Source: Promethearchaeota archaeon
Lineage (GTDB): Archaea > Asgardarchaeota > Lokiarchaeia > Sigyniarchaeales > SOKP01
Length of the DNA: 51,530 nucleotides
Direction of reading: 5' to 3'
Assembly (NCBI GenBank): GCA_048940645.1
Contig: JBHLOI010000022.1
Coordinates: 1-51,530 of the forward strand
Shown here: piece by piece, positions 1 through 51,530 of the stretch
How the letters are laid out: each line of letters opens with the position of its first letter
How positions within the stretch are numbered: position 1 is the stretch's first letter
The notes under the pieces: generated by a model
Database searches by the model: none
Seen by the model: only the letters and a program-made list of their open reading frames with translations
Told to the model about the DNA's origin: nothing
Position numbers and translations under genes: made by a program

Positions 1-251
1 GCCCACGATCCATCACCGCTACACCATGTATAGTTACCCACAGTATGAGACCAATTACCATCAATATGGATAAACTGAAGATTCCAATCCCCCGATTTTT
101 TCGGATTTTTTAAACTCATCTTGTCTTGAGCCTCTAGGGCTCCATTATTTTGCTCCTGATTATTGAAGATAAAAAAGTTGCTAATGCTCAAAAATACTAC
201 AACTATCCCCAAAAATACTATATTTACTTTGATGAATGTTTTATTTCTCAT
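1..251 (-). CDS. 5' part of a secreted/surface protein, probably the Lokiarchaeia-type NosD/right-handed beta-helix family; runs off the window
   Basis: Not in the ORF track. ATG at 251, open to the window edge: MRNKTFIKVNIVFLGIVVVFLSISNFFIF...KKSGDWNLQFIHIDGNWSHTVGNYTWCSGDGSW. Hydrophobic signal anchor followed by the IHIDGNW/WCSGDGSW motif that typically precedes beta-helix repeats. Confidence 0.65.
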   Translation of the reverse strand, partial: MRNKTFIKVNIVFLGIVVVFLSISNFFIFNNQEQNNGALEAQDKMSLKNPKKSGDWNLQFIHIDGNWSHTVGNYTWCSGDGSW

Positions 252-612
252 CTAATTTCGCTCAAATATAATTGTATTACATAAAGGATTAATAATTATA
301 AATTTAATATTTTTGCAAAATTTTATGAGAAGATTTCACCCTCAGCTTCCAGTGTGAGCCTCTCTTTATAAAAAAAGTACTTTTAATTTTTAAACAATAA
401 CTCATTCGGGCTTCAATCACTTGGTTATTACCACTTTTTTATGTAATTTATGTAGAACTGATCACCTCAATTGATTTTTAGAGTAATATTTACGGGTTAA
501 ATTTACCCTTTCTTACAAATTGTACAAAATCGATCGCTCTAAACGATCATAATTGAGTTAATCAATAAAAAAAAATGAAAAACTTTCATTTTCTATCACA
601 AAAAATTAAATA

Positions 613-641
613 ATGATCAAAATGGATCATAAAGTTTAAAT
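613..641 (+). promoter_or_regulatory. hdrA promoter: palindrome ATGATC-N6-GATCAT abutting BRE/TATA (AAAG-TTTAAA)
   Basis: Perfect 6-bp inverted repeat at 613-630, directly followed by aaagTTTAAAt (631-641), about 55 nt upstream of the ATG at 695. Confidence 0.45.
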
Positions 642-694
642 GTGAGAATAACTCAATTTGATATTAAAATTCTTTTTTTGGGGATTTAACAATA

Positions 695-3457
695 ATGGAA
701 GGAAGTGTTTTAGTAGTAGGTGGGGGAATCGCTGGAATCCAAACTTCTCTTGATTTAACGGAATTAGGCTTTAAAGTGATCCTGGTGGAAAAAAACGCAT
801 CAATAGGAGGTCATATGGCCCAGTTTGATAAATTATTTCCGCAAAATGACTGCTCATTATGTATGCTTTCACCCAAAATGGTTGCAATTTATAGAAATCC
901 CAATATAGAGTTGTTTACTTTATCTGAAGTGCAACATGTTAGTGGAAGTGCTGGAAATTTTAAAGTTTCTATTTTAAAGCATCCTAGATATGTTGATGAA
1001 TCTAAATGTAAAGGATGTGGTGATTGTGCTGCAAAATGTCCAAAAATAGAGACTCCTAATCTTTTTGATATGAACTTAGGCAAAAGAAAATCAATATATA
1101 TGCCTTTTCCTCAAGCAACTCCTCCAGTATATGTAATAGATCCTGATTTATGCCTTTATATAAACAGAAATGTATGTGGAGTATGTCAAAAAGTATGCAA
1201 AGGTGAAGCTATCGATTTTAATCAAGAACAGCAGGAAATAGAACTTAATGTAGGCGCAATCGTAATTGCCACTGGATTCAACATGCTTGTTAAAGAATTA
1301 CATTTTAAATGGGGATATCAACATAAGAATGTGGTTAATGCTTTAGAATATGAAAGAATACTCTGTCCAACAGGTCCATTTGGTAACCAAATCTTACGAC
1401 CAAGTGATGAGACAGAGCCTAAAAAGATTGCCTTCATTCAATGTGCGGGATCTGGGTATTTGGAGAATCATACTCCTTATTGTTCTCGGGTGTGCTGTAT
1501 GTATACTGCAAAAAATGCAATCTTAACAAAAGAATATACAGAGAATACACAAATATCTGTATTTAGGCATAACATTCGCGTTTTTGGTCGTGATTTTTAT
1601 GAATACACTAAAAATGCTCAAGTTGAGCATGGTATTAAGTATATTAATAGCAAAATAGATAATATTGAAGAAGAACCAACATCAAATGATTTAATAATAC
1701 ATTATAAAGATATGAAAACTGGAAAAGATGAAACTTATAGAGCAAATTTAGTAGTTCTAGCAGCACCTTTAGTACCTTCAAAGGGGGCTAAAAAATTAGC
1801 TAAAATTTTGGGAATTGAATTAGATCAATATAACTTTTTTAAATCACAATCATACTTTAATAAATCTTTATCTACAAAGGAAGGAATATATTTATGTGGT
1901 TTTAGTCAGAGCCCAATGAATATATCAGAAACTGTAGCCAATGCCAGTGGAATTGCAGGTGAAATAGCAACATTACTGGCGCCAGTAAGATATTCACAAA
2001 TAAAAGAAAGGGAAATTGATATATTACCAGAAGAAAATATAATTAATATGACTCCAAGGGCATTAGTAATTGGGGGCGGAGTCTCGGGAATGACTGCGGC
2101 ATTAAGTCTAGGAAACCAGGGATTTGAAACAATTCTTTTAGAAAAGGAAAGTCAACTAGGAGGTAATATTAATAGCATTTACGTATTATACCCTACTAAG
2201 CAAAATAGTACAGATTTCCTTTTTAATCTTGAAGAAGAAGTCAGAAAAAATACAAATATTAAAATTTTTCTAAATTCTCAAATCGAAAACATTACGGGAT
2301 CAATAGGAAATTACCAGATATCAATTTTAGATATAAATAATAAACCTCATGATATAAAAGCTGGGATTATAATAATTGCAACGGGGAGTCAAGAATTTAA
2401 ACCAATTGGACTCTTTCAATACAACAAAGATAATAAACAAGTTTTAACGCTTTTAGAACTGGAAAAAAAACTAAAGGCTAAGGATAAATCTTGGCTTAAT
2501 AAAATAAAACATATAACTATTATCTTGTGCGTGAAAGCGAGACAAAAAGAAGGATTTTCATATTGTTCAAATGTATGTTGCAGTAATGCAATAAAAAATA
2601 TTAATATCTTAAAAGAAATTAATCCAAAAGCTGAAATACATGTATTATTCAGAGATCTTCATATGGCTAAAAAAGAACTTGAAGATATATTTAGTGAAAG
2701 AAAAAATATCGCGGATTATGTTAGATATGATCTTGAAAATATTCCTGAAATTGTTAAAGTGGGGCAAAATCCTGAAAGATATTTAATTAAACTACGAGAT
2801 GATATCCGCCCAAATAAGATTATTGAATTTAATTCAGATTTAATTATATTAGCAACTCCCATGGTTCCTCCTGATGATTTAGATATTTTATCAGAAATGC
2901 TTAGTATTCCGCTTGACGTAAATGGATTCTTCATTGAAGCACATTCAAAATTAAGACCTTTAGATTTTACAGGGCATGGGATATTTGTGTGTGGGTGTGC
3001 TCAGTGGCCTAAAAATATCCAAGATTGCATTTCAGAAGCAAAAGGCGCAGCAGGAAGAGCGAGTAGATTTTTAAGTCTAAAAAAGATTTCAACCACAAAA
3101 CTAGAATTACTCTCATTTCTGCTATCAATTGAGTGCTTCTTTAAAGATATGAGAGTAAATTCCGAAAAATGTAACGGTTGTGGTAGATGCGCTGAAGTAT
3201 GTCAATTTAAAGCTATCTCATTAACTGATCTCAAACAAGAATATGAGGATGTTAGTATTCCTACAAAAAAGGCGCATATCAATCCTGCCATCTGTAAAGG
3301 ATGTGGAAAATGTTCAGCAACATGCAGATTAAAAGCGATTAATCCCAGACATTTTGATTTTAAACAAATTTCAGCTATAATTGATCCATATTTCCTAGAA
3401 AGGGCAGAAGTTGAACAAAACGCACATAAAGAGATACAATCTTTCATTATTAAGTAA
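695..3457 (+). CDS. hdrA: Heterodisulfide reductase subunit A-like flavoprotein with tandem FAD modules and ferredoxin domains
   Basis: Two GGGxxG FAD motifs, DKLFPQNDCSLC, CxxCxxCxxxC ferredoxin motifs (inserted and C-terminal), YCSRVCC and YCSNVCC clusters, EAHSKLRP, GCAQWPK. Confidence 0.92.
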   Translation: MEGSVLVVGGGIAGIQTSLDLTELGFKVILVEKNASIGGHMAQFDKLFPQNDCSLCMLSPKMVAIYRNPNIELFTLSEVQHVSGSAGNFKVSILKHPRYVDESKCKGCGDCAAKCPKIETPNLFDMNLGKRKSIYMPFPQATPPVYVIDPDLCLYINRNVCGVCQKVCKGEAIDFNQEQQEIELNVGAIVIATGFNMLVKELHFKWGYQHKNVVNALEYERILCPTGPFGNQILRPSDETEPKKIAFIQCAGSGYLENHTPYCSRVCCMYTAKNAILTKEYTENTQISVFRHNIRVFGRDFYEYTKNAQVEHGIKYINSKIDNIEEEPTSNDLIIHYKDMKTGKDETYRANLVVLAAPLVPSKGAKKLAKILGIELDQYNFFKSQSYFNKSLSTKEGIYLCGFSQSPMNISETVANASGIAGEIATLLAPVRYSQIKEREIDILPEENIINMTPRALVIGGGVSGMTAALSLGNQGFETILLEKESQLGGNINSIYVLYPTKQNSTDFLFNLEEEVRKNTNIKIFLNSQIENITGSIGNYQISILDINNKPHDIKAGIIIIATGSQEFKPIGLFQYNKDNKQVLTLLELEKKLKAKDKSWLNKIKHITIILCVKARQKEGFSYCSNVCCSNAIKNINILKEINPKAEIHVLFRDLHMAKKELEDIFSERKNIADYVRYDLENIPEIVKVGQNPERYLIKLRDDIRPNKIIEFNSDLIILATPMVPPDDLDILSEMLSIPLDVNGFFIEAHSKLRPLDFTGHGIFVCGCAQWPKNIQDCISEAKGAAGRASRFLSLKKISTTKLELLSFLLSIECFFKDMRVNSEKCNGCGRCAEVCQFKAISLTDLKQEYEDVSIPTKKAHINPAICKGCGKCSATCRLKAINPRHFDFKQISAIIDPYFLERAEVEQNAHKEIQSFIIK

Positions 3458-3512
3458 AGCTTATTTTTTTCTCTTTAAATTTAAAAAAAAAATGTAAAAA
3501 AGTAATAGAAGT

Positions 3513-4850
3513 TTATTGAACAATAAATTTCTTCTTTTTCCTTGATTTTATGTATAAATAATAAGCATTTATCACTACAAAGAAACCGATTATTGTCCAT
3601 TGAAATGGTGGGTAGTCTGTAAGTATAGATAAACCAAGAAGAGTTAGAAGCAAATTAGTAGTTATATCCTTTATAAATTCACTTTTTTCCATCGATACAT
3701 CTAATTTTTCACGAATTATTCTATCTGTATCAATTTCTATTAAGTATTCTTCTATTAGATTCTTTAGTTCGTCATCTTCTTCCATGTAATTTAATGCTTT
3801 GTTTGGATTTATTATCCAATCATTCATTATCGCATTAGTAATAAATGCCTTCACTTCAAACTTAAATGCTTCTTCTATAAACTCATAAAATTCCTTCAAA
3901 TCAAATTTTTCATCATCCATTTCATTTGATAAGGCTGAAAATCTCCCAAATATAGATTTCTTTTCGAATTCCTTAGGAAAATCAAACATACTCCTTAAAG
4001 CATTAGTATATTTTGTATCATAAAATACATTTCTCTCTTTTCCTCTAAAGACTGGAACCATTGGAATGAAGAAACCGTCCTCGATATTATGGATTTGTAT
4101 AACCTCAGCAAATCTTCTATTTAATGATAAGAGCTCTTTCACAATATAGCGTCCAATTTGATAAATCACGAATAACGTCTTGGTCACATCTTGATTAGAT
4201 GTATTACATTTAAGTATTAATTTGTCTTCATCAAAATAACCTTCTAAATTTCCCTTCTTAAGAAAAAAATGCTTAGTTATTTCAAATTTCTTATCTACTT
4301 CAACGTTATAGTTCAAAATTCTTGCTTTTGGGAATAAACTGGATAAAAAGTGATAAGGTTTATAATTACTACCTGGGATCTTGAAAGCTACATAAATTTC
4401 ATGAGATCCATAAGGAATAGTATAAGATTTCCAATTAAAATCCAATTTTGGTTCCTTGCTTTTTAATTCTTTACCTGGAGTCTCAAGATAATAAACATGA
4501 CAACCTTCGGAAATGGTAAACCTGATCTCTTTCTCAAACCGTAGTTTTTTTAAAGCTCCACCAAGCTCAGGAATATCATAATTCAATTTATTTTCAAACA
4601 AATTAAATTTATAATCAAAGTTTTTTATCCCTGATTTGATGAGAAGATGTATCAAATTCATCTTTGAATTTACAGTTCCCTTTCTCAATATTTTAAGTAT
4701 TTGGTTTTCTAAAAAGGCAATTTGAGCTTTCTTCTTCTGTTTTTTCTCCTCCATGGGACTAATTTTTGCTTCCTCTTCCTCTACTAATAGTTCAGCATCT
4801 ATTCTTTCATCATCAATCAAAAAATCTTCTTTAGCAATTTTTTTACTCAT
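3513..4850 (-). CDS. Hypothetical membrane protein: possible N-terminal winged helix, two C-terminal TM helices
   Basis: 445-aa ORF. C-terminal hydrophobic hairpin (LLLTLLGLSIL / WTIIGFFVVINAYYLYI) followed by a basic tail. Confidence 0.7.
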   Translation of the reverse strand: MSKKIAKEDFLIDDERIDAELLVEEEEAKISPMEEKKQKKKAQIAFLENQILKILRKGTVNSKMNLIHLLIKSGIKNFDYKFNLFENKLNYDIPELGGALKKLRFEKEIRFTISEGCHVYYLETPGKELKSKEPKLDFNWKSYTIPYGSHEIYVAFKIPGSNYKPYHFLSSLFPKARILNYNVEVDKKFEITKHFFLKKGNLEGYFDEDKLILKCNTSNQDVTKTLFVIYQIGRYIVKELLSLNRRFAEVIQIHNIEDGFFIPMVPVFRGKERNVFYDTKYTNALRSMFDFPKEFEKKSIFGRFSALSNEMDDEKFDLKEFYEFIEEAFKFEVKAFITNAIMNDWIINPNKALNYMEEDDELKNLIEEYLIEIDTDRIIREKLDVSMEKSEFIKDITTNLLLTLLGLSILTDYPPFQWTIIGFFVVINAYYLYIKSRKKKKFIVQ

Positions 4851-4973
4851 AATTATCCCCTTAAATTCAAATTTATTTCAAATTGATTTACCTAAATAAT
4901 TTTTGATTATATAAATTTAATACTATTTATTCCCTATTTTGGTCATTGATTTTGGAAATTAAAAAGAATCAGT

Positions 4974-6206
4974 TTATAATCCTTCTTTGGGATTATCGAC
5001 TTTTTTAGCAAGAATATATAAAATTACTATTACTAAGACGAGGAGAAACGAGATTAATAAAACCGTAAAATAAACCGCTTGAATTCCTCCATGAAGATAA
5101 ATCAGAGCATACATAATAGGGACAAGAGCAATTCCAATAAATTGTCCTGCCGTTGTTAACCCTGCTAAAGCTCCACGCCTATACTTAGATAAAGTTTGAC
5201 TATAATACATTATAGAAGGCAGAAGAGTTCCGCCTGCTGCGCCTGTAAAGACTAATCCTATGGTGGTAAAGACAAGGATCCTTATTTCAGACCATTTCGG
5301 GTCATTTCCCAACAACAAAAAAGTGAGGATACTTATAAATAGAAAAATTAACCCCATGATAATTGCGATCTTAACTCCTTTAAATTTAATAATATTACCA
5401 AATATTACTCCCGTGATAGCTCCTGTGATTCCCGCTGAACCTACAACAAGCCCTGCAATGTTTGGGGGAATCTTTCCAGTAAAAGATATTGATGTCCAAG
5501 TTATTATCGCTAAATAAGTCTGAGTTACTAAGAATGCAGAAAAAATCAATAAGATAACAACTTTACGACGAATTTCCTGTGAAATATGTTTAAAAAATAC
5601 ACGCATTCCTGATTTTTGATTAGATTTTTGAGAAGTATTTTTTACGCTTATTATTATAGTAAATCCTATTAGTATAATTATAATAAAAATAAGGTATAGA
5701 TATCTCCATCCTAATACAACCATTTGGCCTGCTATAATTGGCCCAAATCCAACACCTAAATTAGCCACAGCTCCTAAATATCCCATTTTTGCAGGAATAT
5801 TTCGACTGGATGTAATATCTGCCAGTAAAGCAATTAAAACTGGATTTACAAATCCAAAACCAATTCCTCCTAAGACATTTGAGACTACATACATCTCTAA
5901 AGAAAAAGAAATAGCAGCAATCGTCATTCCTATTCCAAAAATAATTAATCCAAATAAAATTACTTGAAATCTCCCTTTAATATCGGAAATTGCTCCTGAA
6001 AACAACTGAGTAATAGCAAATGGAAACATAAATGCTGGAATCGCAATTGGTATAGCATCTATACTTACACTAAATTCTGTTGAGAGTACTCCAAATAATA
6101 CTAAAATAACGTTTCCTGTCAGAGGTCCTAAAGCAAATAATAAATAAATTACAAATTCAATAATAAATTTACTTTTTCTTGGTATTTCTTTTCTATTTTC
6201 CTGCAT
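4974..6206 (-). CDS. MFS transporter (DHA1/Bcr-CflA-like)
   Basis: About 12 TM helices; motif A GAISDIKGR; motif C-like GFGPIIAG. Confidence 0.9.
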   Translation of the reverse strand: MQENRKEIPRKSKFIIEFVIYLLFALGPLTGNVILVLFGVLSTEFSVSIDAIPIAIPAFMFPFAITQLFSGAISDIKGRFQVILFGLIIFGIGMTIAAISFSLEMYVVSNVLGGIGFGFVNPVLIALLADITSSRNIPAKMGYLGAVANLGVGFGPIIAGQMVVLGWRYLYLIFIIIILIGFTIIISVKNTSQKSNQKSGMRVFFKHISQEIRRKVVILLIFSAFLVTQTYLAIITWTSISFTGKIPPNIAGLVVGSAGITGAITGVIFGNIIKFKGVKIAIIMGLIFLFISILTFLLLGNDPKWSEIRILVFTTIGLVFTGAAGGTLLPSIMYYSQTLSKYRRGALAGLTTAGQFIGIALVPIMYALIYLHGGIQAVYFTVLLISFLLVLVIVILYILAKKVDNPKEGL

Positions 6207-6284
6207 GAATTGACTATTTATTTTACTTTATATGATAAACTGAATTAGCTACAAAGATTATTAAATCTTTAGTTTATGAAATCT

Positions 6285-6308
6285 TTCGTGAAAGACCAGT
6301 TTCACGAA
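6285..6308. promoter_or_regulatory. Perfect 9-bp inverted repeat, candidate operator between divergent MFS and sulfatase genes
   Basis: TTCGTGAAA-gaccag-TTTCACGAA. Confidence 0.45.
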
Positions 6309-6367
6309 TATTTTGTAAAAATATGGAGAATTTACTTTATATTTCACAAATTATTTAATAAATCATT

Positions 6368-7669
6368 GTGAGTGAAAATCCTAATATTATTTTATTTATA
6401 ACTCATGATCAAGGGCAATATCTTGGTTGCTATGATTCACCTCAAACACCAAATTCTTTAAAAACTCCTAATTTAGACAAAATTGCTAAGAATGGTGTGA
6501 GATTTACTAATTACTTTTGTACCGCGCCGCAATGTAGTCCAAGTAGAGGAAGTATACAAACATCATTATATCCCCACCAAAATGGACTTATGGGACTCGT
6601 GGATAGGGGATGGACTTTACCAGAAATAAATAAAACACTTCCGATGTATCTAAAAGAAAATGGATATACTACACATTTATTGGGATTTCAGCATGAAGTT
6701 TTTAATGCATATACATTAGGATATGATACAATTAGCAAGCGAAGACCAGAAATGTTGTATAGTTGTCAAAAAATGAATAAAAACTATCAAGAATTTTTTA
6801 AAACACATCAGAATGATGATAGTCCTTTCTATGTGTGTATAGGAGTTGCTCAAGTGCATCGACCTTTCGGAGTTTGGGGGGATCCTGTAGATCCAAATAG
6901 CGTGATTATTCCCCCTTATTTACCAGATAATAAAATTGTAAGAGAAGACTTATCTCAATTTTATGGTGCAATTCAAGGAGTCGATAATTGTATTGGGAAT
7001 ATTATAAATCAATTAGAAGATCTTGATTTAAGGGAAAATACTTTATTCATTTATACCACTGACCACGGAGAAGCATACCCTAGAGCAAAATGTACCTTAT
7101 ATGATCCAGGTATAAAAACCCTTCTCTTGATGTCGTGCCCAAACTCAAATACTATTCAACAAAAGACTGTATATAATCAAATGATCAGCAATCTAGATTT
7201 ACTCCCTACAATTTTAGACTTAATAAAGGCTGAAATACCGAATAGAGTTGAAGGGAAGAGCTTTTTACCACTTTTAAAGGGGAAAACAGAGATATTTAGA
7301 GAAGAAATATATTCAGAAAAAACTTTTCATGAAATATATGATCCTATTCGAAGCATTAGAACTGAAAAATATAAATTTATACTCAATTTTGAAAAATCAA
7401 AAAAGTTATATCAACTTGGGATGGATATACAACAAGATGCATTAGGTAAATACATGTTAAAATTAATAAATAAACCTAGACCTAACGAAGAACTCTACGA
7501 TCTTAAAAATGATCCTGATGAAAAAATAAATCTAATTAACAATTTGGATTATAAAGATATTATTTTAGAACTAAAAGATAAATTAATTAATTGGATGAAA
7601 CAAACTAAAGATCCACTTCTCAAGGGTAAGGTTGAGGATCAAAAAAAAGAACCACCAAGAAAATACTAA
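6368..7669 (+). CDS. Cys-type sulfatase (N-sulfoglucosamine sulfohydrolase-like)
   Basis: PNIILFITHD, formylglycine motif CSPSR, TTDHG, ELYDLKNDPDE; GTG start. Confidence 0.92.
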   Translation: MSENPNIILFITHDQGQYLGCYDSPQTPNSLKTPNLDKIAKNGVRFTNYFCTAPQCSPSRGSIQTSLYPHQNGLMGLVDRGWTLPEINKTLPMYLKENGYTTHLLGFQHEVFNAYTLGYDTISKRRPEMLYSCQKMNKNYQEFFKTHQNDDSPFYVCIGVAQVHRPFGVWGDPVDPNSVIIPPYLPDNKIVREDLSQFYGAIQGVDNCIGNIINQLEDLDLRENTLFIYTTDHGEAYPRAKCTLYDPGIKTLLLMSCPNSNTIQQKTVYNQMISNLDLLPTILDLIKAEIPNRVEGKSFLPLLKGKTEIFREEIYSEKTFHEIYDPIRSIRTEKYKFILNFEKSKKLYQLGMDIQQDALGKYMLKLINKPRPNEELYDLKNDPDEKINLINNLDYKDIILELKDKLINWMKQTKDPLLKGKVEDQKKEPPRKY

Positions 7670-7701
7670 TTTTTTAATAATAAAAAAAAAAGAATTTGAA
7701 T

Positions 7702-8787
7702 TTATTCTCTTTTAAACATAGATTTAATCTCTTTTTCACATAAGAAGAATCCAATTGCGATAGGGAATCCAAACACTATGAAGTAAAAAGAAGCTGCAAT
7801 TGCCATATATCGACAAAAGTTTACTTTAAAGAGTGTTCCTATTGAACCAATAAAAAGAATAACTGCAACAGTCAGATAATAATATCCCATTATTGTTATC
7901 GTGAATATATCATCGGCAGTAGGCGTATCAGTATATAAACCAGCAACTATATCTACCATTAATATCGCTAATAACGCGTATAACATTATAAATACCGCGA
8001 ACAATAAAGATACTAATGATACTATTCTCAAGGCAGTCTTTCTGTTGATTTTTGGTACGTCAGCAGTTTCCATTGGATGATCCTGTATATTACGACCTAC
8101 ATAAAGGATTAACATTAATGGTAAAAAGATATATAGCGCAATCTCAAACATTACTGCAAATTCGCGCTCACCATAATAAACTAGAGGTGAAATCACCATT
8201 AGTACGAGTGACAAACCAGTAGCAATTAAAAATAATTTCGACGCATCTTTGAATCCTTTTCTTATGAAGTAAAATGATAGGAGGAGTACGAAAATAACTA
8301 TTGCATCACCGACTAAATAAAAAGGGCTAAGAGTATGTTGAGGAACCCATGTCCAGCCGAGTATATCTAAATGGGGAATTTGAATATCACCCCACATACT
8401 AGACCATAAGTTCATTTCTAATTCATTATGGAAAAATTGGTCAATAAAGAAATGAGAAAGTCCAGCAGCAGCTACGACGCAGTATGCATTTTTCCAATTT
8501 ACCTCTCTAATCCCACTATCTTCAAATTTTAATGGAAATCCCTTTTCCGACCTTACTAAGGAAAATCTAGAAGCATACGTCCACACTAATGAATAAGGAA
8601 TTGCCAATATGAGAAATCCTAAAATTGAATGAAATGGTGTCACAAAAAAGAGGTTGACGATATCCGGTCCCCATAAACAGTTTATGAAGAAAATTATAGC
8701 AACTTTATAGTTAAATTTGTTCTTTGTGAAATACATAAGAGGTATTAACACGCAAAATCCATAAAAAAGATGTCCAAAAGTTGGCAT
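7702..8787 (-). CDS. Membrane-bound metal-dependent hydrolase-like protein (YdjM-like)
   Basis: Multi-TM, with N-terminal GH, PD, FHS and SHFFID motifs. Confidence 0.65.
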   Translation of the reverse strand: MPTFGHLFYGFCVLIPLMYFTKNKFNYKVAIIFFINCLWGPDIVNLFFVTPFHSILGFLILAIPYSLVWTYASRFSLVRSEKGFPLKFEDSGIREVNWKNAYCVVAAAGLSHFFIDQFFHNELEMNLWSSMWGDIQIPHLDILGWTWVPQHTLSPFYLVGDAIVIFVLLLSFYFIRKGFKDASKLFLIATGLSLVLMVISPLVYYGEREFAVMFEIALYIFLPLMLILYVGRNIQDHPMETADVPKINRKTALRIVSLVSLLFAVFIMLYALLAILMVDIVAGLYTDTPTADDIFTITIMGYYYLTVAVILFIGSIGTLFKVNFCRYMAIAASFYFIVFGFPIAIGFFLCEKEIKSMFKRE

Positions 8788-8923
8788 TATAACATCATCA
8801 ATTTGTAATTAAATAGGTTTAAACATAGTTCGAGAAAGTTATATATAAAGATTATTTAAAATTAAAAAAATAAATAAAAGTTTCCAAAATTAATATATAT
8901 TTAATTATATATCGCAATTTATT

Positions 8924-9895
8924 ATGTCATTTCGAGGGATACAGAATGCTTATAGAAGAATAAGATCATTTGCTATTAAAACACCTGTAATGACTTCAAC
9001 TACATTGAATTCTATTACTAATGCTCAAGTATATTTAAAATGTGAAAATTTTCAAAGAGTAGGCGCATTTAAGTTCCGAGGAGCTTTCAATGCATTGAAT
9101 ATGCTTCCCAAAGAAGATAGAGAACGCGGAGTAATTACACATTCAAGTGGAAATCATGCTCAAGCTGTTGCCTTGGCAGCTTCTATTTTAGGAATAAAAG
9201 CTACAATAGTAATGCCTAAAGGAGCGCCTATTAATAAGATCAATGCAACAAAAGATTATGGAGCAGAAATTGTATTTTGTGAAAATACACTCGAAGCAAG
9301 GGCTCAAAAAACAGATGAAATAATAAAGGAAAAGAAATATGCCTTGATTCATCCTTATAATAATGATGATATTATAAATGGTCAAGGAACTGCAGCTTTT
9401 GAATTGATTAGGGAGACAGGAAGATTAGATTTGGTAGTGGCTCCTCTTGGGGGCGGTGGCTTGCTAAGTGGAACTGCTATTGCCACGAAAAGTTTTAACC
9501 CAAGAGCTCAGGTTATTGGAGTAGAACCATCAATGGCTGATGACGCATTAAGATCAATTCAAGAAGGACATATTATTCCAAGTACATATCCTAATACTAT
9601 AGCCGATGGATTACGTACATCTCTTTGCGAAAGAACGTTTAAAATTATTCAAGAGTTAGTTGATCAAATTGTAACCGTCTCAGAGAATGAAATTCTTGAT
9701 GCAATGAAGTTCATATGGGAACGTATAAAAATAATTGTTGAACCTTCTGGTGCTGTTCCATTAGCAGCGCTCCTTTCTAAAAAAATTAATGTGGAAGGAA
9801 AGAAAGTTGGGGTAATTTTAAGTGGAGGTAATATTGATATAGACCCTTTTTTTGATCTGTTAAGAAAAAAAATCATTGAAGTTAAAGAAAAGTAG
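8924..9895 (+). CDS. PLP-dependent serine/threonine dehydratase or serine racemase family protein (no ACT domain)
   Basis: KCENFQRVGAFKFRGA (PLP Lys), SSGNH, GGGGL, EPSGA, SGGN. Confidence 0.93.
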   Translation: MSFRGIQNAYRRIRSFAIKTPVMTSTTLNSITNAQVYLKCENFQRVGAFKFRGAFNALNMLPKEDRERGVITHSSGNHAQAVALAASILGIKATIVMPKGAPINKINATKDYGAEIVFCENTLEARAQKTDEIIKEKKYALIHPYNNDDIINGQGTAAFELIRETGRLDLVVAPLGGGGLLSGTAIATKSFNPRAQVIGVEPSMADDALRSIQEGHIIPSTYPNTIADGLRTSLCERTFKIIQELVDQIVTVSENEILDAMKFIWERIKIIVEPSGAVPLAALLSKKINVEGKKVGVILSGGNIDIDPFFDLLRKKIIEVKEK

Positions 9896-9896
9896 A

Positions 9897-10256
9897 TTAG
9901 TCATCTACATCTGGAATATCGTTTATTATCTTAAAATTACCTTTTGTAACCTGAATTAACATATTTACGGTATTTTCCCATAGAGTTTCCATTATATCTT
10001 GAATTTTATTAAAATCTGTTTTATCCTGAAACTTAAGTGTAATTTGTTGTATCTCATTGTCGATGGTTATATATATTGGAATATCTTCTCTTAAACCCCC
10101 GAACATTTTTAACATAATAATGATTTCTTTCGGTTCTGCAATCTTTCCTTTAATTTGATTCTTTAAGGTTAAATAAATAGTTAAATTGGGTTTATCAATC
10201 TTTATATCTATAGATTTTTTTAACATATTTTTTAAGATCGGATATAATTCTTCCAT
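9897..10256 (-). CDS. Hypothetical protein
   Basis: 119-aa ORF starting 3 nt after the CocE gene stop; probably co-transcribed. Confidence 0.7.
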   Translation of the reverse strand: MEELYPILKNMLKKSIDIKIDKPNLTIYLTLKNQIKGKIAEPKEIIIMLKMFGGLREDIPIYITIDNEIQQITLKFQDKTDFNKIQDIMETLWENTVNMLIQVTKGNFKIINDIPDVDD

Positions 10257-10259
10257 TTT

Positions 10260-12098
10260 TCATTCACCTTGACTGTTATTTTTATTTTCTATTATCGGAA
10301 GATCAATATAGGATGAGTTTGTTTTATTACGTGATATGGTAATCGTTGGTCTTCCATCGGTAGGATATCGTAGGAATGTATCTTTATCTGCTCCAGCAAT
10401 AGCAATCCGTATTCTATGGCCTCTTTTGATAAGAACTGAAGTTGTATGTAGTCCAAATTTTAATTCAGCAATCTTGCCTGGGATAAGTGGACTAGCATCT
10501 TCTTTGTTATATGTATGATAAGGAACTAAAATTTTGTAGGGTGGTTCTTCATTTGAAACTTTTCTGTGGATAATTCGAAATTCACCATCAGTTATGTACA
10601 CTACCTTTCCTCGTTCATCAATATCTTCGAAATATACGAAAATTGCTCCATCTTCGTGAGTAGACACTAAATACAAACATATTATTGCTTGGCCTGTAAA
10701 TTCAGTGTCTTTCTCAAAAGGGCGACTTGTATAACATAACAATTTCTCATCCATTTTAGTTCGATTTGGATAGTCTATTGGTTGTGCTAAAAGTGTCCAC
10801 CAACGATTTAACCTTCCTGTAGTGGCTCGAAAATTAATTTTATAATCATCTTCTCCAACATCATTTTCCGGTAATTTTTTAGATAGTGTAAAGTTTTCTG
10901 ATAAATACCATCTTTGATAGGTATGTCCTTTAGGTGGCCAAATATTTGTCTTTTTCCACTTTTCTTCTGCCAATGTATAGTAATAAAGAATTTTTTCCTC
11001 GATTGGTGTACCATAAATACATTTATCAAAAAAATTAATAAATGCATTAATTCTTTCTCTTGGGCTAGGTGTCACATGAACTCTTTCAGGAAAAAATTGA
11101 TTTGCTGGAAAACCAGCTCCATGATTCCAATCCCCGAGGATAACAATCATTGGATTAGTTAAATTTAAAAAGCGATGAATAGCTGCATCTACATAACCAG
11201 AGTCATACCATGAACACCAAATTAACATTGGAATATTTGATTCTCCAATCCGTGATTTACGATTAAAAATTATGTCATTATAACTTGTTCCATCATATAG
11301 GGTTTCATCACGATAATCTCTATGTAGTGCATGCTCATGGACATACTCATTTTGTTTGTGTTTATCTTTAGCTTCCTGTAATAATTTTAAGTGACTATCT
11401 GTATCAACTGGTTTTACACCTTTAGAGAATAACCAATACAGTGGCATAACTTGTCTAAACACCTTTGGATTGTTTAAATCTAAATTTCTACCTAAAAATG
11501 ACCACACCTGCATAAATGAAAGGTCATAGCAACCTCCAGGATAAGCCACATCTGTGTAGGAATCCCAAAGTCCATGTCCAGGTATTATTGCTTTAATTGC
11601 TGGATGATGAGTAGTAGCAAATAGTTCGGCTGTTGTACCTGTATACGATATTCCCTTTGAGACTATATTACCATCCGACCATGACTGTGAAATAATCCAA
11701 TCAACTACATCTGCCCCGTCTTTCACTTCTTCTTCAGAAAAAGGTATGTGTCTTGTACCAAAAGAAGCCCCTGTTCCTCTCACATCTGTTCTTATATAAG
11801 CATAACCTCGCCCTGTAGTTATTTCTGGGTCAGGGGTTGCTGTAACTACTTCATCAAGTATCCATCTAAAAGGAATTCGTAATTCCATTGCTCTCCAATA
11901 TCTCGTTTGGATTAAAACTGTTGGTATTTTATTACTTGATGGAAGTCCATTTGGAAGACAAATAGTTGCTGCAATTTTAATACCATCACGCATAGGAATG
12001 TAAGTTGAATGGACTGAGTAACCTTGTTTAAATCGCATTTCTGGAATTATCCCTAATTCTTTAAAAGGATTATTTTCAATTGCTTTTGGATCAGTCAT
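10260..12098 (-). CDS. CocE/NonD family serine hydrolase
   Basis: YIPMRDGIKIA, DVRGTGASFG, nucleophile GISY, C-terminal jelly-roll (GHRIRIAIAGAD). Confidence 0.92.
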   Translation of the reverse strand: MTDPKAIENNPFKELGIIPEMRFKQGYSVHSTYIPMRDGIKIAATICLPNGLPSSNKIPTVLIQTRYWRAMELRIPFRWILDEVVTATPDPEITTGRGYAYIRTDVRGTGASFGTRHIPFSEEEVKDGADVVDWIISQSWSDGNIVSKGISYTGTTAELFATTHHPAIKAIIPGHGLWDSYTDVAYPGGCYDLSFMQVWSFLGRNLDLNNPKVFRQVMPLYWLFSKGVKPVDTDSHLKLLQEAKDKHKQNEYVHEHALHRDYRDETLYDGTSYNDIIFNRKSRIGESNIPMLIWCSWYDSGYVDAAIHRFLNLTNPMIVILGDWNHGAGFPANQFFPERVHVTPSPRERINAFINFFDKCIYGTPIEEKILYYYTLAEEKWKKTNIWPPKGHTYQRWYLSENFTLSKKLPENDVGEDDYKINFRATTGRLNRWWTLLAQPIDYPNRTKMDEKLLCYTSRPFEKDTEFTGQAIICLYLVSTHEDGAIFVYFEDIDERGKVVYITDGEFRIIHRKVSNEEPPYKILVPYHTYNKEDASPLIPGKIAELKFGLHTTSVLIKRGHRIRIAIAGADKDTFLRYPTDGRPTITISRNKTNSSYIDLPIIENKNNSQGE

Positions 12099-12293
12099 AT
12101 TTGTCCCTTTATTTTGTTTAATCCATAATCATTTGATAATATTATAGTTGTTAAGTGCACTTATAAATTTTTAAGAGAAGAAATTTAATTTCTAATCATT
12201 AAAATTTAAATATTAAATAGATTATAAAATTTAAAAAAATTAGGGGAAAGCGTTATTTTTTGTAAAATTGAAGGCGTAGACATTCCACTTGTA

Positions 12294-12998
12294 ATGATCG
12301 GAACATCTCCTTTTATTGGTGCGGGACAATTCGGTATGAGTAGTCTAGTTTATCGTCGAAAATTTTTATTTCATACTAAAAATATGTTAGAAATTTTGGA
12401 AGCTTCCTATAATGCTGGAGGGAGAGGAATTGAAGTATGCGTTGAAGGTTGTATACCTCCAGGAAAAATTTGTGAAGCAGCAAGAATCATGAAAGAAACC
12501 CATGATGAATATGTTGTTACTGGTTCCACATATCCTGGATCTGATCCACTTATAGAGGATTTAATCGATATCGAAGCAAAACTTATTTTTGTGCATGCTT
12601 CAGTATCAGACAGAATGAGTAAAAATCTTAAGAAGTTTTTGGATGATATATCTTCCAGAGGTGTAATTGCTGGAATTGCTGTGCATAATCCAATTTCTAC
12701 TTTAACGTTTGCTTTTGAAAAATTAAAGGAGACGAATGTGTTCTTAGTTCCATTTAATGCTGAAGGTTTTATTATGGGAAATCAAAAAAAACTTGAAGCT
12801 TTAATCGATAACAAAAAGGGCTCTTTTTTTATTGGAATGAAAACATTAGCAGCAGGAAACTTAAATCCAAGTAAGGCATTTGACTATATTTCAAAACATA
12901 ATATTTGTTCTGTAGCTATAGGAATGGTATCTATTCAAGAAGCAGAGGAATCAACAAAATGTGCTTTAGAAAGGTTAACTCAGAAAGAAATTAATTGA
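12294..12998 (+). CDS. Conserved archaeal TIM-barrel/aldo-keto-reductase-like protein; true start may be upstream
   Basis: GTSPFIGAGQFG, MKTLAAG and SVAIG motifs; frame stays open upstream to 12228. Confidence 0.7.
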   Translation: MIGTSPFIGAGQFGMSSLVYRRKFLFHTKNMLEILEASYNAGGRGIEVCVEGCIPPGKICEAARIMKETHDEYVVTGSTYPGSDPLIEDLIDIEAKLIFVHASVSDRMSKNLKKFLDDISSRGVIAGIAVHNPISTLTFAFEKLKETNVFLVPFNAEGFIMGNQKKLEALIDNKKGSFFIGMKTLAAGNLNPSKAFDYISKHNICSVAIGMVSIQEAEESTKCALERLTQKEIN

Positions 12999-13040
12999 TT
13001 TTCAAATACTTTTTTAAATTTTCTTTCTGGAGATATATTT

Positions 13041-13865
13041 ATGCTATGTGAATTAGAAAATATCAAGCTATATTATGAAATTCTTGGAAAAGGCATCCCT
13101 ATCTTAATGATTCATGGATTTATGCCTGATCACCGTGTTCTAAAAGGTTGTATGGAACCTATTTTTCAAAATAGAACTGGATTTAAACGAATTTATTTTG
13201 ATTTACCTGGTATGGGAAAAACAGAAGGGAAAGAACTAATTCAATCATCTGATGAAATCTTTGAAATAATTATAAAATTCATTAAAAATATCATCCCTAA
13301 TGAAAAATTTCTAATTATTGGCCAATCTTATGGAGGATATCTAACAAGAGGCCTATTGCATAAATATTATGATGAAATTTTAGGAATTTGTTTGATTTGC
13401 CCTTTAATAAAACCTAATCTTAAAGATAGAGATCTCCCTGAACTTACGCCTATAGTTAAAAATCCCACACTTATTAAGAAGCTTGATCCTCAAAATAGAG
13501 GAGAATTTGAAGAGAGTGCAATAATACAAAGTGAGTATGTATGGAAAAGATTTAAAGATGAAGTACTTTCAGGGTTAAAAATTGCGGATATAAAATTTTT
13601 AGAAAAAATATATCCTAATAAATATGAGCTTTCATTTGATGTTGATAAATTGACAATTAAATTTGATAGACCAACCTTATTTTTATTAGGTAGGCAAGAT
13701 AATTCAGTTGGTTATCGAAATGCTTTGAAAATTATTGAAAATTTTCCACGCGCTTCTTACATTGTATTAGATAAAGCAGGTCATCTCCTGCAGATAGAAC
13801 AAAAAGAGATATTTAATATATCTGTAAATGAATGGTTAGATAGGGTCTTGGAAACTATAAATTAA
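13041..13865 (+). CDS. Alpha/beta-fold hydrolase
   Basis: HG oxyanion motif, DLPGMG, nucleophile GQSYG, GRQD, AGH. Confidence 0.92.
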   Translation: MLCELENIKLYYEILGKGIPILMIHGFMPDHRVLKGCMEPIFQNRTGFKRIYFDLPGMGKTEGKELIQSSDEIFEIIIKFIKNIIPNEKFLIIGQSYGGYLTRGLLHKYYDEILGICLICPLIKPNLKDRDLPELTPIVKNPTLIKKLDPQNRGEFEESAIIQSEYVWKRFKDEVLSGLKIADIKFLEKIYPNKYELSFDVDKLTIKFDRPTLFLLGRQDNSVGYRNALKIIENFPRASYIVLDKAGHLLQIEQKEIFNISVNEWLDRVLETIN

Positions 13866-13923
13866 CTTTTTTTTTATCTTTCCTTTTCAGATTAATTTTA
13901 AGATAAAATTAATTATATAACTC

Positions 13924-15087
13924 ATGACTGAGAAATTATACTGGAAACACCCCTATGATACTCAATTCGATGCTAAAGTAGTAAAAATCACAAAAGAAGG
14001 GATCATTCTCGATAAAACTCTCTTTTATCCTCGGAGCGGTAATCAAGCGAACGATGTTGGTCAAATTATATTTAATGATAAGAAAATTGAAGTAAAAAAT
14101 GTCTTTAGTGAAGGGGAAGAAATTATCCATGAAGTAGAAACAGAAGAACTGAAAAAACTTAAAGTAGGGGATAAAATTGAAGGAAGTCTTGACTGGGAAA
14201 ATCGTTATGCTTTAATGAAAGCACACACCTCCCAACATATTTTATCTGCCTTGTTTAAAAATAAATATGGGATAAATACATCGAGAGCCTTCATTGAAAA
14301 TGAGGAAGTATTGATTCAATTAGAAAAGGAAGTAGAAGAGTATCAACTACAAGAAGTTTTAATGTTATTTTTCACTATTTGTACTTTAAAAAATATGGAA
14401 ATCAAACCAAATGTATTTTCTTTTGATGAAGCTCGAAAGTTAGGGAATAAATTAAGAGGCAATTTCCCATCAGGTGATTTAATTCGAATTATAGAAATTG
14501 AAAATCTAGATTTTAATTGCTGTGGTGGTACACATATTAAAAATTCAACAGAAATCGGTCCTGTTTTAATTATTGAATTCAAGAAAAATAGAGATATTAA
14601 ATATTTATTAGGCAACAAGGCAATTCAAAGACTTTCTCGGATTAATATGGAATTATTGAATTTATCTGATATAATTAAGACATCTTTGGAATATTACTCG
14701 AGAGATGTAAAGAAAGTCATTGAACTAAATCAAACTTTACAAGCATATCAAGAATTGCTCATAAGTGAATTATTTAAGCAAAAACTCTTGAAACCTGACT
14801 TAGAAATAAATGATATTAAACTCTATTTAATAAATATTGAGATTGAATATAAATTTCTGAAAAAAAATTTAGATCAATTACCCGAAAACTCACTTCTGCT
14901 AATTAAGTCTGAAGAAAACAAACTTCGTATAATTTCAAATGCAGATAAGATAAAATCAGATGAAATTGCTGAAAAATTTATTCAAAATTATCGCGGTAAA
15001 GGAGGAGGTAATCCAAGAAACGCTCAATGCTTATTGGAGAGTGAACCAAAAGATATTCTTAGAGATATTCAAAGTTTCATTAAATGA
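13924..15087 (+). CDS. alaX: Free-standing alanyl-tRNA editing protein (AlaX) with C-terminal DHHA1/C-Ala-like domain
   Basis: TEKLYW start, Zn ligands HTSQH and CGGTH, C-terminal GKGGG. Confidence 0.88.
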   Translation: MTEKLYWKHPYDTQFDAKVVKITKEGIILDKTLFYPRSGNQANDVGQIIFNDKKIEVKNVFSEGEEIIHEVETEELKKLKVGDKIEGSLDWENRYALMKAHTSQHILSALFKNKYGINTSRAFIENEEVLIQLEKEVEEYQLQEVLMLFFTICTLKNMEIKPNVFSFDEARKLGNKLRGNFPSGDLIRIIEIENLDFNCCGGTHIKNSTEIGPVLIIEFKKNRDIKYLLGNKAIQRLSRINMELLNLSDIIKTSLEYYSRDVKKVIELNQTLQAYQELLISELFKQKLLKPDLEINDIKLYLINIEIEYKFLKKNLDQLPENSLLLIKSEENKLRIISNADKIKSDEIAEKFIQNYRGKGGGNPRNAQCLLESEPKDILRDIQSFIK

Positions 15088-15233
15088 AGAATTAGAGTTT
15101 ATTAATCTTTAAAGAGATTAAAATGATTAACTTTAAGCGAAAACTTTTAAATTTTCCTTTAATAACTTTTTACAGATGTATAAAACCCTAAAAATCCTAA
15201 TAATCTTATAATAGAAATCTATTGTGAATTAAT

Positions 15234-16976
15234 ATGAAAATGGAAAAAAAAAATATAGCACTCATTATTCTTGTCATAGTATTAATAGCCGGAGGTATTA
15301 GCAATATTATATTTTTTGTAGATCTAGAATTGGGACATCCAGTACCTACACGGACTATTAAATTCGGTAGCAGGTATATAGCTGAGGATATTGACCCTCA
15401 ATATGCCTGGGATAATGCTTCTTTTAATGCTATCATCATGACGTGGGAAGGTTTGCTTGCAAATAATTTAAGTCATCCTGAAATGGCCCTTTATCCATTA
15501 TTGGCAACAGATTTGGGTATTTACGACGTGACAGGAACAGAGTTGACCTTTAACCTTAAATCTGGAGTTAAATTCCACGATGGCACCGATTTTAATGCTG
15601 ATGCGGTCGTATGGAGTTTTCAAAGATTACATTATTTGATGAATACTACATGGAATGGTGGACCTCATCCCTGGGGCCCTCTACCTAGTACAGTATTTTA
15701 CAGCATCCCCACTATTGTCGATTCGTTATATTATGTTGAAGATAATCCAATTATCCAAAATGTTGAAGCAGTAACTCCAACTCAAGTAAGATTTACTTTA
15801 ACTCAGCCTTATGGTCCTTTCCGCGCTCTATTAGCCTTTTCAGCCTCAGTTATCATGTCTCCTACTTCTACACCAAAACTAGATTATATTAATCCAGCTA
15901 CAGTTGAAAATGGCACCTGTATAGGCACTGGTCCTATGAAAATAGAAAAACTTGAAAGTTATGAAGTAAGATTTACCGCGTTTGAAGATTATCATCGACC
16001 TCGAATAGGTTTTGATGTCCTAGTGCATGTCAAAATCCAAGATGTTGAATCCAGAAATTTAGCAGTACTTTCTGGTGCGGTTGATATTATAACAGATCCT
16101 TTCCTCTACTACTTCCCTGAAATGGAAGCTGAGGAAGAAGTAATTTTATATGAAGCTGGATGTGAAACCATCACCGAATATATAGGATTCAATACTAAAC
16201 AGATTAATATGACTTGGAGAAATGCGATTTCTTATGCCATCAATTATAGCTTTATAATTGATCATCTTGAAACTGATTGGAACTATACGGCAACAAGATT
16301 AAAATCTCCCGTTCCCAAAGGGGTATTATACGCGAATTGGTCATTTAATTATCCTATTTTCAATATTACTAAAGCAAGACAACTCATGCAAAGTATGGGG
16401 TTTGGTGTAGGATGGGATGCTACGTTCCCTGGTAATCATGAAGCTCAATGGATATCGGCAAACCTCCGAACTTTAAACTTTACTTATAATGCTGGCGGTG
16501 GCGGGAATTCCATCGGTGACATGATATATAAAACATTAGAAGATAGCTTAGATTTTATTGGAATAACTATTGGAAATGCTAGTATGACTTGGGGAGACTA
16601 TAAGGATCGGCTCTACAATATGAGCATATCTAGTGCGGGACATGATGCCTTACAACTTTACTATTGGGATTGGAAACCTGATTTAAATGATCCAAGCAAT
16701 TATGTAAATTGGATATTCTCCAACACATCAATGGCTAATGCTGCTCAGGTAAACGATCCATATCTTCAAGATCTTATTGAACAAGGCATAGAGAAAGTAG
16801 ATCCTATGATTAGAGAAACGATTTATGATGAGATTCAACGATATCTAGTTGAGGAACTCAGACCCCATGCGTGGCTTTATGTTGAGAAAAATTATGATGT
16901 ATGGGATAAGGATTTACGTGGATTCCCTAGTAACGCGCTGGATCGCGCCTACTTTTATCCCTGTTACTGGGATTAA
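15234..16976 (+). CDS. Family-5 (DppA/OppA-like) substrate-binding protein with N-terminal membrane anchor
   Basis: N-terminal TM, GVKFHDGTDFNADAV, GTGP, RNAISYAIN, WKPDLNDP; no permease or ATPase adjacent. Confidence 0.9.
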   Translation: MKMEKKNIALIILVIVLIAGGISNIIFFVDLELGHPVPTRTIKFGSRYIAEDIDPQYAWDNASFNAIIMTWEGLLANNLSHPEMALYPLLATDLGIYDVTGTELTFNLKSGVKFHDGTDFNADAVVWSFQRLHYLMNTTWNGGPHPWGPLPSTVFYSIPTIVDSLYYVEDNPIIQNVEAVTPTQVRFTLTQPYGPFRALLAFSASVIMSPTSTPKLDYINPATVENGTCIGTGPMKIEKLESYEVRFTAFEDYHRPRIGFDVLVHVKIQDVESRNLAVLSGAVDIITDPFLYYFPEMEAEEEVILYEAGCETITEYIGFNTKQINMTWRNAISYAINYSFIIDHLETDWNYTATRLKSPVPKGVLYANWSFNYPIFNITKARQLMQSMGFGVGWDATFPGNHEAQWISANLRTLNFTYNAGGGGNSIGDMIYKTLEDSLDFIGITIGNASMTWGDYKDRLYNMSISSAGHDALQLYYWDWKPDLNDPSNYVNWIFSNTSMANAAQVNDPYLQDLIEQGIEKVDPMIRETIYDEIQRYLVEELRPHAWLYVEKNYDVWDKDLRGFPSNALDRAYFYPCYWD

Positions 16977-17019
16977 TATTAAGGAAAATAACAGGAAGAA
17001 TTAAAGTTTACTTTAATAA

Positions 17020-18408
17020 TCAAATTCTATTCTTTTTCAATATAATTCTAGAACAATCCATTGCACTATTAGCCGCCATTTCTGTTCCTATTCCCCATCC
17101 TCCCGCATCTCCTCCGACCATATATAATCCTTCTATAGGGAGAGTTGTCCTTGGTCTATTATTTCCAGTTTGACCTACGATTTGCGAAACCCCAATAACC
17201 GAAGATTCTTTCCCTCCGAACTTATTTATATTGTTTGGTGTAGTTACATCTAACCATAACAAATTTTCAGAAAGTCCTGGGAAAATCTCATTCAAATTTT
17301 TAATAGAAGTTTCTATCCATTCTTCTTTATTTTTCTCAAAATTATCTTGAGCTACTATAGTTCCTGCCGTTATTAATTGGTTTCCCTTTGGAGCTAATGT
17401 TGGATCATAGTTGGAAGGGACTGGTACAAAAAAATCCAAATCATCTGGAACTTGTCCTTTTATAATTTTATTAAAATATTCTATAGGATCGTCAGAAGAC
17501 ATTGTCATGAGTACTTTTATATCTGTCACTGGTTTTTTTAAGGCAATTTTAAGTGTTATGGCACTCATTGAGTATTTAAGTTTATCAACTGTTTCAAGAT
17601 ACTTTTTCTCAAAATACTTTCGGCCAACTATATTATTTATCGTATCTTTTATACCTCCATTGCTGATTACAATTTTAGAAGATATAATATCTCCATTTTC
17701 TAGTTCTACTCCGCTTACTTTATTATTTTCAATAATTATTCTGTTTACAGTATGATTAGTTTTCACATGTCCTCCAAATTTTTCGATACCTGTAGTATAG
17801 GCTAAAGGAATCGAAATACATCCCCCCTTAGGATAACCAGTAAGTAAATCCTTGGAAAGAGACGAGAGACACCTTAAAAATTCACCAGCTGAAGCCTCAT
17901 AATACGGAATAACAAAATACATCCAACATAAAGTTTTAAAAAAGGAATGTATTGGACCACCTTCAGTATATTCTGAAACCCATGTTTTTAAATCGATATC
18001 TTCTAATTCATTAATCTCCTCTTCTTTTTTACTCATAATATCCTTAAGGGCTTTCATGAGAATTTTAGAATCTGATGCTGGTAATAACTGCGCAAACTCT
18101 AATGGAAATCTTAATAGTTTTCCTTGGTAATACCACCGTGGACCCGGTTTTTTAGCAATTACCCAATCAATTGCCTCTTCCATACCTATTAAATTTAGAA
18201 TTTCACCAAGTGGACCTCTTCCTGAGCGTCCAAATGAGTGAACACCCACATCCACCTTAAATCCTTCTTTCTCGTAAGTACTACACCTGCCTCCAACTAA
18301 GTCATTTTTTTCAAGCAGAAGTATTTTTAAACCTTTTGAAGCTAATATTGCTCCCACGGCGGAACCTCCAATTCCACTTCCAATTACTATTACATCGTAT
18401 TCAGACAT
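17020..18408 (-). CDS. FAD-dependent oxidoreductase, phytoene dehydrogenase-like superfamily
   Basis: YDVIVIGSGIGG, LEK...GG, YPKGG, DPTLAPKG, IEGLYMVG. Confidence 0.88.
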   Translation of the reverse strand: MSEYDVIVIGSGIGGSAVGAILASKGLKILLLEKNDLVGGRCSTYEKEGFKVDVGVHSFGRSGRGPLGEILNLIGMEEAIDWVIAKKPGPRWYYQGKLLRFPLEFAQLLPASDSKILMKALKDIMSKKEEEINELEDIDLKTWVSEYTEGGPIHSFFKTLCWMYFVIPYYEASAGEFLRCLSSLSKDLLTGYPKGGCISIPLAYTTGIEKFGGHVKTNHTVNRIIIENNKVSGVELENGDIISSKIVISNGGIKDTINNIVGRKYFEKKYLETVDKLKYSMSAITLKIALKKPVTDIKVLMTMSSDDPIEYFNKIIKGQVPDDLDFFVPVPSNYDPTLAPKGNQLITAGTIVAQDNFEKNKEEWIETSIKNLNEIFPGLSENLLWLDVTTPNNINKFGGKESSVIGVSQIVGQTGNNRPRTTLPIEGLYMVGGDAGGWGIGTEMAANSAMDCSRIILKKNRI

Positions 18409-18478
18409 TTTTGAACACTTTTTAGTATAAGAAAGAGAGTTATTATCTATTAATTATGTTCAAAAATAAAAATAGTTT

Positions 18479-21082
18479 TCAAATTAAATCATATAGACTT
18501 TTAACTCTAATCGATTGTAAAATTTCTCGCATTGAAGGTTTCTTGTTTCGATTAACTGGAATAATTTGATCTATTAATATAAATCGTTTCTCATTTGGTT
18601 CCATTGAGAAGAAATTATCGGAAGCGATGAAATCCACAATTTCTGACTCAATAAAAACATAAAGAGCAAGTTTTTTACTCTTAAGAACCAGTTTCAAGGA
18701 CTTCTGGTTATCTATTTCTTCTATTTTAAAAGAAAGTCCAGGTTTTTGTAAGCTAAATTTTTTTGGAGAATCAAATAATCGAAACCCTCTAAATATTATT
18801 TTCTTATGGTTTCTTCTTTCTTTTAAAGCATAAAAAATAATATTATTTTGCATGCTTTTACTTTCTTTATTTATTTTACTTACATCAATATTTCCCAGTT
18901 TTAGTGAGCAGCACGGTTTAACTACTAAATCAAATTCACCGTTCATAAGTGATAGTCCATCAGATTTCATAATGTTCCATGAAAAGATAACCTCTCGCGA
19001 AATTTTTAAATCGTTTGTTACCCAGAACTCAACTACTTTTTTCCCTTCTCTTACACTAGGAAAAATAGGTTGATAAAATCTTTTAGCGAAATAATGTAAC
19101 GCTTTCCATCTTAAATAATAATCTAGGGAAGACCAACTCGCAACTGGCCAACAGTCATTTAACTGCCAGTAAAGTGCTCCCATACAATGGAAGCTATTTC
19201 GATTCCGTCGCCAATGCTCAACCCCATATTCTATAGCTTCAGCTTGGGCAATCTGAGATAAAATAATTTGTTGCTCAAATCTTTCTGGGATTGAAAAACG
19301 TCTTTTCATATATCTCATTATCCTTCGGTTTCCTTCTTCATTTTTCTGGTGATTTTTCATTATAGGGGAAAAAAAATCATATTGATCAGGAGGGCAAAAT
19401 TCTTTTATTGTTTTCAATGAAGGAAATGATTCAAATCCAAATTCTGACATAAATCGAGAATCAAATTTTTGATAAGATCTAAAAGAAGCACCCCCATGCC
19501 ATACTTTCCAATAGTGAGAATCACCACTTTCAGGATTATTAGGATAAAGAGATAAAGTCTTACTTCCATCATACTTATCCAAAGCTGAACTTGGCCAATA
19601 TGAACGTTGTGGGTCATATTTTCTAATGAGTTCTGGTAGTAACTCTTTAAACATATTTAGATATGCCTTCTCATATTCTAGTATCTGTTCCGCATCCTCA
19701 ATCTCAGCCATAGATATATTTCTCCTCCATAATTGTTCAATTTCGTTGTTTCCGCACCATAAGGCTAAACTAGGATGATTTCTTAATCTTTTAATATTTT
19801 GTATCGCTTCTATTCTTACGTTATTAAAGAATTCTTCATGTTTTGGATAAAGAGCACAGGCGAATGGAAAATCTTGCCAAACTAGAATTCCCATCTCATC
19901 ACATAAATCATAAAATAAATCATCTTCGTAAATTCCTCCCCCCCATACACGAATCATATTCATATTAGCTTGTTTAGCAAAAACAAGATTTTTTTCATAC
20001 AATGCAATTCTTTTACCTCTTGGAATAAAGCTATCAATAGGGATCCAATTTGCTCCTTTAGCAAAAAGAGGAATTCCATTTAATAAGAAATAGAAGGTTT
20101 CACCCCATTTATCCGGATTTCTTATAAGGTGAATATCTCTAATACCAATTTTTTGCTGGATAATATCAATTATTTTGTCTTTTTGAATCGTTACAATTAA
20201 TTCATGTAATTGTGGTTTACCTAATTCGTGAATCCACCACAATTGAGGATTATCAATATTAATCTCAAAGCTATGGTTAGGTTTTTCAATATTTATTTTG
20301 TTTTCTATTAAATCTCCATTTGGAGTAATTAATACACATTTGAGCAAAAAAGCATTTTGTCTTAAATTTTTTGAATTTAAATCTAAATTAACTCTTATGC
20401 TTAAATTGACCTTTTCAACTTTTATTTTAGTTATATCATCTATGTTTATTATTCCCATAGGTTCTATATTATATTCGAAATCCTGAATAATATAAACTGA
20501 ATTCAGTTTAATATCATCGAACCCTATAATTTCAACAGGTTTCCAAATACCAATATCTGGTAAGTTCGGACCCCAATCCCATCCAAAACTATATTGAGCT
20601 TTTCGTAGATATGGAACTCCTGGCACTGCATGAAAGTTTTTTAATTTAACTTTATAACTATCAACATATTCTCTTATTGCTTTAGTTGGGCTTTTAAAAA
20701 GCACTTTTAATTTATTATTGGTCTTCTTTAATATCGTTTTCACGTCAAATTCATAAGTAATAAAGATATTATCTGTTTTTCCTATTAACTGGTTGTTTAA
20801 ATATATCACAGATACCGTATCTAAACCGTAGAAACGCAATATCAAATTAGTATATTTAAGAATATCTTCTTGAATATCAAATTCTAATAAGTATGTCCAT
20901 TCTGATTCATAAACCCATTTTACATTATGTTCATTCATTCCGTAAAAGGGATCATCAATAATATCCTCATTAATTAATGCTTCAAAAACAGTTCCTGGAA
21001 CTTTAGACTCAATATCAATTTTCTTTTCATTATTGGTTAACCTCCAAACTCCATTTAGAGAGACTTTTTTTACAGTTCGCAT
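18479..21082 (-). CDS. Beta-mannosidase (glycoside hydrolase family 2)
   Basis: RKAQYSFGWDWGP, KGANWIP, RVWGGG, WCGNNE (acid/base), SEFG (nucleophile), YWQLNDCWP. Confidence 0.95.
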   Translation of the reverse strand: MRTVKKVSLNGVWRLTNNEKKIDIESKVPGTVFEALINEDIIDDPFYGMNEHNVKWVYESEWTYLLEFDIQEDILKYTNLILRFYGLDTVSVIYLNNQLIGKTDNIFITYEFDVKTILKKTNNKLKVLFKSPTKAIREYVDSYKVKLKNFHAVPGVPYLRKAQYSFGWDWGPNLPDIGIWKPVEIIGFDDIKLNSVYIIQDFEYNIEPMGIINIDDITKIKVEKVNLSIRVNLDLNSKNLRQNAFLLKCVLITPNGDLIENKINIEKPNHSFEINIDNPQLWWIHELGKPQLHELIVTIQKDKIIDIIQQKIGIRDIHLIRNPDKWGETFYFLLNGIPLFAKGANWIPIDSFIPRGKRIALYEKNLVFAKQANMNMIRVWGGGIYEDDLFYDLCDEMGILVWQDFPFACALYPKHEEFFNNVRIEAIQNIKRLRNHPSLALWCGNNEIEQLWRRNISMAEIEDAEQILEYEKAYLNMFKELLPELIRKYDPQRSYWPSSALDKYDGSKTLSLYPNNPESGDSHYWKVWHGGASFRSYQKFDSRFMSEFGFESFPSLKTIKEFCPPDQYDFFSPIMKNHQKNEEGNRRIMRYMKRRFSIPERFEQQIILSQIAQAEAIEYGVEHWRRNRNSFHCMGALYWQLNDCWPVASWSSLDYYLRWKALHYFAKRFYQPIFPSVREGKKVVEFWVTNDLKISREVIFSWNIMKSDGLSLMNGEFDLVVKPCCSLKLGNIDVSKINKESKSMQNNIIFYALKERRNHKKIIFRGFRLFDSPKKFSLQKPGLSFKIEEIDNQKSLKLVLKSKKLALYVFIESEIVDFIASDNFFSMEPNEKRFILIDQIIPVNRNKKPSMREILQSIRVKSLYDLI

Positions 21083-21149
21083 AATAATCCTAAAGTAAAT
21101 AATAAGTTCTTAAAAAATAAAATAAAAAAGATTTATCTCTTTTTAAAAG

Positions 21150-23039
21150 TTAACTGATATCTATCTTCTGAAGGTAAAATGTTGATGCTGCTAAACAGAT
21201 TAGTGTAATAGACGAAAGTATTAAAATTATATTTGTAGGCGATAAATCAATACTAGTAATTGTGAAACCAAGCACTTCAGCATATGGAGCTAATATTGTA
21301 CTTAATCCTCCACCACCACTTGAGATCCAAAAACTTCCTAATTTTTCAAAATAGTACGAATAAGAGAAAAGAAGTGGCCATTCATGTTGGGTGAGAATTG
21401 GCAGAAAACTAACTAAGGTAGGTACAATCATCAGGAATAATATTGGCAAGAATATTGCTAAACCTGTCTTTCTAAATAAAGTAGAGCATAATACACTTAA
21501 AGCAACTAATGGAATCAATGTCATTATACCGATTATAAAAATATATCCTCCAATGGAAACTAAATCAGCTACATATGTTTTTTCAACAAATGGTATTCCA
21601 CTAAGCGTAAATGAAATTGATGTAGGAATCATTACAAGTATAATAGTAAACATATATGCCAAAATTTTTCCCCAAAGAAATTCCCATCTCCTTATTGGTT
21701 TACTAAGGAACCAAGATAGTGATCCACTTCGTTTTGCACCTACAATACTACTTGAAGCAAAAACAATCGAAAAAGCAATCCCAAAATATAAAAGGTAAAA
21801 ATTAAGCACCATATTCATTAGAGATCGAATTAGATCAATGTTTATGCCTCCTAACAGTCGATTGAACATTCCAAAGATTAAATAGAGTATAATTCCAGGT
21901 GCTGCTCCGATAATCATAAATATTATAACTTTAAGTTTACTATCAGATAATTCTTTTTTGAAAATAATTCCTATTGAACTGTAATATCCGCGATTTTGTT
22001 GACGACGTAATAATAACAGAGAAATAATTATTAATCCAGCAATTATACTAATTCCAATTCCAAAATAGGTCCATTGAAAAGTAGGATATTCAATTATTTC
22101 TATTGTAATTGTGGATGTATACTTATTTCCAAAACTATCAATGCTTATAACAGAGATATTATGAAAACCAGTTGAATTGAAATTAACCTTTAGACTGCCA
22201 ATATAATTTGCATAAAATCCGGAACCGTTTATCTCATCATAAACTTGACCATCTATCAAGATTTGGAAAGTAATATTCAGATACCCATCAATTATAGGAC
22301 TATCCCATCCGATCCAAGTAAGGTTTATTGAACGTTCAGATGTTTGATACGATGTCTCAAAAGTTAATAAATTCAACGAAATTGGGCCTGTAATATAATT
22401 AAGTGGTAATGCTAAGTCATTAAAAAGTAAGATATTTGAATTATTAATATATGTCATAGAAGAAGATAATCCATTCAGCCATACTTCATTTATCGAAGAA
22501 TTTAAAATTAAGATTTGTCCTGCTAATCCAAACTCATTAAGTTGATCTAATGAACAATCTACTATTGCAAGGTTTGAAGAATCAAATTTCCATATTTTTG
22601 TAAAGGGAGTTTGACTTGAAAGTATATTCAAAGTGGAAGAATCGCGACATTCAATGCTTCCTGTTATTGTAGAATTTTCAATATTCACTCGTGAAAAATC
22701 TGAAATAACAATGTTATTGTTTTCTGTAATGTTTGATCCTTCACCAATATTAAGTGTAGCATTATTAAATGTATATATATTGCCATTAAATGTAGAATTG
22801 ATGAATGTAACGCTTGCATAATCCATTATAAAAACGGTTTCAGTGATAACTGCATCATAAATGGTTTCATTGATAAATCCATCATACAGTATACTCGTTT
22901 TTAAGGAATTTTCTGAATTATCCGAAGTCTCGTTTCTAAATGTAGAGGAATTTTGCATTATTATTGATAATACAAATAGGGTAATAAAGCATATAACGAG
23001 AAGTCTAAATTTTTTCGCTCTTAAATTTTCCTTATTCAA
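21150..23039 (-). CDS. ABC-2-type exporter permease fused to a large extracellular beta-helix/Ig-like N-terminal region
   Basis: Signal anchor, Asn/Ser/Ile-rich beta repeats, a TM, then a 6-TM permease with SGSLSWFLSKPIRRWEFLWGK. Confidence 0.85.
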   Translation of the reverse strand: MNKENLRAKKFRLLVICFITLFVLSIIMQNSSTFRNETSDNSENSLKTSILYDGFINETIYDAVITETVFIMDYASVTFINSTFNGNIYTFNNATLNIGEGSNITENNNIVISDFSRVNIENSTITGSIECRDSSTLNILSSQTPFTKIWKFDSSNLAIVDCSLDQLNEFGLAGQILILNSSINEVWLNGLSSSMTYINNSNILLFNDLALPLNYITGPISLNLLTFETSYQTSERSINLTWIGWDSPIIDGYLNITFQILIDGQVYDEINGSGFYANYIGSLKVNFNSTGFHNISVISIDSFGNKYTSTITIEIIEYPTFQWTYFGIGISIIAGLIIISLLLLRRQQNRGYYSSIGIIFKKELSDSKLKVIIFMIIGAAPGIILYLIFGMFNRLLGGINIDLIRSLMNMVLNFYLLYFGIAFSIVFASSSIVGAKRSGSLSWFLSKPIRRWEFLWGKILAYMFTIILVMIPTSISFTLSGIPFVEKTYVADLVSIGGYIFIIGIMTLIPLVALSVLCSTLFRKTGLAIFLPILFLMIVPTLVSFLPILTQHEWPLLFSYSYYFEKLGSFWISSGGGGLSTILAPYAEVLGFTITSIDLSPTNIILILSSITLICLAASTFYLQKIDIS

Positions 23040-23994
23040 CGTCCTTCAACTCCATGTTTTTATTTTCTTGTTCCAATGCTTTCATAAAAATTTGTTCAAT
23101 TTCTAATCCAGAGGCTCGAAACTCATGAATAACTATATTGTTTTTTAAGGAAATTTCCGCGACAGTCTTCCAGACTTGCTCTAAATTATCAACTTCAATT
23201 ATTAATGAGTCAGGTTGTTCAGTAATTTTTGAAACAATAGGTTCAAGAGATTTACGAATTATATCATTATTAGGGTTAATTCTAATCAATTTTGTTCCTA
23301 ATCTTTCATTTAATTCTTGAATAGTGCCTTCCATAATAAGATACCCTAGATCGATAATTCCAATTGAATCTGCATTCATTTTTTGGATTTCTGGAAGAAT
23401 ATGTGTTGAAATTAACATAGTTTTTCCCTCTTGCCGTAGATCTTTAAGTAAATCAATCATCTGATTTCGACCCAAGGGATCAAGATTAGATGTAATCTCA
23501 TCAAGAATCAATAATTCGGGATCATTCATTAAAGCTTGAGCAATTCCAATTCTTTGTTTCATCCCAGCAGAATATTTTGCTATTACACGATATCTTGCAT
23601 CTGTTAAATCAACGAGTTTCAATAAATATGATATGCGATTCTTTATCTCTTGTTGAGGCATATGAAAAACTGAACCAATAAATTCAAGTAATCTCTCAGC
23701 CGTCATTCCTAAAAAGTATGTAGGATTTTCAGGTACATATCCTATAAGTGTGTGTATTTTAATTTTATCTTTACTGGAAATATCTTTTCCGAATAGTTCA
23801 ATTCGTCCCGATGTTGGATAAAGAGACCCAATTAACATTTTTATTGTTGTGGTTTTTCCCGCTCCATTCGGCCCTAAAAAACCATAGATGCCTTTATGTA
23901 CAGTTATATTCAACTTATTAACAGCAACGGTTTGATTATCAAATATTTTAGTTAAATCAAATGTTTGAATAATTGCACTTTTCATTATAATCAC
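23032..23994 (-). CDS. ABC transporter ATP-binding protein
   Basis: Walker A GPNGAGKTT, signature YSAGMKQR, Walker B LILDE, H-loop STH; overlaps the permease start. Confidence 0.95.
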   Translation of the reverse strand: MIIMKSAIIQTFDLTKIFDNQTVAVNKLNITVHKGIYGFLGPNGAGKTTTIKMLIGSLYPTSGRIELFGKDISSKDKIKIHTLIGYVPENPTYFLGMTAERLLEFIGSVFHMPQQEIKNRISYLLKLVDLTDARYRVIAKYSAGMKQRIGIAQALMNDPELLILDEITSNLDPLGRNQMIDLLKDLRQEGKTMLISTHILPEIQKMNADSIGIIDLGYLIMEGTIQELNERLGTKLIRINPNNDIIRKSLEPIVSKITEQPDSLIIEVDNLEQVWKTVAEISLKNNIVIHEFRASGLEIEQIFMKALEQENKNMELKDVE

Positions 23995-24035
23995 TTATAA
24001 AATTCCTTTGTATATATACTAAACTACTACTGAAC

Positions 24036-24848
24036 TCAATAGTCTTTTTGTATGATATATCTAAAATTTTCATCTTTTAAAATAAAGCACTCAAGAAAAT
24101 TATCATACTTTCTTGTCTCCCATATATTCTCTATATTTTGGATGCCTCTATATAATTTCATTAGAAGCTCTTTATCTACAGCATATTCTTCATGAGAGGG
24201 ATAGAGTTGCAGACTTTCATTCGTCTCAAATTGCTTCATTAATTTATGTAGGCTCTTAAGAATAATTGGCAACTCTTCTTTTACAGGTAAATACATTGAC
24301 CCGTAATGTGCTGTATCTCCTGTAAAAAGTTCTCCTTTATTCGTTATGAGACAAATAGATCCATTGGAGTGGCCTGGAGTGTGAATTATTTTAATTCGAA
24401 TTCCATTTAAGTTAAATTCTTCTCCATCTTTTAATGGTCGAATCTTATTGACGGCAGGAAGTTCAAAATTCATTTCTTTATACAATTCAACGATTTGATT
24501 TGGTGATTCTTTAAGAAATGAAACATCAAATGGAGTAGAAATCTCATGTACTTCATTTTCATGAATATATATCTTTTCAAATTCACTATTACTTCCTCTA
24601 TGATCGAAATGAGAATGAGTGTTTAACACCATAAGCTTCCTATCTCCTATAAGTTTATCAATAATAGGCTTCAAAGGAAATAAACCACTCCCTGTATCAA
24701 TTAATAATGCAATATGATGACCTAACAGTAAAAACATGTTTATATACTTAGTTAAAAATCTAGGTTCAATTTGATCTAACTTTTCCCGAATCACATATAG
24801 ATATTCTTTCTGTTTAATAACCTCATACCAATCTTTACTCGTATTCAT
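24036..24848 (-). CDS. Metallo-beta-lactamase-fold hydrolase
   Basis: LIDTG, THSHFDH, TPGHS, FTGD, PSH. Confidence 0.92.
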   Translation of the reverse strand: MNTSKDWYEVIKQKEYLYVIREKLDQIEPRFLTKYINMFLLLGHHIALLIDTGSGLFPLKPIIDKLIGDRKLMVLNTHSHFDHRGSNSEFEKIYIHENEVHEISTPFDVSFLKESPNQIVELYKEMNFELPAVNKIRPLKDGEEFNLNGIRIKIIHTPGHSNGSICLITNKGELFTGDTAHYGSMYLPVKEELPIILKSLHKLMKQFETNESLQLYPSHEEYAVDKELLMKLYRGIQNIENIWETRKYDNFLECFILKDENFRYIIQKDY

Positions 24849-24852
24849 AATC

Positions 24853-25998
24853 CTAATACTGAATATATTCAGATTTAGTAATAACTTCTACTTTTCCATT
24901 TCGAATCATAACATCATTCTCAAGCCTAGTTCCTCCGACACTTTGCTTGATAATACCAGGTTCAATAGTAAATACCATTCCATCTTGAAATGTTTCTTCT
25001 TTCCAATGTTTTAATGAATACTCATCAGTAGGTTTTCGACCTATTCTTGGTGAATCATGAGTCTTTAACCCTAATCCATGACCTAAAGAATATGGCATTG
25101 TATATCCTTCTTTTTTAAGAATTTGTTCTATTCTATCATGAACCTTCCAAGTAGGTACTCCAATATCAATCATTTCTATCGCAGCTTCATATGATTCAAG
25201 AACTATCCTTAGAATTTTTTCTTGTTCTTTTGATAAATCTCCAAAACTAATAGGGACAGTAATATCAGAATGGTATCCTTTATACCGTGCTCCAAAGTCA
25301 ATTAATGCTAAACCTGGTAGAGCAAATCTCTGGTTGCTTGCATAGGGATGTTGGTGTATCTCATGAGATCGAGAAGAATTCGCAACAAGCGGTTCAAAAG
25401 CTACATCATCTGCTCCATATTCTGCCATTTTTTTCCGGATTAAAAATGCTAAATCATTTTCTGTCTCGTTAGAAGCATTTTCACAAAATTTACGGATATC
25501 TTTAATTGTTTTTGTCCCGATCTGTGCTGCTTTTATTAATTGCTTCATCTCAAATTCACTTTTAGTTGCTCGTAATTCCTGAAGGATTTTACTAATTTGA
25601 ATTGGCTCTTTGAAAAACTGCAGCCCCGGTATTAAATTTTTCATCGTTATAATTGATCCATAAGGAATAAGTTCATGAACTCCTATAGTAATCGAGGATT
25701 TTCTCCATTGGGTTTTTATTACTTCTTTTAAAGTTAAATAAAAATTGTATTTAAAATTACTATAATCTATTATCTCATCCACTTCAGCATGTTTTTCAGC
25801 TAACGAAACATCCCACGGAATTAAAATCGATTCTCCATCTGAGGTCACTAAAAGAAACCCATCTTTGGGATGTCCGGAAAGATACTGTAAATTAATATTC
25901 GTATTATCTTCGAAATCAGATACCATCAGAACATCTATTTGTTTTTCTTGTAAAAATTTTAGGAGCAATTCGAACTTTTCTTTCGTAATTGTACGCAT
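24853..25998 (-). CDS. Xaa-Pro amino/dipeptidase (M24B)
   Basis: DFG...GYHSDIT, GHGLGL..HD, TIEPG, RLEND. Confidence 0.92.
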   Translation of the reverse strand: MRTITKEKFELLLKFLQEKQIDVLMVSDFEDNTNINLQYLSGHPKDGFLLVTSDGESILIPWDVSLAEKHAEVDEIIDYSNFKYNFYLTLKEVIKTQWRKSSITIGVHELIPYGSIITMKNLIPGLQFFKEPIQISKILQELRATKSEFEMKQLIKAAQIGTKTIKDIRKFCENASNETENDLAFLIRKKMAEYGADDVAFEPLVANSSRSHEIHQHPYASNQRFALPGLALIDFGARYKGYHSDITVPISFGDLSKEQEKILRIVLESYEAAIEMIDIGVPTWKVHDRIEQILKKEGYTMPYSLGHGLGLKTHDSPRIGRKPTDEYSLKHWKEETFQDGMVFTIEPGIIKQSVGGTRLENDVMIRNGKVEVITKSEYIQY

Positions 25999-26055
25999 TT
26001 TAAATCCCTTTTTACTTTTATTTTTATAAAAAAATCTACTTAATAATTAAAAAAT

Positions 26056-27138
26056 CTAATTGAGTACGTGTTCTTCAAACATTTTTTTATTGATTTCTAC
26101 TCCTAAGCCTGGTTTTTCAATCGCTTTTACGATCCCTTTTTCAACTTTTATGGGATCTTCAAGAATTTGATACTCTTCGGGGATAAATGGAAATTCCAAC
26201 CAATCGCATCGAGTAGATAAGACAAATTGGAGGTTTGCTGCGAGTATATGTCCAAAACCGAAAATATGTGGTATGCAACGTACACCTTTAACTTCAGCCA
26301 TTGCATCAATTTTTTTGCATTGTAAGAATCCCCCACTGCGAGTAACGTCTGGCTGGACAATATCATAGCAACCTTTGGTTAGAATATCCTCAAATCTAAA
26401 AATTCCAAAATCATTCTCTCCGCCAGCAATTTCAATAGGAGATTCATCTCTTAATCTTGCTAATCCATTTAGATTATCTGAAGGCATAGGTTCTTCTAAC
26501 CAAGTTAAATGATTTTTTGCACAAACCTTTGCTATTTTCAATGCTTCAGTTACAGTGAGATAGGTAGAATTAGCATCAACCATAAGATGTAAATCTGGAA
26601 ATGCATCTCTCACTTCTTCAATAATTTTTTCAGGTTTTCCTCCTCTTCCTCCTATCCTTAATTTAACACCAGTAAACCCACCTAAATCCAAAGCCGATTG
26701 AACTGCTCCAACTGCAGCTTTTGGTTTATATCCGCGGGGCATTGAAGCGTAAGCTCTAACATTATTTTTCATTCCTCCTAAAAGACGATAAATAGGTTTT
26801 CTCGAAGCCTTACCGATTATGTCCCATAAAGCTACTTCGATAGCACTGGTTGATTGCATTATTCCAAATGTTACTCTATTTGTATTATGATATAAGGTAT
26901 GGTAGATATCTTCAACCATAAATGGATCTTTATTCAATAATAATCCTCTTAATGCTTCATCTATGAACACTTTTTGAGCAGCATTACTTAAATTCCAGTG
27001 AGCTAAAGCCCATCCTTCAATCTCTTCATCAGTTTTAATATTAATATACAGTCCAGTTGCTTTAAAGGGAGGCATTGCTCCAAGTTTAAATTTAAAATCA
27101 AGTGATAATACATGAGTTTTAACATCTGTTATTATCAT
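26056..27138 (-). CDS. Mandelate racemase/muconate lactonizing enzyme family (enolase superfamily)
   Basis: ALWDIIGK, KxR (KLR), VDAN, EEP, GEN, QPD, PH, PGLG. Confidence 0.92.
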   Translation of the reverse strand: MIITDVKTHVLSLDFKFKLGAMPPFKATGLYINIKTDEEIEGWALAHWNLSNAAQKVFIDEALRGLLLNKDPFMVEDIYHTLYHNTNRVTFGIMQSTSAIEVALWDIIGKASRKPIYRLLGGMKNNVRAYASMPRGYKPKAAVGAVQSALDLGGFTGVKLRIGGRGGKPEKIIEEVRDAFPDLHLMVDANSTYLTVTEALKIAKVCAKNHLTWLEEPMPSDNLNGLARLRDESPIEIAGGENDFGIFRFEDILTKGCYDIVQPDVTRSGGFLQCKKIDAMAEVKGVRCIPHIFGFGHILAANLQFVLSTRCDWLEFPFIPEEYQILEDPIKVEKGIVKAIEKPGLGVEINKKMFEEHVLN

Positions 27139-27241
27139 TTTTCTATTTCACTTAAATTTTTAAGATATTATTTTAATTAAATTTTTACAAGAGGAAGTAT
27201 TTAATTCTTTAGAATAAAAGAAAATTTAGATTTGGTCTCAA

Positions 27242-28291
27242 TTGTCTAAAACACCAAAATCCTTAAATGAAAAAAATCCGCTCGAAGAATTAGCAGTAGT
27301 TTATGTTTTATATTTTGATGAAGCTCAAGGACATATTCCATTACTTATATTTCCTGATGATAGTTTTAAGGATGATAAAAACTATATGAGACCAATCCGT
27401 TATCATCCAATTTGGTTTCTAGGAATTGATGAACAAGAGGCTCTAGATCATATAGATCTAGAATTTAAGGGGTATACTTTCTTTGGTAAAAAGTTCCTAA
27501 CAAAATCAAAAAGAAAAAAAAGAAGAGCAGGTCTAGAAGAGGAAACCCCTGAAACAATAGTAATTATTTTATCATTACCTAACAAACTTGAAGTCTTTGG
27601 AGATGATTTGATCAGAGAAATAACAGACCAGATCAAGAAGAATTTCGAAGAAAAATTATTCCTAATTATCGAATCTGAGATATTACAAAACGCTATAATT
27701 AAATCTCCACAAATTAAGAAAATTATTCAAGAAGGAAGCTTAGAAAAAGCAAAATTAAGAGATTTAATTGAGAAGATCAATGATCATTTCTTTACCAATG
27801 TTATTAAACAGTCAGATACAAGATCAATAAAGATGCAAAAAGCAATTGCTTACTTAGCATTAAAAGGAATAGACGTAGCTCATATTGATACTAAGGATTA
27901 TAAGGATTCCTTTTCAAGTATTCAATTATTTGATCCTTCGAGTATCTCTGAACCCCGTTATATTAAAAGAGGAGTATTTTCAATTATCAAGGCAGAAATC
28001 ACCGAAGATAGTGAAGAATTAGAAATTTTAGTAAGAAATAACAATGAAAGCAAAATGAATAATATTAATATAAAAATAACACACGTTAAAGAGTATTTTG
28101 AAAAGGAAGTAATGAATCAACATATTGATATCTGGTTTCCTAAAGAAGAACTTTTATTTATTTCTCCAATTATACCTCATATTAATGAATATTTGTTTTT
28201 TATTGTTGAAGAAAAGAGTAGTGAAAGATTACTTTCTCAGAGAATTGATTTAAATGTATTAAAAAAGATTAAAATAAAAAGTATAAGGTAA
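27242..28291 (+). CDS. Hypothetical protein with N-terminal uDENN/longin-like domain and C-terminal beta-sandwich
   Basis: VVYVLYFDEAQGHIPLLIFP opening hairpin and a beta-beta-alpha-beta-beta-beta-alpha pattern; TTG start. Confidence 0.6.
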   Translation: MSKTPKSLNEKNPLEELAVVYVLYFDEAQGHIPLLIFPDDSFKDDKNYMRPIRYHPIWFLGIDEQEALDHIDLEFKGYTFFGKKFLTKSKRKKRRAGLEEETPETIVIILSLPNKLEVFGDDLIREITDQIKKNFEEKLFLIIESEILQNAIIKSPQIKKIIQEGSLEKAKLRDLIEKINDHFFTNVIKQSDTRSIKMQKAIAYLALKGIDVAHIDTKDYKDSFSSIQLFDPSSISEPRYIKRGVFSIIKAEITEDSEELEILVRNNNESKMNNINIKITHVKEYFEKEVMNQHIDIWFPKEELLFISPIIPHINEYLFFIVEEKSSERLLSQRIDLNVLKKIKIKSIR

Positions 28292-28297
28292 AGTTTA

Positions 28298-28789
28298 ATG
28301 ACAGTTGAAAAATTAACCAAAGATGATATAATTATCAGAAATTATAGAACTTCTGATTATATGGCAACATTAGGAATCCTAAAAGAGCTACAAGATCAGT
28401 ATGATATTGGTTTAGATGAAAAAAAATGGAAAGAATCATCTGGATTGAGGCAATTTAAACCCAATCTAAAGCGCATAACCCTTGTAGCAGAATTAAAATC
28501 TACGGGACAAGTTGTATCAATGGGTATGTTAGAAGCCGTTAAGAATAATTTAGGGCAATATATTGGGTATTTGAATAGTTGGGCTACTACAAAAGAAGTT
28601 ATTGGAAAAGGAGTTGGAAATATCTTAGCTGATAGAGCGATACAAATTCTAAAATCATGGGGCTGCGAATCTGTAAGAATTAATATGGCGTATGATATGA
28701 AGAACTTAGAGTCTTTAATTAGTGTTTTTGGAAAGGTAGGATTTAAGCCAATTATAATTGTTTTAGAGAAAAGGTTTGAAAATTTATAG
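28298..28789 (+). CDS. GNAT family N-acetyltransferase
   Basis: IIIRNY start, acetyl-CoA motif VIGKGVG, C-terminal FGKVGF. Confidence 0.8.
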   Translation: MTVEKLTKDDIIIRNYRTSDYMATLGILKELQDQYDIGLDEKKWKESSGLRQFKPNLKRITLVAELKSTGQVVSMGMLEAVKNNLGQYIGYLNSWATTKEVIGKGVGNILADRAIQILKSWGCESVRINMAYDMKNLESLISVFGKVGFKPIIIVLEKRFENL

Positions 28790-29038
28790 GATGTTTTTTT
28801 TCGAAATAATAATAGAATTAAAATTAGTAATTAAATTTCTTAGATAACTTAGATTTTAAAAGTTTTCTTTTATCTTCTTGCCACATATATCTTATTTCTA
28901 CTACAAATATGTGGAATAACGTTCTTTTTAGTTAAAAGTGATGATCGAATTCTATTAATCGTTATTTGGAAATTTCATAAAACATATTTATTCTTTAAAA
29001 TTCAATTTCATATAATAAAAATTTTTAATTATAAAAAA

Positions 29039-30490
29039 GTGGTTAAAAAAATGATTGGAATTAAATCTTATGGTGCGTATTTACCTAAGTATTTATTACC
29101 CAGAGAATCAATAGGCAAGGCATGGGAATTTCCTATCGTCCCAGGCACAAAAGCAGTAGCAATGGCAGATGAAGATAGCCTTACCATGGCAGTTGAAGCA
29201 GGATTAGATTGTTTAGCAGGGATTAATCCTAAATCAATAGATGGTCTGTTTTTTGCATCTACTACACAAGTTTATACAGAAAAAGATTCTGCTTCATTAA
29301 TTTCTACAGTTTTAGATATGAGGGAAGATATTATAACCGCAGATTTTACTGATTCATTAAAAGCAGGTACAACGGCAGTTACTCGAGCTGTAGACACCAT
29401 AAAAGCTAATAAAGACATCAAAAGTATTCTTGTTATTGCTGCAGATACTCGAGCTCCTGAACCATCTACTATGTGGGAATATGGTTTTGCAGATGGTGCT
29501 GCTGCATTACTTATTGCAGATGAGGATAACACTCCATTATCAATTGAGGATTATTATTCTGTTTCAGCAAATGTAACAGGTCCTTGGAAAAGAGCAGATA
29601 AAGATAAATTTATTAGGACTTTTGAACCAAAAATGGATGCTAAATTTTATATTGAAAATATCACAAAAGTAATGGCTGAAGTATTGAAAAGAAACCACCT
29701 TAAACCTGAGGACATAGGTGCAGCTGCATATTATTATAGTAATCCTAGATTACATGGAAGAATTGCTAAAATAATGAAATATCCCGGGGGAGTTGCTCAA
29801 AATAGTCTATTTTTTCAAGTGGGTGATGTAGGTACACCAATGCCATTCATGCTCTTGATAGGTGCTTTAAGAAGACCGAAAGAAGATTCTAAAATTGTTA
29901 TGGCTGGTTTTGGTGATGGAGCAGATGCGATTTTAATGCATGTTAGAGATAGGAATGCTTTAAGAGATATTGGAAAAGGTAGGATGGGCTTTTTAGGTCA
30001 TCAAAAATCTATGATTACATTAAAGAATTATAATAAATTCTTGGACTTTAAGCAACTAATTGAAAAAGATAGATACACTAGAAAAAGTTCTGCAGTAACT
30101 ATTTGGAGAGATGCCGCTTCAGTTTATAGATGGTATGGAGTTAAGTGCAAAAATTGTGGTACGATCCAATATCCTGATATGCTCCGCTCCTGCTATATAT
30201 GCAGAGCTGATGATCAATTTGAACGGGTAAAACTTGGTTTAAAAGGTTCAATCTTTACATTCACTTTAGATCATTTAGTAGGAGGTACTTATTTAGATAT
30301 CCCTGTGCCTAGATGTGTAGTTGATCTTGATGGTGGTGGAAGGGTACTATTAAACATGACTGAAATTGAAAAACCTGAAGAAAGTGTAAAAATTGGAATG
30401 AGAGTCGAGCTAACGTTTAGGAAAGAACATGAAGGTGCAGATTTTAAGAATTATTATTGGAAATGTCGCCCTGAAAGGGGGAGACCATAA
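29039..30490 (+). CDS. Inactive HMG-CoA-synthase-like domain fused to a DUF35 Zn-ribbon/OB-fold (thiolase partner)
   Basis: GIKSYGAYLP, DEDSLTMAVEA, GDVG, FGDGADA; catalytic Cys position reads SLKAG; C-terminal CKNCG...CYIC plus OB fold (VKIGMRVELTFR). Confidence 0.88.
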   Translation: MVKKMIGIKSYGAYLPKYLLPRESIGKAWEFPIVPGTKAVAMADEDSLTMAVEAGLDCLAGINPKSIDGLFFASTTQVYTEKDSASLISTVLDMREDIITADFTDSLKAGTTAVTRAVDTIKANKDIKSILVIAADTRAPEPSTMWEYGFADGAAALLIADEDNTPLSIEDYYSVSANVTGPWKRADKDKFIRTFEPKMDAKFYIENITKVMAEVLKRNHLKPEDIGAAAYYYSNPRLHGRIAKIMKYPGGVAQNSLFFQVGDVGTPMPFMLLIGALRRPKEDSKIVMAGFGDGADAILMHVRDRNALRDIGKGRMGFLGHQKSMITLKNYNKFLDFKQLIEKDRYTRKSSAVTIWRDAASVYRWYGVKCKNCGTIQYPDMLRSCYICRADDQFERVKLGLKGSIFTFTLDHLVGGTYLDIPVPRCVVDLDGGGRVLLNMTEIEKPEESVKIGMRVELTFRKEHEGADFKNYYWKCRPERGRP

Positions 30491-30496
30491 AGGAGG

Positions 30497-31693
30497 TTGA
30501 AAAAAATGGTAAGAAAAGGAATTAAAGATAAAGTAGCCATTATTGGCTGTGATATGACTAAGTATGGAGAATTATGGGATAAGAATCAATATGATCTGCT
30601 CTTCGAAGCATTCCAAGGCGCCTTAAAAGATACTGGTATTGAAAAGGATGAGATTGATGCAAGCTGGATTGGGATTTTCTATTATTTCACTGGACTTTCA
30701 GGGGCTATGGTTGAAGATATTCTCAGATTGGATGGAAAACCATCCACTAGAGTAGAAAATTACTGCGCTTCAGGAATGGATGCTTTCAGAAATGCTAGTT
30801 TTGCTGTGGCTTCAGGAGCATATGATGTAGTGCTTGCTTGTGGAGTCGAAAAACTTATGGACGAAGGAGGGAGTGGATTGCCAGGGTTTCGTATATTTGG
30901 TCATCCATTATATCCTACTCCATCAGCACCAGCAATGTTCTCGATGGCAGCAACCCGAAGTTTTCATGAATACGGTTGGACAAAAGAAGATTTAGCGCGT
31001 GTAGCCGTTAAAAATCATGATAATGGAGCTGATCACCCTAAAGCACATTTTCGAAGTAGGATTACGACTGATCAGGTAATCAGAGCACCTATGATTGCTG
31101 ATCCACTTGGAAGATTTGATTGCTGTGCGATGTCTGATGGTGCAGCGGCTTTAATTTTGACGAGACCAGAGTTAGCCGAGAGTTATGCACATGCAGATGA
31201 TTATATATTAGTAAAAGCAAATGCAATTTCATGTCAAACTAATTTTCCCTGGTATGTTCCCCCTGGCGGTCCTGGTGCAGAATTTACGCATTTTCCTGCT
31301 ACAGAAAAAGCTGGAGAATACGCGTATAAAGAGGCTGGTATAACTAATCCGCGTAAAGAGATAGATTGTGCTGAGGTTCATGATTGTTTTACAATAACAG
31401 AACTTTTAAACTGTCAAGATTTGCAATTTTGTGAGAGAGGACAATCTGCTGAAGAATTAAAAAATGGAACATTTAATTATGACGGAGAGATAGCAATAAA
31501 TCCCTCGGGAGGTTTAAAGAGTTTTGGTCATCCTATTGGTAGCACTGGATGCAGAATGTTAACAGAAATTACGAAACAACTTCAAGGTCGAGCAGAAGGA
31601 AGACAAGTTCCTGATGCAAAAGTTGGTTTATGCCATAATCTTGGTGGCGCTTTTACTGTTTGTTCAGTTACAATTTTAGGTCAAAGAGATTAA
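30497..31693 (+). CDS. Acetyl-CoA acetyltransferase, SCP2-type/archaeal thiolase
   Basis: ENYCASG (nucleophile Cys), DGAAA, HDCF, GHPIGSTG, HNLGG; GGAGG ribosome-binding site near the start. Confidence 0.93.
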   Translation: MKKMVRKGIKDKVAIIGCDMTKYGELWDKNQYDLLFEAFQGALKDTGIEKDEIDASWIGIFYYFTGLSGAMVEDILRLDGKPSTRVENYCASGMDAFRNASFAVASGAYDVVLACGVEKLMDEGGSGLPGFRIFGHPLYPTPSAPAMFSMAATRSFHEYGWTKEDLARVAVKNHDNGADHPKAHFRSRITTDQVIRAPMIADPLGRFDCCAMSDGAAALILTRPELAESYAHADDYILVKANAISCQTNFPWYVPPGGPGAEFTHFPATEKAGEYAYKEAGITNPRKEIDCAEVHDCFTITELLNCQDLQFCERGQSAEELKNGTFNYDGEIAINPSGGLKSFGHPIGSTGCRMLTEITKQLQGRAEGRQVPDAKVGLCHNLGGAFTVCSVTILGQRD

Positions 31694-32019
31694 GTTTTTA
31701 TAATATAACTTTAATTTTTTCTTTTTTTCTTAAATTTTAGTCAAATAAATTTTTAGAAGTTGTTAAAACATCTAAATCACTTTTCAGACTATTTGAGGAT
31801 TTTGTATCTCAACCATGGATGGGCACAATTTCACAAAAGATTATCCTAAAGAGATCTACAAGAGCAAATAATCTTATTGAAATGCTTTATTATTAAATTT
31901 AAGAGTTTTATAAGCAAATAGCCAGAATTTTACTGATAGCAAAGACTTATTAATGAATAATCTAAAATTTACTTTGACTTTTAAGTCATGATCTAAATAT
32001 AAATTTTGGGTGAAAAATA

Positions 32020-35000
32020 ATGTGGAAAAATAAAAAATTAAAAGAGTGCTTTATACTTTTACTGCTCTTATTTAGCCTTGTTGTAACAGCTATACCACCT
32101 TTAGTTAGCGCTGATGATCCAACCGTTGGCCCTTATGTAGCACCTGGTGCTCCAGATGGAATAACTATTGATCAACTTCTCAAGATTGGAATCCTACACG
32201 ATATGAATGACATAACGGGAGAGCATGCGTGGGACGGGTCTATGTTAGCTGCGAGAGAAATAAATGAAGCGGGAGGTCTTGTTATTGATAGTACTCAATA
32301 TTACATTGGATTAGTAACAGAGAATACTTTTGAGGCAGAACCTGAACTTGATATCGATAAAGGAATAGATGCTGCCAATTTAATGATCGCGGATTATGAT
32401 CCTCACATAATTACGGGAGGATTTAGGCTTGAAGCGTTAATCGAATACTTAGAACCAATAATGGATGCTCAAATTCCCTTTATTTGTACTGGTGCCGCTT
32501 CGAATATATTTAGTGAAAATGTTTTGAATAATTATGCTAGATATAAATATTTTTTCAGAACCATACTTAATGCCAGTAAAATTGGTGGAGATCTTTTCTA
32601 TTATATTCCTTATCTTGCAAATGAAATGACAGTTATTTCAGGTAAAGATATAACTAAAATTGCAATTTTACGTGAAGATTCAGAATGGACTGTTTCAATG
32701 GCAAATGTGCTGATTAATAATTTGCCTTTTTTTGGTTTAGAAGTTGTTGAAGACTTTGTTTTACCTTTGGACGCCTCAGAGCAAGATTTAAGAAATGTTT
32801 GGTATCAAATTGACATGTCAGGTGCCCAAATTGTAGTACCTTTGTCTACGAGTGGCCTGGGTATTTCAATAGGTCGCACGTATGGAGAAGTACAGCCAAG
32901 ATGTATTATGTGTGGGATTAATAGAGACGCTCAGTTAGGTAATTACTGGGATGATACTTATGGTAATGGTCAATATGAAATCACTATTCAAGGTACTTAT
33001 AGGACCGAAAAAACTCCAAAAACAATTCCATTTTGGGATAATTTTGTCGGTAATTATAGCATGGAACCTTATTATACTGCTGTAAGTTCATATGATGCTA
33101 TATATCTGTTGGCCAATGCGACCTTATCAACCCAATCTTTTAATGCAGATGATATTGTTTCTGGTTTAGAACAAATAGATAGCACTAACACTTATACAGG
33201 AGTGGAGGGGAATATCGCATTTACAGCGTCCCACGATTATCTTGGGGGTCCTGATTACAGTTCTATATTATTCTGTCAATGGCAAGATGGAGGGACTAAA
33301 GTTGTACTTCCATGTGGAAATATGTTTTATCCTGACTCCTTTGCGACTGGTTCTTTAGTAATACCAGAATGGGGTATTAATCCACGCGAGTTAATATGTG
33401 GCCTTAGTTATGCACCAGATAGTCTTGATCCACTTAATACTTGGGATAATACCATTTTTAATGTTATAGATCAATCTGTAGAAACTCTACTTGCGTATGA
33501 TTTGTCTGCCCCAGATTTAGAAATTATCCCAAGATTGGCTACAAATTTAGGAACGTGGTCGGTAGATAATTTGAATTATACAATTCCTTTAAAAACAGGA
33601 ATACTATTCCATGATGGGACTCCATTCGATGCTTATGCGGTTCAATGGAATTTTGATAGACTCGCATATTTCATGAATATAACAGGGATGTTACCTCCAG
33701 GGGAATCTACTACTATAGTTAAAACAATGTATCTTTTGGACGATGGGACTCCTATCATAAATAGTACAGAAGTTATTGATCCATATACTATTAAATTTGT
33801 GTTAAATAGACCTTATGGACCCTTTGATGCTTTACTCTGCTTCAGTGGCTCTGGAATGTTGTCACCTGCTTCAACTCCTGATACAGAGTATATAGATTTA
33901 GAAACTGGAGATGTAATTGGAACTGGACCGTTCGAATACGATTATTACATACCTGATGATAAGGTTAAATTCCATGCATTTGAGGATTATTGGGCTGGTG
34001 CCGCAGAAATTAAAGAATTAGTATTTAAAATAATATATGACACAGATGAGAGACATCAGGCATTACTCTCGGGAATAATAGATTTACTGAATGCTCCTTT
34101 AAATTATTATATTGATACTATGAGAGATGATCCAAATCTTAGTGTTATCGATGCAGGAGGAAATTTAATAATTAATTGGCTTGGAATGAATAATAAGCAA
34201 ATCAATATAACATGGAGAGAAGCAATCTCATATGCAATTGATTATAATTCCGTTATTGATGGACTTCTTAACGGACATGGGATTAGATTGAAATCACCGG
34301 TTCCTGAAGGAATTAGATATGCAAATTGGGCTTTTGATGTTGCAACGACAGATATAAAGCAAGCAAGAGAAATCATGCAAAGTATGGGTTTTGGTGTAGG
34401 TTGGGATTCTACGTTCCCTGGCAGTGATGAAGCTCAATGGACAGCGGCAAATTTCCGAACTTTAAATTATACATACAATCTTGGAAATTATTTCAGGGAA
34501 GGAATGTTTGACATCGTAACAGATAGCTTAGAGCTCATTGGAATTAGAGTAGAAGATGCTGGTTTGACATGGAACGAGTTTAAAGATCGAATTTTCAATC
34601 AAAGGGTTACTTCTGCTGGACATGATGCACTACAACTCTTTTGTTTGGGATGGATTCCCGATTTAAATGATCCAAGCACTTATATAAATTCATTATTCTC
34701 CAACATATCAGTATCTAATGCTGCTCAGGTAAACGATCCATATCTTCAAAATTTAATGGAGGAAGGTATAAAAGAAGTGGATCAAACGATTAGAGAAGCG
34801 ATTTACGACGAAATTCAACGATATTTAGTTGAAGAGCTCAAGCCTTGGGCATTTTTATCTGTTGGACGTAATTATGATGCGTACCGTAAAGAGATAGATG
34901 GGTATCAATCGAATCCCTGGGATAAAGTATGGTTTCACGGTGTAGAATTTCAGGATTTAGTACCACCTCATACATCAATTAATATAGTTGGTGATCAGAA

Positions 35001-38000
35001 TTCATATGGTTGGTTTGAATCTGATGTAATAATTACTCTTTCAGCTACTGATTATTTTTCTGGAGTTCAAACTACAGAATATAGCGTTGATGGAGAAACA
35101 TGGCTTACTTACACTGAACCAATTATCATTTCGGAAGATGGAATGACTCTCATCTATTATAGGTCAATCGATTACAACGGAAATATAGAAGAGACAAAAA
35201 TAGAAAAGATTTGTAAATATTCTTTCTTTTCGGCTCGTGATTTGATCTTTGGTACAAAGAATGGATTATCCGAACTGGAACCTCTCGATACTTGGGATTA
35301 CGAATCATGGGATGTTTTTGATCAAGTTCTCGAGGGCTTATTTGCTCATGATTTATCCCATCCAGAGATGGAACTAATTCCTAGACTTGCGGCCGAATTT
35401 GGTACCTGGTCTCCAGACGGTTTAACCTATACTGTTACATTAAGGACAGGGGTGACGTTCCATGATGGAACGCCATTTAATGCTGATGCAGTTCAATGGA
35501 ATTTTGATAGATTGGCATATTTCATGAATGTCTCAGGAACATTACCTCCAGACAAACAGGTAACCATGATTGAATCATTATACCGTTGGGACGATTGGAC
35601 TCCTATTATTCATCATACAGAGGTCGTTAATCCATATACTATTAGATTTGTATTAAACAGACCTTATGCGGCGTTAGAAGCGTTACTAGCATCAAGTGGA
35701 ACATATATACACTCTCCTTTCTCAACTCCTGAAATGGATTATATCGATACTTTTAGTGGTTCTCTTGTTGGTACGGGACCATATATATTTGATTTTCATA
35801 TACAGGATACTGTCACTAAATTTCATGCATTTATGGATTATTGGGGAGGTCCTCCAAATGTTAAGAGGCTAATTTTCTCAATTATCGAAGATGATCAAAG
35901 CAGAAATGACGCTCTTTTATCCGGTGAGGTTGATTTCATTCTTAATCCATTACCTTCAATGTACGATGCATTTGAAACAGATCCTAGCATTACTTTATAT
36001 GATGCTGGAAATACTGGTCTTATGATGTATATTGGAATGAATAACAGGCAGATTAATAAAACCATGAGGCAAGCGATATCATACGCAATAAATTATTCGC
36101 ATATTATTAATGAAATAATGGAAGGACAAGGAGTAAGATTGAAATCTCCCCTTCCAAAGGGCATTCCTTATGCAAATTGGTCGCTAAATGTAGCTCTTAT
36201 GAATATTACGAGGGCAAGAGAGATCCTTCTTGATGCTGGAGTTGTAATTGGGTTAGATCCTCTAGTTGATTCTGATTGGACGAATTTAATTGATTTTGGG
36301 ACTCCAATAGCATCATATAACTATTCTTATAATATAGGTAATTGGCGTAGAGAAGCTATATTGTATTTATTACAGGATAACTTAAGACAAATTGGAATTC
36401 AAGTTTTAGATGCGGGAATGACATGGCAGGATTATGTTTGGAGGTTGTTGGACATATACCCATATTCTCGAGACATGCTGCAATTATTTGAATTTGCCTG
36501 GTTGCCTGATTTTGGTGATCCAAGCAATTATTTAGATTCGAATCTATTAAGTGAATCACCAAGTAATTTTGCTCTAGTAAATGATCCATATCTCCAAGAT
36601 CTTTTAGCACAAGGAATAGTTGAGGTTGATCCTAATATGAGAAGGACAATTTACAACGAAATCCAACGGTATTTAGTTGAGGATTTAATGCCATGGGCAT
36701 TTACATTTTCGGGTCGTAACTTTTATGCTTATAATGATGAATTTACAGGATATGAACCCAATACAATGCAAAAGTTATGGTTCTTCAGCATTTCTAGAGT
36801 ACCACTCCCCAAATGTAATGAAACTGCGGAATGGGGTGTAAATCCTGGAGAACAGATAATCTGGGACGTTTCTGGATATTGGCTTGAAATGATGTCCTTC
36901 CTTCTTCACCAGGAAAGTCCAGCTCAATGGATGATGGATATACACGACGTCAGTTTAACATACTGGGAGGATCTGCCATTCAAAAATGTACCCTACGATT
37001 ATTATTCTACTATTTGGGCTACTATGTACAATCGCTCTGTCACAGAAGGGGCTCCATGGGAAGAAATGATGCCACTTTCTCCTCTGGTTTTCTATAATGC
37101 TTGTGAACAATTTATATATAATCAATTATTCGCCGCATATTACCAAAATTGGATTCATCTTCTAATACCTACACCTGTTAATCTAGAGATTCTCAATAAA
37201 ACAATTTTTGAACTATTTCAACTTTATAATATGGCTGCTGGTAGCACAATTGAAGATAATTCTCTTGAGATCATTCTTGATATTGGTACGGATTTACTTA
37301 CTATTAATTATACATATAATAATCAGGGAATTCTTACATACGGGACGCTAAAAAATTCCACAGGCCATCTCTGGTTAGAAATAAGAACGGATGTAACACC
37401 ACCAACTTGGATAGAAATCCCCACTGATCAATTTGTTGAGTTAGGGACCCGATTCTCTTATCAAGTATCGGCTTTCGATGAATCAGGTATCGATCATTAT
37501 TGGATCAGCGATACTGAAAACTTTGAAATTGATAATAATGGATTAATTGTTGATAAAGATTTCCTTGAGCTTGGTGTGTATGAGCTTGAGGTACGTGCTT
37601 ATGATCCATATGGTCACTATTGCTCTGCGACAATCTTAATTACTGTAACTGACAGTACTCCACCTTTTGGAATTGATAGTGTTTATGATACTATTCCTAA
37701 CATAACTATTCTAACTTATACTCGTACTCCACAAATTATAGGTACAGTAAAAGTATTCGATAATTCTCCAATAGCAAATGTTGAGCTTTGGAACGTAGAT
37801 CCCATCTACGATGAAAGCATTGATGAAGGATTTACTATTGTAACCACTCATCATCCTAAATCTCCGTTAGGTATTTATGATTATAGTTATACAAGTGATA
37901 TCGTAATTATGACCACTACTTCACTTAAAGAGGGTGAACACACTCTTAATCTTCGAGTTTATGATGCTCAAGGCAATGTTGCAAATAAATACTTTAACAT

Positions 38001-38517
38001 TACCGTATTTCGAGTATTGAGTCTAAAACTTAGTGGCGAATTTGATTATCTCGAAAAAGAAAAAGTAAAGATATCTATCGTTGCTAATTTGTTAGACGCG
38101 GAAACAAATATGGAAGTGAATTCATTATGGATTACTGATATGGGTGTAGTAGTGGATATAATAATATGGGACCCAGACGGTAATATAGTTCAATTACCGC
38201 TAGGTACTACCCAAATGACCTATATGTCTGGCGGCACGTTTCAATGGGAAGCTCACGGCACTATAAGTGATTTAAAAGACCTATTTAAGAAAGGTGTCTA
38301 TATGGTTAGTGCCGATGTTAAATTTTACGGAAATGATGATCCTTATTATTATCATTATCTTGTTAATGAAGATGTGATTCAATTCCACGTAGATCCACCA
38401 GTTGATGAAGATATTAATCTTTGGATTCCCTTGATTTTAGTGGGCTTTGCGGGATTTATACTTTTAAATTTGGCTCTTACCTTCTTTTATAAGAGGAAAC
38501 ATCGGCGAATTGTATGA
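32020..38517 (+). CDS. Giant multi-domain surface protein: LivJ-type SBP + two family-5 SBPs + Ig-like domains + C-terminal TM anchor
   Basis: Signal peptide; KIGILH...AAREINEAGG (type I SBP); two FHDGTPF/GTGP/AISYAI modules (~33385-34950 and ~35236-36795); D..PP-initiated Ig-like domains; TM followed by KRKHRR. Confidence 0.9.
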   Translation: MWKNKKLKECFILLLLLFSLVVTAIPPLVSADDPTVGPYVAPGAPDGITIDQLLKIGILHDMNDITGEHAWDGSMLAAREINEAGGLVIDSTQYYIGLVTENTFEAEPELDIDKGIDAANLMIADYDPHIITGGFRLEALIEYLEPIMDAQIPFICTGAASNIFSENVLNNYARYKYFFRTILNASKIGGDLFYYIPYLANEMTVISGKDITKIAILREDSEWTVSMANVLINNLPFFGLEVVEDFVLPLDASEQDLRNVWYQIDMSGAQIVVPLSTSGLGISIGRTYGEVQPRCIMCGINRDAQLGNYWDDTYGNGQYEITIQGTYRTEKTPKTIPFWDNFVGNYSMEPYYTAVSSYDAIYLLANATLSTQSFNADDIVSGLEQIDSTNTYTGVEGNIAFTASHDYLGGPDYSSILFCQWQDGGTKVVLPCGNMFYPDSFATGSLVIPEWGINPRELICGLSYAPDSLDPLNTWDNTIFNVIDQSVETLLAYDLSAPDLEIIPRLATNLGTWSVDNLNYTIPLKTGILFHDGTPFDAYAVQWNFDRLAYFMNITGMLPPGESTTIVKTMYLLDDGTPIINSTEVIDPYTIKFVLNRPYGPFDALLCFSGSGMLSPASTPDTEYIDLETGDVIGTGPFEYDYYIPDDKVKFHAFEDYWAGAAEIKELVFKIIYDTDERHQALLSGIIDLLNAPLNYYIDTMRDDPNLSVIDAGGNLIINWLGMNNKQINITWREAISYAIDYNSVIDGLLNGHGIRLKSPVPEGIRYANWAFDVATTDIKQAREIMQSMGFGVGWDSTFPGSDEAQWTAANFRTLNYTYNLGNYFREGMFDIVTDSLELIGIRVEDAGLTWNEFKDRIFNQRVTSAGHDALQLFCLGWIPDLNDPSTYINSLFSNISVSNAAQVNDPYLQNLMEEGIKEVDQTIREAIYDEIQRYLVEELKPWAFLSVGRNYDAYRKEIDGYQSNPWDKVWFHGVEFQDLVPPHTSINIVGDQNSYGWFESDVIITLSATDYFSGVQTTEYSVDGETWLTYTEPIIISEDGMTLIYYRSIDYNGNIEETKIEKICKYSFFSARDLIFGTKNGLSELEPLDTWDYESWDVFDQVLEGLFAHDLSHPEMELIPRLAAEFGTWSPDGLTYTVTLRTGVTFHDGTPFNADAVQWNFDRLAYFMNVSGTLPPDKQVTMIESLYRWDDWTPIIHHTEVVNPYTIRFVLNRPYAALEALLASSGTYIHSPFSTPEMDYIDTFSGSLVGTGPYIFDFHIQDTVTKFHAFMDYWGGPPNVKRLIFSIIEDDQSRNDALLSGEVDFILNPLPSMYDAFETDPSITLYDAGNTGLMMYIGMNNRQINKTMRQAISYAINYSHIINEIMEGQGVRLKSPLPKGIPYANWSLNVALMNITRAREILLDAGVVIGLDPLVDSDWTNLIDFGTPIASYNYSYNIGNWRREAILYLLQDNLRQIGIQVLDAGMTWQDYVWRLLDIYPYSRDMLQLFEFAWLPDFGDPSNYLDSNLLSESPSNFALVNDPYLQDLLAQGIVEVDPNMRRTIYNEIQRYLVEDLMPWAFTFSGRNFYAYNDEFTGYEPNTMQKLWFFSISRVPLPKCNETAEWGVNPGEQIIWDVSGYWLEMMSFLLHQESPAQWMMDIHDVSLTYWEDLPFKNVPYDYYSTIWATMYNRSVTEGAPWEEMMPLSPLVFYNACEQFIYNQLFAAYYQNWIHLLIPTPVNLEILNKTIFELFQLYNMAAGSTIEDNSLEIILDIGTDLLTINYTYNNQGILTYGTLKNSTGHLWLEIRTDVTPPTWIEIPTDQFVELGTRFSYQVSAFDESGIDHYWISDTENFEIDNNGLIVDKDFLELGVYELEVRAYDPYGHYCSATILITVTDSTPPFGIDSVYDTIPNITILTYTRTPQIIGTVKVFDNSPIANVELWNVDPIYDESIDEGFTIVTTHHPKSPLGIYDYSYTSDIVIMTTTSLKEGEHTLNLRVYDAQGNVANKYFNITVFRVLSLKLSGEFDYLEKEKVKISIVANLLDAETNMEVNSLWITDMGVVVDIIIWDPDGNIVQLPLGTTQMTYMSGGTFQWEAHGTISDLKDLFKKGVYMVSADVKFYGNDDPYYYHYLVNEDVIQFHVDPPVDEDINLWIPLILVGFAGFILLNLALTFFYKRKHRRIV

Positions 38518-38673
38518 AACTTAACTTCTTGAAATTAATTAACTCTTTTTTTTTAATATAATTACCTCAAAATAATATTACAAGTAAAATTACATGATTT
38601 TATAAAAAGATAAAAATATATTAAAACAAAAATAGAAAAGCTTTATATTTAAAGAAATAGATAGTTTAATACA

Positions 38674-38761
38674 AGGGGTATGAAATAGGTGAAAAAATTA
38701 ATATCTACTAGTGCCTTGCTGGGATGCTGGTAGCATTTTTACAGGTATTTCATATATCCCT
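38674..38761 (+). ncRNA. Candidate structured small RNA (88-nt long imperfect hairpin)
   Basis: AGGGG/TCCCT, TATGAAATA/TATTTCATA, TGAAAAA/TTTTTACA and CTACTAGTGCCT/GGGATGCTGGTAG pair; AAAG-C-TTTATA promoter about 27 nt upstream. Confidence 0.45.
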
Positions 38762-38918
38762 ACCATATAGTAAAACTTCTTATTTATAAACTTGATGATT
38801 TTTTTATATAAAATTGTTGAATATCTGGGTTATATAAATAAAGCTTAAATTGAAATTTAGTGCTGTTATAAAATAGATCTAAAATTGTCAAAACAAGTTT
38901 CTAATTATATTGTTCTAT

Positions 38919-41117
38919 TTAAGCACTTACTTCAATGTTCATTAATTCTTCTGCATCAATAACCTTTTTATAAAGTTTATCTAAGAATCCATCAAAATTG
39001 TTTTTAGTATATTTAATTTTTAACATCTCATTCAGTAAATGTGGTATATTATCTTCATTCTCATAGATTGATATGATATTTATCTTACTTTCCTCATTTA
39101 ATTGAAATATAGTATTCCATTCCTCCTTCAACCGTTTAGAGTTAAGAGAATTTTCTGAAAAAAATAAAATATATATTTTACTTTCATTCATAAAACCTTG
39201 GGTATCGCTAATTATACCTCCACTATTATCAATGTTCCAGAAAAATACTTTATTTATTCTAGGATAAGCTTCCAAATGATTAACAATTTCGGGGATTTGG
39301 TAATATTCCGTATCTACCGCGTCGTAGCTTAGGTAGATGTTAAAACTGTCAGAAAAAAACTTCAGAATGTCATATAAGTTGAAATAATAAGTGTACAAAT
39401 CATCTGGTGTCTCAACTTTTCTTTTGAGATAAGCTTTAAATGTTGTTAAGTTATCAAGCTTTTTTCCAAGATCCTCTTTGTTATTAAACACGTTTGAAAA
39501 AATTTTTTGCCAATTATCATCTTTAGAGATGATTGAAAAGTAATGATTAAGTTCTAATGCTTCTTTAAATTGTGATTTGAATTGAGAGGCTTCTACTTGT
39601 ATAGTCTCAATTTTATTTTCAATATAAAATCGAATATCATTCGGTAAGCCAATTTCCCACCAATCATCCTTATAATATTCTTCAAGTTTTTCTATAAGAA
39701 AATCACTCAGATCCTCTTTAAATTTTTTTAAATCTTTTTTTGCTCTAGACACTTGCCTTGTTATATATTTTATTCTATTTTTCTGATCTTTATCTATGCG
39801 TATATTTTGAACAATTGGCAAATTTCGTAATGATTTTGGAAGTATTCTTAATTTATTTCCTTTCAAATCAACTTCTTGCAGTAACTTGAGTTTATCCATA
39901 GATTTTGGAAGAGATATTAATTGATTTCTCTTTAAGCATAATGATTCTAAAGCTTTTAAGTCACAAATTGATTCTGGGAGAGTTGCTAAATAATTATGAT
40001 CTAAATATAAAAATTTTAGAGAATGAAGATTACCGATTGATTCTGGAAGATATGTTAATTTATTCGACGTTAGATCCAATTCTTTCAGTAAGACAAGGTT
40101 GTCTATTGATTCTGGAAGAAATGTTAAATAATTAGAACCTAAACACAGAACTTCCAGAGATTTTAGGTATTGAATTGACACAGGTATAACATTTAATTGA
40201 TTATTATCTAAATATAAATATTTAAGAGCTGATAAATTCCCTATTGATTCAGGTATCAAATAAAGCTGATTATATCTTAGATCTATTTCTTCTAGCGAAG
40301 TAAGGTTGCCTATTGAATCTGGAAGTAAAGATAAAGAATTATGTCTCAAATCCAGTTTTTGAAGCGATTTAAGGTTTTCTATTGATTTTGGCAATTCTTT
40401 CAATTGATTTTTTAATAAACAGAGATCTTGAAGCGAGGAAAGATAGCATATTGATTCTGGAAAGATTGACAGTTGATTATAACTTAAATTTAGTTTTTGA
40501 AGAAATGAGAGAAATTCTAAAGATTTTGGGAGCGTTTCTAATCCATTATTAATTAAAGAAAGTTCTTTTAGTAATGATAATTCTCCAATAGAATCGGGTA
40601 AACTAGTCAAATTATTACCATCTAAAATTAATTTTTGAAGTAATTTTAATTTCATTATAGAATCGGGAAGACCAATTAGTTCATTACTCGTTAAATCTAA
40701 CTCTTTTAATTTCTTAATCCTTGTTAGTGCTTCAGGAAAAACATATAACTTATTTCCCTTCAAAATTAGTCTTTGAAGCGACTTAAGCTTAGACATTGAT
40801 TCTGGAAGGATTCTTAAACTATTATTTTCTAAATCTAAAGTTTGAAGCACCTTAAGGTTTCCTATTGATTCTGGAAGAGTTGTCAGTTCATTTCCCACTA
40901 GAAATAGTTCTTTAAGAGATTTAAGACAAGTTATACAATCAGGAAAAGTAGATAAGCTATTAAAAAGTCCTAATCCGATTATATTATCACCATGGAGCAC
41001 AAATCCTAAAGAGTTTCGTTTAAGCCGATCAATTTGCGGAATAGGTTTACCAATTATATTTTCTAATTCATATAGAACTTTCCAGTCCCCACTTTTTAAA
41101 ATTTTTACCTCATTCAT
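38919..41117 (-). CDS. Cytoplasmic LRR - Swt1/HEPN-like - TIR domain protein
   Basis: 16 complete 23-aa LRRs (aa 66-433); LSDFL..KL..YY.DDWW..GLP..I / NW..IF..VF (Swt1-like HEPN); TIR box [20 protein letters not shown]. Confidence 0.85.
39819..40922 (-). repeat. Coding tandem repeat: 16 x 69-bp leucine-rich repeat units
   Basis: Consensus LxxLxLxxNxLxxLPxSIxxL; recurring gattctgga/attgattc on the plus strand. Confidence 0.92.
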
Positions 41118-41169
41118 AAAAAGTAACTTTAGATTTCTCTTTCCCTGTATATGTTTATTTATTTCAATC

Positions 41170-41217
41170 TTTTATATATGTTTTATTAATTTCAAAAATG
41201 AGTGAATTTTTGAAATT
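41170..41217 (-). promoter_or_regulatory. Promoter of the LRR-TIR gene with a perfect 12-bp inverted repeat just upstream of BRE/TATA
   Basis: AATTTCAAAAAT-gagtga-ATTTTTGAAATT at 41188-41217; minus-strand ATATATAAAA at 41179-41170. Confidence 0.5.
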
Positions 41218-41329
41218 TTACTAGATTTTCAAACTCAATATTTTAATTGCCCCATAAAGGCTATTCATAATTATAAATAAAAAAAAGTAGAATTTAGAAA
41301 TATAATAATATATCTCTTTAAAGATTTTT

Positions 41330-41698
41330 TTATTCTAGCCCCATTCTTTTTGTCAGCTTCACTAACAGGAAAATTACTAAAGCTACAATGATAAATATTA
41401 TTAGTTGTCCGATAAAATGTCCTATTCGGAAAGGACCAACGGTCCATGCCTCAAATGTTTCACCAGGAGGCAGAAAAAATTCAACTATAGGCATTACCAA
41501 GTCAGTAACAAGCGCACCTATTAAAGCACCTAGATATATCCCCATAATGAAAGCAACAGCAAGCCCTATAACTTTATATGATTTTAAAAAATTTTTAAAT
41601 TCATCTAATATGTTTTTGGGAGGCGGTGGTGGTGGAGCTGGTGTTAATAGTTCTCTTATTTGCTTTAATTCATCCAACATCTCTTTTTCTTTTGACAT
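41330..41698 (-). CDS. mscL: Large-conductance mechanosensitive channel
   Basis: S1 helix DEFKNFL, TM1 VIGLAVAFIMG...LVTDLVMP, TM2 GHFIGQLIIFIIVALVIF. Confidence 0.9.
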   Translation of the reverse strand: MSKEKEMLDELKQIRELLTPAPPPPPPKNILDEFKNFLKSYKVIGLAVAFIMGIYLGALIGALVTDLVMPIVEFFLPPGETFEAWTVGPFRIGHFIGQLIIFIIVALVIFLLVKLTKRMGLE

Positions 41699-41851
41699 AT
41701 TTAAAACCTTTATTTTTAATCTGAAGTTTTAGTTTAAATTTAGATTTTTAGTTAAGATTTTGTAGAAATTATTTATAATTTTTTTGTATAAATTATTAGC
41801 AAATTAAAAATTACATAATAATAACAAGCTATTATAGTTAAGGGATTTTAG

Positions 41852-42145
41852 TTGGAATTAAAAGAGTATATTGGAATACTAATTTCTAAAAAAGATCGGA
41901 TTGGGTCATTATCAGAGGGGCCTGAATATTATATAATATTGGATCAACCTAACGATTTTGGTCAGAAGGAGTTATTCATTAGAAAGGAAGCTCACCTTTG
42001 GGAAGAAGACCCCGTTTTGCAAAAATATCTTGGTAAGAAAGTATTATTAAGAGGAGAACCTATCTTTACAAACCATGTAAAATTTGAGGGTACTATTAAA
42101 TCTGAAGGTATAATATATAAAGGAATTAAAGTTATAGAGGAATAA
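41852..42145 (+). CDS. Hypothetical protein (small beta-rich, OB-like)
   Basis: 97-aa ORF, TTG start preceded by AAGGGA. Confidence 0.65.
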   Translation: MELKEYIGILISKKDRIGSLSEGPEYYIILDQPNDFGQKELFIRKEAHLWEEDPVLQKYLGKKVLLRGEPIFTNHVKFEGTIKSEGIIYKGIKVIEE

Positions 42146-42239
42146 ATAGAATAAAAAAATTTAAAATTCATATTAAGAATATATTGTTTTTCAGACTTTA
42201 TTCCAAAATTATTTAATTTTAAAATAATTTCATATAATT

Positions 42240-43094
42240 ATGAGTAATGCTGGTTTTAATCAGTTTAAGGGAGACGTAAATACTGAAAATGTAAAATATA
42301 TTGCAGATCCTCAACTAAGAAATATTGTTAATGTGTCTATTGCGTTAGGGCGCCCTTTATTAGTAAAGGGAGAACCCGGGACGGGTAAAACATTATTATC
42401 TCATGCAATCGCCACGGCTCTTGGAAAAAGATTAATTATTTGGAATATAAAATCTACCACTGAAGCAATAGATGGCTGCTATATGTACGATACCGTACAG
42501 CGATTAAATGATAGTCGATTTGGCTGCGATGAGAGAAATGTTGATAATATTCATGATTATATTATGTTAGGACCCTTAGGAGAATCTTTTGTTTCTGATG
42601 AGCAGGTTGTATTATTAATTGATGAAATTGATAAAGCCGATATCGAATTTCCTAATGATTTATTACAAGAATTAGACGTTATGGAATTCTATATCAAAGA
42701 AACCAAGGAATTTGTAAAGGCAAAACATAGACCTATTGTGGTTATAACCTCAAATAATGAAAAGGAACTTCCAGATGCCTTCCTACGTAGATGTATCTTT
42801 CATTGGATTGAGTTTCCTTCTAAAGAATTTATGGCTGATATTTGTCAACTTCATTATCCTAATTTAAAAGAGAATTTATTAGACCAATGTCTCAAGCATT
42901 TTTATGCTTTACGAGCCATTACCAAACTAAGAAAGATGCCTTCGACTTCTGAGCTTCTAGATTGGATTGGAGTATTATTAAAAAGTGGCATTTCAATTGA
43001 AGAATTAAAGAAAAATATTCCCTTCCTTGGAGTCTTAATCAAGAAAGAAAAAGATATGGATATGGTTTTAGAGAAAATTAAATTTCCAACATAA
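42240..43094 (+). CDS. MoxR family AAA+ ATPase (CoxD-like)
   Basis: GEPGTGKT, LLIDEIDKAD, FPNDLL, ITSN.EKELPDAFLRRC. Confidence 0.93.
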   Translation: MSNAGFNQFKGDVNTENVKYIADPQLRNIVNVSIALGRPLLVKGEPGTGKTLLSHAIATALGKRLIIWNIKSTTEAIDGCYMYDTVQRLNDSRFGCDERNVDNIHDYIMLGPLGESFVSDEQVVLLIDEIDKADIEFPNDLLQELDVMEFYIKETKEFVKAKHRPIVVITSNNEKELPDAFLRRCIFHWIEFPSKEFMADICQLHYPNLKENLLDQCLKHFYALRAITKLRKMPSTSELLDWIGVLLKSGISIEELKKNIPFLGVLIKKEKDMDMVLEKIKFPT

Positions 43095-43318
43095 CTTTAA
43101 TTTTTTAAAGAGTTTCTAGTCCCTAAAAAGGCGTTAATTGAAGAGTTCTATCCTTCTAGAACCCATTATTTGTAAACATCTTCAAATAATTAGAAAAAAG
43201 ATTTAAATAGCATCTTTGAATTTATATCAAATTAAGTAAAATAGATGATATTGCAAGAGAATAAAAAAATAAAGAAAACTTTTACACCAAAAAAGATTTT
43301 GACGTGGATTTAAAGAAA

Positions 43319-43438
43319 TATATCGCTGGGATATAACATTCAATCTTCCACTCTTTAAATATTCCCTTGGTAATACCGTCTTATTTTACTTAACTTTAAC
43401 CTTAAATTTGGACTTCTTTTATCGTATGGAATTCTCTG
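43319..43438 (+). repeat. 120-bp direct repeat, copy 1
   Basis: Ungapped alignment to 50141-50260, 103/120 identical by hand count. Confidence 0.92.
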
Positions 43439-43495
43439 ATTTTTAATAAAGTAAAAAAGAAAAAAATGAAGGATTTTTTTTTATATTTAAATAGC

Positions 43496-43795
43496 CTAAC
43501 CAAGGCCGATCATACTTAGGGCATCCTTTGCTTCTAAAACTGGATACAAAGTATACTTATATCCTTTTATATCCATATATCCAGAAAACCTCTTTGTTAT
43601 TGCCTTCAACCCATCGAAATACTTAGTTTCATCTTCAATTTGGTAAATTGAGAAAAACATGTAATCTCCTGCAGCAGTATTAAAAACATGTTCAGTCTTA
43701 ACAAAATCAGGTAAATTTTCTAACTTTAGAAACGTTTTTCCAACCTCCTTACCAACATGAGCAGGGAAGCTTCCCGTAACTACAATATATGCCAT
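43496..43795 (-). CDS. Hypothetical protein (possible dimeric alpha-beta barrel)
   Basis: 99-aa ORF with upstream GAGGT ribosome-binding site. Confidence 0.75.
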   Translation of the reverse strand: MAYIVVTGSFPAHVGKEVGKTFLKLENLPDFVKTEHVFNTAAGDYMFFSIYQIEDETKYFDGLKAITKRFSGYMDIKGYKYTLYPVLEAKDALSMIGLG

Positions 43796-44056
43796 TTAAC
43801 TTACCTCTAGTTTTTAAATTAATACAAAATTAGATTGTTGATTTATATTATTTTATTAGATTTCGTTAGGAATTATGTAATACATTTTTGTTTATGAATC
43901 TTACTTTGAATTTAATGAAAAAATAATTTCTGGGGTTTAAATAAAATTTAAAATCTAAAACTGGAATACAGTATAATAACAGAAAAAGATAAAAGTTTCC
44001 TTAAAAATTTGTAAATAATTTATGTATTCTAAATTAGAAAAATAGGTTATATTAAA

Positions 44057-44983
44057 ATGGAATCTTATGATACTTATTTAAATTTTACTTATAAATATAA
44101 AACGGTTTCTATTGATCACATAAAAGAACTACAGGAAGATATAGATAAATTACGTAATGCTGGTAAACTAAGTGATAATGAAATTTATAGAGGCTATATC
44201 GATACTAGAGGGTTTAAAATTCCTGAGAAGCTCCCTAATGCTAAATCAATGATAATCTTAGCCATATTTACAAAATTGGCATTAATAGATTTTCATTTAG
44301 AGGGTAGAAAATATGAAATTATGATACCGCCGGCCTATTATGATGATGGATTAACGAACGAAATTTTAGAGGATCTAATATTGAAAAAGATTATAAAAGA
44401 GCCAGGATATAAAATTGAACTAACCAGGAATCTTCATTTAAAATTACTCGCAGTTAGAAGTGGACTTGGGAAATATGGGAGGAATAATATATGCTATGTT
44501 GACGAAATGGGTAGTATGTTAAATTTATACGCCTGTTATACAAACTTTCAGTTTGAAGAAGATAATTGGACCGAGATGAAAATGATGGATTCATGCGAAA
44601 ATTGTAAAGCTTGTATAATTAATTGTCCGACTAACGCAATCCCCACACCTTCGGATGGGACCTTTGTAATCAATGCAGGTAAATGTATCTCTGTGTATAA
44701 TGAAATTGATGGTAAAATTCCAAATTGGATTAGTGCTGATGCTCATAATGCTTTAATGGGATGTATGAGATGTCAATTACCTTGTCCAGGTAATCGTGAA
44801 GTAATTAAATTAACGGATAGGTTTGAGGATATAACCGAAACAGAAACAAAAATGATGTTGGAAGGAATCACAGAACAAGAATTCCTGAATAATTTATCTA
44901 AAAAGCTTAAAATGTTTTATCCTTCAGATGCACAACTATTTTTTCCCCGGCTCAAAAGAAATCTAAAATTATTATTAAAATAA
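44057..44983 (+). CDS. Epoxyqueuosine reductase (QueG)/reductive-dehalogenase-like double [4Fe-4S] protein
   Basis: KLLAVRSGLGKYGRNN, CENCKACIINCP, C...GCMRCQLPCP. Confidence 0.82.
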   Translation: MESYDTYLNFTYKYKTVSIDHIKELQEDIDKLRNAGKLSDNEIYRGYIDTRGFKIPEKLPNAKSMIILAIFTKLALIDFHLEGRKYEIMIPPAYYDDGLTNEILEDLILKKIIKEPGYKIELTRNLHLKLLAVRSGLGKYGRNNICYVDEMGSMLNLYACYTNFQFEEDNWTEMKMMDSCENCKACIINCPTNAIPTPSDGTFVINAGKCISVYNEIDGKIPNWISADAHNALMGCMRCQLPCPGNREVIKLTDRFEDITETETKMMLEGITEQEFLNNLSKKLKMFYPSDAQLFFPRLKRNLKLLLK

Positions 44984-45151
44984 TTTACAATAATATTTTT
45001 TCTTACATTTAAAGAAGAGTAAATTAATAAGATATTTCTGAAAATTTTTGCAATTATCATCTCTCTCCAAAAAGACCTTCAAAAGAAAAAAAAATTAGTT
45101 AAAAATCCTAATAAATGGTAATTTTTTTAAAGGAGCAAATTTCAGTTTCCG

Positions 45152-45919
45152 TTAGCTATGTATATCAGTGCCACCATCGATATTGAATGTCTGTCCTGTA
45201 ATATAATCAGAATCACTGCTAGCAATGAAAACAACTGTCCGGCCAATATCATCCTCGCAGTCGCCGATTCGCCCAAGTGGAATTTGTCTTATTAATCCCT
45301 CATACTGTTCAGGGAACATCTCCTTCCACTGGAGCATCCCTGGAGAGTTCGCGGAAGGGCAGATGACATTCACATTAATCCCGTACTTTCCCCACTCACG
45401 AGCTGCTACACCTGTGATCGCTCGGATTGCTTCTTTGGTTGCCGAATAGGGTGTAAAGCCCACCATCCGTTGACTTCCGGCAGCCGAAGCAAGGTTGATG
45501 ATCTTACCACCCCTTTCCTTCATATGCGGAAAGCAGGCTTTCATGAAGTAGAATGTCCCCATAAGGCCCGACCTAAGCGTCACATCCCAATCCTCTTCCG
45601 TTATTTCTTCAAATGGAGTATTTGGTCGTGGTACGCTTTGTGCGTTATTGACCAGAATATCAATAGCCCCATATTCATCAATTATCGTCTGTATAACCTT
45701 ATCTACATCTTCACGTTTACTGACATCACAAATAACGGCCTTTGCCTTGGCACCTAGGTCTCGCAGTTCATCAACTGTTGAATTTGCGCCCTCTTCATTG
45801 ATTTCAGCAACAGCGATGGTTGCACCTTCCTTTGCTAATGCAAGGGCTATACCTCTTCCAACGCCCTGACCTGCCCCTGTTACAATGGCGACCTTATTAT
45901 CCAATTTACCCAAAATCAA
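45152..45919 (-). CDS. Short-chain dehydrogenase/reductase (hydroxysteroid-dehydrogenase-like NNAQ subgroup)
   Basis: TGAGQGVG, VNNAQ, catalytic YSATK, ITGQ...DGG. Confidence 0.93.
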   Translation of the reverse strand: MILGKLDNKVAIVTGAGQGVGRGIALALAKEGATIAVAEINEEGANSTVDELRDLGAKAKAVICDVSKREDVDKVIQTIIDEYGAIDILVNNAQSVPRPNTPFEEITEEDWDVTLRSGLMGTFYFMKACFPHMKERGGKIINLASAAGSQRMVGFTPYSATKEAIRAITGVAAREWGKYGINVNVICPSANSPGMLQWKEMFPEQYEGLIRQIPLGRIGDCEDDIGRTVVFIASSDSDYITGQTFNIDGGTDIHS

Positions 45920-46274
45920 TCACCTTATGTGAGTTAAATATTTTTCCATTAATTTTTATTAATAACTTTTCATTTATTTTTTAAATTTCGATTAAATTGT
46001 ACTAATATTTTTGTCAAAATCTATTTTAAATATATCGCTTATGATTTTTAGTAGAAGATAAAAGTAATATAAAAATGAGTAGTTTAAAGAACACTAAAAT
46101 TACCCAAAAAACTAAAATTGGTATTGTCTAAACTTTTATTATTTCTAAAATGCTATTTATCATTAATATGTAAAAAGTAGTTTAGATAAAATATGTCTTT
46201 ACTATTAAAAAAAGCTCTTAAAGTGGGTGAAAATATAGCCATTTCTGTATGGCAGGTAATTCTGGTGGGGATAA

Positions 46275-46391
46275 ATGAAAAAGAAATTAAAAGAAAAGTA
46301 TGATGCAAAGCCTAGTCAAGATTTTTTAGAGATCAATCCTAGTGATCCAATTGGAATTAATTTAATTGGAGATGCTGGATGTGAAGGATGA
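46275..46391 (+). other. Unannotated 38-codon ORF (small peptide or truncated gene fragment)
   Basis: GGTGGGG upstream; MKKKLKEKYDAKPSQDFLEINPSDPIGINLIGDAGCEG*; overlaps the start of the next gene. Confidence 0.4.
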
Positions 46392-47733
46392 CATAATAGA
46401 TGATGATTATGATATAGTGATTATTGGATCAGGATTAGGTGGATTAACAGCAGCAAGTCTCCTCTCCCGTAAGGGATTTAAAATTCTTGTGGTGGAGAGT
46501 AGAAGTCGTATTGGAGGTAGATTTTCCACTTTTGAGTATAAAGGTTTCAAATTACCCACTGGTGCGATTCTTATCCCAGATGGTTGGGTAGTAAAATTAC
46601 TTGAGGAGATGGGAATCAGGACTGACAATTTAAGACCAATAACACGAGTTTATTATAGAATTGATGGTGAAAGATATGAAATCCCTCCTGAAATAGGAGT
46701 ACCAAAAGCGCTTGATATAATAGATAAGCTTGAAAGAAAAGACGCTAAAAATAAGAAGCGTCCAATGAAACCTGTCGAATTAAGTAAGATCATGCGTGGT
46801 TATTATAAAAAAATGCGAGGAATAAATCAAGAAGAAATTATAACTGTTCGGGATTGGCTTCTCCAATATACTGAGAATGAAAAAGTGCACGATGCTTTTG
46901 ATACTCTCTGTACAGGATTAATGATGGCTCATTCTTGGGAGCTACCTATTTCAAAATTTTTCCTTTTCCAAGAAATGACTAAATTTTATATATCACCTGA
47001 CGGAAACCTCAGCATAGCAGAGGAACTAGCTAGAGTAGTTGAGAAAAACGGTGCTGTATGGACTAATTCTCCTGCGAGGAGAATAATTATCAAAGAGGGA
47101 AAAGCTACAAGTGTAATTGTTGAAAAGGCAGGAAAACAAATTGAAATAAAATGCAAAATGGTTATTAGTAATGCAGGGGCTAAATCGACGGTAGGTCTAG
47201 CAGGAAAGGAAAATTTCGATAATGAATATCTTGAAAAGATGCGTATAAAACTCCGACCAAGCCCATGCTTACTGGTTCTAGTCGCAAGCGATAAGCCTCT
47301 GTGCTTAGAAGGAATACATAATGGGTTGGAAATAATAATGGGATCACGAAGAATTAAAACTGTTATTCCTATTAGTAATATCTGTCCCGAACTTGTTCCC
47401 CCAGGAGAACATCTTTTTTACACTTCAGCTAAGTCCGAATCAACCCTCCATCCTATGGATATAAAATACGAAATGCAACAGGTTAAGAGTGATATAAGGG
47501 AATTTTTTCCAGATTTCGAAAATCACGGTCGAATTTTAAAAATGAGAGCATGTGACATTATCAACGAATGGCCTGAAGGCCGAACTTGGCTTGGGTATGG
47601 TATGCCATTAGAAACGCCAATATCTAATCTATTTAACGTAGGAGACTCATGTATCGCCCCAGGTCTTATAGGAACTCCTGGTTCTGTAGAAAGTGGTTAC
47701 CGAGTGGTCGATATTGTTGAAAAAGTATCATAA
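46366..47733 (+). CDS. FAD-dependent oxidoreductase, phytoene dehydrogenase-like superfamily
   Basis: YDIVIIGSGLGG, ES..RIGGR, PELVPPG, TPISNLFNVGD; start may be ATG 46372 or GTG 46381. Confidence 0.88.
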   Translation: MEMLDVKDDIIDDDYDIVIIGSGLGGLTAASLLSRKGFKILVVESRSRIGGRFSTFEYKGFKLPTGAILIPDGWVVKLLEEMGIRTDNLRPITRVYYRIDGERYEIPPEIGVPKALDIIDKLERKDAKNKKRPMKPVELSKIMRGYYKKMRGINQEEIITVRDWLLQYTENEKVHDAFDTLCTGLMMAHSWELPISKFFLFQEMTKFYISPDGNLSIAEELARVVEKNGAVWTNSPARRIIIKEGKATSVIVEKAGKQIEIKCKMVISNAGAKSTVGLAGKENFDNEYLEKMRIKLRPSPCLLVLVASDKPLCLEGIHNGLEIIMGSRRIKTVIPISNICPELVPPGEHLFYTSAKSESTLHPMDIKYEMQQVKSDIREFFPDFENHGRILKMRACDIINEWPEGRTWLGYGMPLETPISNLFNVGDSCIAPGLIGTPGSVESGYRVVDIVEKVS

Positions 47734-47764
47734 TCCAATTTGAAGAATTATAAAATTTGATATT

Positions 47765-48889
47765 ATGGACATTAGTAATCTTAAGATAGGAAGAGAGGGA
47801 ACATTTGTGCCCCCATTTAAAAGTAATATCAACACAGTCAAAAGCTATGAAAATGATGGATATGATTCCATATTTTTTGCCGATCATATCTTAAATTGGA
47901 TATCGGAATCTATATGGACTCCAGATATTACAGATCTTGCTACAGTTTATCCCAGTCCCCATCTATTATATGATGTTTTTGCTATGATGACTGTTGCTGC
48001 CTTGAACACAAAAAAGATTTACCTTGGAACAGGAGTGACTGAAACTTTTAGAAGGAATCCCGCGGTACTTGCGCAAACTTTTCTGACTTTAGATGAATTA
48101 TCCAGAGGGAGGTCAATATTAGGGATAGGAGCGGGTGAAAAAGAAAATACCGTTCCCTACGGAATTAAATGGGAGAACCCTGTAAGTAGATTAGAAGAAG
48201 CCATTACAATCATTAAAAGATTATGGGAAAGTGATGCACCAATAAATTATAATGGAAATATTTGGAAATTAAAAAATGCCCTCCTCAGATTAAATCCTTT
48301 TAAAAAAGGAAAATTTCCCCCAATATGGATTGCCGCTCGTGGTAATAGAATGCTAGAAATAACTGGCAGATTAGGTGATGGTTGGTTACCTATATTTTTA
48401 AAACCAGAAGTTTATAAAGAAAAATTAAGGATTCTTCGAAAATACACACTGAAGGCAGGTAGAAATATGGATGAGATTACTCCCGCAGTTATTTTGGGAG
48501 TTATCACCGATGAGGAAAGGGAAGAAGTCGATAAAATGCTCAAAAATCCAATTACAAAAAATACTTTAATTACGTTATATCATGAAGATTTCAAGCCATA
48601 TGGATTATCACATCCTCTTGGAGAAAATATTGATGGAACTTTAGAATTTATTCCTACACATTACGATAAAGACTCATTGCTACAAATACTTGAAAAGATC
48701 CCTAATAAAATGTGTCATGATTTTTACTTAAATGGTAGTCCTGATGAAATTATTGGTCAAATTGAAAATTATAGCAAAGTTGGGGTAAAACATATAATTC
48801 TATTTAACGTTTCAATATTATGTGGTCTTAAATATATTCCACGTTCAAATAAATGTATGAAAAAAATAATTACATATTTCAAAAATTAG
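47765..48889 (+). CDS. LLM-class (probably F420-dependent) oxidoreductase, phthiodiolone-ketoreductase-like
   Basis: GYDSIFFADH, LGTGVTE..RRNPA, LGIGAGE.EN..PYG, PIWIAA, GDGWLP. Confidence 0.9.
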   Translation: MDISNLKIGREGTFVPPFKSNINTVKSYENDGYDSIFFADHILNWISESIWTPDITDLATVYPSPHLLYDVFAMMTVAALNTKKIYLGTGVTETFRRNPAVLAQTFLTLDELSRGRSILGIGAGEKENTVPYGIKWENPVSRLEEAITIIKRLWESDAPINYNGNIWKLKNALLRLNPFKKGKFPPIWIAARGNRMLEITGRLGDGWLPIFLKPEVYKEKLRILRKYTLKAGRNMDEITPAVILGVITDEEREEVDKMLKNPITKNTLITLYHEDFKPYGLSHPLGENIDGTLEFIPTHYDKDSLLQILEKIPNKMCHDFYLNGSPDEIIGQIENYSKVGVKHIILFNVSILCGLKYIPRSNKCMKKIITYFKN

Positions 48890-48934
48890 TGAATGAGGTG
48901 TTCTTTTCCTTTCCAAAATTATACTAAAATAGGA

Positions 48935-49177
48935 TTATGCATTTACTAAAAACCATAATATAATTACGATGAGAATTATCCCGGGAAATAAACCAAATAA
49001 AATAAATACTAAATTATAAGTTTTATTACCTCGCTCTTGTTTTATTCTTTTTACGTGATCAATAATTTCAATATTAATATTACTCGAACCGCAGTCGGGA
49101 CATTGACTTATTGATAAGTCATCTTTCATAAAAAGACTATGTTTACAGTCTTTACAATGTATTATCATTGAAAACAA
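48935..49177 (-). CDS. Small Zn-ribbon protein with C-terminal TM anchor
   Basis: CKDC...CPDCG, then LVFILFGLFPGIILIVIILWFLV. Confidence 0.7.
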   Translation of the reverse strand: MFSMIIHCKDCKHSLFMKDDLSISQCPDCGSSNINIEIIDHVKRIKQERGNKTYNLVFILFGLFPGIILIVIILWFLVNA

Positions 49178-49327
49178 ATTAAGTTTTTATAGTATTTATG
49201 ATTTTTCTAATTTTTGATCTTTTTACCTAAACATTTTGGTCAAAGTATAATAAGAAAAATTGAATGAGTTTAGTAAGTATGAGTACAGAAGATATGTATA
49301 AGCAATTTAAAAGAAAATTAATCAGCT

Positions 49328-49585
49328 TTAAAAAAGCTGAAATCTGAAATATAAATCTTTTATTTTATTAAGTAAATCTTCTTTGGAAATGAGTCTAAGG
49401 TCTTTCTTTCCAATTTGTTCGCTGAAATAATATTGAATTCTTTTTTTCCCTAAATCCATTACAATAAAATAGCGTGGTTTAATTAATTCTATATAAATTT
49501 TCTCATTATGGAATTCAATTTTAATATCCTCAAATGTATACCCCTTCTCTAGGAGTATTTTAAGACCATTTTCCATAGAAAACAT
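49328..49585 (-). CDS. Hypothetical protein
   Basis: 85-aa ORF with no recognised motif. Confidence 0.55.
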   Translation of the reverse strand: MFSMENGLKILLEKGYTFEDIKIEFHNEKIYIELIKPRYFIVMDLGKKRIQYYFSEQIGKKDLRLISKEDLLNKIKDLYFRFQLF

Positions 49586-49602
49586 AATTAATCTTTATTA
49601 AG

Positions 49603-49668
49603 TTAATAAGTTACATCTCGTCTCCAAGTTACATTGTAAAAAGTATCAGAGTGATGAGAATAATTCAT
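49603..49668 (-). CDS. Putative 21-aa small peptide
   Basis: AGGAGG 11 nt upstream of the ATG; MNYSHHSDTFYNVTWRRDVTY*; TATAAATA at 49758-49751. Confidence 0.35.
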   Translation of the reverse strand: MNYSHHSDTFYNVTWRRDVTY

Positions 49669-49819
49669 ACTAAATTACGCCTCCTTTTTATTAAATTGCA
49701 ATAGTTTTGTAAATTATTAGATAAATCATTACATGTTAATTCCTTAATAGTATTTATATTTTTCCGTATAATACGGCTACAAAGTCCGCTGTTACACACA
49801 CTATTACACACAAAAATGA

Positions 49820-50158
49820 TCTTCGTGCTCACAAATTAACGAGGCTCGAAATTTCTCCCTCACCCCAAAACGTATCACGATAAACCTTTTCTTCCAAGTC
49901 TCAAAATCCTCTATATATCCTGTATTTATATATGAAAATCATTAATACCATCACACCAACACCAAAACTCATCACGTTAAACATGCAATCAATAAATTTT
50001 TAATACCTCTATTTGAGAGCATACCTCATAGAAATGATATCAAAATGTGCATCATTTCTGAAACAGAATTTATCGATTATTTTTATTACCTCAAAGAACG
50101 ATTGCCCGTCAGCATCACAGAGTATATAACTCTAATGGACTATATCAATGGGATATAA
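49820..50158 (+). pseudogene. Decayed reading frame, possibly the N-terminal (core-binding/SAM-like) part of a tyrosine integrase
   Basis: One frame open from 49820 to 50158 except a single TAA at 49943; ...YHHTNTKTHHVKHAINKFL...IISETEFIDYFYYLKERLPVS... Confidence 0.35.
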
Positions 50159-50260
50159 TATTCAATCTTCCACTTTTTTAATGCTCCCTTGATAATAACA
50201 TCTTATTTTACTTAACTCTAACATTAAGTTTAGACTTCTTTCATCATATCGAATTCTCTG
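50141..50260 (+). repeat. 120-bp direct repeat, copy 2
   Basis: Ungapped alignment to 43319-43438, 103/120 identical. Confidence 0.92.
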
Positions 50261-50291
50261 TGTTTTAAAAAATAAAAAAATAGAAAAAGAT

Positions 50292-50900
50292 TTATTTCTC
50301 AGAAAATTTCAACGTTGTATGAACTCCAAAATATACCTTAGTAATCACGTCAAGAACTAAGTATATTAGGGCAGTCCAGAAAGAATTCAAAACCATAAAT
50401 GCCGCAGGAGATAATATCCAGACTAATGGAAATCCAGACCAAAATATAACTACGAAAACAAAGATAAATTTCTGTTCAGCACGATTTTTACCGATATGAT
50501 ATAGTACATATATATATGCCAGAGAGCTCAGTGTGAAAAAGAGCCATTTCACAGGAATTTCCGTAATGCTTGCAAATAATCCAGTAACCATAACTGTTGA
50601 ATTAAACACTATGATTTCCAGTGTTGTTTTAGTATCTATGCTCAGAATCTTTGAAATCTCAAACATCAAGAATGAACAACTCACCGCATAGAATGCCCAT
50701 CTTGTCCAGTATATTAAATCCCCACTTAATGCAGTGATTACACCTAATTCACTCACCATTAGAATATAAGAAGCAATTGTTATGAAATTCACAATCATAT
50801 TGAGTGAAGCTATTTCATGGTTCTTTTTCTTTAATATAAGGAACATCAATGAGGTAAAAGAAAATAACCCTATACCTATGTAAAAAATAATTTCCTCCAT
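50292..50900 (-). CDS. Schizorhodopsin (Asgard light-driven inward H+ pump family)
   Basis: 202 aa, 7 TM; helix C R67-W68-F70-S74-C75-E81 (FSE motif); WSGFP in helix F; D184 and Schiff-base K188 (DVITK). Confidence 0.93.
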   Translation of the reverse strand: MEEIIFYIGIGLFSFTSLMFLILKKKNHEIASLNMIVNFITIASYILMVSELGVITALSGDLIYWTRWAFYAVSCSFLMFEISKILSIDTKTTLEIIVFNSTVMVTGLFASITEIPVKWLFFTLSSLAYIYVLYHIGKNRAEQKFIFVFVVIFWSGFPLVWILSPAAFMVLNSFWTALIYLVLDVITKVYFGVHTTLKFSEK

Positions 50901-51201
50901 AATATGAACTAGCTAAATTTTATCGATATTTAAAATTGATCTCTTTATTTAATAAGGTAATGAAATTGAATTTCAATCAATTAAGCAACCTATTTTGAGG
51001 TATTTTAACCCTTTCATTACAAGTCTAATTACCTAAAAACTAATATTACATCACTTACTCTACCTAAATAAGCACCACTCAAATTATTAACCTCTAAATG
51101 CATCTTTATCGATAATTTTATATGTTAAAGTTGTATTTTTAATGATTATACTAAATTGCGAATGTGGTATAAAAATATCCATACATAGAAGGAGAAAATC
51201 G

Positions 51202-51530
51202 ATGAAATGTGAGATTTGTGGGATGGAAAATGCGAAGCTAAGAGTTAAAGACCTATATTACCATAAAAAATGTCTTCTTGAACATGGAGAAAAACGCGAA
51301 ATAAGCGAAATACGAGAGAGAGGAGAGTTTAAGGAAGTAGGTAAAAAGAGATACTGTAATAAATGCCAAGCAGAAATACAACCTATTAAGGAGTCAAAAA
51401 CATTAGCAAAGAGTTTTGTGAATTTTCTTAGTTCTATTCTTTTTTATGGACCCGTGTATATGTATCCAAGGAGATGCCCTAATTGTGGAAAGGTTCTACG
51501 AACTAAAGGGCAAATAATTTCGGGAATAAT
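51202..51530 (+). CDS. Double Zn-finger protein with a LITAF-like CxxC-hydrophobic-CxxC module; runs off the window
   Basis: Not in the ORF track. AAGGAG ribosome-binding site; MKCEICG...YHKKC...YCNKC...FVNFLSSILFYGPVYMYPRRCPNCGKVL. Confidence 0.75.
   Translation, partial: MKCEICGMENAKLRVKDLYYHKKCLLEHGEKREISEIRERGEFKEVGKKRYCNKCQAEIQPIKESKTLAKSFVNFLSSILFYGPVYMYPRRCPNCGKVLRTKGQIISGI

Follow-up and report, generated by a model that had tools for sequence, protein, structure and literature searches.

A soluble LRR-HEPN-TIR protein in Lokiarchaeia, a probable domain-shuffled offshoot of a membrane TIR receptor family

Architecture of the gene and its surroundings

We analysed a window comprising the whole 51,530-nucleotide stretch of a Lokiarchaeial contig (JBHLOI010000022.1, assembly GCA_048940645.1), and identified on its minus strand a single intact open reading frame of 732 amino acids (positions 38919-41117). 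Its parts, delimited by the reading frame, Pfam and comparison with orthologues, are an N-terminal cap, 16 leucine-rich repeats (LRRs), a basic helix, a Swt1-like HEPN domain predicted to be catalytically dead, and a TIR domain; all coordinates given for them refer to the minus strand. The cap (aa 1-67, 40917-41117) is common to other LRR proteins of the source genome, encoded on contigs C1 and C46. The LRR array (aa 68-435, 39813-40916) was identified both by Pfam (LRR_8, E 2e-56) and by its repeat pattern, with 16 repeats at an exact spacing of 23 residues (15 found by regular expression and a sixteenth with valine), the number proposed in a first-pass annotation of this DNA. A Pfam match to RsmF was rejected as a cross-match from the LRRs, and a PHROGs search with the protein returned no match. 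Within NCBIfam the only matches were to generic LRR families, far under their cut-offs, indicating that the protein does not belong to a secreted effector family.

The peak 19-residue hydropathy of the whole protein is 1.27, unfit for a membrane, and we could not find a signal peptide or a single transmembrane (TM) segment between the LRRs and the TIR of the 732-aa protein. A motif search of the same sequence detected no Walker A, and Pfam gave no match to NB-ARC, NACHT or Roc-COR, other domains accounting for the whole chain, in agreement with the earlier claim that such domains and a TM segment are lacking. The segment between the LRRs and the HEPN (aa 436-461, 39735-39812), which continues into the first HEPN helix, had been called a basic helical linker; it is basic, but by alignment its homologue in the membrane relatives described below is the positive segment immediately inside the TM helix.

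The neighbouring genes, mscL, an AAA ATPase, a solute-binding protein and a thiolase, are metabolic or housekeeping. Positions 32020-38517 encode a surface protein of 2165 aa that combines several solute-binding domains with a TM segment at its C-terminus; this protein adjoins the hairpin described below in the source genome, at locus L004 and in genome G143, and is absent from the site at loci L002, L003 and L005. A 202-aa protein encoded at 50292-50900 (with the motifs DLIYWTRW and YLVLDVITK) resembles a microbial rhodopsin by eye and may be one. The region upstream of the LRR-HEPN-TIR gene (41120-41180) is conserved in orthologues and contains a TATA-like box and two short direct repeats (AAACATATA), which could be an operator. 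A scan for sigma-70 promoters, using a model unsuited to archaea, gave matches at chance level.

The HEPN domain lacks the RNase motif

The middle domain (aa 462-590, 39348-39734) was assigned from Pfam, alignment and a structural model. Pfam HEPN_Swt1 matched it weakly (E 9e-4, below cut-off), and matched the relatives P0135 and P0140 above cut-off. The isolated domain was modelled at pLDDT 84 and compared with 48,161 chains using VIA-align, which ranked the HEPN of AbiF first (Z 8.6, rmsd 3.5, 143 residues aligned) and the C-terminal domain of yeast Swt1 second (Z 7.5, rmsd 2.6, 104 residues aligned), followed by rows containing other HEPNs; these Z values are modest for helical bundles, and an independent match was obtained to Swt1-HEPN clusters of the Atlas (TM 0.77-0.80). 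The first-pass annotation had expected a Foldseek search to return a Swt1-type HEPN. Foldseek against the PDB found no match (best E 1.0), while the VIA-align and Atlas comparisons and the Pfam matches of the relatives bear out the assignment itself.

The sequence KAYLKR (K561-R566, 39420-39437), previously read as a degenerate RxxxxH motif, aligns without gaps to the intact RNxxYH of two close relatives, confirming that reading. By alignment, the domain lacks the Rx4-6H of active HEPN RNases. All 33 TIR-fused rows, which represent 30 distinct proteins, lack the motif, with no histidine at its position in any of them, and it is intact in 13 of 15 unfused relatives. The fold is that of the Swt1-like HEPNs (PF18731), a family with both active and dead members in the portions consulted of Anantharaman et al. 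2013 (PMC3710099), where inactive Swt1-like HEPNs, the dead one being that of eukaryotic Swt1, are proposed to bind RNA; unlike the present protein, none of the Swt1-like architectures in the consulted portions of its table is a fusion to TIR or LRR.

We consider the dead HEPN more likely to be a structural coupler than a sensor of RNA, since it is net acidic (19 K/R versus 26 D/E) and since its slot is filled in other members of the TIR family by PCI or zinc-ribbon domains, as in the LRR-PCI-TIR proteins P0041, P0088 and P0105. HEPN domains are generally known to dimerise, and this general knowledge is the sole basis for suggesting a dimer role here. The gene for P0140, the nearest active HEPN (RNxxYH intact), stands back to back with one for a TIR-LRR protein, at a distance of 46 nt (L008:1614-4497); this pair lies upstream of Band 7 and TPR genes in two of three loci.

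The TIR domain is conserved in fold and diverged in sequence

The C-terminal domain (aa 591-722, 38952-39347) is, by Pfam, structural match and tree, a diverged member of a Lokiarchaeial TIR family. It matches Pfam TIR_2 over the curated cut-off (E 4e-8), and its model resembles the RPS4/RRS1 TIR (Z 15.5, rmsd 2.4 over 131 residues), Cat1 (Z 14.9) and MyD88 (Z 14.0). A phmmer search of the TIR against PDB sequences returned no match; by profile, the nearest solved sequences are Cat1 and AtTIR, and the family profile aligns E666 with the glutamate of the SxWCxxE helix (Cat1 and AtTIR). The earlier assignment of a TIR domain that keeps the glutamate E666 is thus upheld. This glutamate is retained in 155 of 159 family TIRs, and S597-Y598, D602, S660, E666 and W667 are invariant across both branches of LRR-form proteins, the clade of the source genome and a metagenome sister branch.

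Elsewhere the domain has changed. It retains 23 of 34 family-conserved columns, compared with a family median of 32. In the stretch from R662 to E666 (39120-39134), the family alignment places R662 four residues before the glutamate, at the position of the tryptophan of WxxxE, where 138 of 159 family TIRs have alanine or serine. The region of the BB loop (aa 626-645, 39183-39242) is 17% identical to that of the membrane relatives, which are themselves 66% identical to one another; the family BB-loop motif is absent, and its replacement, a loop modelled with low confidence, is conserved within the LRR clade. In 105 of 105 pairs of TM-form proteins, identity is higher in the TIR than in the HEPN (64% versus 40%), whereas between the LRR branches it is lower in the TIR (45% versus 50%). 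The BB loop is 15% identical between these branches, and 65% or more in TM pairs whose HEPNs are similarly distant. This reversal in the order of identity suggests that the TIR was freed from family constraint after the swap of its sensor, with the BB loop diverging most.

The glutamate had been taken to point to NADase activity. However, it occurs in over 70% of all TIRs, including the non-enzymatic TLR1/2/6/10 (PMC7075850), and the BB-loop motif has been lost here, so that the step from glutamate to NADase does not hold. We put NADase activity at somewhat short of an even chance. Every TIR known to make cyclic ADP-ribose has an aromatic residue at E-4 (10.1101/2022.05.07.491051), and a cyclic ADP-ribose signal is therefore unlikely in the present protein, with arginine at this position.

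The HEPN-TIR tail is shared with membrane receptors

A full-library search with the HEPN-TIR tandem returned 468 proteins, most of them related through the TIR alone. We identified the whole tandem in 19 other 50%-clusters, at 33-46% identity and E values of 1e-42 to 1e-74. Among the matches listed, 21 proteins carry the whole tandem: 14 have a detected TM segment directly ahead of it and one a TM segment recognised by eye, and the remainder are two fragments and four LRR forms. Behind a signal peptide, the heads of the membrane relatives are beta-helices, FG-GAP propellers or PPC domains, so that these proteins, as read from their sequences, are mostly single-pass surface receptors composed of signal peptide, swappable ectodomain, TM segment, dead HEPN and TIR. 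The TIR family as a whole is found in 104 of 161 genomes of the class, with up to 15 matches in each, and is headed in the majority by an ectodomain and TM segment, and otherwise also by Ras-like GTPases, caspase-like domains, LRR-PCI or tandem TIRs.

In a tree of the HEPN domains rooted on active HEPNs, the dead HEPNs form one clade (99/98) within which the LRR forms are themselves a clade (100/99) that groups with three TM proteins (98/96). The direction from TM form to LRR form is likely, and not proven, since an AU test does not reject monophyly of the TM forms (p 0.076); the branch of the LRR forms is long. The first-pass annotation had the HEPN replacing a TM segment or nucleotide-binding domain. 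This does not agree with the presence of a TM segment directly before the same dead HEPN in 14 of 21 tandem proteins, among which the LRR clade is nested; going by this comparison, it is the LRR array that took the place of ectodomain and TM segment. The Toll-like order also claimed for the protein stands as far as the LRRs come first and the TIR last, and is attributable to convergent shuffling that recurred several times in the TIR family, with six changes for six LRR-TIR rows in a TIR tree made by a quick method from Lokiarchaeial-type TIRs only.

The source genome encodes 12 LRR proteins and at least five TIR proteins, including a second, independent LRR-TIR protein on contig C46 (L069:6037-10863), 449 aa long and without a HEPN, directly preceded by a gene for a 1147-aa CHAT (caspase-like) protein. 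Two membrane TIR receptors are encoded on contig C92 (L068:4299-16146). The first of these precedes a 575-aa protein that ends in a Nudix domain and might consume ADP-ribose in this genome. Genome G136, of the same genus, has two long HEPN-TIR genes broken over different reading frames within the HEPN (C95:3309-4126 and C29:29690-30489; loci L050, L063, L066 and L067), which may reflect decay of the membrane form after loss of the reader gene described below, not found in that genome, or an assembly error.

A predicted SLOG reader accompanies membrane forms

Near TM forms we identified a gene encoding a RelA/SpoT-like-TPR-SLOG protein, which could be a reader of the TIR product. In genome G095 (contig C34; L089:9663 to L090:13137), an array of membrane TIR receptors, one with a dead HEPN, ends in this gene, and similar pairings occur in G027 and G085. 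All six genomes that have an intact TM form also have the reader, which we did not find in any of the six that have the LRR form; this absence is not specific, because the latter six are closely related and the reader occurs in just 6 of 41 members of the genus. It was not found in the source genome, which is 90% complete.

We additionally considered as a partner a conserved 526-aa coiled-coil protein of no Pfam family, whose gene follows a short-chain dehydrogenase (source genome contig C27:10737-12317; L095:13845-15425). It lies after TM forms at four loci, and we rejected it as a partner and regard it as a syntenic anchor, since the same dehydrogenase precedes it in the source genome with no receptor present. 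Several relatives carry insertions of membrane TIR receptors between these two genes, where the source genome has none.

Distribution, selection and the question of antiviral function

Homologues occur at 86-89% identity, and four orthologues, intact and of equal length, occur in the same genus. We identified the gene in six genomes, comprising all six members of a clade in which the neighbouring thiolase is at least 91% identical, and did not find it in the other 36 genomes of the genus. An orthologue from metagenomes, 56% identical, represents the sister branch and occupies the same site between mscL and thiolase. The soluble LRR form is thus restricted to one clade and its sister branch at a single site. 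What occupies the position next to the thiolase varies among relatives and includes a further TIR gene.

Across five orthologues dN/dS is 0.21 (0.18-0.28 by part), and 0.19 at the concave positions of the LRRs, whose residues are kept in register between branches (57% versus 18% off-register). The low dN/dS of the concave face and the retention of register point, at the level of sequence, to purifying selection without diversification of the LRRs, and to a stable ligand rather than an arms race; a conserved viral or damage signal is a possible ligand of this kind.

Identity between the branches is highest in the LRRs (64%) and lowest in the TIR (45%), with p 0.00015. Taken with the loss of family-conserved TIR columns, this could suggest that the LRRs are the working part of the protein, in binding or scaffolding a housekeeping partner, and that the HEPN-TIR tail is an inherited, folded and largely inert passenger. 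We regard this as quite improbable: purifying selection within the clade acts on the TIR as it does on the LRRs (dN/dS 0.22 versus 0.18), no frameshift or truncation was seen in any LRR-form copy, and E666 is retained in both branches.

A further explanation, which is the proposal of the first-pass annotation minus the replacement of a TM segment, is that the protein would be a self-contained antiviral sensor and effector, in which the LRRs detect a conserved viral or damage signal and the resulting clustering lets the TIR deplete NAD+, leading to dormancy or death in the manner of the TIRs of SARM1, Cat1 or SPARTA. The invariance of the SY pair, D602, S660, E666 and W667 in both branches, the near-universal retention of the glutamate in the family, and the closeness of Cat1 and AtTIR by profile would suit such an enzyme. 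A direct effector would also need no reader gene, and none was found; the slot beside the thiolase is variable in relatives, and Swt1-like HEPNs are traced to conflict systems in the portions consulted of PMC3710099. Against this, inspection of the open reading frames revealed no defence genes in the window, and PADLOC gave one weak match (E 0.004). The gene is present in every member of its clade rather than patchily, the concave face evolves slowly, and the BB loop, which AbTir requires intact for activity (10.1101/2022.05.07.491051), is remodelled. We therefore consider the antiviral sensor-effector rather unlikely. The context of the gene, with housekeeping neighbours, fixation in the clade and no fast change on the LRR face, similarly lends no support to the innate-immune sensor proposed in the first-pass annotation.

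A conserved hairpin adjoins the gene

We identified a conserved hairpin of about 85 nt, 160 nt past the stop codon (38675-38760), from its conservation and folding (z -2.95); its strand is unsettled, with G-U pairs favouring the plus strand. In an alignment of few and related sequences, 97% of its cells are paired and four pairs have changed on both sides. In each of the six genomes, and in the sister branch too, the hairpin is next to the gene, even though the gene on its far side differs; it is found in 7 of 135 family genomes, as a single copy with TATA-like boxes on both sides (L071-L076; L102:4225-4352). Rfam contained no credible match. We rejected the possibility that it is a mere terminator between converging genes, as it lies between diverging genes in genome G142. 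It is probably, judging by these features, a lineage-specific non-coding RNA.

The association raises the possibility of an AbiF-like module, in which the dead HEPN would bind the hairpin RNA in cis and hold the TIR off until the RNA is lost. The persistence of the hairpin at the gene, its narrow distribution and its paired changes could all be read in this way, and AbiF, which acts with its RNA (PMC12737573), is the top structural match to the HEPN. AbiF is, however, an active RNase with an RNA antitoxin, and the HEPN here is dead and net acidic. Furthermore, G142 (95% complete) carries the hairpin at another site and does not have the gene, the hairpin is absent from all TM forms with the same dead HEPN, and the co-occurrence amounts to one clade and one sister branch, for which synteny alone suffices. 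We thus consider RNA gating highly improbable.

Relation to known TIR and HEPN systems

The protein lies outside the TLR, NLR, Roco, Thoeris and AbiF families. It shares with animal Toll-like receptors the placement of the LRRs first and the TIR last, and its membrane relatives have type I receptor topology; in contrast to these receptors it has no signal peptide or TM segment, its 23-aa LRRs are cytoplasmic, a HEPN stands between LRR and TIR, and its TM relatives bear beta-helix, propeller or PPC heads instead of LRRs. Like plant TIR-NLRs and bacterial NLR/Avs proteins, it combines in a soluble chain a repeat-based sensor and a TIR that has the glutamate at the catalytic position, the best fold match being RPS4/RRS1, but it has no STAND NTPase, the reverse domain order, no WxxxE and an LRR face that is not diversifying.

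By analogy, the protein may work as a one-chain sensor-coupler-TIR protein, following the logic of SARM1 or a TNL. SARM1 (ARM-SAM-TIR), Cat1 (TIR-CARF) and the TIR-APAZ of SPARTA likewise combine a sensor, a helical oligomerisation part and a TIR in one chain (TIR Z 12.8-14.9). They differ in their sensor and middle domains and in keeping the tryptophan of WxxxE (Cat1 in our alignment), where R662 is found here. NADase activity has been shown for the TIRs of SARM1, Cat1 and SPARTA; they are NADases by demonstration, whereas the present TIR is known from its sequence and model. Thoeris, consisting of the TIR protein ThsB and a ThsA-type SLOG/Macro effector, resembles the membrane relatives in that these lie near the RelA/SpoT-like-TPR-SLOG gene, a possible reader of the TIR product. 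The gene studied here differs from it in having no linked SLOG-, Macro- or TPR-type effector, no reader found in the genome and no aromatic residue at E-4.

Within the Lokiarchaeial family of dead-HEPN-TIR receptors, the C-terminal tandem is present in the protein, and LRRs stand in place of the missing ectodomain and TM segment, making it a soluble variant. We found no description of an LRR-HEPN-TIR architecture, of a dead-HEPN-TIR family or of the wider Lokiarchaeial TIR family with its exchangeable heads in the literature covered, which lay mostly outside subscription journals, nor any mention of LRR-HEPN-TIR in the reviews and surveys of Asgard defence, in keeping with the earlier view that the architecture is undescribed.

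Discussion

It is highly likely that the protein originated, and has its present anatomy, as a soluble, domain-shuffled offshoot of the Lokiarchaeial TIR receptor family. The sequence comparisons show that an ancestral Swt1-like HEPN lost its RNase motif once, upon fusion to a Lokiarchaeial TIR, and that the resulting tail forms the cytoplasmic end of receptors that cross the membrane once. Most likely, LRRs drawn from the large LRR pool of the genome then displaced ectodomain and TM segment in one branch, after which the TIR diverged, chiefly in the BB loop.

As to function, we lean towards regulated TIR signalling in the cytoplasm, not necessarily antiviral, as a reading that is a little better than an even bet. 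The LRRs would bind a stable cytoplasmic ligand, probably a protein, and the dead HEPN may be a helical spacer or dimerisation unit that relays clustering to the TIR, whose output would no longer pass through the SLOG reader of the family. That output could be the conversion of NAD+ to non-cyclic ADP-ribose, on which we would not quite wager, and otherwise the scaffolding of TIR-TIR contacts or the damping of the other TIR proteins of the genome. An antiviral role for the protein is possible, if on the unlikely side. We consider it improbable that it is a self-contained Asgard immune receptor whose dead, domesticated HEPN links sensing by the LRRs, perhaps under AbiF-like gating by the hairpin, to NAD+ breakdown by the TIR. 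Were this so, a single signalling tail would serve Asgard archaea for Toll-like receptors at the surface and in the cytoplasm alike.

The family illustrates clearly how a nuclease domain can die upon fusion, and the protein, being small and soluble, is easy to test. Taken alone it is a narrow and diverged offshoot, and the membrane forms with their reader gene offer a better handle on the pathway. Lokiarchaeia are close prokaryotic relatives of eukaryotes, and the use of one tail both in surface receptors and in a cytoplasmic LRR protein would parallel the division between TLRs and NLRs, reached through independent domain shuffling.
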